The position numbers and the translations under genes were made by a program. DNA of 63,328 nucleotides, filler included, from Globobulimina sp. (lineage: Eukaryota), in the NCBI GenBank assembly GCA_003354225.1. It is 19 parts of 19 records of this genome, joined end to end, with 100 filler letters (N's around TTAATTAATTAA, not from the genome) between each part and the next. Parts side by side here need not be neighbours in the genome. Positions count along the whole stretch, not along the records: positions 3,343 to 6,583 come from PIVH01003330.1; 18 more parts are not named here. The stretch is one strand, 5' to 3'. Positions 1-63,328 of the stretch are shown one piece after another. Under the pieces are notes generated by a model. That model saw only the letters and a list, made by a program, of their open reading frames with translations, was not told the origin of the DNA and did no database searches. Numbering within the stretch: the first letter of the stretch is position 1; each line of letters starts with the position of its first letter.

Positions 1-221
1 GGCCAATTGACGTTTGTTATCGTACTGAAATTGATGATTTTATTGGTTCTCGTTCGTTTAAATGGCTCTGCAAATTTAATAATGCAACAAATTCAACATT
101 TCCTGTACATTATAGATATAGAGATCTGAGCTGTAATCTCCTTCAATATGTAGAAGGTGGTGATGTTACACCTGTAAATGAATATAATTGTGATTCAGAC
201 ATTGTATGTCCAGTCGCCACT

Positions 222-713
222 GTGTATGAATATAATACTTGGAATTTAACACAATTTTACAATCCTTACTGTCGAAATGAAACAACAACAATCACCAATA
301 CCACTATTCTCGATGCGACACCTGAACCAATAGCAGATGTGTTTAGTTTTTCATATGTATTAAATGTATGTAACAACAGAAGTGTATTTACTTGCGATAA
401 TTCACATATATATCAATGGAATTATAATGATATCGATTGTCAAAATTTTAAAGATTATCAAATATTTCGACAAACATCGTATGAATGTTTTGATTATAAA
501 AAGTTTAATATCACAGAATGTGATATGAAAGATGTGATTGATCCATTTGCTCCAACTCAGGCACCTACAAAACAACCGACCAAAGCACCGCTTACAGCGG
601 ATCTAACACCAACAACAGCGCCATCTGATGCGTCTGATATTGCTTGTACTTTTCCGTATATACTTAATTTTGTTGTATTATTAACTGTTTGTATCTTTAT
701 GCTCCTTCAATAA
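222..713 (+). CDS. Cys-rich surface protein with PT-repeat stalk and hydrophobic C-terminus (possibly GPI-anchored); true start probably further upstream
   Basis: Cys-rich ectodomain, APTQAPTKQPTKAP stalk, terminal hydrophobic tail FPYILNFVVLLTVCIFMLLQ. Confidence 0.55.
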   Translation: MYEYNTWNLTQFYNPYCRNETTTITNTTILDATPEPIADVFSFSYVLNVCNNRSVFTCDNSHIYQWNYNDIDCQNFKDYQIFRQTSYECFDYKKFNITECDMKDVIDPFAPTQAPTKQPTKAPLTADLTPTTAPSDASDIACTFPYILNFVVLLTVCIFMLLQ

Positions 714-771
714 TTAAACTAGAGTTTTTTGATCCTTGCACTATTTTATTGTTACTTCCGTTAATTCAGCG

Positions 772-1122
772 ATGGATGAAAATGAAATTAATGAATTGTG
801 GTTATTGAGTACACGTAAACTAAAGCGGAAAAGCCAATTATTGCGAGTATCGAGCGAGGGAACAAAAGGAGCAATGATTGGACGCATTGTTGATGCATAT
901 GCAGAGGCAGACGATGACAACTTTTCAAATGATGACATGGAATTGGTATTGGATGATATGTCCGATATTGAGGCATCCCTCTTTTGCCTGCAACAAAATA
1001 TGTATACAATGCAACCTCAAATGTTTGAAAAATATATGTCACAAACTTACGCTCCCAGATATTCAACCACTGAGCAACAACAATTTATCGATGCTGAGGC
1101 AGCGCGAATTGTTACGTACTAA
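772..1122 (+). CDS. SAP-like domain small protein (may be exon 1 of the following gene)
   Basis: LWLLSTRKLKRKSQLLRVSSEGTKGAMIGRI fits the SAP pattern (L..L+..L...G.K..LI.R.). A phase-0 GT(1111)...AG(1172) intron would join it in frame to the ORF at 1173. Confidence 0.4.
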   Translation: MDENEINELWLLSTRKLKRKSQLLRVSSEGTKGAMIGRIVDAYAEADDDNFSNDDMELVLDDMSDIEASLFCLQQNMYTMQPQMFEKYMSQTYAPRYSTTEQQQFIDAEAARIVTY

Positions 1123-1172
1123 AATATATTCACAAATATAGCATAATATTATATAAAATTATAAAAAATAAG

Positions 1173-3242
1173 ATGACTGAACGTGAGGAACAGAAAGAAC
1201 AGAAAGAACAAAAACAACTCACTATGAATGTTGATATTGCCCCTAATTCCAACTCAAAAACAAAAAATGATATAAGAAAAGCATACAAAGACTATGAGAA
1301 AAATAAAGGTCATAAAGCCTCCGATGTCCAATCGTTTATGACCTATTGTAAAAAGAAAAAAAATATAAAAAAATCAAACTGGTCGCTTTGTCGCGAAGTA
1401 ATCCAAGAAATTGATATTGAAAACAAAAAACGTTTATGGAATGAATTCGCTGTATATTATAATAAATACATCGAATCTGACAGCAAACAAAATGGTCAGT
1501 CCTTACAAGATATTTTGCGAAAATTGCACAAATTTGCGATGAGTGAAGCAAAGCATTGCATTGATGGTTTAGTACAAAGCAAGACCTCCAATATGGTGAT
1601 TGTGCACTTTTTATCATGTTTAGAGATTAAAGATGATGTAATTCGCGAATGTGTGGTGATGATATTGTCCACTTTATTTGATGCGGCTGATGATAATTTT
1701 ATTTCTTTTACAGCCGATAACAAAGTGATTGAATATCTGAGTAAGTCATTGATGGTAAGCCACTCTGATATGGGCAATGACAATGCACTCAAATTAACGC
1801 CAGATTCATCGGCCAGAGTTGATATGAAAATATTGCAAGTTTTAGCTGTTAATTTTGCTGGGAAAGAGTTGTTATATCATACGGTGTTTAATCACATTAA
1901 AGAAGCCATAATGTCGCCATACCAACATATTGATTTTATAGAATATGCCTTGGGAGTTATCTCAACTATAATTCAGGACGAAAAAGTCGATAATGCGTTG
2001 GAATGGATCAACTGCGATTGTGTTGGTGATATGAATATTGATCATACCGTACAATTCGCTGTGTATACAATTCAAACTTATACAGATACAGAAGCTGACG
2101 AGTTGGCGAGGATTATATTATTAGCATTGCATATTGATATTAACAAAGCATTAATTGACTTTGGAATGGTCGACACGTGTACTGATTGTACTGATGAACA
2201 GGAGCCGGCACCAAAGTTGAATGTGACTGCTTCACCAATACAGATTATGGAGTCCACAACAACAGCAACGACGTATACAACGCCGAATGTTACGGCAGTT
2301 CCGCTCCATCCGCATACACAACAAAACAGCGCAAATACCGGTATGCAGTATTCGCCATATGTGCAACAGCAACATTCTCCCTATAATATGTCAGCAACAT
2401 ATCAACAACATTCGCCATATATGCAACATTCACCAAATGTGTCCGCAACATATCAACAGCATTCACCATATATGAATAACTCAGCAAATATGACATCATA
2501 TCAGCAACAATATGCTGCACAATATTATCAACAACAACAGCAATATGCTGCGTATTATCAACAACAAAAACTAAAACAACAACAACAACAGCAATATAGA
2601 CAACATTTATACGCGAATACATCCAATCAATATAATGCAATGTCAGTGTCGCCCAGCTCATCATATCAATCATATCAATCTCAAACTTCTCCTCATGATC
2701 AAACCCAAGCAGTAATGACTGGAATGTCTCAACAACAGAAACATATTCAACCTAAAATGCAAAATAATAATAATAATAATATCAATGCTGTTAATGTTAA
2801 TAATAGCAGTAATAACAAACTTGCATTGCCAAAGTTGCAACGTCCGGCTCTCCGTAGACTATCATCAGATGTTCCAATCGAAGATAAAATGCATTCAACA
2901 TTGCGTCAGTTATTATTGAGTGGGAGTGTAATGACAAAATATCCGTCCATACACACAGATATTGCTAACCATTTACAGCTACTCCTTCAGCAGAAATGTA
3001 AGGAGAAATTGGTGCGAATGTCACAGGATTGGAAACAAATTGAATTTCATAATATTGCATCGATATCACAAAACAGCAGAACCAAAAGTAAACCGCCGCG
3101 ATGTTTGCCCATCCACAATATACGACATATTAACTCTTCGTTTAGTGATAGGAAGCAGAGGCAGCAGAGGCAGCATATGATGGGTTTCTCAAACACTAAG
3201 CAGTCAAATCAGGATTTGTTTATTTATGCATTGGACGGAAAA
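1173..3242 (+). CDS. Multidomain protein: small helical domain, ARM-like helical region, Q/Y-rich low complexity, C-terminal PH-like domain (3'-truncated)
   Basis: Long ORF running into the linker; QQHSPY repeats; LLLSGSVMTKY...KLVRMSQDWKQIEF resembles a PLC/myosin-type PH start. Confidence 0.6.
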
Positions 3243-3342
3243 NNNNNNNNNNNNNNNNNNNNNNNNNNNNNNNNNNNNNNNNNNNNTTAATTAATTAANN
3301 NNNNNNNNNNNNNNNNNNNNNNNNNNNNNNNNNNNNNNNNNN
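3243..3342. other. Artificial contig linker (N44-TTAATTAATTAA-N44), first of 18
   Basis: Identical 100-nt spacers with stops in all six frames at 3243-3342, 6584-6683, 9925-10024, 13266-13365, 16606-16705, 19946-20045, 23285-23384, 26624-26723, 29962-30061, 33300-33399, 36638-36737, 39975-40074, 43312-43411, 46649-46748, 49985-50084, 53321-53420, 56657-56756, 59993-60092. Confidence 0.99.
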
Positions 3343-3343
3343 T

Positions 3344-5443
3344 ATTAATGATTCAATTAAAATGGGAAACATGGAATTCTGGCATGAAGATATTAAATTA
3401 GCTACACAAGCTTACATGGCAGGTTACTATAACAAAAATAAAATAATAAACAAACAAAAGGGTATAATAATAGTAGCAAACTTCCCTAACAAGGGGATGG
3501 AAATGCTCAAATTAGAAACAATTTTTAAGGATAGACGACTACAAAAAGCATTTACATTTCAAAATAAAAAATCAGAACAAGCTATTATTACTTATAAATA
3601 TGTAACACCTATCAGTCGTAAATTGTTTAATTATAATTATTTTCTCAAAAAACTTAATATTAGTGAAATTAGAAACATTGCACAAAATAAATGTGAATGT
3701 GTTAATTCAAAATTTGTTTATAATCAATTTCACCACATAATTACGGGAGATTTAAATATTGTCGAAAATACAAAACTAAGAAATTTGTTTGGGAAAGGAG
3801 CAAAATACAGAGAACCAACAGCTGTCAACTGGATAGAAGTCAAAGACAGTGCTATTACAGCGGTAAATGAGTATGTCAGGAAAACTATCAGAAAATGTAC
3901 AACCAGCAAAAGAAGATTTATATTAAGAGCCATGGAAGATTACAAAAAGCTATCTACAAAGATAATTGATAATAGAATTCGCTTTCTAGCAGAGAATGTG
4001 GAAGACAACACTCAAATGCTGTCAATTTTATGTCAACAACAATGTTATAAAGAATTGAAAAGACTGCATGCAAAATTTGTTATAGCGCCAGCTGACAAAG
4101 CAAGCAATAACTTTATCTTTATCTGTAAAAAATATTATACTGAAGTCATGTGCAAGGAACTTGGCATTGAAATTGACAATAATGGTGATTACTCTGTAGC
4201 AGGAAATCTAGTTTATGAACCTAGCAATATTGATGGCAACAGATTGATCGAAAAGCATAAAAGGTTAACAGCACAAAATGGAATAGCAAAATTTGGAGAA
4301 GATAATGAATGTTTACCAGTCATCTTTGCCACGCCTAAGCTGCACAAAGATCCTTATAAATTCCGTTTTATAGCTGGAGCTCGTAACTCTTCTACTAAAC
4401 CTATGTCCAAAATTCTACATCAAATATTAGGGCACTTCCAAAAACACTTTGAAAGATATTGTGCCATAGTTAGTAAAAGAAAAGGATTCAATTGTTATTG
4501 GTCCATTAAAGGCAGTTTGGAAGCACTCAGAAGGATTGAACATAAAATCCAATCGAAAAAACTTGATAGTATATGTACTGCAGATTTCAGCTCTCTTTAT
4601 ACAATGTTTCCACATAACGTTATAAAGGAACAACTTTGCAAGCTTACAGACATGTTATTTAATCATTCCAACAAAAGATTTGTGGTAATTTCATATGCTA
4701 ATGTCTACTATGCAGATCAAGTGGATGCCAGCAATATTATAGTTCTTGATAAAAATGAAGTTAAATCACTTATTAGTGACGTAATAGATGAAACATATGT
4801 AATATTTGGTGGTTTTCACTTTAGACAATCACGTGGTGTTCCAATGGGTGGTAATGCTAGTCCACTTATTGCAGATTTAACACTAAGTATGCTAGAATAC
4901 ATATTTTTGACTAAAAACGAAAACATGAAATTGGCCAAAGCCATGACACATACTATGAGGTATATAGATGATATATTGTCGTTAAACTGTGAAAAGTTTC
5001 TAGAATATGCAAAATTAATATATCCAACATGTTTACCATTAGATAATACTGCAAAATCAGCATATGAAAGCTGTTTTTTGGACATACATATTAACTTAAA
5101 TTTGGGTTATAAACGAATTTCAGTTTATAACAAAACTGATGATTTTAATTTTCATGTTGTCAGATATGGTTTTGCTAGTAGCAATGTACATACTTCAATG
5201 GGATATAAAGTACTGTATTCACAACTTATTAGAATGGGACGCATATGTAACAACTTAAAAGATTTCGAAATCAGAGTTAAACAACTTATAGACACATTGT
5301 CAAAAAATGGCTATAATAAAAGCAGTATGTCCTACATGTTCTTCAAGTTTGCGACAGCATATAGTCCTTTATTACTTAAATTCAAACTGGATAATAAAAT
5401 AAAAATAGCTAAATTTGGTAATAGACTCATAACAAAAGAATAA
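3344..5443 (+). CDS. Penelope-like reverse transcriptase, 5'-truncated, no C-terminal GIY-YIG
   Basis: Frame is open from the contig edge. Motifs: CEC...HIITGDL...KGAKYREP, PADKASNN, PKLHK..KFRFIA, ADFSSLYT, QSRGVPMGGNASP, RYIDD, FLDI, thumb YNKTDDFNF; stop at 5443. Confidence 0.92.
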   Translation: MNDSIKMGNMEFWHEDIKLATQAYMAGYYNKNKIINKQKGIIIVANFPNKGMEMLKLETIFKDRRLQKAFTFQNKKSEQAIITYKYVTPISRKLFNYNYFLKKLNISEIRNIAQNKCECVNSKFVYNQFHHIITGDLNIVENTKLRNLFGKGAKYREPTAVNWIEVKDSAITAVNEYVRKTIRKCTTSKRRFILRAMEDYKKLSTKIIDNRIRFLAENVEDNTQMLSILCQQQCYKELKRLHAKFVIAPADKASNNFIFICKKYYTEVMCKELGIEIDNNGDYSVAGNLVYEPSNIDGNRLIEKHKRLTAQNGIAKFGEDNECLPVIFATPKLHKDPYKFRFIAGARNSSTKPMSKILHQILGHFQKHFERYCAIVSKRKGFNCYWSIKGSLEALRRIEHKIQSKKLDSICTADFSSLYTMFPHNVIKEQLCKLTDMLFNHSNKRFVVISYANVYYADQVDASNIIVLDKNEVKSLISDVIDETYVIFGGFHFRQSRGVPMGGNASPLIADLTLSMLEYIFLTKNENMKLAKAMTHTMRYIDDILSLNCEKFLEYAKLIYPTCLPLDNTAKSAYESCFLDIHINLNLGYKRISVYNKTDDFNFHVVRYGFASSNVHTSMGYKVLYSQLIRMGRICNNLKDFEIRVKQLIDTLSKNGYNKSSMSYMFFKFATAYSPLLLKFKLDNKIKIAKFGNRLITKE

Positions 5444-5450
5444 AATTTGA

Positions 5451-5826
5451 TCTGACAGCTTGCCTAGCTATTATTTTACTAGCTGATAAGCTAGCGGTTT
5501 TATTTACTCACCTTTTGGTGAGTGGTGTTAATCTGTTTACTAGCTTTTAAGCTAGCGGTTTTATTTACACACCTTCGGAAAGTGGTGCTAATCTAGCTTT
5601 GTAGCTAATTTTGGCTATGCCTATGGCGTTGCTTTGCGCCCTTGCTTTAAAACAATACACGCAACTTGCGTCAAATTACTAAATCAAATGCAACAGTCTA
5701 CTGCAGTTTTTATTAGCCTGTAATTTTCCTCAGCAGAAAATAAAGCTTGGTTGCAAATAATAAGCAATTAGATAAAAGGAGCAAGGCATAGAAGTCTAAA
5801 TATTTGATTAGCTATTTGCTGTCAGA
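5451..5826 (+). ncRNA. Predicted structured 3'-UTR RNA of the PLE
   Basis: Nested complementary pairs TCTGACAGC(5451-5459)/GCTGTCAGA(5818-5826), TAGCTAAT(5602-5609)/ATTAGCTA(5807-5814), CTATGCCT(5615-5622)/AGGCATAG(5784-5791), plus a duplicated hairpin module. Confidence 0.6.
5475..5596 (+). repeat. Two tandem ~61-bp imperfect repeats containing hairpins
   Basis: TTTACTAGCTgataAGCTAGCGGTTTTATTTAC...AGTGGTG.TAATCT repeated at 5475-5535 and 5536-5596; the CTAGCT/AGCTAG stem is kept while its loop changes (gata vs ttta). Confidence 0.9.
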
Positions 5827-6298
5827 CCTAAAATTGACATATTATGATCCTCAGATAATAATTCGGAAAAAGTTTCCAGAAACCAAAAACATTAAATTTT
5901 AATTTCTGTCTACTGCGTTTACCATCAGTAAAAATGGCTCCACCAGTGGGATCAAACAAACGAAATAGAAGAGAGGAGGATAATGATGATGGTGATCAAC
6001 ACAACGGTTCAACAATACAAGTAAAACATTTTTTCGTTTATATTATAAACAGTGTACCGTGTTTAAATTTAATAATTTTTTTGCACAAATAACAGAAAAA
6101 ATTTTTCCGCCCACTTGCAGATATTAATTTATATTCTCCTGTATAGTTTGCACTTTGGTTAACACAATTCTCCTTTTTAATTATTTAATTTTTTAATATT
6201 TAAAATCAATTTTTTTAAAAATTTTTTTCTAAGAGTAGAATAGAGGAGTTTTGGTCAAAAATGCATTTTATAACTTTTTGATTTAATTATGAGCTTCG

Positions 6299-6379
6299 AT
6301 GCTATTGGTAGTCTACTGACGAGGTCCAATCAATAGCATACTGAACTTGGTCTAGACTTGGGACCGAAACCAGATTCAG
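6299..6379 (+). ncRNA. Hammerhead ribozyme, non-circularly permuted topology
   Basis: CUGACGA 6316-6322, GAAA 6366-6369, GUC 6350-6352; stem I 6310-6315/6353-6358, stem II 6323-6327/6361-6365, stem III 6341-6351/6369-6379, extra helix 6299-6308/6330-6339. Confidence 0.85.
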
Positions 6380-6683
6380 ATAGGTAGAACCTTTTATCTA
6401 TTTTCGTAATATCATATAATCTACTAAAAAATTTTTTGGTTATAAGTCTAGTTTTTTGCACTGATACATTTGTATCTATTCATTTTCACTTTGAAACTGT
6501 AGGGTCTGAGGCGAATGGAGCGTTAAAGATATGGTTTACAACAACCGCTCTTGACGGCTACAGGTTAACAATGATAAATAACANNNNNNNNNNNNNNNNN
6601 NNNNNNNNNNNNNNNNNNNNNNNNNNNTTAATTAATTAANNNNNNNNNNNNNNNNNNNNNNNNNNNNNNNNNNNNNNNNNNNN

Positions 6684-6962
6684 GTGGTCGTTTGAGTTGT
6701 TTTCGTCGTTGTCTTCATTGTCGGAATCTTCAGACTCTGCCTGTTTGTGATAGATTGCCATTTGGTCCATGTCGTATGGACTATCGTCGATACCTAAACC
6801 TACGGATGGCGGCTGTTGAAGTTGGAGTTGTGGTTGGTGCTGTGCTTGGTTATAATATGGTTGTTGTTGCATCATATTCATATATGGCGCCTGGCCCATG
6901 TTATAACCAATATTTTTATTTTGGTTGTATCTGGGCATTCCATTTTGTGCATTGCCATACAT
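6684..6962 (-). CDS. N-terminal Q/N/M-rich fragment of an unknown protein (3'-truncated)
   Basis: ATG-initiated low-complexity ORF running into the linker, divergent from the MATH gene. Confidence 0.5.
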
Positions 6963-7075
6963 GGCTGTGTGTGTGTTTTGGTTTGATAGTGGTTTTACTT
7001 AAAAACTTGCGTACTGTACTAAAAACATTGCACTTTTTGATGAATAAAATCGTTCAAAATAAAGAAAAAGAAAAC

Positions 7076-9924
7076 ATGGATCATAACAAAAGCTCATCTA
7101 TCTCAATATCTGTCATGAATCCAGTCATGAATCCATTCATAAATCCACCAAATCAAGAAAATGATGATGCGTCTGATGCCTCTGATGACGATGTTGTCGA
7201 CCGCTTACATCTTACCCCTGAGATATTTAAATGGTCAATGACTGAAACAGAATTAAAATGGATCAAAGAATGTGAAACAAAAGAAAAATTCGTGAGTGGT
7301 ACTTTTAAGGCTAACGATGCTTTGTTTGTGTTGGTTTTTTTTCCAAAGAGAGATACTATGAAAAGCTCATTTTATTTGAAATTGTTGCAACTCCCACCAA
7401 ATATAAATGGAATGGTCATCAATGTTACTGTTGAATGCAAAGCATTGGCCATTTCAGATTCGTCGATATTCGATACCTCGTATTCTAGCGATCAATCATC
7501 CAATCTCTTAAAAATAACATTTGCTGATTTCTCACAACATCCATTCAGTTCAGTTCTGTGAGTTCTGTGATCTTACTGTGAATAACAAAACAAATAACAA
7601 TATTCAGCCAAAACAGAGTTATCCAATGTATTTGAATGTGATATCAAAGTGCTGAAAGTATATAAAACTGATACTATGGTCCCCAGAAACATCCATCCAT
7701 TTGATTGGAATTTAAAAGATTGGGAAGTACCATATTTATTAAAAAGTAATAGCGGCGAATTAGAATTTAGTGTAAACACTGCTGGTAATGAATGGTCATT
7801 GTCTTTAAAATGGGGACTGGAGCAACCCTCAGATCAGTCAGATGACGATGAAAAAAAAGTAGAAACAGAAAGAGAAAGGGAAAGAGAAACAGTTGATGTT
7901 ATAATTAGAAAATTGGGCGACCAGGAGGTTACTGCCAGAATATGGACATATTGCGATGAGATATTATGTGGTAATATCACACAAAGGACATTTTCAAATA
8001 AGTGGAGGTATCTTTCAGATTTTCAATATAAAAATAGATTTTCGGATTTGCATCGTATTAAATTCCATGGATTTGTGGAGTTAATGGATGATGGCTTGGC
8101 CTTAGATTCGAGAATAGCGAACTCGCCAAATAACACAGAATTTAATGGTAAATTTGAATGGAATGTAAATGCAAAGACCCTGAAAGTATTGAAAAATGCT
8201 TCTAAAGAGGAACACTTTTGGTCAAAATCCTTCGAAATAGGTGACTGTATTTGGACACTTCAATTATATCCAAATTCAGATTCTGATTCAGTTTATATCC
8301 AGCTTTGTTTACTTATGCTACCATCAAATGTACGAGAAGTTACAATAAGATTTAATGTTAAATTGAACGAATTTGAAGAAAATGAGTTTATTCACAAATT
8401 TAATTACGTCAAAGACCGCGTTTATTGTCCTGATATGTCAACAGAGCAATTTATATCGTTAGAAACGCTTCGTTTATTATGTCAGATTGAGATTATATCC
8501 ATGAACGATGCAAATGGTATAAATCATATTGATTCGGAAGAAAATAAATACGACGATGAAGTCGACAGTCCGCATGGTTTTGAATTAAAATTAAAGCCTG
8601 AAGAAGTGGAGATATTCTATAATCCCAAATTAACCGACAAAAAATATGCAGTATTTAGATCTTTTTGGTTGAAAGGAATTAAATGGAAATTTGTGTGTTA
8701 TCCAAATGGTAATAATGATGATGCCATAGGGTTCACTTTGGCGTATTTGTATGTTACTGAATATCCACCAAATGTAAATGGACTAAAATGTAGGTTTTGG
8801 GTAATATGTAATGAGGGATTGTATGGTAGTGTTTATGATCAGATTTGGGACAAAAAGAAAGATCGAGTAGGCTATGGATGGGGCGATAAACTCAATTATA
8901 GCAGGTTTGGAGAATTAAAGGATGACAAAGAAACGAATGGCATTACATTTCTGTGCCATATTGAAATTTTAGAGTATTTTTCCGCTGAAAATCCGATTCC
9001 TGAGAAGATAAATATAACAAATATTGAAAAAAATGGGGAGTTTGCATGTAAAAAGTGTGCCTCATTGATGTTAGACAACGGGAAATTACGTGAGATAAAC
9101 AATAATATGATGCATGGATTTGATCGGTTGTTAATGTCGGATAAAGGGCAAAGTGTTATGAGTGAGGGAGATTTGAATGCACAAAAACAGCCAATGATGA
9201 ATTCGTGGAATGATAAAGTATTCAGAATATTGGATGAAAAGAAAAGAGTGAAACAAGAAATGGAAGAACTTCAAAACAAAATCGATAGTTTACACGAAAT
9301 GGTAGTGGTCGAAAAAGTGACTGGGAAGGAACTACATATCACTGCTTTGAAAGCAACAGATGGTAAAAATGATGAAATTACCAAAGTCACTCAAAAAAAC
9401 ACTGAAGTGACTGAACCATGCAAGAAATGTACGCGATTGGAGTCTGAGAAAGAATCGCTTCAAAATGAGAACAGTAAGTTAGAGCAAAGAATTAAAGCTT
9501 TGAACGATGAATCCAAGCAAGATGAACAAAAGGGACATGACACGAAGAATGATGATCATGAACTTGAGGAAATGCTACAACATTTATTCAATGAGAATGA
9601 CATATTGCAGCGAGAACAATATGCACTCAAAGCTAAAGAGAAGGAACTCCGGAATGAGTTGATTGAAAATGAGAAGGAATTGAATGAAAAAGAGCAAACA
9701 ATCAAAACGCTCTCAGAGTCATATGATGCGATTGTGCAACAAATGAAGAATAAGGATGATGAGAAAAGTGAGAAAGGATCCGGATCAAACAATCGATTGG
9801 CATTATTTTTATCATCACTTAATTTAAAAAAAGAGTTTTATGATAAATTTAAAAAAGAAGGGTTTGTAGATGATTTTGAAATGGTTTCGGAATTAACAGA
9901 TGGAGATTTGAGCGGCCTTGGAAT
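7076..9924 (+). CDS. Tandem MATH/TRAF-like domains + coiled coil + C-terminal SAM domain (intron ~7548-7607; 3'-truncated)
   Basis: Repeated MATH signatures FKWSM...FVLVFFPK, FEWNV...WTLQLYPN, WKFVCYPNG; E/K-rich heptads; LALFLSSLNL...YDKFKKEGF...ELTDGDLSGLG is SAM-like. The two ORFs are in the same frame, bridged by a 60-nt GT-AG intron. Confidence 0.75.
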
Positions 9925-10482
9925 NNNNNNNNNNNNNNNNNNNNNNNNNNNNNNNNNNNNNNNNNNNNTTAATTAATTAANNNNNNNNNNNNNNNNNNNN
10001 NNNNNNNNNNNNNNNNNNNNNNNNCCATCCTTGGATGGAAAATTAATATTAAAAAAACAATGTCAAATATTAATGTATTTGTTGCTACATAAGAAATGTA
10101 CAAAAAGGAATATACATCATTGGTTTAAGAAACGTTTCGCCTGATTCATTTTAGGCGGATTGTGTCGTTCTCAAAGTCAATGTCTTAATTAATAATATTT
10201 ACCCCCTGGGAAAACGTAACGAAATAGTCTTTCCTTTGGGGGTTTTGTTTAATAAATTTATTTACTACATAAAAAAATGGATTTCCTTTTTGTTACCCTT
10301 TTTATTTTTATTGAGTGTTTTACCAGAACTATATTACAACAATTGTGGTATTTCCATTAGGTGTGGTGTTTTATATAATGTTTCAAATTAATTACACAAC
10401 GGTTTGCTGACTAATGCTAATAAGCAAATATGTAGCGTATATACACAGTACACGGACACAACAAGTTTTTAAGATTAATGAT

Positions 10483-11358
10483 TTAATCTTCGGTGTTCAA
10501 ATTAAGGTGCTTTAAGATTGAGGACAGGCCACCATTACTTTCCATATTTAAATATTTTGTATATTTGGTCTCATCAAAATGGAAATGCATAGTCGTACTT
10601 TCTCTGTCAATACATCCGTATTCCTCAATGGCTTGCTCCAATTGTTGTTGTGTTGGAGCAGACACTCTGTGCTGATAAAATGCATTGACTCCGGCTGACA
10701 TTATTACAAATGTTCCATGGTAACAAGGCACACTTAATACACAATCATTTTCTTTTCGCATGTTTTCATTATTTTTTTCCTCTTTCCCTCTTATAACTGC
10801 TTTGTGCATTGGTCTAAACTCCAAATATTCTGTCCTTCCCGTTGAAAATGTACAGACTATGTCACCAATACCAGGCTGTAAGTCTGTATGCCACCAAATA
10901 TGCGACTTTTTGGATGTATAAACATTATAAACAATGCCATTAAATGATATCCCAAATTGAGTGTACACTTTTGTTAATAATTTAGTTTGTATAATATCAG
11001 GTATTCCATTGTTCATTTTCCAATCATGTTTGCCATATCGATAAATTTGTTTATTTAATTTATCATCAACATTAAAATACAACGCATGACGTCTGTTGCC
11101 ATGCTTTATTAGATCCTTCTCACATACTTTCCGTGTATGTTTCTGATATAACGCAGACTCTTGCGGTGATAGAAAATTATGAATACAAATCACATAATGG
11201 TTGTGATTTATATTTTTTTGTGACTCATTAAAAACAAAACCTTTTAATTTATGAATTTCAAATTGGTAATTTTTATCCAATCCTTTGAGAAACTCTGTTA
11301 AATCAAATTTATTTTCTTTTACCTTTTCATCATCCATGTCATTAGTAAATGTTGCCAT
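10483..11358 (-). CDS. AlkB-family 2OG-Fe(II) dioxygenase
   Basis: FNGIVYNVY, HIWWHTD (HxD), FSTG, HGTFVIM, YQHRV (distal His), DRESTT (2OG-binding Arg). Start taken as MATFTND. Confidence 0.8.
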   Translation of the reverse strand: MATFTNDMDDEKVKENKFDLTEFLKGLDKNYQFEIHKLKGFVFNESQKNINHNHYVICIHNFLSPQESALYQKHTRKVCEKDLIKHGNRRHALYFNVDDKLNKQIYRYGKHDWKMNNGIPDIIQTKLLTKVYTQFGISFNGIVYNVYTSKKSHIWWHTDLQPGIGDIVCTFSTGRTEYLEFRPMHKAVIRGKEEKNNENMRKENDCVLSVPCYHGTFVIMSAGVNAFYQHRVSAPTQQQLEQAIEEYGCIDRESTTMHFHFDETKYTKYLNMESNGGLSSILKHLNLNTED

Positions 11359-12027
11359 TCTTTGATATTTAATATGTAAATCAATGTGTGTTGATGGTAG
11401 GATGGAACGAGTAAGACTCCTAAACATTAAAATCAAAAACATCACGCAAGTTAGAGAAACATCACGTTTGTATATGAATAAGTACATCACGTTTGTACTA
11501 AAATATATACATGTTACTAGAATATGTACATCACATGTTAGAAGATGTATAGATGTACGAACAACATGTAAACACATTTTTATTTTCATTAAATTTAACA
11601 GTGCGGTACAAACACAAAAGGCACCACTTAATTTTATATTTAAGTATGAATGGAGAATACGCATCTACACTACAAAAGAAATGATGTTATTACTCCACAC
11701 ACATAATCTATTAGACGCAATGCATATATAGAACACAAAAATATGCATATTGTTATTATTTGTGAATATGAAAACAATATAGAATAAAATGAAAACAATA
11801 TAGAATAAAACGACAACAATATTTATAATGTATGTACACACTTTAACTTTGTATAAGGTATTTTTTATTGTTTTTTTTTCTCTTAAACAACCACTCTTAA
11901 CAGTCTGAATAAGAAATATTAAGAATTCATGTTTAATACTGCAATGCATATGAAATTGTCCATATTGCAACAATTCCGCTATAATACAGATTGCATTATA
12001 TATAAAACCAATTATTTAATGTACAGA

Positions 12028-13197
12028 TTATAAAATGTTATAAAATGGTTGTTTGCGCTGAGCAAATTTTTTTGATATTTGAATTTTATATCTTTTGAAA
12101 TATACTTTAAACCACGGATGGCATATTACATTCATTAATCGATGTGCTTCATTAATATTTAATAAACTCTTCAATAAGGAAAAGGAAGCAAAGTTGAAAT
12201 ATTTTAGCATGTTATACTTATGCATCATCAAATATTCTCTCAATTTATTATGAAATAATGCGTCGTATCCACTGCCTGCTTCATAGATTTCCAATGGTTG
12301 ATACAAGTGTTTACCCACAGTCATAACCTCAAACATAATCATCCCTAATCGCCAAATATCAGCACCTCTCGCATCGTAAACCTCGCCGCAAAATACTTTT
12401 GGTGCGAAATATGCTTCATTTTCTAATGAAAGTCCTTGTTTAGAACATAAAAACGAGTTTAATTCAAATACTTCAGCAACACCGAAATCCACTAATTTTA
12501 CAGATATTTTCGGATTAATATGTACAACGCGGCCTTGTTGCTCATGGATGAAAGCACCATTCAGCAACATTATATTTTCAGTGCACAAATCCAAATGGCA
12601 ACAATGCATACAATCATGCAGCCATTGCACAGTTACAAATAACTGAAATAATAAATATTTCATAATTGACTGATATTCTTTCATGGATAGTCTTCCATTA
12701 TTGATATAGCCATTTGCTTTCCATACAAATTCTTTTAAATTCATTTCTGACGCAATATACTCAGTCACCAAATAATAATAATCATCTGACTCAAAGAAAT
12801 CTACATATTTGGCAATATAATCACCAATCGGTTGATGATCAACAGTCAAATATTTAAGGATTTGAGCTTCGATGATTATATTCTCAGACACACAAAAATT
12901 AATATCCCCTTCAATTGCAATCTTTGCTCTTATTAACTCTTTGCTCGTTTTTTTAACCGCCACATAACTCTCTTTTCCTGCTCCACACATTCGCAGTTTC
13001 TTGGCTTTGTATAATTTACCTTGTAATGTGTCACAAATCACTGCTATTTTCTCATATCCATTTTGCCGAAATCTTATGTTTTCATCCATTTCAGATATGT
13101 TGCTCAATAACGCTAACACTGGAATATCGTCTAAAGACGCATCTGAATCCCAATCAACCAACGGATCGGATGATGCAATTGTTGAAGGAAGTGACAT
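12028..13197 (-). CDS. Divergent Ser/Thr protein kinase (CAMK-like, non-RD)
   Basis: VAVKK, E in ENIIIEAQIL, HLDLCTENI, VDFG, YFAPKV, ADIWRLG, HPWF. Confidence 0.85.
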   Translation of the reverse strand: MSLPSTIASSDPLVDWDSDASLDDIPVLALLSNISEMDENIRFRQNGYEKIAVICDTLQGKLYKAKKLRMCGAGKESYVAVKKTSKELIRAKIAIEGDINFCVSENIIIEAQILKYLTVDHQPIGDYIAKYVDFFESDDYYYLVTEYIASEMNLKEFVWKANGYINNGRLSMKEYQSIMKYLLFQLFVTVQWLHDCMHCCHLDLCTENIMLLNGAFIHEQQGRVVHINPKISVKLVDFGVAEVFELNSFLCSKQGLSLENEAYFAPKVFCGEVYDARGADIWRLGMIMFEVMTVGKHLYQPLEIYEAGSGYDALFHNKLREYLMMHKYNMLKYFNFASFSLLKSLLNINEAHRLMNVICHPWFKVYFKRYKIQISKKFAQRKQPFYNIL

Positions 13198-13365
13198 TGT
13201 AGAGCGTAGAGGGAAAAAAGTAGGGGGACTGGAATTACAGAAATTGAATCGATAGAATATCTCAANNNNNNNNNNNNNNNNNNNNNNNNNNNNNNNNNNN
13301 NNNNNNNNNTTAATTAATTAANNNNNNNNNNNNNNNNNNNNNNNNNNNNNNNNNNNNNNNNNNNN

Positions 13366-14157
13366 ATCACAAGGGCCGTAATAAGGCCACCAAGTAACAC
13401 CACATTTTTTTTGTCTTTTCAATAATTTTTTAATTCCTTTCGATTTTTCTAAAATATTAAAATAATGAGCTTTTAAATTTGGATATTTTGCCCAAATAAA
13501 TTGATGTAACAATTTTTCATTATTTCCAAATAATTCATGTAAAGCATCCAATAAATTAAATAATGCTAAATCTGACTGCGTTATACGACCATCAAAATAA
13601 TATAATCTATTTTCAAGTGGTTTGGATATGACAGATAAAAATATTTCAACTTTTCCATTTAAAAAATCCACCAATGCTCTTATACTTTTTTTTGGTTCAA
13701 ATAACTTAATAATATCAAATAAATCCATACAATTTGCCACTATCATACCAGCTCTATAATGGTCAATATCTGCGGCAGGCCGTAATCCATATCGATTAGA
13801 AATATATTGGACAATCATTGGAGTTTGAGACAATGCAATGGATGGATTACTATAATTTACTAAGAATGGACAACCATACGGCAACCATTTACGTTCTAAA
13901 TTTAATATATTTTTATGTGCGGGAATTAAATGTTGCACATCGTCGTTGTTTGGTGAGTTCTCTGTATGAATTGATGGCTTACCACAGTTCTTATGAATTG
14001 GTGATTGGAAGATGCCGTCAATATTTTTGAAACCATACGCATCAATATAATCTATACCGCATTCTTCTAATACTAAGCGTACAAAATTCCCTCTGCATTT
14101 AATAGGTAGATGGTAAAATATCCACTTATCTCCTCCTTCAGAGTCAGAGACTGGCAT
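13366..14157 (-). CDS. Glutathione S-transferase (sigma-like), 3'-truncated
   Basis: FYHLPIKCRGNFVRLVLEECGIDY, CPFL, LSQTPMIVQYI, YYFDGRITQSDLALFNLLD, YPNLKAH. Confidence 0.85.
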
Positions 14158-14616
14158 TTCACAATTTTCTGAAAGTCAGAGTAAGCGGGAAAGAAGTTTT
14201 TAAAATACTTACAAGAAGTTTCTAAAATCATTTCATTTTTGACTTATTATTGACACCGTATGCAATATCAATAATCGAATGATCCATAACTTTTGCCATT
14301 CCCACGTTTCTTTTTGCCTCTTCTTTATGATTTGCCATTGTTCCGTTAACCATTACCATATCTGGATTATTTATAGCTTTTTGAGTATGGATATAAATAT
14401 TATAAAACCATATTCCCTTTTTACACCAACCATTATCAGCTCCATACAACATTATTGTATATGATGTTCCTCGTTCAATAGACAGTGAATGTGCAAGTAA
14501 TGTACCATTAATATGCCTATATTCAATAATTGTTCCCACACAGAATGTTTTTTTAAAACTTTTTCAGGCTACACTCGAGACCGATATCCATCGTTTAATA
14601 ACAACTTGTAAAAAGA

Positions 14617-15113
14617 ATGCCTCTTCTAAAACTTACCAAATTGTCAATTCGTATTATTCGTAATGGACGCCGTTTAACCTGCATGGTTCGGAGACGACGA
14701 TTTTCCACTGTAACAAAACCAAAAATAGCAGGATTAGGCCTACAAAGAATTAAATTAGAAAAAGGGGATAAAATCTGGTGGTGTTCATGTGGTCACAGTG
14801 CTAATGGAGCCATTTGTGATGGTATGATATCGATATTGATATTGATTATCCATTGAAATTTGCATACGTACGGTACATTGCTATTTACAAAACAGGAAGT
14901 CATGCACGAAAGAATACAAAAATGGAACCGATACAATTTACTGCGACACGAACTACACAATATGGACTTTGCACGTGCAAGTTATCAAAGAAAGGGGCTC
15001 TTTGTGATGGTATTCTTTTTATTGCATCAAATACAATTATACAGTATGTATTTAACAATATTAATATATATATAGGAAGCCATAAAGAGTTATTGAGGCA
15101 AGCATATAAATAA
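14617..15113 (+). CDS. CISD3: Two-CDGSH iron-sulfur protein (MiNT/CISD3-like); introns 14822-14895 and 15010-15075
   Basis: Spliced product gives WCSCGHSANGAICDGSH and LCTCKLSKKGALCDGSH; Arg-rich N-terminus resembles a mitochondrial presequence. Confidence 0.85.
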
Positions 15114-15726
15114 TAAATGTAATTATAATATCGTATAATTTTAATTATCTATTGACACATTTTTCTAATTGTTTTAATTGTGTCCTATCATTGTGTTTTA
15201 GCATATTCATACTTTTTTTTTATTTTTGTTTTAATGCATGGCCTCAATTGAGTTTCTGTGAAAACATATTGTTTAATATACTTTTTGTTATGCATGAGTA
15301 CAAAATCTGTTTAATTTCTAACTTTCTCCATGTACAGGAATGAGGAATCATTTATATGGGTACATTTTCTTTCTAATTAATTGAAAACCGAAATATAATA
15401 AAAAATCGAAACAAAAAGAAACACATTGTTAACAACAACATATCCGATCAAAAACAGTGAAAAAAAAAGGGTCAAAATACAAACAAATTCAAAATATATG
15501 AAGTTGAACAAAAAAAGACATTCATTTTATCTCAAAAAAACAAATATTAACATCATCATTACATTGGAAATAACAAATAAAGACAAAATGACGTAAGAAA
15601 ATAATTTGTATTGAAGAGTGTCGACATACAACAAAAAATTGAACGAAAAAAACGAAATAAATACCATTTGTTAAGAAGCAGTTACATAAATAAAAAAAAA
15701 ACAAAGAGAGAGAGAGAGAAATTAAA

Positions 15727-16605
15727 TTAAAAGGCCCCGAGATCAGAGAATAGATTGGCACTGTTTGAGACAGTATTTACACCATTTATACTCTTCTTTG
15801 GTGCTGTTTTCATTGTCATCGGCTGTATATTCATACTATTCATGCCCATATTCAATGCATTCATATTACCCATCCCACCAACAACACCTCCGCCTATACC
15901 CATATTTATATTATTCATATTCTGAGCCATCCCCATCATATTCATGCCGTTATTCATTCTCATATTATTCTGTCCCATCCCCATCATATTCATATTATTT
16001 TGTGTCATTCGCATTTGTTGCATATTATTCATATTGCTGTTCGGTGATGTTTCTGTATAAAAGTCAAAAGTGCACACATTCGCACCATTTTTTGCTATTT
16101 ATCGCAAAATCGCAACAAACAAAACATATAAACGAAACGCATTGGTCCAGGGAGTGAAGTCATAAACGCATTGGTTGGATTCGAACGATATTTGCCTAAA
16201 ATTGAACTTTTTGAGTCTTTCTGCTGCGTCTGGCCAGACATGAAATCATTATGACCGCTACCGCCATTTTGTTGCAATTGTGCATTATTATTGGCATTGG
16301 CTTGATTACCAAATCCAACCCAGGTGGTTGGATTGTTATTATTCGTAGGATTATGAAATCCATTCGATTGCGGAGGTGGTTGTTGGTTAAAATCTGGATT
16401 AAATGCACTCTGTGGTCCACCACTGCCACTCATTTGTGTCAAAAACCCAGACGACATGGACTGTTGTGCTTGGTTTTGATTTGAATTTGCATTAAATTTA
16501 CCCATTATACTGGCTATCGCACCATTTTGAGCAGTATTGCCATTGCTGTATGCTTTATTATTACTATTCAACGAGGTATCAAACAATAAATCGCCAATAT
16601 CGGAT
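15727..16605 (-). CDS. C-terminal N/Q/M/G-rich tail of a trafficking adaptor-like protein (ArfGAP/epsin-type tail), 5'-truncated, one probable intron near 16050-16140
   Basis: Low-complexity ORFs 16095-16586 and 15727-16077 ending NLFSDLGAF; family is inferred from composition only. Confidence 0.45.
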
Positions 16606-16705
16606 NNNNNNNNNNNNNNNNNNNNNNNNNNNNNNNNNNNNNNNNNNNNTTAATTAATTAANNNNNNNNNNNNNNNNNNNNNNNNNNNNNNNNNNNNNNN
16701 NNNNN

Positions 16706-18960
16706 ATCAAACCCATATCTCGATTTTGGTCCGACGATTCCCGAACCGGAGATTCGCGGGGTCCATAATTGAAACAGCAACAAATTATTTCGGCCAATAT
16801 AGGACGGATCGAGCTGAAATTTGTTTTGTATGTTCGGAAGACATAGACAAACAACTTGTCCGAGCCGGATTTTTGATTTTTATTTTCCAATCGGCGATTC
16901 GCGAGGTCCCAAATGTAAAACTGAAATCGCTACAATACCTTTAATAATGGTCGGATCGCGGTGAAATTTGTTTTGTGGTTAGCGTGTAGGTAGAGGAATG
17001 GAATCCATGTCTCGGTTCGGTCGAACGAACCGGTGTGGGTTCCCAGAGTGAAATGGAAATCGTTATAATAGCCTTAAGAAGGGGGGTAAACCGACGACGG
17101 GTAAGAGTGGTCAATTAATTATTTACAACCAATTTCGGCCAATTTATGAGGGATTGAGGTCAAATTTGTTTTGGGGGTGCCGGAGTGATAGACTAATAAA
17201 ACGTACATCTCGGATTTTCTATTTTGATTTCCGATTCGGCGATTCGCGGGGTCATGGACTGAAACGTAAATCGTTATAAAACATTTTATATTGGTCGGAT
17301 CGAGCTGAAATTTGTTTTGGGGGTACTGGGGGCATATGCGAACACAACCCACTTGTCGATTTTGGTCCGACAATTCGACGATTGACTAAACGTAGCATTT
17401 AACACTGCACCAAAAGAGTAATGTTTTATTTTATCGGTTATTTTTCATGATATTTTATTGCAAATATATTTGTATTAATTAATAATCACTGTTTATTGCT
17501 GCTTGTGCTGTTGTGTGTGTTATTCCTTGCTTTTGTTTAATAGAAACCGGTACGAGCGTTAAAGATTTATCACATCGTTCGGACACGGATGAAAACTGAC
17601 ATTTTTCGACTACTTTGATTCAGAGACGACCTCGGAGAGATTGGCGTTCAAACCATGTTGATGAAGAATAATCAATATGTATCTTTCACTAGTGGTTAAT
17701 TGCTAACCATTTGAACGAATAAAGGACATTTTGGGATATTTAATGATTAGGCACTGCCGATCGTTTCTTGTGTGAAAGAAACACTGTTAATTACGGAAAC
17801 AATAGATAAATAAATACTAAAAATAAATACAACAACAATAAATACTAAAAATTACTGTTGTAAAAAAGACAAGTCACAAATAAATATCATAATAAAATAA
17901 AAATTTATTCAAGCAAGGTAAACGGAACAAAACAAAACAGTAGGATTTAGTGTCTCCTATAAGACATCTGCTTTTTAAATAAATTTATGGCCCTGAAGAG
18001 GGCCGTTTGGGTTAGTTTATTCTTTGTTAATGACAGCCCTTGTTCAATCTGAAAAGAATAATAATGTTAAATATGCAGGTAAAAGGATCCAGTAGAGCCC
18101 TTAAAAAACGGCAATCCAAAATCGACATTTTCGGCAATTGCTTTGCCATTTTCGGCAGGCAAACCTAGGCATTTCCGGCAACGATTTTCGCATTTTCGGC
18201 AATTTTTATGGGGAATTAAAAACGCTAATTTCTGGCGAATTATGCATTAAACTGTGATTTTTGATGATTTCGATCTCATGCACATGCAGTAACGTTTAGT
18301 GTCTGTAACATTGAAAAACTGCTTTGTTCATCAATATTTTTTGCTAAAATGACACGAACAGCTCAAAGCTATGGCAGCTAATTTTGGAGTTCAATCTATG
18401 GTCACATTCAGAAACAAAGATTGACCAAATTTTTCTTTAAATTCAGGTTCGATTTTGGCCATATTGATTTTTAGCAACAAAATCTCCAACCGGACAGCGT
18501 TTGCAACGGAAATTTCGACAATTTTCGAAGGAAAAACCGCTAAAATGACCAATTTTTTGGCTTTCGGCAAATTCGGTGAAATTTCATATTTTCGGCATTT
18601 CCTCCCATTTTCGGCATTTGCCGTTTTTTAAGGGCTCTAGATCCAAGTCATGCAAAAAAAATTGCAAACTGAGCCATGCTTAAATAATGTAACGTAAGTA
18701 AGGTCGGATCGGGCTGAAATTTGTTTTGGGGGTTCAGAGAGCACGTTGGCGAATCTAACGCACTTGTCTTTTTTGGTCCGACGATTCCCGAATCGGCGAT
18801 TCGATGGGTCCCAGTGTTAAATGGAAATCGTTATAAAACCCTTAATAATGGTCGGATTTAGCTGAAATTTTTCTTGGGAGTACCGGGGACATATACGAAC
18901 CCAACGCACTTTTTGATTTTGGTCGGACGATTCCAGAATCGGTGATTCGGTGAAGTTGGT
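16706..18960. repeat. Degenerate ~140-150-bp repeat family in two clusters (16706-17380, 18700-18960)
   Basis: Recurring GTCGGATCGAGCTGAAATTTGTTTTG (near 16803, 16950, 17294, 18703, 18851) and TTTTGGTCCGACGATTCCCGAATCGGCGATTCG motifs. Confidence 0.8.
18093..18639. mobile_element. Non-autonomous DNA transposon (hAT-like MITE), 547 bp
   Basis: Perfect 22-bp TIRs TAGAGCCCTTAAAAAACGGCAA (18093-18114) / TTGCCGTTTTTTAAGGGCTCTA (18618-18639); near-duplicated flanks GATCC-AG / GATCCAAG; many subterminal TTTCGGCA motifs. Confidence 0.88.
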
Positions 18961-19129
18961 TGGGTTAACCCCCACCCCGATGGCGAGGGTGCGAGCGTAG
19001 CGAGCACCCGAGCGTCGCAAGGTATCTGTTGTTTAGTTTATATTTTTATTTTGGCCCCAAGGGGCCATAGAAAAGAATGATACTAGACGGCAAAATGCAC
19101 TTCGCGCATAGAATTGTCCTTTAATGTTT

Positions 19130-19710
19130 GCAGCGTAGAAAATGGGGATACTAGAAGTACGATTGATAGCTGTTTGCATGAAGCGTAGAAAAGGGGGACA
19201 GTAGAAAGCTGTTAGCATGCAGCGTAGAAAATGGGGATACTAGAAGCACGATGGAAAGTTGTTAGCATGCAGTGTAGAAAAGGGGGATACTAGAAGCATG
19301 ATGGAAAGCTGTTTGGGTGCAGCGTAGAAAAGGGGGATACTAGAAGCATGATGGAAAGCTGTTAGCATGCAGCGTAGAAAAGGGGGATACTAGAAGCATG
19401 ATCGAAAGTTGTTAGCATGCAGCGTAGAAAAGGGGAATACTAGAAGTATGATGGAAAGCTGTTTGCATGCAGCGTAGAAAAGGGGGATACTAGAAGCATG
19501 ATGGAAAGCTGTTTGCATGCAGCGTAGAAAAGGGGGATACTAGAAGCACGATGGAAAGCTGTTAGCATGCAGCGTAGAAAAGGGGGATACTAGAAGCACG
19601 AGCGAAAGTTGTTAGCATGCAGCGTAGAAAATGGGGATACTAGAAGCACGATGGAAAGCTGTTTGCATGCAGCGTAGAAAAGGGGGATACTAGAAGCACG
19701 ATGGACAGCT
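19130..19710 (+). repeat. 50-bp tandem minisatellite, about 11-12 copies
   Basis: Unit GCATGCAGCGTAGAAAAGGGGGATACTAGAAGCAYGATGGAAAGCTGTT(A/T), period 50. Confidence 0.97.
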
Positions 19711-19945
19711 ATAAGACAATAAGTCCTCGCAGATTTAAAAAAATTTAAAAAATTTAAAAAAAAACATTAAATGACAGCGATGTAGTGTATGGGAATTAAT
19801 CGACCTGGTTGCGTCTGACGCGCGACGCGATCGCTGTCATTTAATGTTTTTTTTAAATTTTTTAAATTTTTTTAAATCTGCGAGGACTTATTGTCTTATA
19901 GCTGTCCATCGTGCTTCTAGTATCCCCCTTTTCTACGCTGCATGC
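19665..19945. repeat. Long inverted repeat (>=116-bp arms, 48-nt spacer) truncated by the contig end
   Basis: 19665-19781 is the reverse complement of 19830-19945 apart from one base in an A/T run; spacer 19782-19829. Confidence 0.97.
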
Positions 19946-20045
19946 NNNNNNNNNNNNNNNNNNNNNNNNNNNNNNNNNNNNNNNNNNNNTTAATTAATTA
20001 ANNNNNNNNNNNNNNNNNNNNNNNNNNNNNNNNNNNNNNNNNNNN

Positions 20046-21517
20046 ATTTCCAATGTCCTGTTGAACCATTTTATCTTCACTCACAGTCACTACACTAATC
20101 GATTTATTTTCCACCTCATCAATTTTCATCTCTTCCTCTTCTTTGCTATCCGCATTGTCACTGCTTATTAAAACTTCTTGTGCTCCATAATTATTTGGAT
20201 CCGCCCAATCTAAGCCACGATCATTGGGATGTGTTGATATTTTTTTCTTTACCTTTACATGCGCAGTCACCACAGGCGCACGCAACGGCGTTACAGTATG
20301 TCTGTTAAAATGAGCTGGACCATGAATATGAGTATCATGAGTATCATGCGTATCACATGAATCTGCTTTAACCGGATAATGTTGTACATGTGCCATTGCT
20401 ATATTGTTTCTATCACTATTTGCGTTCCTTTTTGATTTCCTTTTTTGTCCTCTTTTCCTACAACAAATACATGCACACATACAACATATCATACATATAC
20501 ACACTAAGCCACCAGCTGCGATTATCACAGATATCATTCGATTTTGCTTCACCAAAACTATTAAATCTCGTATCAAATATATTATTGCTGTGCCTTGATC
20601 AGAAACTGTGGTCGGTGAGTTTGAAGGTAATGTTGATGGCGTTAAAGTGATTGGATTTGTTGTTGGCGATGCTGTTGGAAATACGGATGGATTCGTAGGG
20701 ATTATTGTGGGTGGTTCTGTAACTTCTGTTGGTGATTGCGTTTCCATTGTTGGACTGTATGTTGTTGGCGATTCTGGACATATTTTATTTTTGTATATTT
20801 GACAACACACGTTTCCATAAAAACACCTGTCGGGGTCATAGTGGTTGGATTAGCAGTGGTTGGCGTTTGTGAAGGTGTTATTGTTGGTGGTATGGTCGTT
20901 GGCAGTGAAGTAGTTGGCATAGATGTAGTTGGTGATGTTGTTGGATTTGATGTAGTCGGTGATGTTGTGGTGGGCTGTGCTGTAATTTTATCCGCAGTCA
21001 GTTTGAATTCATTAAACCAACAATATCTATCACCGTGGTCAGCACTTACGGATTGGACACGAATCTGTATGCCATCAGCATTATTATTAGGTGATGGATT
21101 CCATGTATTAATGGAAGAATTTATATCAACATTTTGCTGTGCTATGCTTTGTATTGTTTGCCAGTTTGTGCCACTATTTGTTGTATATTCAATTAAACAG
21201 TTACCAACAGTTAGTTGTGTTGATATTTGATACGTAAACTGAATATTTTGATAATCAACGGTACTTTGAGTATTTCTTGTTAACATCCAATCATTTTGTT
21301 TTAGAGAAGCATAACCTCTCCAGCAATAATCTGTTGCTGATGGACAACTACCTAATCCGGTCGGTGATTGAAGCGATGTTATTGCTGAAATTGATCCTGA
21401 TTTGACCCATTCAGTTGGTATTGTATCGTTCATTGTGTAATACCATAATATCTCTGCCTGTGATATTGGTAATGAAATGCATATCCACGTTAAATGATAC
21501 AACATAAATGTCGACAT
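20046..21517 (-). CDS. Type I membrane protein: signal peptide, beta-sandwich ectodomain, PT-repeat stalk, TM helix, Cys cluster (intron 20774-20826; 3'-truncated)
   Basis: Signal peptide MSTFMLYHLTWICISLPISQA; SPTT/NPTT repeats; TM ISVIIAAGGLVCICMICCMCACICC followed by a basic stop-transfer run. Confidence 0.8.
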
Positions 21518-21568
21518 TGCTCAGACTAGAAGATGTAATTTGATTTCAACAAAAAAAACAAGCTACAT

Positions 21569-22772
21569 TTAAAATTCAGTAGTCTTTGGGAACTCTTCAT
21601 GCTTGGAAATCACCTTTTTATTTTGCACGAGCCACGTTCTGACGGCCATCACAGCATCACCAGCATCATCATTTGTTTTTGTGTCTTTCATTACTTCCAA
21701 ATATTTTGGATGTATCCTATCAATACATTTTGCTAAATCAAACAGGAAATAAAAACTCATGGCTGGATTGATAAACAAAACACTGTTTTTTGTCCTCGTG
21801 TTGCTATGATAGTCACCAAATCTTCCTTCGATCGCATCCAAAATAGATGTGCCGACAATTGATTTTTGCATATATTGGTAACAGTGCTCTGAGGCTGACC
21901 TATATTTCTGAACACATTCCATCGAATTCATCAACGATATACAACCAAAAAAGCCACCATTTAATTTTAATTCAGCAATAGCTCTCCAAGAGGATACATC
22001 CGATGTACCATGGAATCGATCCACACCCAATCCTAAAACACCATGCATTTTATGTTTTATTTTCTTATTCTTTAACAAATGCACAGCAAACATCGATGTA
22101 TAATCTTCACAAATTGTTCCAGTTTGCAGCTCTGTGCCATCCATCAATGAGTCCGTTCCTCCGTCCATTACCACAATGCCATCAATATGCAATTTATCAA
22201 CCAATACATCATAGGCGTCGCTCAATTTTTGTACGCCCCAACGTGGAAAAGTATAAATTATCACATCTTCTTTTTCGTGTTCATAAAACCATTTTGATAG
22301 GAAATATTCAGGAAAATAAATGGTTTCTACATTCTCCTTTTTCTTGTAATTTACTTTGTAAACCAACGCTTTTCCTGAAAACCAAGACTTCATTCCGTCG
22401 AAATTATATTTACTTAAATTATTTGTTAGTGTGTAATTTGCGAAAAATACTTCTTTTCCTAATGCTTTCAATGCGTAATACAGTGGAATCCCTGCATGTG
22501 TTTAACATATAATTAATAGGTTGCAAATGTGAAATATGTGATAGTTAGACAAGTATTACTTATATACCTTGAAAACAATCATATCCTCCACCACAACCAC
22601 CGATTAATATTCTATCACATTGTAATATTTTTGCCCAGAATGGGATCATTAAAGGACATGTTGATAACGCATTTACCATTCCTCTCACATCTTTTTTTTC
22701 ATCGCAATCATTTGCAGATTTTTTCTCTTCCAAATCATCATTATTTTTATTTTCCTTATTTTTGAGGCTCAT
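21569..22772 (-). CDS. DUF1152-family protein (intron 22492-22567)
   Basis: Spliced ILIGGCGGGYDCFQGIPLYYAL; IDGIVVMDGGTDSLMDGTE...GTICED; GLGVDRFHG; SIVGTSILDAIEGRFGDYH; LFINPAM. Confidence 0.8.
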
Positions 22773-22868
22773 TTTTTGTTAGGTTTTAAATAGAATATTT
22801 AAAAAAATACCACACCGTTTCAAAAATAGTAATAGTATCATTTTTCTCAAAAACTGCAATTTGGAACA

Positions 22869-23284
22869 ATGGCAGATTTTGACACAGAAAAAGATGGTAC
22901 AACCAAAGCGTTATCAGTGGATGCGACAGATATAAACACTCAGTATTCAACAGATGAACAGATAGACCTTGCAAATGTAGCAAATGAAGTCCATGAGGAA
23001 GAAACAAAAATGTCATCACCTTCAACAACAAATGAATCACCAGAAAAGCACGAAGAGAAAGAGAAAGAACTACAATTAGCTGCAAATTTATCCGGAGCTT
23101 TCTCTGTATTCGAAAGCGAAGAAGCCAAAAAATTCCAAATCCATGGCAAAACATTTCGAGATAATTGGCAAGAATGTGTCAAACAGCCTTCCATCAAAGC
23201 TAAGGTCACCACAGACGACAAAGACACAGAAGAAGTGATTTATTTTGCAAACCCAATAGCACCGAGACGCATTTATGTTGGATT
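22869..23284 (+). CDS. Unknown protein, N-terminal fragment
   Basis: ATG-initiated ORF divergent from DUF1152, running into the linker. Confidence 0.5.
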
Positions 23285-23482
23285 NNNNNNNNNNNNNNNN
23301 NNNNNNNNNNNNNNNNNNNNNNNNNNNNTTAATTAATTAANNNNNNNNNNNNNNNNNNNNNNNNNNNNNNNNNNNNNNNNNNNNACTAAAAAACTGTGTG
23401 TTTTGACTACAAATCTTTTAGTTTGACACGAACAATCATGTCCTGTCCGCACAGCGTTCTGTTTTAAATCTACACTTTTACG

Positions 23483-25043
23483 ATGCCAGCACCAAAGAAA
23501 AAAACAAAAAAACGTCACAAAGGCGCAGGAAAACATAAAAAGCCAAAACCGAAACCAAAAATAAACAACAAACATAAACCCAAAAAGCATGCACCAAAAA
23601 ATAAAGACCACACAGAAGAAAAAAAAGAAATGAAAATGGATGAATCGTTGCAAATTCGCGGCGTTACTATGGTCCCATTGCATGTATACAAAGAAAGTAA
23701 ACAAACATTCCCTCCCTCCATTCCAGTCGCTGACTTATATCAAGAAAAAGAATATGCTGTGAACCAAACCATGCCGCATCCGGGCATTGCCAAATATCGC
23801 TCCGAATCATCTGAGAAACGCGCGCTTGAAAACGAGCTGTTATTTGTGCGGAGACTGCGTGCTATTCACGAAGCGTCCGAGGTACATCGACAAGTACGAC
23901 AGGCCGCGCAGCATTTTATTAAACCCAATCTAACCATGGTTGAAATATGCCAATTCATCGAACGATGTTCGTTGCAGTTACTGGGCCATAAATCGTCATC
24001 GCCGTATCAACGAATGTCGTTTCCGACAGGTTGCTCATTAAATAATTGTGCTGCTCACTATACGCCAAATACAGGCGACAAGAAACGACTGAAAGTGTCT
24101 GATTTGTGTAAGATTGATTTTGGTGTCGAGATCAATGGCAATATCATCAATTGTGCATTTTCTCTGTCGTTTTCGCATAAACATGATGTGTTAATGGAGG
24201 CGGTTCGCGCAGCGACTAACAGAGGCATCGAGGTGATGGGGATTGGCGCGCGGATGGGCGAAATTGGTGGGGAGATACAAGAAGTTATGGAATCATTTGA
24301 GTGTAAATATGATAATAAAATATGTCCAGTCAAATGTATTGCTAATTTAAGGTATGTATATTGCACAGGAATTAAATATAAATATAATGCAAATAGCAAT
24401 GTACTGTGATTTTCAGAAACGTTGCAAGGTAACGTTGTAATTTAACATTTTTAATTAAACAGCGAAAACTTTGCAAAGTACTGTAAGTTAATAATGGCAC
24501 CTTTTGGCAACTTGAATAATGAGAGAATCATAGCTATCATTTGCTGTCTGTATAATTGTGTCTTTTGCAATGATATTATTTAATTACAGTGGGCATAGTA
24601 TTGGTAAATGGGTCACCGATGGCGGTAAAGCCGTGCCGTTGATCAAAAGCAATGATCAGACAAAAATGGAAGAAAATGAATTGTATGCACTTGGCACATT
24701 TGGTACAACGGGCAAAGGATTTGTACAGAGAGGTGGTGAATGTTCACATTTTGCAATGATTGCAAATAAAGTGTATGAACATTCGATTGATCATAAAGGG
24801 ACAAAAGATTTATTTAAATTTATCAATAAAAGATTTGCAACAATGCCATTTTGCAGAAGGTGGTTAGACAGCAATGGGCATAAAAGACATTTACTGTCTT
24901 TGAAAAAATTAGTGGACAATGAAATTGTGAGAGCATACCCTCCGTTATGGGATGTTGAAGGATCATTTATTGCGCAGTATGAACATACAGTATTATTAAA
25001 ACCAACATGCAAAGAAATTGTGTCGAGAGGAAATGATTTTTAA
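23483..25043 (+). CDS. METAP2: Methionine aminopeptidase 2-like protein with degenerate metal site (intron 24352-24589)
   Basis: Lys-rich N-terminus, EVHRQVR, FPTGCSLNNCAAHYTPN, KIDFG, NLSGHSIG, FCRRWLD, YPPLWD, AQYEHTVLLKPTCKEIVSRGNDF. Confidence 0.9.
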
Positions 25044-25211
25044 TTGTTCAAAGCAGTTAATTGACCTATTTGAAGATGATCAATTTGTGTAAAAATACTG
25101 TTTTTCAAACTTGTTTTATAACATATGTACTTATATAATTGGTACTGCAGTATAAAGTTGTTCCATTTATTGATATCGTTTTGCATATATTTGTTGTGAG
25201 AAACGGGTCCG

Positions 25212-25956
25212 TCAAAGTTTTGAGTGGAATGTAGCAAAATGTTCTAGTTTTTCTCTTTCCGATCGTAATGTATTAACTTTTGCCGCAGCATTCTTATATC
25301 CAATGCACATGCCACAAAACAACAATTCTTTCTTGTCAATATGTAGCAATTCCTTTGCTGTTTTCGAAAATGCAGCCCAGGCCTCCTGAGCGCATGAATC
25401 AATTCCTCTTTCTTGCAATAATAACATGACATTTTGCATAAACATTCCTAAATAAAAAAATTGAATCAAATCTTTTGTCGCATTATTCATTGTAAATATT
25501 AATGCAATCGGCGCATTGAAAAATGACCAATTTTTTTTTAAATGTTGAAACCGTTTAAATTTATCTTTATATGCAATATCCAATAATTTGTACATCATAA
25601 CAGCTAATTTTTTCCTTCTTTTATGATATTTTAACTTCAATTTTAAAGGATAGACATTATATTCATGCTCAGTGTCGAAAGAGCCTTTGTTTAATTTATT
25701 TTGTATCCCCTTGACAAATATAGACAGTTTCGATCCTTCCAATACATAAACTTTCCACTCAATGTGCTCACTTTCAATGTTTTGTCTCGCTCTTTCCAAT
25801 ATTTCCATTATTAATGATAAAGGAGGCTGTTTATTGGGAATAAAATCTCTTACAGATATCCTTGACATTATTGCTTCAGACACTGTATATTAATTAAAAA
25901 AATGTGTTCATTTCAATAAAAAAATGTCATACAGTACCTTTCATGCTGTTTGCCAT
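25212..25956 (-). CDS. Nitroreductase-family flavoprotein (intron 25883-25937)
   Basis: VSEAIMSRISVRDF, FFNAPIALIF, LGMFMQNVMLLLQERGIDSCAQEAW, LFCGMCIGY, NTLRSERE. Confidence 0.85.
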
Positions 25957-26132
25957 TGTTATCTTTTTAAGCTAGTTTGAGAAAACCTTGAGTTCGGATT
26001 TTGAATGCTATTTATATAGATAGAAACGATAAGAATTGTTATCGTCTGAAACACAAAGCATTCAAATTCACACACACAAAAATATTTGAATATAAGAATA
26101 TTGACACAATTTCATGATCACTCCATAAATTG

Positions 26133-26623
26133 TTATGTTGCTGTATCTGTAGATATTGATATCATTTTCGACATTTTAGGTATTTTACCATTATTATTTG
26201 TTGCTTGATCCTCGTTTGTTTGTTCCCGCTGTTCCTGATCTGTTTTTGTTGCCGCAAGCTCTTTGGCATAAAATGCAAATGTATTTAAGCTCAAATTTCT
26301 CGTTGCTGTCCTTTCAACGCTGTGATTAACTTTGTTAGCAACCCATCCACACAGTTTATGATATGCATAACGTGCGTAAGGAAATTGCAAATAAATGCAT
26401 AAGTTGTTAGTAACGACATCCATAATAATCAATAATTTCAAACATTGAAGCGTTATATTTCGGGAATTCGCTCCAAATGCAACAAGAAAGTGCAACAAAG
26501 CAGCAATAAATACCAATATTGTGGTTGACAATGATGTTGTTCCTAATACTAAATATTTAGCAATGCAATATACAAATTTCCTATCCTTTGATGGCAAATT
26601 TATTTCACTTGTTACATTTTTCA
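26133..26623 (-). CDS. C-terminal part of a multi-pass (7TM/GPCR-like) membrane protein, 5'-truncated
   Basis: KYLVL...TM, MDVVTNNLCIYLQF..A..AYHKLCG helix-8-like tail. Confidence 0.5.
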
Positions 26624-27449
26624 NNNNNNNNNNNNNNNNNNNNNNNNNNNNNNNNNNNNNNNNNNNNTTAATTAATTAANNNNNNNNNNNNNNNNNNNNN
26701 NNNNNNNNNNNNNNNNNNNNNNNTAAAAGAAATGATAGGTGCTTTGTATTAGTATAAAAATGTAGATAATGAACAAAGAGTCCATATCCCATTTTAATGG
26801 GCAACCAAATATATATATATAAATACACCCAGCACCACACAGCATGGGTAGCTCATTTTAGCCTAAAAATACGATACATTTGTAAATAAACAAATTATAT
26901 CGATATTGTTATGTTCAATCTGTCCTCACTATCATTTGTTGGGTTGGAGGAGGTACTAAACCAATGTATCAATCACTGCTAAATTCCAAATAAATATAAT
27001 TATTTCCTCTGTATATTTGCATATTATATACATTTATAAATTGCAAAATTTGCTGCATAATCATTTCTTAACTATTAATAAGATAATTTGATGCCTTGAG
27101 AATCTCACAATATTTTGTTTCAATGCAAGCTGCAACTCACAATAAATACAGCTAATTCTTATTTAGAAACCACAGTTTAATCAGTTGCGAGAAATGGAAG
27201 GATGAATTGTTTGAGAAAGGTAAGTTTTTAGTAAAAATGTTTTTGATTACATCTGTAAAAAAACACATTCAAATCTTTAAATGCATGATTGCAATCAATG
27301 AGCAATAAAGGTAACATTTTGTCGTATAATATTAAAAAAAGAAGGAAACCACGTGTTGTTAAACAGGATACATCGATTTAGATGATGTTACAGAAGAGCC
27401 AGGGGATGCGTTCTCAAATTGGATACATAGCGCTAAAACAAAACTAAGA

Positions 27450-28034
27450 ATGAGAGAGATGAAACTAATGCAAATGCGAATTCTCGAAATAAAAACAATT
27501 ATTTTCGAAAATATAAAAACATTTGAAAACGATTCGTATACAAATAATAATCAAGCGGTCGATATATGTATTTCGGAAAGAGATATTTCGGAATTAGTAA
27601 ACAAACAGTTTGGTGATATTGTATTATCAACAATGACCGAACTAAGTAAAGAATTAGAAACTTGGTCCGGTATACAATTAAACCAAACATCCAAAGACTT
27701 GTCTTCATTTCGTGTATATTTTAGTAATAATTATAACAACGATGATAATATAATTAATAATTATGATTTTGTTTTTCATCCAACAAGTCCAGATCCGTTT
27801 ATTTCGTTAATACCAAATGATCCGGATCCGGATCCTTATAATGAGATAACATTCGTGATGCCACCCGATGAAAGTACGAATGCGTATAACGTGGATGTAT
27901 CGCCATCATCAATGTCATATTGTCCGTCAATATTACCTGTGCCTTTTGTGCAAAATGTAGAAGGTATTCGATATCATCCGTTTCAATGTGGCTATAATAA
28001 TATTAATAATAATTTGAATTATGCAATACATTAA
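27450..28034 (+). CDS. Unknown protein (probably last exon of a spliced gene)
   Basis: 194-aa ORF followed by a T-rich 3' region; no motif recognised. Confidence 0.35.
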   Translation: MREMKLMQMRILEIKTIIFENIKTFENDSYTNNNQAVDICISERDISELVNKQFGDIVLSTMTELSKELETWSGIQLNQTSKDLSSFRVYFSNNYNNDDNIINNYDFVFHPTSPDPFISLIPNDPDPDPYNEITFVMPPDESTNAYNVDVSPSSMSYCPSILPVPFVQNVEGIRYHPFQCGYNNINNNLNYAIH

Positions 28035-28479
28035 ATCTTGTACTGGACAGTGGACATATATATAATGATAATATTAATTAAGTGATACTGAATTTATTAT
28101 TAAAACCCAGCACTGGAAAATAATTTTACTGCGATCAATTAATAGTCAATTTTTTAATAGGCTCCTTTTGTCATCCTATCAAATTAGTTTTTTTTGCTTC
28201 TTTTTTTTTGTATGGGTGTTTTTAATTTTTATGCGAATTTATATGCTTTTTGTTCTTTAAATAATATTTAAAAATTAAGGCTCTTCATCGAGCAGTATAA
28301 CATTAATTTGCTCTTTCTGCGAATAATCGTAATAATATCACTTTGTTTCCGCTTAGATTTGGGGGAATACACACCGTTAATATACGTACAAAAGCATCGG
28401 TTTTCAGCGTCATATTTTTATTGGTTGCTATTCTGACAAGTTCAGCTAAAGTTTTCAGCTAAAGTTTTCAGCTAAAAGC

Positions 28480-29961
28480 ATGGCAGCAGATGAGGAAGAG
28501 TATGAATACTATGATGAGGAAGAATGCGAATATGGCAATGGTGGTGATGATGAATATGAGTATGAATATTATGATGATACACAAATAATAACAACTCGGT
28601 ATTCACAACAATTAATTATTGACCCAGATTCAGTGCAAGAACCCCAAGATATGGAAGACGAAAAAGCATTGGACAGCTTTAGTGCCCACCGCTCGAAAAC
28701 ACATTCACGGCATCATAGTCACAGAAACAGTGACAGGAAACAAAAGCAATCGCCAAATATGTTGGCCATACATGTAATAAAAGCGTTATTTAAAAATGAA
28801 AATTTAAATCAATTATGTATGCAGCCACAAGCGCAAGAATTAGAAAATTTGGCGCAAATTTTAGAAAATATTATCAATAAAAACACGACAGAAATACCAG
28901 ATTTTATTTTACATTTATTTCAGACTACAATTGATAATATGTTTGGTGTTTTGAATCTTGATTTTAATTTATTAAATTATGATTATTTACATATAAAATC
29001 TGTATTTGTGGACGAAAACGATATCATTCGATTTGAGCGTATAATGAATTTATGCATAAACTCAAAAATATCAACAATCCAAATCTCAAATATACATTTA
29101 ACATCGAAGTCGTTTGATTGTATTCTAAATTATATTTCAAACGATGCTAATTACGATCAAGAGGATTATTTGCAAAACGCTGTCAATCAATTTATATTAC
29201 ATCGCAAATCTGGCCTTAAATATGATAAAATTGAGTCAATTTATGCACAACAGTTTGAAGTCTGTGGCTGGAAAATGTCATTTGATGCACAAACACAACA
29301 TGTGATCATTAAACTCGATTTCCATGCAAGTTGGGAGTATGTTTATGATGAGGACTATGATGAGGAGAAGGAGAAAGAGAATGGGATTGTCACTAATTCG
29401 CATACTACGCTCACAAAGGAAGCCACCCAGGACGCTGAATATGAGTATTATGAGGATGACGAATATGAATATTACTATGAGAGTGAGACTGAAAAAGTTA
29501 ATAAACCCTCACCAATGCTACCAAACAAAACAGCGTTGAAACCGCCAGCTTCTGCTGATGTTGGATTAGGTATTGGTGGTGGTTTAGGTGGCTTGGGATT
29601 ACCACCACCAGACAGCGAGGATGAGGTTGACATTGAGACTTTAGAAAAAAACAAAGTAAAGTTTTTAAGTGAAGTACTTACTAACCCAGATTATGAACAA
29701 CGCGCGTTATTTTCTGGAATATTATCAGCAGTCATTTCAGCAATGCAAAGAATGGATGTCCGCAAAGGACAGTGCATTATAAAGGAGACTGAATACGGAC
29801 AAAATTACGACTTAAAGTTTTTTGTCATTGAATATGGTGTTTTTAGCAGTTATCAGCAAGGTAAAAAATTAGACATTGAGTTATTTAGCACGTCAACATT
29901 CGGTGAAACACATTTAATATATGGCATACCCCAACATGTGACAATCCGCGCAGCGACCAAT
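28480..29961 (+). CDS. Acidic (YEY-repeat) protein with C-terminal cyclic-nucleotide-binding domain, 3'-truncated
   Basis: ALFSG...VISAMQRMDVRKGQCIIKE...FFVIEYGVF...FGETHLIYGIPQHVTIRA is a cNMP-binding fold; the usual PR/PRAA Arg is replaced. Confidence 0.75.
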
Positions 29962-30078
29962 NNNNNNNNNNNNNNNNNNNNNNNNNNNNNNNNNNNNNNN
30001 NNNNNTTAATTAATTAANNNNNNNNNNNNNNNNNNNNNNNNNNNNNNNNNNNNNNNNNNNNCTGTCTCCACCGAATCT

Positions 30079-32928
30079 ATGCACTCTCACTCCCATGCAA
30101 AGCATAAGAACAACAAAGAAAAGCATAATACATTGGATTCCTTTGATAAATTAATAAAATTATTAAATTCACCCGGCCACAATCCATCCGCCTCTGATCC
30201 CTCTCGCAATCCCTCCCATCCTCAGTCGCCATTGCATTTGGATAAATTTATTGAAGAAGATCTACAAAACATGAAAAATATGGCCATCCAATACGGCAAA
30301 TCGCAAACCCATACTCATCCAAAACAGAGAAAAAATAAAAAAATCAAGAAAAAAACAATCAAAACACGTTTGCGGCCATGTACACCGCCGCCACATTCCT
30401 CGAATTTGCAACAACGGTTTGATATCGTACCGAGACCATCGATTAATTCGATTTCCAAAACGCCCTCGAAAAAAACCAGACGGACACAATCCTCCATACC
30501 CAATGGCAATGGATGCAATGCAGCAAAACCAAAATCCAAATCATATAAAAAATTGAATATAAAAAATGAGGAAAAGCTAAAGTCAAAAACAAAAACAAAA
30601 TCGAAAACAACCAAACTGAAACAAATACAAATGTCAGCTAAAACATTTAAAAAACTTAAAACCAAAAATAAAGCGAAATCTGTACATAAAAAATCACACA
30701 AAACACGTAGTAAAAAAGCAGTGACCAAAGGATTATCCATTAAAATAAATCCACAAATGGACAATGCGCGAACTAGGAAGAAAAAAGCAGTGTCTTTTGA
30801 ATTGCCACCATTGAATACTATGAATACAACATTTTCGCCCACCTCATATTCGAGTGAACAATTACAACCATCACAATTTAGGCAAATGTCTCTAAGGAAA
30901 GTGCCTAAGTCTCCCACACCAAAAACGAAAAAAATGATCAAAAAAAGTAATAAAAAACGCTGTAAAAACATAAAAAAACTTGAACTTACCGCTGCCGCCA
31001 CACCACCGTCGCCCGCACGACCTAAACGGAGGTCGCTATCCAATAAATTTGATCATATGTCTGGCATTACGCCAGCTGAGCCATTAAAACAAGTACCAAT
31101 GGCAATGGATGCGCATAACACCATACTGCATGATTACAAATGGGGCTCATCGTACACACATTCCTTATCTAAATCCGTTTACATGTATGCGGCATCGAGA
31201 GGGAACAATGTCTTATTCCCTGTGCAAAATACGAATAATTCCACACTAAATAACCTCACTAAAACTCGCAGATTATCCAATCCCAAAAACAAATATAAAA
31301 AAGCAAAAAAGACGGTGAAATCAAGCGTTTCATTGCCATCCACCCACAATCACCAAAACAAAAACAACCACAACAATGACAGTGACCTCATGAAGGCGGC
31401 GAGAGCCAAAATAACATCGCCACAAAAACGCAGACGCAATGCCGCCGTGGGAATGTCGTCGCAAATACAATCACAATTACTCAATTTCGACGACAAATTG
31501 ATATTTGTTAATGATGCCACGTATAACGACCCAAAGGATGATGCTGTCCCAGATATTGTACATGTGGATGAAAGCTACGACAATGCGCCAGACGACAAGT
31601 TTAAGTCCAATTCATTGCCCACCACACCGACGTTACTACCACAATCCACTTCGGACAATATCTATGAAACTGCCAAGGCGGACCGAACTACGCCCAAAGT
31701 GTTATTAACTAAAACAGTGCCAAACATGTCATTTATATCTAAATCGAGTCCGGTGACTCCCGTACGGCATTACGGCCATAATAACAGTCCAGGCAGCGAT
31801 TTAGATTTAGACGATCTGTGTGCGTATGGCGGAAAATATCACGCGCATAAATTAGAAATTAAATCCAATATACATCACCATTCCAATTCTGATTCTGATG
31901 ACGAATTAGAGCCTTTAGAGGCGTCGGCAAGGAATACCATTGTAACTGCGACTGATAAGGAAATATTACGAAAACCATCGAGTACTGGGGCATTGCATAA
32001 GAAATTTGAGACTCATACACGTGTTCGTGGCCGCACACGCTTTCGTAGACAACGCAGCCGCCATCACAGCCATTCCTCGTCATCGCTATCACGCAAATCA
32101 TCCATTTCCGTCTCTCTCTCTGTCTCTGTATCATCGGATAATGAGCGCCGAATGTCATCGGATAGTGATTCATCGGATCAATCCTCGATATCGAGTGTTT
32201 CGTCCGATAGTTCATCGTCAAATTCAAGCTCTGTGAGTTCGCGTTCGCATTCACGGACTAGTCGGAGCCGACGGAGCCTATCTCGGAGTTCACGGGACAG
32301 CTCACGGAGTGCCACACCAAGCAGATATCGATCGGGCTCACGATCGGATTTAAATAACCAGAAAACGCAAAAATTACAAAAGAGTTTGTTTAATAATATG
32401 GCAAATATGATGTTAATGATGACCAATACGTCACTTTCGACGACTGCTTCTGGCCCGGGTCCGGGTGTTGGTGTTCCGAGTTTAACCAACGACAAATATT
32501 CATCGTCTTCGTTTAGTTTTGTGAATATGAATGGCATTCTGTCGCCACCCGCAATGTCGCCGTGTTATGGTGGTAGTGTCAAATGGGAGGAGAATGCGTT
32601 TAACCTCGACTCTCCGCCTCCGGCTACCACGCATAAAACAAATAATTTTGATGATTTTATGACATTTATGACCAGTTTTGGTTCTGAGCAGAATAAAATG
32701 AATATGAATATGAATAATAATAATAATATATTTAATACGTTTGGAGCAGGGACTAATTATAAGAAGACAAATGGAGTTGATATAACTACAACAAATATGA
32801 GTGATAATAATGAGAAAGGGGTGGCTTATCAGAATAGAATCGCATCGATTATGTTGGCGAACAGCTATGCGGAGGACACGAGTGGCAGTGCGAGTGATGT
32901 TGATGCTGTCAATGGATCTGTTGTTTAA
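30079..32928 (+). CDS. Large intrinsically disordered K/S/R-rich protein, probably 5'-truncated
   Basis: 949-aa uninterrupted ORF with basic and SR-rich tracts, followed by a T-rich 3' UTR. Confidence 0.7.
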   Translation: MHSHSHAKHKNNKEKHNTLDSFDKLIKLLNSPGHNPSASDPSRNPSHPQSPLHLDKFIEEDLQNMKNMAIQYGKSQTHTHPKQRKNKKIKKKTIKTRLRPCTPPPHSSNLQQRFDIVPRPSINSISKTPSKKTRRTQSSIPNGNGCNAAKPKSKSYKKLNIKNEEKLKSKTKTKSKTTKLKQIQMSAKTFKKLKTKNKAKSVHKKSHKTRSKKAVTKGLSIKINPQMDNARTRKKKAVSFELPPLNTMNTTFSPTSYSSEQLQPSQFRQMSLRKVPKSPTPKTKKMIKKSNKKRCKNIKKLELTAAATPPSPARPKRRSLSNKFDHMSGITPAEPLKQVPMAMDAHNTILHDYKWGSSYTHSLSKSVYMYAASRGNNVLFPVQNTNNSTLNNLTKTRRLSNPKNKYKKAKKTVKSSVSLPSTHNHQNKNNHNNDSDLMKAARAKITSPQKRRRNAAVGMSSQIQSQLLNFDDKLIFVNDATYNDPKDDAVPDIVHVDESYDNAPDDKFKSNSLPTTPTLLPQSTSDNIYETAKADRTTPKVLLTKTVPNMSFISKSSPVTPVRHYGHNNSPGSDLDLDDLCAYGGKYHAHKLEIKSNIHHHSNSDSDDELEPLEASARNTIVTATDKEILRKPSSTGALHKKFETHTRVRGRTRFRRQRSRHHSHSSSSLSRKSSISVSLSVSVSSDNERRMSSDSDSSDQSSISSVSSDSSSSNSSSVSSRSHSRTSRSRRSLSRSSRDSSRSATPSRYRSGSRSDLNNQKTQKLQKSLFNNMANMMLMMTNTSLSTTASGPGPGVGVPSLTNDKYSSSSFSFVNMNGILSPPAMSPCYGGSVKWEENAFNLDSPPPATTHKTNNFDDFMTFMTSFGSEQNKMNMNMNNNNNIFNTFGAGTNYKKTNGVDITTTNMSDNNEKGVAYQNRIASIMLANSYAEDTSGSASDVDAVNGSVV

Positions 32929-33399
32929 TGTTTCTTTTTGTTGTACCACATATATTTCTAATTTCTATTAACTTTTATTACATATATTTTTTTTTTATGA
33001 CTAAGTTGTTTTTCTGTGCACTTTTTTTGTTTTGTTAATTCTTCATTGATGTTTTATTATGTTTATTTTTGTTGCTCCTCTAATGACTGTTTTTTTATAT
33101 TATGTATAAAGGAGAAACATGGAAAGATTTATTGTTCACATTAATGTTTTAATTTTCTTTTTTTTGTTTTCTCTCTCTCTGTTTAACATGTTTTGCACGC
33201 TCTCAGTTTTTTTATTGCCGTAATAATTATATTTTCGTTTGTTTTATTTGTTTTTGTTGCTTTATTGGTTGGGACTTGGGATTCAATAATATGTTTTGTN
33301 NNNNNNNNNNNNNNNNNNNNNNNNNNNNNNNNNNNNNNNNNNNTTAATTAATTAANNNNNNNNNNNNNNNNNNNNNNNNNNNNNNNNNNNNNNNNNNNN

Positions 33400-34098
33400 G
33401 AAGTTGCACAGATTGAGATTTTATATGGCCACGATGAATTTAATAATGTATTATCAACAAGACAATCTCTTACTTCTGTACGAAGCGAAAGGGACAGTAT
33501 AAATACGGCAGTCACTGATTTTGATACTGGCGAGTTAGAATTGCAAGACGTTAATACTGCGAATCCGTTTGGCACTGAATTAGATTTTATTAAAATGACA
33601 CCAGTTCAATCCAATAAATCAAACACATCGAAACATGGAGCGTACGATACATTACATTCAGAGTCTGCTGTTCATGGCCAATTCACTCCGAACACTTTAA
33701 AAATAATTGATATGATGGCAGTGAATGAATTAAGTAATAGATTTGCTGTGGTTGCAGCTGGTATGGATAATGAGAGGATATTAATGGCAGATATTAAGGA
33801 AGAAGAATATGATGAAGAAGAGAAATGTGACAAACCACAATTAAAACCTGATTATAATAATAGCGGTAAAATGAGCAATGTAACAAATACAATATCTCGA
33901 GATGAAGAGAAAAATCTCAATGAATTAATGAATATGGATTCCAATGATGTTGATATTGATATTGGCAATGTGTACAACTTAACAGTTCGGAATGACGACA
34001 ACCAAAATTTTAATGTTAGTTTAGATTATGAATCACCGGAAATGAATGATTTAGAGGTCATATTAGGTTTAGATCCTCACGACAGCACAAAATTGTAA
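33400..34098 (+). CDS. C-terminal acidic tail of an unknown protein, 5'-truncated
   Basis: ORF near the contig start ending DSTKL-stop. Confidence 0.45.
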   Translation, partial: EVAQIEILYGHDEFNNVLSTRQSLTSVRSERDSINTAVTDFDTGELELQDVNTANPFGTELDFIKMTPVQSNKSNTSKHGAYDTLHSESAVHGQFTPNTLKIIDMMAVNELSNRFAVVAAGMDNERILMADIKEEEYDEEEKCDKPQLKPDYNNSGKMSNVTNTISRDEEKNLNELMNMDSNDVDIDIGNVYNLTVRNDDNQNFNVSLDYESPEMNDLEVILGLDPHDSTKL

Positions 34099-34518
34099 TC
34101 GACCAACCTATATTGCTACTTTTTATGTAGTTTTAGTTTTATATAAAAATATAAATTATATATTCGAACATCACCAACAATGTATGTTAAAGACCGGATT
34201 AAACACTGTTAAATTGTCAGGTCCATGGTCCTTAACATGCGTTTTTGATATAGTTTTACGAAAATATTGTTTTAATTAATTTTTGTGTTTGGTACTATAT
34301 TATATATAGCATTATATATGCGTTCTTTTTTCAAGCGGCTTTTTTTTTTTTATTACGTTGTAATCTTAAATAATAATTCAATTATATTATTCTATATTTT
34401 TTTTCAAATGACCGCGTACATTGAATAGATCTAATGATGTGCTTACATTCTGCCATAATTAGCAATGAGATAATCATGACGTTAAGAAAGTTTTTTACTA
34501 CTACTGCTATGCAAGAGA

Positions 34519-35904
34519 ATGGGCTCAGATTTAATGAAGTGTAAATGCAACGTAACATGTGTCAAAGTATGGATGTGCTTCGCAGTTTGTGGATGTTTAA
34601 TTACATTGCTATTGGCTGCCGTGGTATTGTCATCGTATTCATTTGAAACAGTAATCGGTCCATTACCTTGTAAATTGGAAAACATTAAAACAAACAAATG
34701 CTGTTACGATAACGACTGTATATATGGTAAACAATACACATATTACTTTTCCTCAAATTCCACCCATTGTATGAACAAATATGATATTCACAACCATCCG
34801 ACAAACACATCTGTACACTTTCGAGAGGAAACCGCTTGCTATCCATCACTTAAATCATTACAACAATCCTCTCCAAACTGGAGAGTAAACGGTTCCGTAA
34901 TATTTTATGTAAACAAGCAATGTACGGAATGGATAGAAGCATCCATTCACAACAAACAAATACGAACGAACTTAATGTGGATATCCATCATATTAACCTT
35001 TGTGGGCTGTTCCTGTATCTCTATGATCTGTGGCTTTATCACAATGTATCACATTGAAATCCTAACCTGTTTAATTGATTATTGTTCCTGCGAAGTCTGT
35101 GATAAATACCTCGAGGATGGCGACGATGAAACGGAACATCACAATTACAACACACCGGCACAAAACAGCGAAAATAGATCATCCAATTCAACCTCACAAC
35201 ATTCGGAGAACTCAGTGCCATATAAATATAATAAGCATAATAAGTATGAGAATGGCACTAAACTGAGAGGTATTGATGTGTTCAGTGGCGATACAACGCG
35301 TTTGTCAGTGGAATATGCAGCGAAACAGCACCATATATTTTCCAATCGGAGCAGTTCCAAACAGTCCAGCAATATACGCAGAGCCAGAGGACTAAGCGAC
35401 GCATCAAAGTCAAAGATGTCTGGTTTGTCGCCGTTGAGTGGCTGCAATGATGAAATTCGACAGTTTGTGGCAAACAAAGGGAAGGAGAAAGATACGAAAA
35501 TTGTATTAACTCTAAAAGACCGATCTAAACAGCATAAGAATTCAAAGTATATCGGTAATGATGTTAATAATAATAATAATATGAAGAAGAGTTTTGATGA
35601 AAGTGATGATTCCAACCATGACATGGATCATTTGCGAATCAGTGAGGAACAGTTGGAGTTGGATGAGTTGACGGTGGATGACATAGTGAGTAATGGCTTC
35701 AGTGCGAGTGTCGAGTTTGAGAATGAATGGTATGATGAAAATGCGTCAAAGTATACAGGGCATACTGGCGATATAAATGAGAGTATACCGATTTCGCGGA
35801 ATAAATCTAATCATAATCGATTCTCGGCGAATACAAATGTTAGCAGTGACTATCAGGACGATGAGGAACATGAATATGAAGATGATGATGAATATCCGGA
35901 GTAA
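34519..35904 (+). CDS. Two-TM membrane protein with Cys-rich extracellular loop and disordered tail
   Basis: Hydrophobic segments VWMCFAVCGCLITLLLAAVVL and LMWISIILTFVGCSCISMICGFI flank a Cys-rich loop. Confidence 0.65.
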   Translation: MGSDLMKCKCNVTCVKVWMCFAVCGCLITLLLAAVVLSSYSFETVIGPLPCKLENIKTNKCCYDNDCIYGKQYTYYFSSNSTHCMNKYDIHNHPTNTSVHFREETACYPSLKSLQQSSPNWRVNGSVIFYVNKQCTEWIEASIHNKQIRTNLMWISIILTFVGCSCISMICGFITMYHIEILTCLIDYCSCEVCDKYLEDGDDETEHHNYNTPAQNSENRSSNSTSQHSENSVPYKYNKHNKYENGTKLRGIDVFSGDTTRLSVEYAAKQHHIFSNRSSSKQSSNIRRARGLSDASKSKMSGLSPLSGCNDEIRQFVANKGKEKDTKIVLTLKDRSKQHKNSKYIGNDVNNNNNMKKSFDESDDSNHDMDHLRISEEQLELDELTVDDIVSNGFSASVEFENEWYDENASKYTGHTGDINESIPISRNKSNHNRFSANTNVSSDYQDDEEHEYEDDDEYPE

Positions 35905-36281
35905 CTGCTACATATTACATAATGTATAATGTGTCTTAAAATCTTTTTGAATTTATTTTTCTTTTTAATAATAATTTTGAGCATTTGTTTATAATTTTTA
36001 TCAGGAATTAATTTTTGTTTTAATTTGATTTTTTGTGTGTATTTTCTGTTTTTAATCTTCTTTTTTTCTTTTCTATTTTTTTTTCTATCCAACTATTTTT
36101 GTCATTGTGTTTGGTTTTTGCTAAGATACAGACAGACGATGTAGTAAAGATTATAATTTATAATAAATTAGTAACTCGTTATAAATGTAACACCCCATAT
36201 TTACAGAATTAATTTAACCTCCAAGCCATGCTCAAGTGCAAGGATTTATAATTACACTTTGCAAATTTATTAAACTGAAAC

Positions 36282-36637
36282 ATGGTGTCGCTAAATACAA
36301 CGGGGAACATTTCAACAAACATAACAGCAAATAATTCGTTATTCACTTCAACATATTCCAGCGCAGAGTACGTAACAACGGAGTTTATAACGACGACATG
36401 GGATACACAAGAACCAAATGTTGGTATATCAAAACCGTTAATATATATATCAGGAGCTATAGTTATCCTCATCATCATAACACTGATCGCTTACTGCACA
36501 TTCAAATGTTACAAACACAGAAAGAAGATAAAATTATCCAAAAAACCTGTGAATAGTATTGATAATATAGACGAAGATACGGCGAAAATACAGGCATTCG
36601 AAGTGCATGTAACAACCAACGAATTTGCTTTACATAA
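36282..36637 (+). CDS. Single-pass membrane protein fragment, 3'-truncated
   Basis: Thr-rich N-terminus, TM LIYISGAIVILIIITLIAYCTF, basic stop-transfer run. Confidence 0.5.
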
Positions 36638-36737
36638 NNNNNNNNNNNNNNNNNNNNNNNNNNNNNNNNNNNNNNNNNNNNTTAATTAATTAANNNNNNN
36701 NNNNNNNNNNNNNNNNNNNNNNNNNNNNNNNNNNNNN

Positions 36738-39700
36738 AATATGTATCGCCATATGAAGACTATCAATGTATAAATGATTATTTCCGTTTTATGGATTATC
36801 ATCGTTCTCAACTCAAAATGAATGAAATGCAAAACTTTTTCATGACAAAATGTGGAACTTGCACTGAAAACACATGTGTTTCATTCATCCGTACGCATAG
36901 AGACAGATATAAACAAAGCGAGGATGAATATTATGGTTGTGATGAAGCGGATTTTCATTTAATTGCAATTCAACAAATTTTTGATGGTATTCATTGTTTT
37001 TGTTTTCATCATATTATGTATGATAATGGCAATGAGAAACGAATGATGAATATAATACGCAACAGACATTGCAATTTGTACACAATTAACACTGGAATTC
37101 ATATTAAAACCGATGAGGAAATGCAATATGAATTACAACAGAAATTATCTGCCGACGGCGATGAAGATATTAAGATGCAGAGCTTGGATGAATCCACTGC
37201 AGGTCTTGTTTTTTTCTATATAATATATGGCAGCTCTGCAAATAGTGGATAACGTTTCTATGGATGGTATTGCAAATAATAATGAATATAATAATTAATT
37301 CATTTCTACACGTACAGCATAGAAACGTTTTGCACCATTTGCACTAAATCATATACGTAAACAAACTGTAATGATTATAAATTCATTTAGGTGCACGTGT
37401 GAGTTTACATTCAATGGCATCTCAATTAACTACAATATTACAAGAACAATCAGCCACAGTCTCTGCGACACCAAAAACTAAATTACGCTCAAAACATACA
37501 TCAAAAACAATATCACCGCGCATACCCAGACAGCCACCCAACTCCATGCGTAACCAATTTGAGCACGAACAAAAAGATCCTAATTATATTATATCTGAGA
37601 GGGAATATTTATTTTTACCATATTCATTATGTATTGAGTACGATCGTGAGTTTAAATTACCAAAATATTCCGATTTAAAAAAAGAATTACTGCTCAATAC
37701 CGAAGCACCGTTGAATGAGTATGAATGGCGCATTCTACACAAAAAAGCTGAAATATTGCAACAAACATACAAAATACATTCGGATATGGCATTGGATCAA
37801 ATTGTGGCTGTGTTGGTATACAGTAATTACAATAAGTTAAGACAGGAATTGCATGCAAGCTTCCACACAAAAGTGCAGCATAAATCATATATTCATTGGA
37901 CACAATTGTTATTTTCTGTAATTCAACAGTTTGGAACTTTTTCTGCAACATTTTCCGATGTATATTGTGCTTTAAATTTTCCATTCAAATTTCATTCATT
38001 TAATTATTTTAATTTTGATGGATTATTTTCAACGACAAATAATCGTGAAATTGTGGAATGCTGTAATACTTTGATGGATGGTATAATAATAAAATTAAAT
38101 CCCTCGCGAGTTGGCATGGCACCGTTTGTTAATTTATCGACAGTTTATAGTGATTTTAAAGATGAACAGCAACATTTATTTGGGTTTTCGCATGGCTGTG
38201 TCCTCAAAATTGATGAAATTTTTACATTTTATGATGTACGGAATGATACCATATCTTTTACACATAAAAATAAACCATTTGTGGCAGCGTTGCAAATATT
38301 TGAACAGATTGTTATTAATATGGTATATATTGCAAATGAAAAACAGTGCGAATGGTTAAAAGATTCAATTCAAAATATTGAAGAACAAAGTATGCAAATA
38401 TTGCAATGTATGATTGACGAATGTTTACCAATGGAGATGGATAATGATGTAACCATACCAACATTTATTAGCACACAATTCGCATTTTTTAGACATTGTT
38501 TACGTGAAACAGAATTTTGTAAATTATGTTTTGATATTAAAAAAATTGAATTATTACCTGTTGAAATTCAGAAATATTTTATGACCAATGAGCGGAACAT
38601 AATCTATGAAAATTGGTGTCAATTATTCCCAAATGATACGATTATTTGTATTAAAAACATTGAAGAACATAAATATGAATCATTCATAAATTTATTTGCA
38701 ACATTTGTGTATGAGATTGTTAATGGTGTAGAATATTCAAATAGCTTACAATGTATTGATATTACTACAAATTGTGATATATTTAACGAAAATATAAATG
38801 ATATGGTTAATAAAAAAAATGATAATGAATTTAAATCTTCAAATTGGACATTGTCGTATGAATTAGTTACATATACAATCGGACACTGTGATGAACAAAA
38901 AGATATTCGTAGCAATAGTTATTGTATTGTAATCAGTAAAAACCAAATCGCAGAAACAGAAATAAAAAGCGATTGCGATAAAAAGCAAATGGATATTGAA
39001 CCGCAAACTAAGTTAAGCAACACACAAAATGAAGATATCGAGGCTGCACTACCAATAAATGATGATATTAATATTGAAACAAAGCAAGCTGATATTGATA
39101 ATATTGATACTACGAATGAAATTGTTTTAGAAACAAAAGAAGAAACAGTCTATAATGTCGAAGTACAAAATGAGGCAAATGAGCAATTGGAAGTAAATAT
39201 CAATATATCAGCTGAACAAATGAAAGAAGTCCCAGATGATCGAGCGTCTACATCGATATCTGCAACCAATGAGGAACAAAGTGAACAAAATCAACAAAAT
39301 CAAATTGAAAACGAAATTAAACACGAAAACAATAATGTTGTTGAAGCACAAACGATGCCAGAAACAATAGAAACGGAATCCGATTTAAACGCAGAACATA
39401 ATGTTCAAAATGAATACACAGACAAGGAAAATACAGAGCAGATTGTACAGGATCATAACGTAAATGCTGCAGTAAGTTCAGATCATGTAAGTGAATTAGC
39501 AACAAATGTCATGATTGTAGTGGATGAATATAAGCAATCACAGGAAAATACACCATTAAGTATGGATACCTGGGCTACGGGTACTGGCACGGCATCGCCA
39601 CATCCTTTTTTAAATCGGTGGGGTTTTGGCAGTGGAATAAGTATTGTGGACGATACACCAACTGGTGGTGGGACGGACAATATCACGGATCCGGATGACG

Positions 39701-39939
39701 ATAATACACCGATAGATGCAGATAATGAGAATGAGGATGAAATAAAAGTGGAGAGTCTGCAGCTGGACTTAGAAGATAGAGTATGGAATGGATATATTGA
39801 TAAATATGGATATGAAGCAAAGACACCAACCAAATTGCAAGTGTTTTCAAAGAGTAGCGGGCTTGAATCACATTTATCGTTCAAGATAGCAAAACAAACA
39901 TGGAATGAGAGGACTGGCAAAGGTAAGATTATGCAATAA
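36738..39939 (+). CDS. Large protein with a degenerate ADP-ribosyltransferase-like domain and small C-terminal helical domain (intron 37203-37390; 5'-truncated)
   Basis: Phase-1 GT-AG intron joins ORFs 36791 and 37399 in frame; VAVLVYS...VYCAL...FSTT...GIIIKL...SDFKDEQQHLFG resembles the R-S-E ART scaffold. Confidence 0.55.
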
Positions 39940-40074
39940 TTGATATATTCCTTTTTTTTATTAAACGTTGCTGTNNNNNNNNNNNNNNNNNNNNNNNNNN
40001 NNNNNNNNNNNNNNNNNNTTAATTAATTAANNNNNNNNNNNNNNNNNNNNNNNNNNNNNNNNNNNNNNNNNNNN

Positions 40075-42065
40075 GCGAAAACACCTCGAGTTTGCTCACC
40101 AGCAAGAAACTAGCGCTCGTCCTCGACATTGACCACACTCTCTTGCACGCGACGCGCGACCCGCAGGCAAAGCTGGTGTACAAACACCACGCCTTCAAAG
40201 AAAGCACGCATTCCTTCATGTTACCCGGCCACCGCTCTCCATATTACATCAAAATCCGGCCCGGATTCCGCGACTTTTTATTAGACGTCGCAGGCGCATA
40301 CGACATCCATTTGTATACCATGTCGATGCGTAAGTACGCCGAGGAGATCGTGCGATGGATCGAGTTCGACCCCAAATATAGAAACCTGATACAAAACCTG
40401 GTGACGCGCGACGATGTGCCGTCGAATAAGAAGTTGTTACATCGTCTGTTCCCTTGCGATGAGCGAATGGTTATCATCATCGACGACCGCATCGATGTAT
40501 GGCCCAATGCTCATAACAATGTGATCCAAATCCACAAATACTTATTCTGGCCCAACACCGAAGAGGAGCAGTTGGAGCCTGATGGCGATCAACGACAGTT
40601 AGGGTCCACGCAAATCATTTTAGAGCGAAAAATCAAGTCCAAAAATAAGGCATTTATAGAAAAATCATTGCGCAGATTCATCAGTTTGTTTTTTAAGGAA
40701 CTCGGCTGTTACAACATCACCATATCGGCAGATCGCGATATAATTTACATTTCTACGCATAAGTCGCCCGATGATAATAAGCTGAAAAGATTCAGTTTGG
40801 CCATCAAAGAAGCACTGGATTTGGAGATCTATCACAATGCAAAGAATGACCGCCAGAACAACAATGCGTACTTATACGTGCTGCGAAACTGTAAAATTAA
40901 GTATAAAATCAATTCGAATGAGTTGAAACGGCGCGAAGGTGATCGAGTGTTGTCGTGTTTGAGTTCGGTGCTGTTGAAGATCCATAAAAATTATTACCAG
41001 CAACAACGCGACTTAGAAGAGCAAAAAAAGCAAGAACCCGAAGGCAAAAAGAAGAAGATCGATGCACGGAATATACTGAAGTTTGTGAAAGCGGACGTTT
41101 TCGGCGGATATGTGTTTGTGTTCAGTGGTGTGTTCCCTATGGACGTCAATCGAACGCATACTTTGGAGTGGAAGCTGGCGCACCAATTTGGCGCCAAATG
41201 TGTAGCGACTTTGTCTGCGGACAACAGGGAAGGCGTTACGCATTGTATCACGCCGCGAATGGGCACCAATAAGACCTCGATCGCCTTGAAATTGGGTTTG
41301 GAGATCGTACATCCAAATTGGTTGCATAATTCGACCACTCATTATATGGAATCCAATCCGGACATCTACAGACCGCAAGGATGGGACAAGTCGCATAAGA
41401 AAAGCGGGGATGGCGACCAGTTGACGTCGATATTGATTGGGAACAAACGGAAGAGGGCGGATGTGCTGCTCGGCGATGATGGGAAGGACAATGGACCCAA
41501 ATGCAAGAAAGCAAAGACTGTCAAGTTCAAAGGCATTGATGATGTGGGTGCGGATGAGGAGGATGTCAATCCACGCGAGAAGTTAATGGAGGGCTTATCC
41601 GAATTAGTGACGGATTTTAATAAAAATAAGAAGTTGTTGTGCTCGTCATCGAGCGAGAAGGATATTGTAATTATTGCTGACGGGGATGGTGATGAGGAGG
41701 AGGATGAGGATGTGAACCTAATGAATAATGGTGATGATAATGGGCAGGTTGGTGAGGAGAAGGAAGATATGGATCTCGATGGGCAGAATGATGATAATTT
41801 TGATTTTGAGGATATTCATAATGATATTGATAAAGCAATCAAGCATATAGAGAATGGAAAGAGTGATGATTTTGTTTTTCAGAGTAATGCGCAGGAAATT
41901 GATAATGATACGGTTATAAAGGAAAAGAAAGATAATCAGAACAATCTAGCATTGCGAGAACAGCATGATGAGGAACTGAATGTGTATGAAGAAGAGCAAG
42001 ATGAAGATGAAGATAATGATTTGGAAGATATGCTTAATGAGGAATTGGAATCATTATCTTCGTAA
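40075..42065 (+). CDS. FCP1: RNA polymerase II CTD phosphatase FCP1 (HAD + BRCT), 5'-truncated
   Basis: KKLALVLDIDHTLLHA (DxDxT), YIKIRPG, LYTM..RKYA, LFPCDERMVIIIDDRIDVW; BRCT VFSGVFP...THCI...TNK...VHPNWL. Confidence 0.93.
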
Positions 42066-43093
42066 TCATTGTATTAACGGCTATTTAATTAAACTCGATA
42101 TGTCGATCGCGTACGTACTATTGACTCTTTTTGTGTTTTTTTATTTTTTTTTAACATTAATGTGATGTTCACTGAAACTTCCGCAAATTGAAAGGCCAAA
42201 TGAAGAAGCTCACATCTGGCCAATGACACTTTTTGTGAATCAATTATATGCCAACTCATTTGTGAATCAATTATTGATGTTTCACTGTGTGCAAAACACC
42301 ATCGATTGTCGTTGTACATCCTTCAATTGATAAACTATCCGATTACTTATATATTTGAATATATTTTCTTCTCTGATTATGTATTTTTGTTTTTTTTTAA
42401 TCCCTTCTATTTCTTGTTACACTGAGGTGAGTGCAGTGTATTGCGACAAACTTTCTCAGACAGAAATCCAATAATAATTTGGTTCATATTTGGTATACAG
42501 CAACATGTCTTTAACAGGGCAGATGTGCGAGGTGCAGCGCGATGACTAAATTTATAGTCATCGTTTTGTTAATTGAGTGTAGAACTCGCCGTATAGAATT
42601 CAAGCGACAAGAATTAGATTTTGCCACTCTTTCATTAGATAATATTGTAAAGCTAGCTCCTTTTCCTTTAGTTTTCATAATGATGATGATAATATTTATA
42701 GTTTCTGCTTTCTTGATTGGTTTCATGGGACAAAAAATAACAAAACAAAAGCAAAAATGCACCAATATGCAATAACGAAATGCAGCTTTACAGAGCTAGT
42801 AACTTCTTGACGGTAAGCATGTGTCGTGATTTGCTTGCAATCTTAGTGAGCACAGCAACTTCTGAGTGTACGTTTGTTATTTTTGTGTCTTTATATTGTT
42901 CGTTTCCATTTGTACGCATTCAAAATATAGCCAGGGGTATACAAATGTAAATAGCAACTTAAATAAAGATCCACCTTGTCGAATCTCGGGAAACTATGAT
43001 AGAATTGTTTTAATATAATATAATATTGGATATTTGGATTTTTTTCTCATATGGCAATATCCATAAACCCAATACACCAATCCTGATTTTTTA

Positions 43094-43311
43094 TTGTATA
43101 CCGAGCCTAAAGAAGAAGCTGCAAAATATCTCGAAGTAAACAATATGCTTGCAAACAATGTTATTGCATATATTATTGATGAACTGATGAATGTTGATAT
43201 AGAAACTGAAACTGATGACATTTTGAATGTTTCGCCAGAATTCTGGAACATACGAGAAGTTGGAGTGTGGCTAGAAACATTTAAATGTGGCCAAAAGTAT
43301 ATGTATCAATT
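43094..43311 (+). CDS. Fragment running into a SAM domain
   Basis: PEFWNIREVGVWLETFKCGQKYM is the SAM helix-1 signature; cut by the linker. Confidence 0.5.
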
Positions 43312-43411
43312 NNNNNNNNNNNNNNNNNNNNNNNNNNNNNNNNNNNNNNNNNNNNTTAATTAATTAANNNNNNNNNNNNNNNNNNNNNNNNNNNNNNNNN
43401 NNNNNNNNNNN

Positions 43412-46400
43412 ATCTCCTTCTTGATGCTGTCCAGCATCGACTCAATCTGCGCGTCATCGTCCATGCCCATATTATCCACCACCACTTTCATCGCTTCCTT
43501 GGCGATTTTAATCTCACCATACGACTCCTCGATGCGTTGAATACTGTTATCAAACTGCGTCAATTTGCTATGTACGTCGCTGTGCGTAAACAACAAGGTC
43601 TGCATCGCTGCGATCAACAGGTTCTGATGCGCGTCATTGCTAATCTCCAACATGCGCACTAACGATGATTTCTTGCGAGCGCCTTCCATCTTACTCAGGG
43701 CGTACAATATGCGGCCATCAGCCGATTTGCTGCGGAAATTCTCAATCATTGGCCGCAACTGTCCGCCTTCATAATCTTTGAGCCAATCCACCACTTCTTC
43801 GTCAGTCCACGTACTCGCCCAACCTTCCGTGGGTTTCTCCGCATGCCACTTTTCTTCCAACTTGGTCACACTGCCCACAATGACATCATTCTGCAGCTCC
43901 AATTTGCTGTAAATGGTCGTGGCTTCGTGTTTCAATGCATTCCAACGCATATCCAAGACCTGGAAGAAGTCGTTTAATACGCCACGAATACGCGAGGCAT
44001 ACATCCATGTCGCGCCTAAATTGTATCGATTGTTCACCAATAATTTCTCCGCAGCTTCACATTCCTCCCATAGCTCCTCCCAACCACTCGACTCATCGCG
44101 TAAGTTTTGCAGCGATGTGATGGCGGACACAATTTCTTTCGTAGTCGAAGTGTCAAACGAAGTTTCTTCCAATTCGTGCTTTCCGCGGGTTGCTCGACTA
44201 TGGAAGTCACGCAACAAAGTTCCCAATCTCGCCTTCAATGCTTTGAAGGTTTGTTGTCTGAAATTTCGGTACTTTTCATCCACTTTATTGCGCACAGAGC
44301 CATAATGAATGACGATGGGACCAAACGATTTCTCCGTTTCATTGCTGTCAAAGCCGCCCGCACTGTTTTTCATATCAATCAGCAACTTCTTCCATTTACC
44401 AATGTCGTCGCCCAACTCATCAAACACCGCATTTAAGTCCATATCATACAAAGCCTGGTACGATAGCCACGTGTTGGTATATTCCGTGGCGGCGAAGGTA
44501 ATCTCTTCGATCTTGCGATAACAATCGATGATCTTCTCCGTATTGACCCGGTTTAGTATCGATTTGAAGGTAGAATTTTCATCCTCATCCTCGTCGCCTT
44601 GATACGCTAAATCGGATTTTGGCCGCGGTTGTTCCACCACCATACTCAGCAAAGACTGCAGATCTTGGCCTAATATCATTTTGGCGTCGCATATACTCGG
44701 CTGAACCTGCAACAAATTGTTGTTGATCTTTATAATGTGTTTGATGGCGTCTTTGCGTAAGAAGATGTTCTCTGCGCTGTACTCGGCGTCTTCGTCGCCG
44801 TCTTCTGTGCTAATCCGCGTCTTCATAATATCCCAGTCTTCGTCCAATGTCTTTTTCCATCCATCCAAGATCTCATCGACCCGCGACAACAAAATGCGTT
44901 CCAACTTCTCATTCAATATCGCCGTCCAATACGGCACGCCATAAAAGCCGCCGTCGTCTAACTTATTCACAATCTTTTGTAGCTTGTCAATCTTTTCCGT
45001 CATATTTGCCCTAATCAGAGGACAGACAATCAACTCTTGCAATATCTTATCGCATTCATACGACAAATCGTACGCTTTCTGCGTCTTATCTTGCAAAGAA
45101 ATGGTCGCCTTCGACAAGGACGCCACATATTTATTCAGCTGCTTCTCGTGATTCTGCCAACGGTGTTTGGCGCCGTCTAAGATCTGTTGCTGACATTGGA
45201 ATTTATATTGGTCCACCAACGTGGTCAACTGCGACAACATGGTATTGTTTGCATCCATTTTCGTGTCATCGTCGTCGTCCGATTTGATCTCCAAAATAGT
45301 ACCTACGCTCTGCGAGGAATACTGGTCGATCTCAATGCAAGTTCGCGTAAATATACTCACCGCTTCTTTCAATTTCACCGCGATCGGATACTTTTGTTTC
45401 ACATCGATGCAGCTCAAACGCAACGAAATATCGATGCGGATCCCCAACGATAGCAAACAGCGCACCTCTTTGAATAATTTAACATAGTTCTCATCGAACG
45501 CCACATTCAAACTCAATGACTTCTTAATGCCGCGGTCAATTTTAAAAATAGGCGCTTGATCGTCGAAATTGGGCAGAGATTTGGCATCGTTTTCCCACTG
45601 TTTCACCAATATCATTGGGTCCAATTTCTTTGCGAAGGAATTCATTTGTTCTGCCAAGTCGCGAGCATTGGACCGATTCTTCCAATTATTGCCCAACACC
45701 GCTTCCAGCCGCTTCTCATTTTGGTCCAACTGTCGTTTCAGTTGTTTGCACCAAATGACCTCACCAGACACGGCCGGGATATCCCGTAACAGCGACAAAC
45801 GCGATGCCGGGATCTTACTATACCGCTTACGATATCGCAATTGCAGCTGTTTGATTTCTTCCTGCACATTTTTCAATAATTCCTCCTGGAATTCCCACAC
45901 CGCGTTGCGAATACGGTCACGCACAAATAACTTGTTATATTTCTCGCAGACTCGGAACATTTCGCGTGGATCGGTCGCGTTTTCCATCGCGTTTCGGATC
46001 ATGCCTTGGATCTCATTCTCGACTTCTTGGATTTTACTCTCATATTCTTGCACACATTGCTCCCATTCGTAAATAGGCGCCTTCAACACATCCAATTTAC
46101 GAAACACGTTGTATGCCTCCGATATTTTGTTGATTTCTTCCTGCAATGTGTCCTTATCAGTGCTGGACGCAAACGTAGAATCGATGACTTTTTCAATCTC
46201 AGCATGGCCTTTTCGGATTTTCTTGATGGACTCGACCCGTTTTTGCAAGTGATTTAGATCCGTTTCCTGGTCGCGATGCCATGGCCCACTAAAATTTCGC
46301 TGCCGATTCTCTAACAACTCTCTTTGCCGCAGATCTGAGCGTAATTTGGTATATCGATTCTGGAAATTATGAAATAGCCGCTCCGTACTGCTCGTCCGCT

Positions 46401-46648
46401 GCGTGAACAAACTATATTTCATTATCATTATATCGCGAGACAGAACATCACGAAGTTGGTTGCTTACGTCCCTCGCCGCAGCACGCGCCAATATGGCAAT
46501 ACGTTCCACCGGATAGTTATTCTTCAATTTGAAGGCATCCAAATGCTGGAATATCTCATTGATGGCTTTAATGATGTCCTGGACACTGCTGCTTGTCACC
46601 AACACCTTGATGGGAAAGGTAGATACCACCTCATTGTGCAGAGCCACC
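43412..46648 (-). CDS. DYNC1H1: Cytoplasmic dynein 1 heavy chain, tail region (internal fragment) with SAM insertion
   Basis: FPIKVL...IFQHL...YPVERI, EMFRVCEKYNKLFVRDRIRNAVWEFQEELL, RDIPAVSGEVIWCKQL, LFKEVRCL, WLSYQALYDM, FDSNETEKSFGPIVIHY. Confidence 0.95.
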
Positions 46649-46826
46649 NNNNNNNNNNNNNNNNNNNNNNNNNNNNNNNNNNNNNNNNNNNNTTAATTAA
46701 TTAANNNNNNNNNNNNNNNNNNNNNNNNNNNNNNNNNNNNNNNNNNNNTGATTCCATATTTATTTTTTGTAACACGCTTGCATTGCAATAAACTACTCTT
46801 CACTCTTAAATATACCCTCTGTTAAA

Positions 46827-48469
46827 ATGGCGCGAGAATCAACACCCGAGCTATATACTGTTGAACTACCAGTATCTACACCTCGTAATAAGGCGACGAA
46901 GAGAAGCGTACCTCGAGCTCTTCGCAATCACATTCGTATTAACGTACACCATGAGAATGTCCAATCAATTTCAGAACCGGTAACCGGATTTTTGGCAACA
47001 CCGCCCACATCGCCTGTATCTGTATCTGTATCAGAAAAAATTAAAGCATTCAACTTTAAACATGATTTTGACATTGATTTGTCGTCAATAAGAAAAAATG
47101 AAATATTATCCACCGCATCTGTTCCTGTCCGTGTTTGTACTGCTGACGATTTTAAATATGATCGTTATAAATTAAGCAAATTTTATGTATTATTGGTGAA
47201 CTTAATTATGCCCAGCATCTCTATATTTACTGTCAGCTTTTTGGCATTTCATTTTAAAGAACCATTCATTTTCCCATCATTAGGCCCAACCTTATTTTTG
47301 CATTTTTCTATTCCGGACCACCCGCCGGCTTCTCCACTAAATACTATATTTGGCCATTTACTTGGGATTTGTGTCGGTTATACGGCTTTGATTATCACCG
47401 GTTTGCAAGATCACAAAGCCATATTTGTGGAAGGCATTTCATTCGAACGTATTGGTTGTGCCTCGTTCGCAGTCGGCACCACTTGTTTTTTAATGATAAT
47501 ATTACTTTTAAACCATCCGCCCGCTGCAGCTACCACTTTAATTGTGGCATTGGGCATATTGACAACATTCGAACAGTTTAGAATAATGATGCTTGCGGTG
47601 GTTATTCTCGCTTTGCAATCGTTTATATTTAATAGGATGATTAGAGCTGATGCGGTTTATCCTCTATGGACAAGAAACGGAGCCAAAATCAGAGATCATC
47701 TTAGAAAATTATTTCGCTGTCGTTATATTTACAATGCTAAAACCAGAACATGTGCATTTTGCAAATATAATCGATCACATATGAAATTTGTGCATGTATT
47801 ACTCATTAATTTACTATGTCCGGCGTTTGGCTTAGCCATTATGGGCACAATTGGTCATTACACAAAGTTTTGTTGATACTGTACATTTGAACCAATTTAT
47901 AAAATTTGGATCGAGTCTAATTATAAATAATATATATATACCTATATAGTTTGCCATTTTTATTTCCAAGTGTTGGACCAACCGCATTTGTGCAATTTTC
48001 GCTGTTTCAGGAATCTCCGGCTTCTCCCAAAAATACATTAATTACGCATTTTATGGGGATTATGTTTGCTTCTTTAGGATTATTCGTATTTGGTCTGACA
48101 GATAATCCAGGCGTGGCTGTTGAGGGTATATCTTTGGATCGAATTGGATGTATAGCACATTCTTTGGGACTGATCTGTGTCTTTATGGATTTATTTAAAA
48201 TCGGGCATCCTCCCGCTGCTGCCACCACATTGATCGTTGCGATGGGAATATTGAAAGGATATATTGATTTGGCGGTGTTGATGGCAACAATCGTTATGTT
48301 TACAATATTTTCCTTTTTTATGAACCGAATGTTAAGAAATGATGCTATTTATCCAATATGGGGCAAAATCAGAGATGAGGAAGATATGCAGGCCAGATTA
48401 GAAAGACAGGATTCGATGCATGGTGTTCTTGAAGAAGAGATGGGATATCACAACTTTCCGTCTCTTTAA
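46827..48469 (+). CDS. HPP-family membrane protein with two tandem HPP domains (intron 47867-47949)
   Basis: PFIFPSLGPT...PPASPLNTIFGH...NHPPAAATTL and PFLFPSVGPT...SPASPKNTLITH...GHPPAAATTL; phase-2 intron joins the ORFs. Confidence 0.88.
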
Positions 48470-48784
48470 TGACTGTATTCTACATAATTATGTGTTAATT
48501 ATTTATATTTATGTGTATTAATATATTTCTATATTGTGTTCTTTAATAATATTATTCTTTATGACTTGATTTTCGATATATTGTTTTTTTATATGATCAA
48601 AATAGTTCGAAGTAGTTTATGCTCCTTGCTGGCTATGGCAAGTACTATCTTTTGACTACACAGCAAGACATAAAATGTATAATTTAGATGAACCAATCAG
48701 CCGAATCAGGTTTTAATAAATCATTGTAAAATCCGACTCCATGCTCACCGATTGTTAAACATCCCGGTGAGGCTTGTAACATAT

Positions 48785-49723
48785 TTAATATTTTGATTTT
48801 TGTTTTCTCTTTTCTTTTATTTTATTATTTTTTTTGTTTTCATGATGTTTCTTTGAATTCATATGCATTTCATATCTTTTCTCCGAATTAAATATTTTAT
48901 GACACGTTTTGCATTTATACATTCCGACGGAAAATTTAATTCCCGCTTCCGATTCAATTGGTGTCCAATCTCTTGTAATCCCATCAACAAATTTAGCAAA
49001 TATCCATACAAATGATTTATGCGCGAAAACGTTTTTATTATTCACAGTATTTGTCGTCGTGTGTCTATATCCAAAAAATAATTCCTGTTCAAATAATATT
49101 CTTCTTTTTAAAGCAAACCCATTATTTACAATTTTGCACTGTTTTTGAATGTCCCAGGAATTATAAATTGGTTCACCTTTTAAAGCAATATGTAATTCGC
49201 CATTATTTTTCAACAAATTTGATGATTGTTCAAAAATGGAACAAAGAAGTTGTTGATTCGACGGAATTGATTTCTTATATTCGTAATTTGGTACACCTGA
49301 ATGAGGGAAATTGAATATTATGACATCAAATTTTAACTTTTCTGTTCTGAATGATTTAAAATAATTAGATTTATGCATTTCATTTATGTCAATATTATGA
49401 AAAATAACGTTTCTCATTCTTTTAATTAATTGGATATTACATTTTGAATTATGATATTTGTGAATGATTGAATTGTAATCATTGTATGAGGTTGCCACCA
49501 CATTACAGAATCCAAGATGAGATAAACTGGCAGCAAATGAAAAATCACCTTCTCCCAATAATAAAATTCTGTCGTTATAATCTAAATGTGTGATTTGTGA
49601 ACGTTGATATAATAATTCATTTAAAATTAAATTATTATTTTCATTGTTCGAATCATCTAATTCTAATTTTTGTTTTTTAGCTGTCGGTTCATGTGAATTC
49701 GTTGCAATTGCAGTATTTGACAT
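48785..49723 (-). CDS. BMT5: 25S rRNA uridine-N3 methyltransferase BMT5-like (DUF2431) with C-terminal C2H2 zinc finger
   Basis: ILLLGEGDFSFAASL, VATSY, FDVIIFNFPHSG, GELHIALK, YNSWDI, FFGYRH; CKTCHKIF...HMNSKKH. Start codon uncertain. Confidence 0.8.
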   Translation of the reverse strand: MSNTAIATNSHEPTAKKQKLELDDSNNENNNLILNELLYQRSQITHLDYNDRILLLGEGDFSFAASLSHLGFCNVVATSYNDYNSIIHKYHNSKCNIQLIKRMRNVIFHNIDINEMHKSNYFKSFRTEKLKFDVIIFNFPHSGVPNYEYKKSIPSNQQLLCSIFEQSSNLLKNNGELHIALKGEPIYNSWDIQKQCKIVNNGFALKRRILFEQELFFGYRHTTTNTVNNKNVFAHKSFVWIFAKFVDGITRDWTPIESEAGIKFSVGMYKCKTCHKIFNSEKRYEMHMNSKKHHENKKNNKIKEKRKQKSKY

Positions 49724-50084
49724 TTTTCTTTTTTTTAAGTTCCGCTTAAGCATTAGGGATTTTTGCTTTATAAAAATCGTAAAATCTAATCTATCATCTT
49801 TGTTAATCCCCCTTTTTGCTAGTTTTTGTCTCTTGAGTCTTGAGTTCAATGCGACAGAGTGAACTTTAACAACAAATGGTGTGTATGCACACATTATAAT
49901 TATGTTAACTTTCATAATTGATTTGGATCATAGATAATATCTGCAGTATCATGAGGAGAATGTAAAATTATACCGCAAGAAAGGNNNNNNNNNNNNNNNN
50001 NNNNNNNNNNNNNNNNNNNNNNNNNNNNTTAATTAATTAANNNNNNNNNNNNNNNNNNNNNNNNNNNNNNNNNNNNNNNNNNNN

Positions 50085-53000
50085 TTGTCAAACTAAGAAT
50101 CAATTTAATAATAAAAGATCTGATCTACAACCAAACAAAAACAAAATCTGTACAATTAATATTAAAACAAACAAAACAAAACAAACAAATTTACAAATCG
50201 GGCATTTGCGAAGGAGCGCCGATGGAGATGTCCGATTGTTGCTGAATTCTATAATCAACGGGCTGCAACGGGTCCACTTTATACTTTTTCTGCGGCCCTT
50301 TTGGCGGCATTTTCATATTGTAATCTTTGAGCGGACCAAACTTCCATTTCTGATAAATTGGCCTCGCGTGGCCATCCAAACGGTTTTTGAAATTCGGGTT
50401 CTTTTGATTGAATAAATCGGCCAAATTCAATCCAATTTGCTTATTGTCGCGGTTTGGATCCGTGATCATTTCCGATATGGCATTGGCGACCGCCGCACGA
50501 TGCACATCGCCCACTTCCTGCGGCCCCTTCTTTTCATCGATGGCGATATCAAACCATTCGCGATTATTCGTCCCCTTTGGCGCCAAATCCCTCTCCGTCA
50601 CCGGCGGCAATTGCGTCAATTTGGCGCCATCGTTGAATATTTTCTGCAACAATTTGTTGTCGGGCGGAAACATTACTTTTTGCAACTGCTCCATCGCAAA
50701 TTTGCGCACTTGCGGAGTATTAATATTTTCGATATCCACCTTTTCGCCCAACTTCTGCACCAATTTGTTGATGGCTTTCGGCTCGTTTTTGTCGATGATG
50801 TCGTCCACAATTTTATTGACCGCCTTCCTTGCGTACGGATGGATTTTGCGGCATTTCGGGTCGTCGTAAATCTTAAACAAAGAATCTAAAGTTTCATCCA
50901 ACGAACCCACCGCCAAATCGTTGTCCGCATCCATGGCCATTTTGAATATCTCCGGTATGGTTTCCGTGGCGGTCTTTGCCACCGGGTTTCGATGATGGTC
51001 CTCGTCCAATACTTGCACACTGAAACCGCACACCAACAATGGAATATATTTCTGCTGCAACAAAACGCCGTATTTCGGGTTCTGCGCAGCTAAGTTGTCA
51101 TGGATTTTGTTGACGGCCTCCAGTCGCTCCATCGGCGGCGCGTCGCGCGACAATATTTTCTCTAACAAGGCCTCGGGGTCGTCGTTGTCCACACTGAGCA
51201 GCAAAACACTGTTCTCCACGACGCCGTACTTTTTAATGGGAGCATAGTCCTCCTTCGCCGCGATTTTCTTGCCCCGAAAGGCCAACGTTTGCGCCGCCAC
51301 CGGGATGCACGGAATGGTCTTGTCCTCAATGCGCTGTTTGATGGACAAAAAATTGTCTTCCGGCGACACGTCCAATTTTAGCCGGCTTCCGTCGGGTTTT
51401 TGCACGAAAATCGGATACGTCAATTTTAAATCGATCAGGTCGTTTTTCTTGATATTGTACGCCTTGCTCGGTTTGTTGTCGTTCAATTCGCGTTTCTTGA
51501 AAACGAGCGTTTGCTGCCGGACGGGAATGCTTTCCTTGGCCTCCATCATTTGTTTGATGACTCGCGTCTTCTCAGTCGGGTCGATGTCGATTGTCGTGAT
51601 GCTGCCGTCCGGCTTACGGATCCGAACAGGAATGGTTCCGCCTGACATATATATATAAAACACGACATATATAACAAAAAATATAATTAACGCATACCTA
51701 AATACAACTCGCTATTGGCCACAATGCCATAATTGAAAATGCTCTTATTTGGCTCCTCCAATTCCTGCTGATTTAGTTTGTTGAATAGCTGCTGTTCCTT
51801 GACGGGATAGTCGCCATTTGCGCCGCCAGTCATACCCTCGATCATTTTCTTGACATTCGCCACTTTTTCGTGTGGCTCCACCTATGCTAAGATTTTGCCT
51901 TCGCGCGTTTCCACATAAATTGGTATAGTACCGGTCGACAATTGCAATACATCATTCTTTACAATATTATGGTCGCCCAAAGTCGCATTATTATCCGCCA
52001 ACTCTCTGCGTTTGAAGAATAATTTCTGTTCATTGACGGGATATTTGTCTTTGGTAAGCGTCTCAATTTGCAATTTGTTGAATAACTCATTTCGGAGTTA
52101 TAGCAATCTGACAATGTCTCATTTGTGTGTAATAAATGCAGTGGAATAAACTCGATGGCCAATTAAATTCATACAAAAAAGACAAACCGCACTTTATTTG
52201 AGCTGATTGCCAGGCAGTGACATTTGGCACATTCGCTTTGAACTTAAAGGTTTTTGGGAAATAACAGAAAACAGAAAACTTAACAACGACGAACAAACAT
52301 AAATAACCATTTGCTGCAATTGTTGAATTAATAATTTAATAAACCAGTAAAATGTGATTAAATTAAATCTTTTATAATTGGCATCATATACAAATGATAT
52401 TCATAATATGTACACATGATAAATATAACAAAAATATATACAACAACCATTCATTAAAAATATATACGAATAATATGTACAAGCAATATACAAAATAAAA
52501 TATAAACAAATAAAGAATGAAAATGCAGATAAAATGAAATAAACGTAATATCGAGGTCGTCCCAGCCGAATTACTAAACCGGTCAGGCGCTGAGTTGTAA
52601 AGAAAAGAATAGGCATGACCCAAACTTCTAATCTAGTTGCGACCTACTATTGTGATAAACGTCTTATCCATTTTTAAATGCACTTCCATTTTTTAATGCA
52701 ACTCCGTTTTATCCATACTAGTATTTTTAATTATAATTCAATTTTTAATTCAATTTAATTTTCCTATTTAAAAATATATATAGTGACTGGACTAATTAAT
52801 CATTAATGAAAAAAGAAGCTCAAGTTTTTTAATGAAATAAATCCCTTCGTCCACGCAGACTTAAGTCTGAATTGATTTATTGAAATTGGATTTATTTTCG
52901 AGTTATTACGAGATTTGTCACAAAATTAGAGTAAATTAGGCTAAATTGGAGACAAAAAGAGACGACACAAACAAATAAGTTATTTATTAACAGAAAGTAT

Positions 53001-53320
53001 TGTTGAATCTATTATGTGTAGTAATTATGCGAGTCGCGACGTACCAGCCAGCCACGACATACCCACCTACCCGCCACCACAAAGTACCGCCCTCACCACC
53101 CCCTACCACCACCACCACCGCCACCGCCACCCGCCAGCTCCGCGCACTTTTGTATGATGACATCGATCATTTCGGATTACATAAACATAATAAAAGTTTA
53201 ATTGTCAAACTAAGAATCAATTTAATAATAAAAGATCTGATCTACAACCAAACAAAAACAAAATCTGTACAATTAATATTAAAACAAACAAAACAAAACA
53301 AACAAATTTACAAATCGGGC
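50085..53320. repeat. Contig with an exact 119-bp terminal direct repeat (3117-bp circular or tandem unit)
   Basis: 50085-50203 is identical to 53202-53320. Confidence 0.95.
50191..52073 (-). pseudogene. Poly-ubiquitin-like (4 Ubl) + HEAT/TOG-like gene; 5'-truncated with in-frame TAG at 51882-51884; intron 51642-51697
   Basis: Four Ubl repeats (e.g. IPVRQQTLVFKKRELNDNK...YNIKKNDLIDL); the first lacks its N-terminal half; TAG in KILA*VEPHEK; the distal ~480 codons are intact. Confidence 0.6.
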
Positions 53321-53565
53321 NNNNNNNNNNNNNNNNNNNNNNNNNNNNNNNNNNNNNNNNNNNNTTAATTAATTAANNNNNNNNNNNNNNNNNNNNNNNN
53401 NNNNNNNNNNNNNNNNNNNNGCACAGAATCAAAACTTTTCGTTTTATGCATACAAACAGACGGAGATTTTATGGAATATCAAATTTTACGTCCTGTGATA
53501 CAATACCTTAATATAAAGACCATTTCAAATCACCTTCCATACGAATATTACATGAGATATTTTAT

Positions 53566-54029
53566 TTACAAACACGCATCACACAGAACTACAAATATCG
53601 CAATAACAAACAAAGTCCGAACACTCATGATTCGATTGCATCCATCACTGCCATCACAACTATCAATGTCTGAAACTCTGTAATAAATAGAGTCTGCCCA
53701 ATATTTATAGCACCGATCCAATGTAACAATAATATCTGCACGAAACTCTGTGCAATTTACATCGTCAAAATCTGCAGATGAGATATGAGTGTCATTAATG
53801 ACACCAAACATTAAATTCCAATGAGAATATTGTTCATAATCCAGAAGTACTGGAAAGACATTGGAATCCCATCCGGAAACATCCGGAAACCAATTTCATA
53901 AAAAATATCTTCTGTGATACTACATTCAAATCCTCCACAATGTTCATCACGTAAACGTTCATAAATAACATATCCTGGTTTCGCTGCTAATACATTGATG
54001 ACGGAAACTGCAATGAGGAACATTAACAT
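53566..54029 (-). CDS. Small secreted/membrane Cys-containing protein (probably spliced)
   Basis: Signal-like MLMFLIAVSVINVLAAK in ORF 53811-54029 and a hydrophobic C-terminus in adjacent ORF 53566-53811. Confidence 0.4.
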
Positions 54030-54184
54030 TATAATGCTGTATGTGGTATAAATATTGTTAATATAAAAGAGTTAAAGTTGTGTTGTCAATTAGTTAGCTA
54101 TCCGATGTAAGAGAGTTAATTAAAAAACTTAAAAAACTTTTCCTGTCAATGTGAAATCAAATATTACTAGAAAAACACGTTGAA

Positions 54185-55648
54185 ATGGAATTTTTCGCAA
54201 TCACGAATCACAAATTAAGTGAATACAAAACAGTGATTACGGCCACAGACTCATCAGATTCTGAGAATAGTTTTGGGAATGTTTTAATAAAATCAATGAG
54301 CAAAGAATCACATGAATGGCAATTCAAAGTGCTGAATAATTATTGGTCCAATGGCCTCTATTTTGGTATAGCAATGGACCGCCATTTAGACTTTAAACCT
54401 GCATTTACATCCAATGGATTTGGCTATGGACTCTGTAGTGATGGCAGTGTATATTCCGCCAATTCCAAAGGGAAACATCATAAAATCATTGGTAGCAATT
54501 TTTTTTCTGAGAAAAAAAAAGAAAATGCTAACGGACCCAAACAAATTACAAAAGCTGTTAAAACCGTTAAAATCAAACAGAAAATCATCCAGAATGACAT
54601 TGTTTGCATGACTTTGGATTTAAAGAAACGGACATTGACATTTCATATTAATGAGCAAAAAAATAAAATTGTAATCAATAAAATCAAAGTAACGAAAAAA
54701 ACAAATTACAAAATGGCAGTATATGCAATGGGCGAAGACGATGCAGTGCAATTATTGCAATATAACAATGGTAATAAAAAAAGCGATATTAATAATTGTT
54801 GTGTTGGCGATATGGCAGAAAAAGAAAACGAACAAAAAGAACCACAGAATGCACCACAAAATGAACAAAAAGAAGCACAAAAAGAACAAGAAGAGAAAGA
54901 AAAAAATGAGACAGAAAATCCAATTAAAAAACTAGAAAATGAATCAAGTGTTGCTATAGAAACAGAAATGTCTGAAAGCGACAAAAAAATTGAATGTTTG
55001 CAAAACGAATTAACTGAAATAAAAATAAAGTCCTATCAATATTTGACAGAGAACAAAGAATTGCAAACTAAATTGGATGGACAGAGAGATGAAATATTAA
55101 AATTGGAGCAAGACATAAATGGCTACAAAGAAAGAATGCGCGAATTGGCTGAGTTGAAAGTAAAAAATGGAGCTTTGGTCGAAGAGCAAAAACAATTAAT
55201 TGCCAAAAATGAGCAGCTTCAAATTATAATACAACAAAAAGAGAAAACGAAAATGAATGTAAAAATAGAAAAATTGGATATGTTAAACATGAAAAATGAG
55301 TCATTGGCGGAAGAACAGAAAGCATTGGAAATGGAGAGCCAATGTTTATTTGTTGAATATAAAAAGTTAAAGATAGAAAGTATGGATGTTTCAAAGTATA
55401 GAAGTTGGGATTGGTTTGATATATTTGTTTGGATAATAACTATTGCGAATGGAAGATTTGTTAAATATGAACAGGATTTGCATGCAATATTAAGTGAGGA
55501 ACAGCCAACTGGACAGGATTTAGAATATGTGAATGAAGCTGATGTTAAGAGATGGGGTGTTGCCAACTTTGGGGACATTCATGCATTGCGGCAAAGCATT
55601 CAAGACATGATCAGTAAGTATTCGATGTTTGTATTTTTAGATAAATAA
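54185..55648 (+). CDS. B30.2/SPRY + coiled coil + SAM-like domain protein
   Basis: HEWQFKV, LYFGIA, YGLCSDG, NDIVCMTLDLKKRTLTFHIN, YKMAV (SPRY); WDWFDIFVWI...TGQDLEYVNEADVKRWGVANFGDIHAL (SAM). Confidence 0.8.
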   Translation: MEFFAITNHKLSEYKTVITATDSSDSENSFGNVLIKSMSKESHEWQFKVLNNYWSNGLYFGIAMDRHLDFKPAFTSNGFGYGLCSDGSVYSANSKGKHHKIIGSNFFSEKKKENANGPKQITKAVKTVKIKQKIIQNDIVCMTLDLKKRTLTFHINEQKNKIVINKIKVTKKTNYKMAVYAMGEDDAVQLLQYNNGNKKSDINNCCVGDMAEKENEQKEPQNAPQNEQKEAQKEQEEKEKNETENPIKKLENESSVAIETEMSESDKKIECLQNELTEIKIKSYQYLTENKELQTKLDGQRDEILKLEQDINGYKERMRELAELKVKNGALVEEQKQLIAKNEQLQIIIQQKEKTKMNVKIEKLDMLNMKNESLAEEQKALEMESQCLFVEYKKLKIESMDVSKYRSWDWFDIFVWIITIANGRFVKYEQDLHAILSEEQPTGQDLEYVNEADVKRWGVANFGDIHALRQSIQDMISKYSMFVFLDK

Positions 55649-55859
55649 TATTTCTTCATTGTATAAGCTTAGTGTACATTACAAAAATACTAATAATCAT
55701 TTGAATAAATCCGAAATCGAAATGTTAAATAAAAAAAATCTGAACTACTTTACCTCACTCCATCCAAACATCCGCCCGCTACTAGTAGCTAAACAAGAAA
55801 GTTTGACATAACCAAACCAAACCAAACCACACCACACCACACCACACCAGACATCCGAT

Positions 55860-56656
55860 ATGTCATTTTTATTAATATTAACAGTGATTGCTTGTATGGC
55901 AAATTCGCAGCCTCAGTGTCTTTCGTCCCAAACAGAATTATTTTATGAAAACGCTGAAAATTTTACTGATTGGATATTTGACAATGACGGAACAGCTGTG
56001 GCTGATTATGAGCCTGCGATTAATAATACAAATTATTGTTATGACGAAGATTGTTATGGTATTTTGCAAATTGATTTTGATTCAGTCACAACAACACCAA
56101 ATTTCGTATCCAAATTAGGATTAATATCAACAATCGGATTCACAGATATTACCATCAATTATGCATTAAAACATGGTGCGTTTAATACGAGCAAGGAAGA
56201 TTTTGTAACCTCTGCAGATGGAGAGTGCGGAAGTAGTTATACCGTCGATGGAGAAACATTTTCGACCCTTGATTCAGACGTTTCTGTCGCTGGTATGACC
56301 TTCGACGAATTGTACAATTCATCGATGCAAATAATTACAGAATCGCTTGGTGCGGACGCAAGTAATACGGCAGCCCTTCAAATTCGATGGGAATTGACAT
56401 CATTGTGGCCAATTAATTCCACCAACAGCCAAAACTTACATTTCTGTTATATCGATGAAATTAGATTATGTGGCACAGCCATTACAACATCAACAACTGC
56501 CACACCGTATCGCAGTGATTCGAGTTCTGATGATTCGGGTTCAGGTTCTGGCGATTCCTCAGACAGTGCTTCAAAGAAAAGGTTCAAATTAAAACGAAGA
56601 AAACAATCCAGATTTACCAGTTCAGAGTCAAGTGAGTCAATTTACAGCGCCTTATC
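55860..56656 (+). CDS. Secreted protein with beta-sandwich domain, 3'-truncated
   Basis: Signal peptide MSFLLILTVIACMANSQ; ISTIGFTDITINY...LQIRWE...FCYIDEIRLCG; S/T-rich linker. Confidence 0.7.
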
Positions 56657-56756
56657 NNNNNNNNNNNNNNNNNNNNNNNNNNNNNNNNNNNNNNNNNNNN
56701 TTAATTAATTAANNNNNNNNNNNNNNNNNNNNNNNNNNNNNNNNNNNNNNNNNNNN

Positions 56757-57091
56757 ACGGAACTGCAGTGGATATGGTGCAGGAATGTGGCATGGACGCA
56801 AAGATGATATTGCCACAGATCCGGAGGTTATTGAAAGGGAATTTGGTGACATCGTATAATACGGATTTTGATTTGACGAGATTTTTGAACCATCCGTTGT
56901 ATAATATGGAGTGTAGGGAGTTCGAATGTATTATGAAAATGTCTGGGAAAAAGATGAATTTGATAATGCCGAGTTTGGAAAGTGCTGCAGCGCATTTTTT
57001 GGGGATTGATTATCAGTGGGGATTGCATAATGCGATGGAGGATGCGTTGACTGCGGCGAAGATATTGTCACAAGTTGTTGATGAAAAATGA
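56757..57091 (+). CDS. DEDDh 3'-5' exonuclease (DnaQ-like), 5'-truncated
   Basis: LVTSYNTDFD (Exo II) and LHNAMEDALTAAKI (Exo III HxAxxD). Confidence 0.8.
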
Positions 57092-57259
57092 TATATTTGT
57101 TGTATGATTGTATTATTTGATATTTAACATTTGTAGTGTACTACGTTTTTTTTACTTTACAAGTTTTTGAAAACGCGAAGTTTAACGAAATTGGATGGCT
57201 TTTTTCTTGTACTCATAATATGTTCATAATGAAATAAGGTATTTATTGCATCTATCAGT

Positions 57260-58304
57260 ATGTCAAGAGAATTTAAAGTTGGCGCATATTCTATTATTAA
57301 GAAGTTGGGATCTGGGAATTTTGGCAGTGCGTATATTTGTCATAATGCGACAGTGGGTTCAGAGAAATATGTATTGAAGCAAATTAATTTGAAAGCATTG
57401 AATGAGCACGACAGGAAATGTGCAATCCAAGAAGCAGAATTATTGAAAAAATTATCGTGTCCGTGTATTGTAAAATATGTTGATTCATTTGCGGAAAATG
57501 ATGTATTGTCGATTGTGATGGAATACTGTGATGGTGGTGATTTGGCAACATTAATTGAAGCAAGAAAAAAATCTAATCAACTGTTTCATGAAAATGAAAT
57601 TAAGAATGTATTATGCCAGATTACAATTGCTTTGTCTCATTGTCATGAACAGAATATTTTCCACAGAGATATTAAAACATCAAATGTGTTTGTATGTAAA
57701 AACGGAAGGGTGAAATTGGGAGATTTTGGCGTTTCTAAACAAATGCAAGATTCAAACAGTATGGCTCAAACTACTATTGGCACTCCTTATTACTTATCAC
57801 CAGAGATTTGCAAAGGAGATCCATATGGAAACAAATCCGATATTTGGGCATTAGGCTGTATCATCTACGAAATGATGAATTTCCATTTACCATTTGAAGC
57901 AGCTGGACTCGCAAGATTAGTTATGAGCATCACAAATTCAGATTTTAAACCTTTATCTCCAAGTATGTATATATTTCATGTAATGTATATATATTATATT
58001 TCAAAAATGTTGTTTGTTCTATATAGAATATCCAGATTTGTTTAGAGAGCTAATCTCGCAAATGTTAGCGAAACAACCAACACGTCGTCCGACAACCCAT
58101 GATATTCTTTATAACAAAGTAATGGAACAGACATTTGAGATGCTTTCGCCACTAATGGTAGCAACGTCGAGCGTTACTATAAAGTCAACATCATCTGAAT
58201 TAGCAAACCACAATAATTTTGCAGACATAGAGATGATGATTGACAAAGAGATGGACGAATTAGAAAGAAAGCATTTAGCAGAAATACAAAAACTATCAAT
58301 ATAA
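57260..58304 (+). CDS. NIMA-related (NEK) kinase (intron 57963-58026)
   Basis: LGSGNFG, YVLKQI, IVMEYCDGGDL, HRDIKTSNVF, KLGDFGVSK, IGTPYYLSPE, KSDIWALGC; spliced YPDLFRELISQML...RRPT. Confidence 0.92.
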
Positions 58305-58887
58305 AGATGTTGTGAAATCGACGTGAAAGTATTCTGCATAACTCGGGCTTGATGCTCTGCTGCACCAGCGATGATAGATTTAATTTCTTCACGAGAATTT
58401 GTTTTGGTGGCTGGCTGCTCAGTTACTAATTGCCCTTTGATTTTCTGGAAATAGTTAAACACCAATTGTGTATATTGTTCCTTGATTGTTTGGAGTTTAT
58501 CAGCCACAGCACATTGAATTTGGTTAATCTCTTCAACAGATGAAAGTTGTGAAATATGCTGAGTCAACTTTTTTTTTGCTCTTGTTACAACAAGCTGATG
58601 TTTTTTGATGATTTCTTGCTTCCCGTTCTCAAATGCTTTCCATGCTTCTGGATGCTTTTGCAGCTCTTCCATTTCACCTTCATCAATTTTGCTCATGAGT
58701 GCAATAATCAGTAATGGTGGTTGATTTTGTGTTATTTCAGAAAAACAATTTGTTTCATAAGAACCACCCAAGAGTTGATGATGACATAACATTTCATCAT
58801 TCATCGAACAAGATTACTGAAAATACTACTAAAATGAAAAACGATTTTAAGGAAGTTCAATACTCTTGCATCAACAGCACAAACTGC

Positions 58888-59872
58888 ATGTCTCAATCAG
58901 AAAACTACACAATTATCAAAACAATTGGAGCAGGAAGTTTTGGCAGTGCTTCAATATGCCACAAGGCAAACAATCCGCATCAAAAATATGTAATGAAACG
59001 CATCAATCTTGATGGCCTCAGTGTCCATGACACAAAAAGTGCCATTCAAGAATCGGAATTATTGCGCCAATTATCATCTCCATGCATTGTAAAATATATC
59101 GATTCATTTGTCACCAATTCTCGTTTAGCAATTATTATGGAATTTTGTGATGGCGGTGATTTATCCGCACAAATTACAAAACGCCAAAAATCCGACTCAC
59201 CATTCAACGAAAACGAAATTAAAAATATATTGTACCAAATATCTATCGCTCTCAATCATTGTCACTCACAAAATATCCTTCACCGTGATGTCAAAACATC
59301 AAACATATTCATATCAACCACCAATAATAGAATGAAGCTGGGAGACTTTGGTGTGTCCCGTGTGTTAAAGACTAAAATGTCAATGGCTGAGACACAAATA
59401 GGAACACCATATTATTTCTCACCAGAGATTTGTAAAGGACAATCCTATAGTTTTAAATCCGATATATGGTCATTAGGCTGCGTCATTTACGAATTAATGA
59501 ATTTGCACCGACCATTTGAAGGGAAGCATATTGGCCCATTAGTTATGGCTATCACCCAGGCAAAATATAAACCACTTCGAAACAGTTAAATATTCATTTC
59601 AATAAAACATACATATTTCCATTCTATTTCATATGCTTTTAATTCTTTGATCTTTTCCAAATGTTACAATGCATATTTTCTTTTATCATGCTTTGATATT
59701 ATTCATTTATAATCGACACAGTTATTTTTTGATGTTATTTGATGTTGTTTTTAAAACAGATTATTCAATCGAATTACGAAAATTAATAGAATCAATGTTG
59801 TCAATTGATCCAAAACAACGACCGTTAACCGAACAAATATTAAATCACAAATCTTTACGATATGTTAAGTGA
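58888..59872 (+). CDS. Second NIMA-related (NEK) kinase, tandem paralogue (intron 59585-59759; 5' end uncertain)
   Basis: IGAGSFG, YVMKRI, MEFCDGGDL, HRDVKTSNIF, KLGDFGVSR, IGTPYYFSPE; intron at the same position as in the first NEK. Confidence 0.92.
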
Positions 59873-60092
59873 ACATTCAATCAAATGATTGCATTATTTA
59901 TTGATTTTATTTGATGATTATGACAGATGAAAAGAAAATATAATCATTTATCGAATTTGAACAAAAATAAAAATAATAAACCAAAAAAACGGNNNNNNNN
60001 NNNNNNNNNNNNNNNNNNNNNNNNNNNNNNNNNNNNTTAATTAATTAANNNNNNNNNNNNNNNNNNNNNNNNNNNNNNNNNNNNNNNNNNNN

Positions 60093-61465
60093 ACGTCCAA
60101 TTTCGCGAAATCGATGCAAGCGTCAATGTCGCCGATGCGGTACGAATAATATATCAGCGGCCACAGCGGGAATATCTCGCCATTGATCTCCACTTTTTTG
60201 TAAGATAAGGGGATCACGGCACCATTCTGGTACTTTAAGCGCACAAAGGCGCAGATTATATATTTTTGGCCGGGTTTGCCTCCGCGTCGCGCGAAGCTTT
60301 TATTTTTCGTGATTTCCGCTTCAATGAAATTAAAGTACATTTTTTCCAAATATTGCCGACAACCAACGGCTAAAAACCTTTGTAAGCCGACATTATTATC
60401 CTTATAATGCGCCAAATACTCGTTTTCTTTTAAATAACATTCATTTTCTTCATTGATGCCACGTTCGAATATGATTGAACTTAAACATTGCCATAAATCG
60501 CATAATGACTCTAATTCCAATAAAAAAACACTTTCATTCTTCTCACTCTCTTTGTTATTGAACAATTTTAATTTATATTCTTCCAATATTTGTCGATGAA
60601 TGATTCCGATCTGAGATATGGGCGCAAAGATATTGCTTTTTTGGACATTGGTATTGCGGTCAAAATCGATTAGCGGCGAACTTATGTTGCGATAAGAAGA
60701 TAAGTCATGGACTATTTTGCTTAAACGTTCTTGTAATTGCATTTGTAAGTTATTAGTGTACGTATTGTTGTTATTAATATTCATTTTAATGTCATCGTCG
60801 TCGTGGTCGGGGTCGGCGGGCATTGTTATTGAGGAATAATTGAGTAACGATAACTGTGTGTTATGCTGTGGTTGTTGTTGAGTAACATCACAGCCTAAAT
60901 AATTCAAAATGTTTCCTTTAGTCTGGTTCCATTCTTCTTGGATGGACTCACCGTATTTTTTACGGAAATGGCGCGAACTCAAAAGTTGGCATTCTTGAAT
61001 GGTGGAAGAAATGACATATTCATGGTGATATTTGAGGAAATTGGTGATATCCATGGTGTTCGTCGGATGGATGGAACCGGAAATTAATGGAATATTTCTC
61101 TGGATTTCTTTGTTTGGCTCGAGTTTAGATTCAGATTCGCGTCGTTTTGGATGGAGCGAGCTCGCCGACGCTGAGATATCAATGGCGGAAATGTATTGAC
61201 TTTGGTTACGAATATCAACGCCGGCCTGCGCTGCAAAGTCTTTTCTGTGTTTAGTCATTAGTCATCAAACAAAATGATAATGTAAAAAAATAATAGTTAA
61301 CAATTGATTTGCGGGAACATGTCTGCTGGTTTTAGAGGACAACCGTTGTGCTTCTTTTTCAATTCCTTTTAAACTTCGATTGATCCGCGAGGTGGTATGG
61401 CTTAAGTTTAAATTGGTCGATGACTCCAATAAATTTCTCCATTCATCGTCACCGGCAGTTGCCAT
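60093..61465 (-). CDS. NUP93: Nucleoporin Nup93/Nic96 N-terminal part (short intron ~61246-61301; 3'-truncated)
   Basis: WRNLLESS...RINRSLKGIEKEAQRL, TMDITNFLKYHHE..ISSTIQE, EEWNQTKGNIL, RQYLEKMY, ARRGGKPG, PLWPLIYYSYRIG. Confidence 0.9.
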
Positions 61466-61519
61466 TGTTTGCTTTCGGTGTTGGAGAGGATCAGTTTATT
61501 TAACGGCAAGTTTTTTATT

Positions 61520-63310
61520 TCAGTACACACACGAAATAACATGTCGATTATCAAGCACTGTGAGCGCAACACAAAACAATCTGTTTGAATCAGCTGAAGC
61601 CTGATATGAATTCCATAAATGTATCAATTTTGGAGATACCAACTCATTAAAAATTACTTTTCCTTTATATCGAATCTGTACTGATTTATGAATATCACAC
61701 ATATGTTGATTTAAATGAATATTTAATTCCTTACAATAATTCTCTAAAATATCAATAGAATTATTCTGCGTGTCACAAAACACTTTAATCACACCATTGT
61801 TTTCAATCAATTCTTTCTTAACAGACAACCAAAAGAATTCTGTATTTGCAACATTTTGCTGCAGCCAATTAATCATTTTTGGATAAGGATTTCTTTCAAA
61901 CTGTTCCATCCATAACAATGCCGAACAATCCTCACTGTCCATCCAATGTCCTTTATTTTTATGTATAACAACTTTGCAATTTGCATAATAACCTTTTTCT
62001 TTATCTCGTAGTTCATCAAAATGGGTCTTCCATTTCAGAGCCATTTGTTTCCGATCATATCCATAATCCCTTTCGCCAATATGTATGCCAAACGGTGTGT
62101 TATTTAAATTATGCGGCGTGCAGTTACCAGGATGACCAGCCATCATTGATACCGCAGCGAATCTATTTGCTAATCGCGTGCCAATTCGATATGTACCATC
62201 ACCACCGGCGCTGTAACCCAATAAATACACTTTATTCATATTGACATGCAATTTAATCTCAGACAGCTTAATTATAATATTCACAAAGGAATCAATTTGA
62301 GATTGATGGAACATATCCCATGCATTGGTGGGTGCTCTTACTGCCAGGTACACACTGCGCACACCCTCCAATTCCAACTGTGTCATAGTGTCATCATATA
62401 AATGTTTTTGATTCTCGAACTGTTTGTCGTTGCACTGTGCTGTTGTTCCGCCACCGCCATGGAATGAGATAAACAAACTGCAGCTGTCGCCGTTGGCTGC
62501 TTTATTACTGCCAAATATATTGAAGTAAAATGGCATTTTATAAATATATGAGCTTACAGTCAATAAAAGTTGACGTTTTTCCCATTGTTGATCGTAAAAA
62601 GAACACAAATTGGAGTTTTTTTCGTTGATAATAAAAGTGGTGAATGTTTTTATGTATTGGTTGACCCAGAACTTATGATTCCATTTGTTTTTTTTTATAT
62701 CGATTTTTGTCATTGTGAGGGATGATGGTTTTAATAAAATATTGATTTGTTTGGATTGGTATTCAAAGTAAATGTGATATCTTTGTTTTGATGGAGCAAA
62801 ATTCAAAATTATTGCATTGTGTCCGTTATACTGTGATTTATTTATTAATGAATGAATGGACACCATATCAAACAGTGAAAATGGATATGTTTTTGTGGAG
62901 TTGTTTATAATATTATTGTTTGACATTATTTTATTTTTATCAGTTATGACATGATTCATAATGCACCAATAAAGCAGTTGTTGTTTGTGTTTGTTTGCTT
63001 TTGATATACCGATTTTTGATAAAACAAATTGAAATATTTGCGTATGAACTTCCAGCTCCAATTTGGTGTCAATATTACTTGTTTCATCTAATATTTTTGC
63101 AATATACCAAACAAATGATGACAAGTTCCCATTTGTAGAGAATATATGATCTATAAAATTAATAAATGAGGTAATGAATGTCGTATTGTGATTCACATCG
63201 AATTTTGTTTGTGATTCATTTTGTAATAAACAAATGACATTGTCAACAAAATCAAACTGCGGTATTTCTTTCTGTTCTGCTGATTGTGAGGATGTAAATG
63301 ATTGAATCAA
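61520..63310 (-). CDS. Alpha/beta-hydrolase (esterase/peptidase-like) with eukaryotic-looking N-terminal extension; 5' end uncertain
   Basis: LFISFHGGGG, YLAVRAPTNAW, VYLLGYSAGGDG (GxSxG), FAAVSMMAGHP, IGERD, KGHWM. Confidence 0.85.
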   Translation of the reverse strand: MIQSFTSSQSAEQKEIPQFDFVDNVICLLQNESQTKFDVNHNTTFITSFINFIDHIFSTNGNLSSFVWYIAKILDETSNIDTKLELEVHTQIFQFVLSKIGISKANKHKQQLLYWCIMNHVITDKNKIMSNNNIINNSTKTYPFSLFDMVSIHSLINKSQYNGHNAIILNFAPSKQRYHIYFEYQSKQINILLKPSSLTMTKIDIKKNKWNHKFWVNQYIKTFTTFIINEKNSNLCSFYDQQWEKRQLLLTVSSYIYKMPFYFNIFGSNKAANGDSCSLFISFHGGGGTTAQCNDKQFENQKHLYDDTMTQLELEGVRSVYLAVRAPTNAWDMFHQSQIDSFVNIIIKLSEIKLHVNMNKVYLLGYSAGGDGTYRIGTRLANRFAAVSMMAGHPGNCTPHNLNNTPFGIHIGERDYGYDRKQMALKWKTHFDELRDKEKGYYANCKVVIHKNKGHWMDSEDCSALLWMEQFERNPYPKMINWLQQNVANTEFFWLSVKKELIENNGVIKVFCDTQNNSIDILENYCKELNIHLNQHMCDIHKSVQIRYKGKVIFNELVSPKLIHLWNSYQASADSNRLFCVALTVLDNRHVISCVY

Positions 63311-63328
63311 ATTATAGATTGTGTTTAG

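What the first reader, a model, noticed from the sequence alone, without database searches (positions are those of the whole stretch)
6299..6379. Non-circularly permuted (pseudoknotted) hammerhead ribozyme in a Penelope-like element
Seen: all hammerhead core nucleotides are present (CUGACGA 6316-6322, GAAA 6366-6369, GUC 6350-6352), but the cleavage strand sits inside what should be the loop of stem II. Stem I: AGUCUA 6310-6315 / UAGACU 6353-6358. Stem II: GGUCC 6323-6327 / GGACC 6361-6365. Stem III: CUGAACUUGGU 6341-6351 / ACCAGAUUCAG 6369-6379 (one G-U, one mismatch). An extra 10-bp helix, AUGCUAUUGG 6299-6308 / UCAAUAGCAU 6330-6339, uses up the remaining linker, so nearly every base is accounted for. 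Established: types I, II and III are circular permutations of the strand order UH > CUGA > GAAA, and PLEs usually carry minimal type I hammerheads. Here the order is CUGA > UH > GAAA, which no circular permutation produces. The 2-nt link from stem I to stem II fits their side-by-side packing in the 3D fold. I recall that a few natural non-circular hammerhead permutations have been reported, so the class may be known. An example in a protist PLE with this extra helix may be new, and standard type I-III models would probably miss it. Inference: it self-cleaves after C6352 to process the element's transcript.
Basis: partly seen in the sequence, partly recalled or inferred. Interest (0 to 1): 0.93.

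Follow-up and report, generated by a model that had tools for sequence, protein, structure and literature searches.

The report
Permuted hammerhead ribozyme in a retrotransposon
A self-cutting RNA motif (hammerhead ribozyme) with its three parts in a rare, knotted order sits behind the reverse-transcriptase gene of a Penelope-like jumping gene, and related elements keep the same layout, which gives this rare ribozyme form a biological home.

Summary
Window 6299-6379 (+) holds every hammerhead core nucleotide and stems I, II and III in the block order CUGANGA > cleavage site > GAAA, plus a fourth helix.

This topology is already published as the "type-CSG" hammerhead (Eckert et al., NAR 2023, PMC10085705). 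That paper had two similar metagenome sequences that cleave in vitro, no host and no context. It also describes a helix joining stems I and II, so the extra helix is not new.

New here:
- **Context.** The motif lies 873 nt behind a reverse-transcriptase ORF carrying the CxC and DKA motifs of the N-terminal-endonuclease Penelope-like elements (Naiad/Chlamys type). Craig et al. 2021 reported that these lack canonical hammerheads.
- **Relatives.** Ten related loci carry the same topology, all on the RT strand and 338-1071 nt behind the RT. All four helices covary: 91% of cells paired against 62% when shuffled, and 26 of 32 pairs show double changes. They fall in one RT clade.
- **Sister clade.** It carries a further, apparently undescribed permutation, opened between A9 and G10.1.

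Cleavage after C6352 and transcript processing are inferred. No RNA data could be obtained.

The parts
3344..5443 (+). Reverse-transcriptase ORF of the host retroelement. It is open from the first base of its 3241-nt contig, so it is 5'-truncated by the contig end. The stop codon is at 5441-5443.
   Evidence: Searches give the ORF and translation. It has a weak RVT_1 hit. CxC (C111, C113) and DKA (D245, K246, A247) are invariant or nearly invariant in alignment A1. Homologues of about 40% identity are 900-1000 aa long, with an N-terminal GIY-YIG domain and a C-terminal RT.
6299..6309 (+). Helix X, 5' strand. This helix joins the distal ends of stems I and II.
   Evidence: Pairs with 6329-6339 over 11 bp. 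1 of 1000 linker shuffles did as well. Helix X is 94-98% paired across 11 relatives.
6310..6315 (+). Stem I, 5' strand (positions 2.6-2.1).
   Evidence: Pairs with 6353-6358. In A6 this helix was not modelled by the covariance model, yet it is 85.9% paired and 5 of 6 pairs show double changes.
6316..6322 (+). Core box CUGACGA (C3-A9).
   Evidence: Read. Present as CUGANGA in all 11 aligned sequences.
6323..6327 (+). Stem II, 5' strand (10.1-10.5).
   Evidence: Pairs with 6361-6365. G10.1-C11.1 is present in 11 of 11 sequences.
6329..6339 (+). Helix X, 3' strand.
6341..6351 (+). Stem III, 5' strand. U6351 is U16.1.
   Evidence: Pairs with 6369-6379, with one mismatch and one G-U. Stem III is 93-96% paired across relatives.
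6352..6352 (+). C17. The predicted scissile bond lies between C6352 and U6353.
   Evidence: Assigned by analogy with the hammerhead numbering. H17 is C in 9 and A in 2 of 11 relatives. Cleavage itself was not tested.
6353..6358 (+). Stem I, 3' strand (1.1-1.6).
6361..6365 (+). Stem II, 3' strand (11.5-11.1). It follows stem I after a 2-nt linker.
   Evidence: This linker is 0-6 nt in relatives.
6366..6369 (+). Core box GAAA (G12-A15.1).
   Evidence: Read. Invariant in 11 of 11 sequences.
6369..6379 (+). Stem III, 3' strand.
   Evidence: Read. C15.2-G16.2 is present in 10 of 11 sequences.

Best explanation
Window 6299-6379 (+) encodes a type-CSG hammerhead ribozyme, that is, a hammerhead with the non-classical block order CUGANGA > cleavage site > GAAA. 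It lies in the 3' untranslated region of a Penelope-like retroelement of the N-terminal-endonuclease (Naiad/Chlamys-like) kind.

What the sequence and comparison show:
- Stems I, II and III surround a fully canonical 13-nt core.
- A fourth helix, X, ties the outer ends of stems I and II together. Together with the 2-nt link between stem I and stem II, it forms a second three-way junction opposite the catalytic one.

What is inferred:
- The RNA cuts itself after C6352, in a Mg2+-dependent reaction that leaves a 2',3'-cyclic phosphate.
- This trims element transcripts. Such elements lie head to tail, so cleavage would release unit-length RNA from read-through or tandem transcripts. This is the role proposed for the minimal type I hammerheads of canonical PLEs.
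For: **Anatomy.** The anatomy is exact and unique in the window.

**Published precedent.** Two type-CSG sequences cleave at the predicted site in vitro, and a G-to-mutant control does not (PMC10085705, section 15).

**Relatives found by descriptor.** Loci were fetched through the RT protein, not through the RNA.
- A relaxed descriptor hits 8 of 80 metagenome loci and 2 of 10 MAG-binned loci. All hits are on the RT strand, none is on the opposite strand, and they lie 338-1071 nt behind the end of the RT match.
- Shuffles gave 0-2 hits per replicate.
- A search for all six block orders found only CSG on the + strand, plus one weak SCG hit on the - strand.

**Independent homology search.**
- A covariance model built from the window sequence alone, with only the two nested helices, finds L030 (E = 1e-5), L006, L081 and L007.
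- The second-round model also finds L056, L052, L082, L083, L001 and L002.

**Covariation on that alignment (11 sequences).**
- 91.0% of cells are paired, against 62.2% in shuffles (0 of 500 reach it) and 37-45% with slid partners.
- 26 of 32 pairs have changes on both sides.
- Stems I and II were not modelled by the covariance model, yet they are 85.9% and 76.1% paired.

**Hallmarks that the descriptor did not impose.** G10.1-C11.1 in 11 of 11, C15.2-G16.2 in 10 of 11, H17 = C or A.

**Helix X.** Helix X is 6-14 bp in 11 of 11 sequences. At most 10 of 1000 shuffles match it in 8 of the 11.

**Phylogeny.** On a quick RT tree, all 9 CSG rows and 3 variants lie in one 18-row clade with SH-aLRT support 95.

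**Tandem layout in relatives.**
- L083 1-98 is identical to 5008-5105, including the S and G blocks.
- L082 1-780 matches 5276-6050 at 93%.
- L030 has identical contig ends.

**Link to canonical PLE hammerheads.** Three relatives carry an extra nucleotide between A9 and G10.1. This trait is reported as conserved in canonical PLE hammerheads (PMC4209133, passages).
Against: - No cleavage assay exists for this sequence, and no RNA evidence.
- Published type-CSG rates are slow, at 0.004 and 0.026 per min.
- Geometry is not obviously comfortable. The outer end of the 11-bp helix X is joined to the outer end of the 11-bp stem III by a single nucleotide (A6340). Eckert et al. flag the same problem for type SGC.
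- A nested alternative fold pairs part of the S block with the G block.
- Only one copy is in the window, and the element's ends are not on the contig.
- In the CSG clade, L011 (830 nt of 3' flank) shows no motif, and L007 has lost C15.2.
- The descriptor-selected pair table is partly circular.
- The Naiad/Chlamys assignment rests on motifs described in a paper, not on a tree with reference sequences.
Confidence: 0.8

Rival explanations
1. The motif is catalytically competent only between molecules or between repeat units. The C block of one RNA pairs with the S and G blocks of another, giving a conventional unknotted three-way junction. This resembles the minimal PLE hammerheads, which act as dimers.
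For: - Every pair among stems I, II and III crosses, so a bimolecular form removes the knots.
- Canonical PLE hammerheads are thought to work as dimers (PMC4209133).
- The main text of Eckert et al. contains no mention of a dimer or concentration test (word search).
- Related elements occur in tandem.
Against: - Stem III is long (9-14 positions in the full examples; W 11), so the reason dimers are needed in minimal hammerheads, a 1-2 bp stem III, is absent.
- Helix X and the 0-6 nt stem I to stem II link are conserved. They make sense as devices that hold one molecule's stems I and II together.
- Tandem units are about 4-5 kb apart.
- The published type-CSG constructs cleaved co-transcriptionally as short single RNAs.
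Confidence: 0.12
2. The structure is conserved for another purpose, for example as a 3'-UTR recognition element for the element's reverse transcriptase. The hammerhead-like core would then be inactive or incidental.
For: - It lies in the 3' UTR, where retroelement RTs commonly recognise their template.
- No cleavage data exist for this sequence.
- The published type-CSG rates are low.
Against: - All core nucleotides (CUGANGA, GAAA, UH) plus G10.1-C11.1 and C15.2-G16.2 are kept across RT lineages only about 35-40% identical, while the helices change sequence freely. This is the signature of selection on catalysis.
- Two sequences of the same topology do cleave.
Confidence: 0.06
3. It is a chance arrangement of short motifs in AT-rich DNA.
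For: The CUGANGA and GAAA boxes are short. The nested fold energy is not unusual (z = -0.56).
Against: - 0 of 100 and a mean of 0.055 per shuffle in the controls.
- The same architecture sits at the same place and on the same strand in 10 related loci.
- Covariance-model E-values reach 1e-5 from a single-sequence model.
Confidence: 0.01

Closest known systems
Type-CSG hammerhead ribozymes CSG-1 and CSG-2 (Eckert, Friedrich, Weinberg & Weinberg, NAR 2023, PMC10085705)
   Same: - The block order is the same, C > S > G, with a canonical core.
- Both have a helix bringing stems I and II together, and both are found in DNA.
- The sizes are similar. The published products are 48/49 + 29 nt. Here the motif runs 54 nt from the start of helix X to C6352 and 27 nt from there to the end of stem III.
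   Different: - The published set is two similar metagenome sequences with "modest" covariation, no host and no genetic context in the main text.
- This one lies in an assembled eukaryotic contig behind a PLE reverse transcriptase. It has at least 10 diverged relatives.
- Sequence identity to CSG-1/2 could not be checked, because Supplementary Table S1 is closed.
Type-SGC hammerheads (HRIMA-1 motif and variants; same paper)
   Same: Type SGC belongs to the same non-classical cycle: SGC is a circular permutation of CSG. Both have a short stem I to stem II link and a helix joining stems I and II.
   Different: - The 5' and 3' ends are placed differently.
- Type SGC was found only in metatranscriptomes with hairpin ribozymes, presumably in circular RNA replicons. 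It was not found in DNA or in retrotransposons.
Minimal type I hammerheads of canonical Penelope-like elements (Cervera & de la Pena 2014, PMC4209133; Lunse et al. 2017, seen only as a reference entry)
   Same: - The host is the same kind of element.
- G10.1-C11.1 is conserved in both.
- An extra nucleotide between A9 and G10.1 occurs in 3 relatives here.
- A role in cutting tandem precursor RNA is proposed for both.
   Different: - Those hammerheads have the classical order C > G > S, a 1-2 bp stem III, and are thought to act as dimers.
- Here the order is C > S > G and stem III is long (9-14 positions in the full examples). There is also a fourth helix.
"HHR_half_core" notes on Naiad/Chlamys PLEs (Craig et al. 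2021, PMC8557442, Methods passage)
   Same: - The element type matches: N-terminal GIY-YIG, CxC and DKA.
- They noted CUGANGA in the 3' UTR with GAAA 35-50 nt away. Here the spacer is 43 nt, and 40-58 nt in relatives.
   Different: - They could not fit those cases to any hammerhead descriptor, and concluded that canonical hammerheads are absent.
- Whether their eight cases are type CSG could not be checked, because supplementary file S1 is closed.

Membership tests
Hammerhead ribozyme (catalytic core) | Conserved boxes CUGANGA and GAAA, and a UH cleavage dinucleotide with an A15.1-U16.1 pair. | tested here: met
   CUGACGA is at 6316-6322 and GAAA at 6366-6369. U6351 pairs with A6369, and C6352 is H17. 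The same boxes occur in 11 of 11 relatives.
Hammerhead ribozyme (catalytic core) | Three helices, I, II and III, abut the core and are supported by covariation. G10.1-C11.1 and C15.2-G16.2 are typical. | tested here: met
   On alignment A6, 91% of cells are paired and 26 of 32 pairs show double changes. G10.1-C11.1 is present in 11 of 11 sequences and C15.2-G16.2 in 10 of 11.
Hammerhead ribozyme (catalytic core) | Matches an Rfam hammerhead covariance model (types I, II, III, HH9, HH10). | tested here: not met
   There is no hammerhead hit at gathering score or at E<=10, and none in 20 related loci. This is expected, because those models encode the classical block order.
Hammerhead ribozyme (catalytic core) | Site-specific, Mg2+-dependent self-cleavage that is abolished by a core G mutation. 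| not testable with these tools
   This needs in vitro transcription.
Type-CSG hammerhead (Eckert et al. 2023) | 5'-to-3' block order C (stem I-CUGANGA-stem II) > S (stem III-UH-stem I) > G (stem II-GAAA-stem III), with uninterrupted blocks. | tested here: met
   The blocks are at 6310-6327, 6341-6358 and 6361-6379. The definition is taken from section 13 of the paper.
Type-CSG hammerhead (Eckert et al. 2023) | A helix bringing stems I and II together. | tested here: met
   Helix X pairs 6299-6309 with 6329-6339. It is present in 11 of 11 relatives. The feature is stated in the paper's Discussion.
Type-CSG hammerhead (Eckert et al. 2023) | Sequence homology to CSG-1 and CSG-2. | not testable with these tools
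Penelope-like element, N-terminal-EN clade (Naiad/Chlamys; Craig et al. 2021) | CxC zinc-finger-like motif, and the DKG motif changed to DKA, upstream of the RT core. | tested here: met
   C111/C113 and D245/K246/A247 of the window ORF are invariant or nearly invariant in the 39-sequence alignment A1. The diagnostic motifs are as quoted from the paper.
Penelope-like element, N-terminal-EN clade (Naiad/Chlamys; Craig et al. 2021) | The GIY-YIG endonuclease lies N-terminal to the RT. | tested here: inconclusive
   The window ORF is cut by the contig start. All 7 homologues scanned have the GIY-YIG domain N-terminal: 6 also show the C-terminal RVT_1 match, and P0013 gave no RVT_1 match.
Penelope-like element, N-terminal-EN clade (Naiad/Chlamys; Craig et al. 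2021) | Groups with reference Naiad or Chlamys RTs in a phylogeny, and has the IFD insertion between RT motifs A and B. | not tested
   No reference Naiad or Chlamys sequences could be fetched. The A-to-B spacing is 81 aa (D408 to Q489), but no comparison set was available.
Penelope-like element, N-terminal-EN clade (Naiad/Chlamys; Craig et al. 2021) | Partial tandem or pseudo-LTR arrangement. | tested here: inconclusive
   The 3241-nt window contig has no internal repeat. Tandem or terminal repeats are seen in the relatives L083, L082 and L030.
Canonical PLE minimal type I hammerhead | Block order C > G > S, with a 1-2 bp stem III. | tested here: not met
   The order here is C > S > G and stem III spans 11 positions. 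The six-order search found no CGS form in 80 loci.

The most novel reading that the evidence does not exclude
Hammerheads are not missing from the N-terminal-endonuclease Penelope-like elements. These elements carry them in the non-classical cyclic order, which standard descriptors cannot see.

- One RT clade, including this window, has type CSG.
- Its sister clade has a so far undescribed further permutation. There the chain is opened inside the catalytic core, between A9 and G10.1. The layout is: closing helix IV, a hairpin, stem II 5' strand, helix X, S block, G block, helix X, stem I 5' strand, CUGANGA, helix IV.

If the sister-clade form is active, two things follow. The rule that the hammerhead consists of three uninterruptible blocks is broken. 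And a self-cleaving hammerhead becomes a near-universal PLE feature inherited from their common ancestor.

The eight "HHR_half_core" cases of Craig et al. 2021 and the two orphan CSG-1/2 sequences of Eckert et al. 2023 would then be members of this family.
Probability: 0.4. Interest if true: 0.85.

Novelty: new member of a known kind. Interest (0 to 1): 0.7.

Why it matters
**For type CSG.** It was the weakest-supported natural hammerhead permutation that its authors still judged likely valid (the single type-GCS candidate had less support). It rested on two similar metagenome sequences with modest covariation, no organism and no function. This locus and its relatives supply the following:
- A genetic context, namely the 3' UTR of a retrotransposon.
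- A eukaryotic genome contig.
- Eleven diverged examples with strong covariation in all four helices.
- A plausible job, cutting tandem element transcripts.

**For transposon biology.** It bears on the open question of why Naiad/Chlamys-type PLEs, alone among PLEs, seemed to do without hammerheads.

**For RNA structure.** The family offers natural series that could guide structural work on how a knotted hammerhead folds:
- Linker lengths of 0-6 nt.
- Insertions of 1, 10 and 30 nt at the A9/G10.1 junction.
- A form opened at that junction.

**For annotation.** Rfam-style models and standard descriptors miss all of these.

Tried and rejected
- **Own genome:** none is held for this window.
- **RNA evidence:** No read ends could be examined.
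- **Viral contigs:** no relative of the RT was found.
- **MAFFT alignment of seven motifs (A2):** it misaligned the S block. I replaced it with core-anchored tables and covariance-model alignments (A6, A9).
- **First loose "split" descriptor:** too many shuffle hits (6-13 per replicate), so I tightened it.
- **Covariance models:** they did not recover L005 (CSG) or L020, L023, L024, L036 and L042 (split form). Those rest on the descriptors only.
- **Pfam, PDB sequence and profile searches, ESM Atlas:** these added only GIY-YIG (I-TevI-like), generic RT and unnamed eukaryotic RT clusters. None gave a PLE name.
- **Earlier findings of this scan:** nothing was held.
- **L003, L042, L055 and L083:** these are irregular or cut motifs. 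I left them out of the pair table. L083 re-entered through the covariance-model alignment A6.
- **Tree:** the careful search did not finish in time, so the quick tree is what is reported.
- **Tandem-repeat explanation:** I considered whether tandem repetition could turn CSG into a classical type and rejected it. The cyclic permutations of CSG are SGC and GCS, never CGS, GSC or SCG.
Full report
**What the window is.** The 63,328-base window is not one stretch of chromosome. Eighteen linkers (runs of N around a stop-in-all-frames spacer) divide it into 19 pieces of about 3.24 kb. These are most simply short contigs of one fragmented assembly laid end to end. The finding lies in the piece 3343-6583, so the neighbouring pieces give no synteny. 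No whole genome is held.

**The observation.**
- Helix X: 6299-6308 with 6330-6339, extendable by U6309-A6329.
- Stem I: 6310-6315 with 6353-6358.
- Core box CUGACGA: 6316-6322.
- Stem II: 6323-6327 with 6361-6365.
- Stem III: 6341-6351 with 6369-6379, with one C-A mismatch and one G-U.
- GUC at 6350-6352 and GAAA at 6366-6369.

In hammerhead numbering every core position is canonical, including G10.1-C11.1, C15.2-G16.2, A15.1-U16.1 and C17.

The motif is not a chance arrangement. A pattern built from the core halves occurs once in the window and in 0 of 100 shuffles. A descriptor for this strand order finds only this site in the window, and 200 shuffles gave a mean of 0.055 hits.

Rfam 15 gives no hammerhead match at gathering score or at E<=10. 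A nested-only fold is unremarkable (z = -0.56). Both results are expected for a structure whose three core helices all cross one another.

**What is already known.** The block order here (CUGANGA block, then cleavage-site block, then GAAA block) is the "type-CSG" hammerhead defined by Eckert, Friedrich, Weinberg and Weinberg (NAR 2023, PMC10085705). I read the abstract, sections 7, 13, 14, 15 and 17, part 1 of section 18, and word-search passages. I did not see the supplements.

They divide the ribozyme into blocks C, S and G. Types I, II and III are CGS, GSC and SCG. The other cycle, SGC, CSG and GCS, cannot be reached by circular permutation of the classical types. For type CSG they report:
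- Cleavage at the predicted site, giving products of 48/49 and 29 nt, at 0.004 and 0.026 per min.
- A mutant control that stays uncleaved.
- Only "modest" covariation.

They state that no such RNA was found in the genome of a known organism apart from one type-GCS candidate. [quoted passage not shown] So the topology and the fourth helix are both published. The term "type-CSG" occurs in no other paper of the searched library.

**The host element.** The ORF at 3344-5443 is open from the first base of the contig and ends 873 nt before the CUGACGA box.
- It has a weak RVT_1 match.
- It carries a CxC motif, a DKA motif, and PKLHK, FRFIAGA and YIDD motifs.
- A database search returned 207 relatives. 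The best are about 40% identical, 900-1000 aa long, and mostly from short metagenome contigs.
- All seven that I scanned have a GIY-YIG nuclease domain at the N-terminus. Six of the seven also show the RT match at the C-terminus; P0013 gave no RVT_1 match.
- In the 39-sequence alignment A1 the CxC cysteines and DK(A) are invariant or nearly so.

This is the architecture Craig et al. (MBE 2021, PMC8557442; passages read, supplements not seen) give as diagnostic for the Naiad/Chlamys group of Penelope-like elements: an N-terminal GIY-YIG, a CxC motif, and DKG changed to DKA. They report that this group lacks canonical hammerheads. They also note eight 3'-UTR cases with CUGANGA and a GAAA 35-50 nt away, which fitted no descriptor ("HHR_half_core"). 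The spacer here is 43 nt.

I could not fetch reference Naiad or Chlamys sequences, so the assignment rests on these motifs and not on a tree.

A kinase on another piece of the window has a foraminifer as its best named relative, at 36-39% identity. That gives weak support for a protist host.

**Relatives carry the same ribozyme.** Using alignment A1, I fetched 80 metagenome loci and 10 loci from MAG-binned contigs that encode related RTs. Viral contigs gave none.

*Descriptor searches.*
- A strict type-CSG descriptor found L001, L002 and L005.
- A relaxed descriptor (stems of at least 4 bp with at most one mismatch, and an optional extra base after A9) found 8 of the 80 loci (L001, L002, L005, L006, L007, L030, L052, L056) and 2 of the 10 (L081, L082).
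- All hits are on the RT strand and none is on the other strand. They lie 338-1071 nt beyond the end of the RT match.
- Shuffled loci gave 0-2 hits per replicate.
- A search for all six block orders gave three CSG hits on the + strand and one weak SCG hit on the - strand.
- L004 and L055 are cut by contig ends. L003 and L083 are irregular variants.

*Features the descriptor did not require.*
- G10.1-C11.1 is present in 11 of 11 sequences.
- C15.2-G16.2 is present in 10 of 11.
- H17 is C in 9 sequences and A in 2.
- Helix X, 6-14 bp long, is present in 11 of 11. In 8 of the 11, at most 10 of 1000 linker shuffles do as well.

**Independent homology and covariation.** Descriptor-selected sequences pair by construction, so I also ran a homology search seeded only from the window.
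- A covariance model was built from 6297-6381 alone, containing just the two mutually nested helices (X and III). It found L030 (E = 1.2e-5), L006 (5.3e-5), L081 (0.004), L007 (0.03) and L083 (0.23), at the same places and on the same strand.
- A second model built from the five best matches added L056 (2e-6), L052 (1e-5), L082 (0.002), L001 (0.06) and L002 (0.2). L005 was not recovered.

On the resulting 11-sequence alignment I wrote stems I and II as pseudoknots. The model did not fit these two stems. The results:
- 91.0% of 322 cells form standard pairs, against 62.2% in 500 shuffles (none reach the observed value) and 37-45% with slid partners.
- 26 of 32 pairs have changes on both sides.
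- Stem I is 85.9% paired, and 5 of its 6 pairs show double changes.
- Stem II is 76.1% paired, even though the extra base after A9 puts some rows out of register.

A quick RT tree was built from the 61 of 91 sequences with enough coverage. L052 and L056 were too short, and the careful search did not finish. All 9 CSG rows and 3 variants fall in one 18-row clade with SH-aLRT support 95. Of the other six rows in that clade:
- Four have under 450 nt of 3' flank.
- L011 has 830 nt of flank without a motif.
- L035's flank runs into a bacterial-looking gene.

**How it probably works.** *Shown:* a canonical hammerhead core, with four covarying helices in CSG order.

*Structural reading, inferred from the connectivity:*
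- Helix X runs directly into the 5' strand of stem I (0-1 nt) and follows the 5' strand of stem II (1-2 nt).
- The 3' strand of stem I joins the 3' strand of stem II through 2 nt (0-6 nt in relatives).
- The outer ends of stems I and II therefore form a second three-way junction with helix X. It holds the two stems side by side, as the loop-loop contact does in classical hammerheads.

*Inferred:* cleavage after C6352.

*Biological role, inferred:*
- Relatives lie in tandem. L083 repeats its last 98 nt, including the S and G blocks and the next 72 nt, at the contig start. L082 repeats 780 nt. L030 and many other contigs have identical ends.
- A cut in each unit would therefore release unit-length RNA. 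Cervera and de la Pena proposed this role for canonical PLE hammerheads (PMC4209133, passages).
[quoted passage not shown] Three relatives here (L030, L052, L081) have one. This hints at common descent with the canonical PLE ribozymes.

**Caveats.**
- There is no cleavage or RNA evidence for this sequence.
- The published type-CSG rates are slow.
- Only one nucleotide links the outer ends of helix X and stem III. Eckert et al. also find this hard to reconcile with the crystal structure for type SGC.
- A dimeric mode is not excluded. The main text of the 2023 paper mentions no test of it.

**Seen in passing: a further permutation.** In the sister RT clade, the 3' flank shows what first looked like a lone CUGAUGA box. 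Upstream of it, in order, lie:
1. A stem II 5' strand beginning with G.
2. One strand of helix X.
3. The S block.
4. The G block.
5. The other strand of helix X.
6. The stem I 5' strand, followed by the CUGANGA box.

The bases right after A9 pair with a segment further upstream, forming a closing helix IV. A hairpin sits between that helix and stem II. Evidence for this form:
- A strict descriptor finds it in 15 of 90 loci on the + strand, 2 on the - strand and 0 in the window. Shuffles gave 0-3 hits.
- A model built from L018 alone finds L014 (3e-21), L025, L013, L064, L058 and L060.
- On those 7 sequences, 94.8% of cells pair against 64.1% shuffled, and 30 of 37 pairs show double changes. 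The unmodelled stems I and II are included in that count.

L083, in the CSG clade, carries two closed hairpins at the same A9/G10.1 junction. The sister-clade form therefore looks like that architecture circularly permuted by opening the first hairpin. I found no description of such a form. This literature check is limited to the open-access library and to main texts.

**Novelty and verdict.** The window motif is a new member of a known kind, the type-CSG hammerhead. Its context appears unreported in the searches I ran: a eukaryotic contig, the 3' UTR of an N-terminal-endonuclease Penelope-like element, and a family of diverged relatives. Those searches covered:
- hammerhead + Penelope-like + permut (19 papers)
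- non-circular permutation (8 papers)
- type-CSG (1 paper)
- Naiad + hammerhead + Penelope-like (4 papers)

. Supplements of the two key papers may bear on this, and I could not see them.

Noticed in passing
L018:3776-3881 (+); also L013, L014, L020, L021, L023, L024, L025, L033, L036, L042, L058, L060, L064, L085: The sister RT clade carries a hammerhead-like motif opened between A9 and G10.1. In order, it has helix IV, a hairpin, the stem II 5' strand, helix X, the S block, the G block, helix X, the stem I 5' strand, CUGANGA, and helix IV again. A strict descriptor hits 15 of 90 loci on the + strand and 2 on the - strand. Across 7 sequences 94.8% of cells pair, and 30 of 37 pairs show double changes. 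The form appears undescribed, and its activity is untested.
   Followed up: yes
L083:4947-4976; L042:2685-2694; one base after A9 in L030, L052 and L081: Within the CSG clade, the junction between A9 and G10.1 tolerates insertions. They are 1 nt (U) in three loci, about 10 nt in L042, and about 30 nt forming two small hairpins in L083. Block C is therefore not always uninterrupted.
   Followed up: partly
L083:1-98 and 5008-5105; L082:1-780 and 5276-6050; L030:1-137 and 4023-4159: These are direct repeats typical of head-to-tail or pseudo-LTR PLE arrangements. In L083 the upstream partial copy includes the S and G blocks of the ribozyme, and the repeat ends about 91 nt after the predicted cut. 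Nine other contigs (L014, L019, L020, L021, L028, L033, L046, L062, L067) have matching repeats at or within 30 nt of both contig ends; in L034 the repeat pair is internal.
   Followed up: partly
window 3243-3342, 6584-6683 and 16 further sites: The window is 19 pieces of about 3.24 kb joined by N-run linkers around a TTAATTAATTAA spacer. Adjacent pieces are not neighbours in the genome.
   Followed up: yes
window 17964-18009 (-): Rfam histone 3' UTR stem-loop, 36.9 bits against a gathering score of 34. It lies on another contig of the window.
   Followed up: no
window 19104-19803 and 19847-19945: A tandem array of a 50-nt unit with at least 10 copies. An inverted partial copy lies just downstream.
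   Followed up: no
window 5475-5514 and 5536-5575: Two 40-nt direct repeats (93% identical) lie just after the RT stop codon. Each contains short palindromes that could form hairpins. Their role is unknown.
   Followed up: no
window 6380-6386; L006 about 3709-3716; L007 about 3494-3501: A short shared AGATAG-like run directly follows stem III in the window motif and in its two relatives L006 and L007. It is absent from the other relatives.
   Followed up: no
L035:2150-2718: The 3' flank of this PLE contig turns into a bacterial-looking ABC-type ATPase gene, suggesting a chimeric assembly. Its lack of a ribozyme is therefore uninformative.
   Followed up: no
window 12028-13197 (-): The best named relatives of this protein kinase ORF come from the foraminifer Ammonia sp., at 36-39% identity. 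The top hits are unnamed EukProt entries at 52-56% identity. This is a weak hint that the assembly is from a rhizarian protist.
   Followed up: partly
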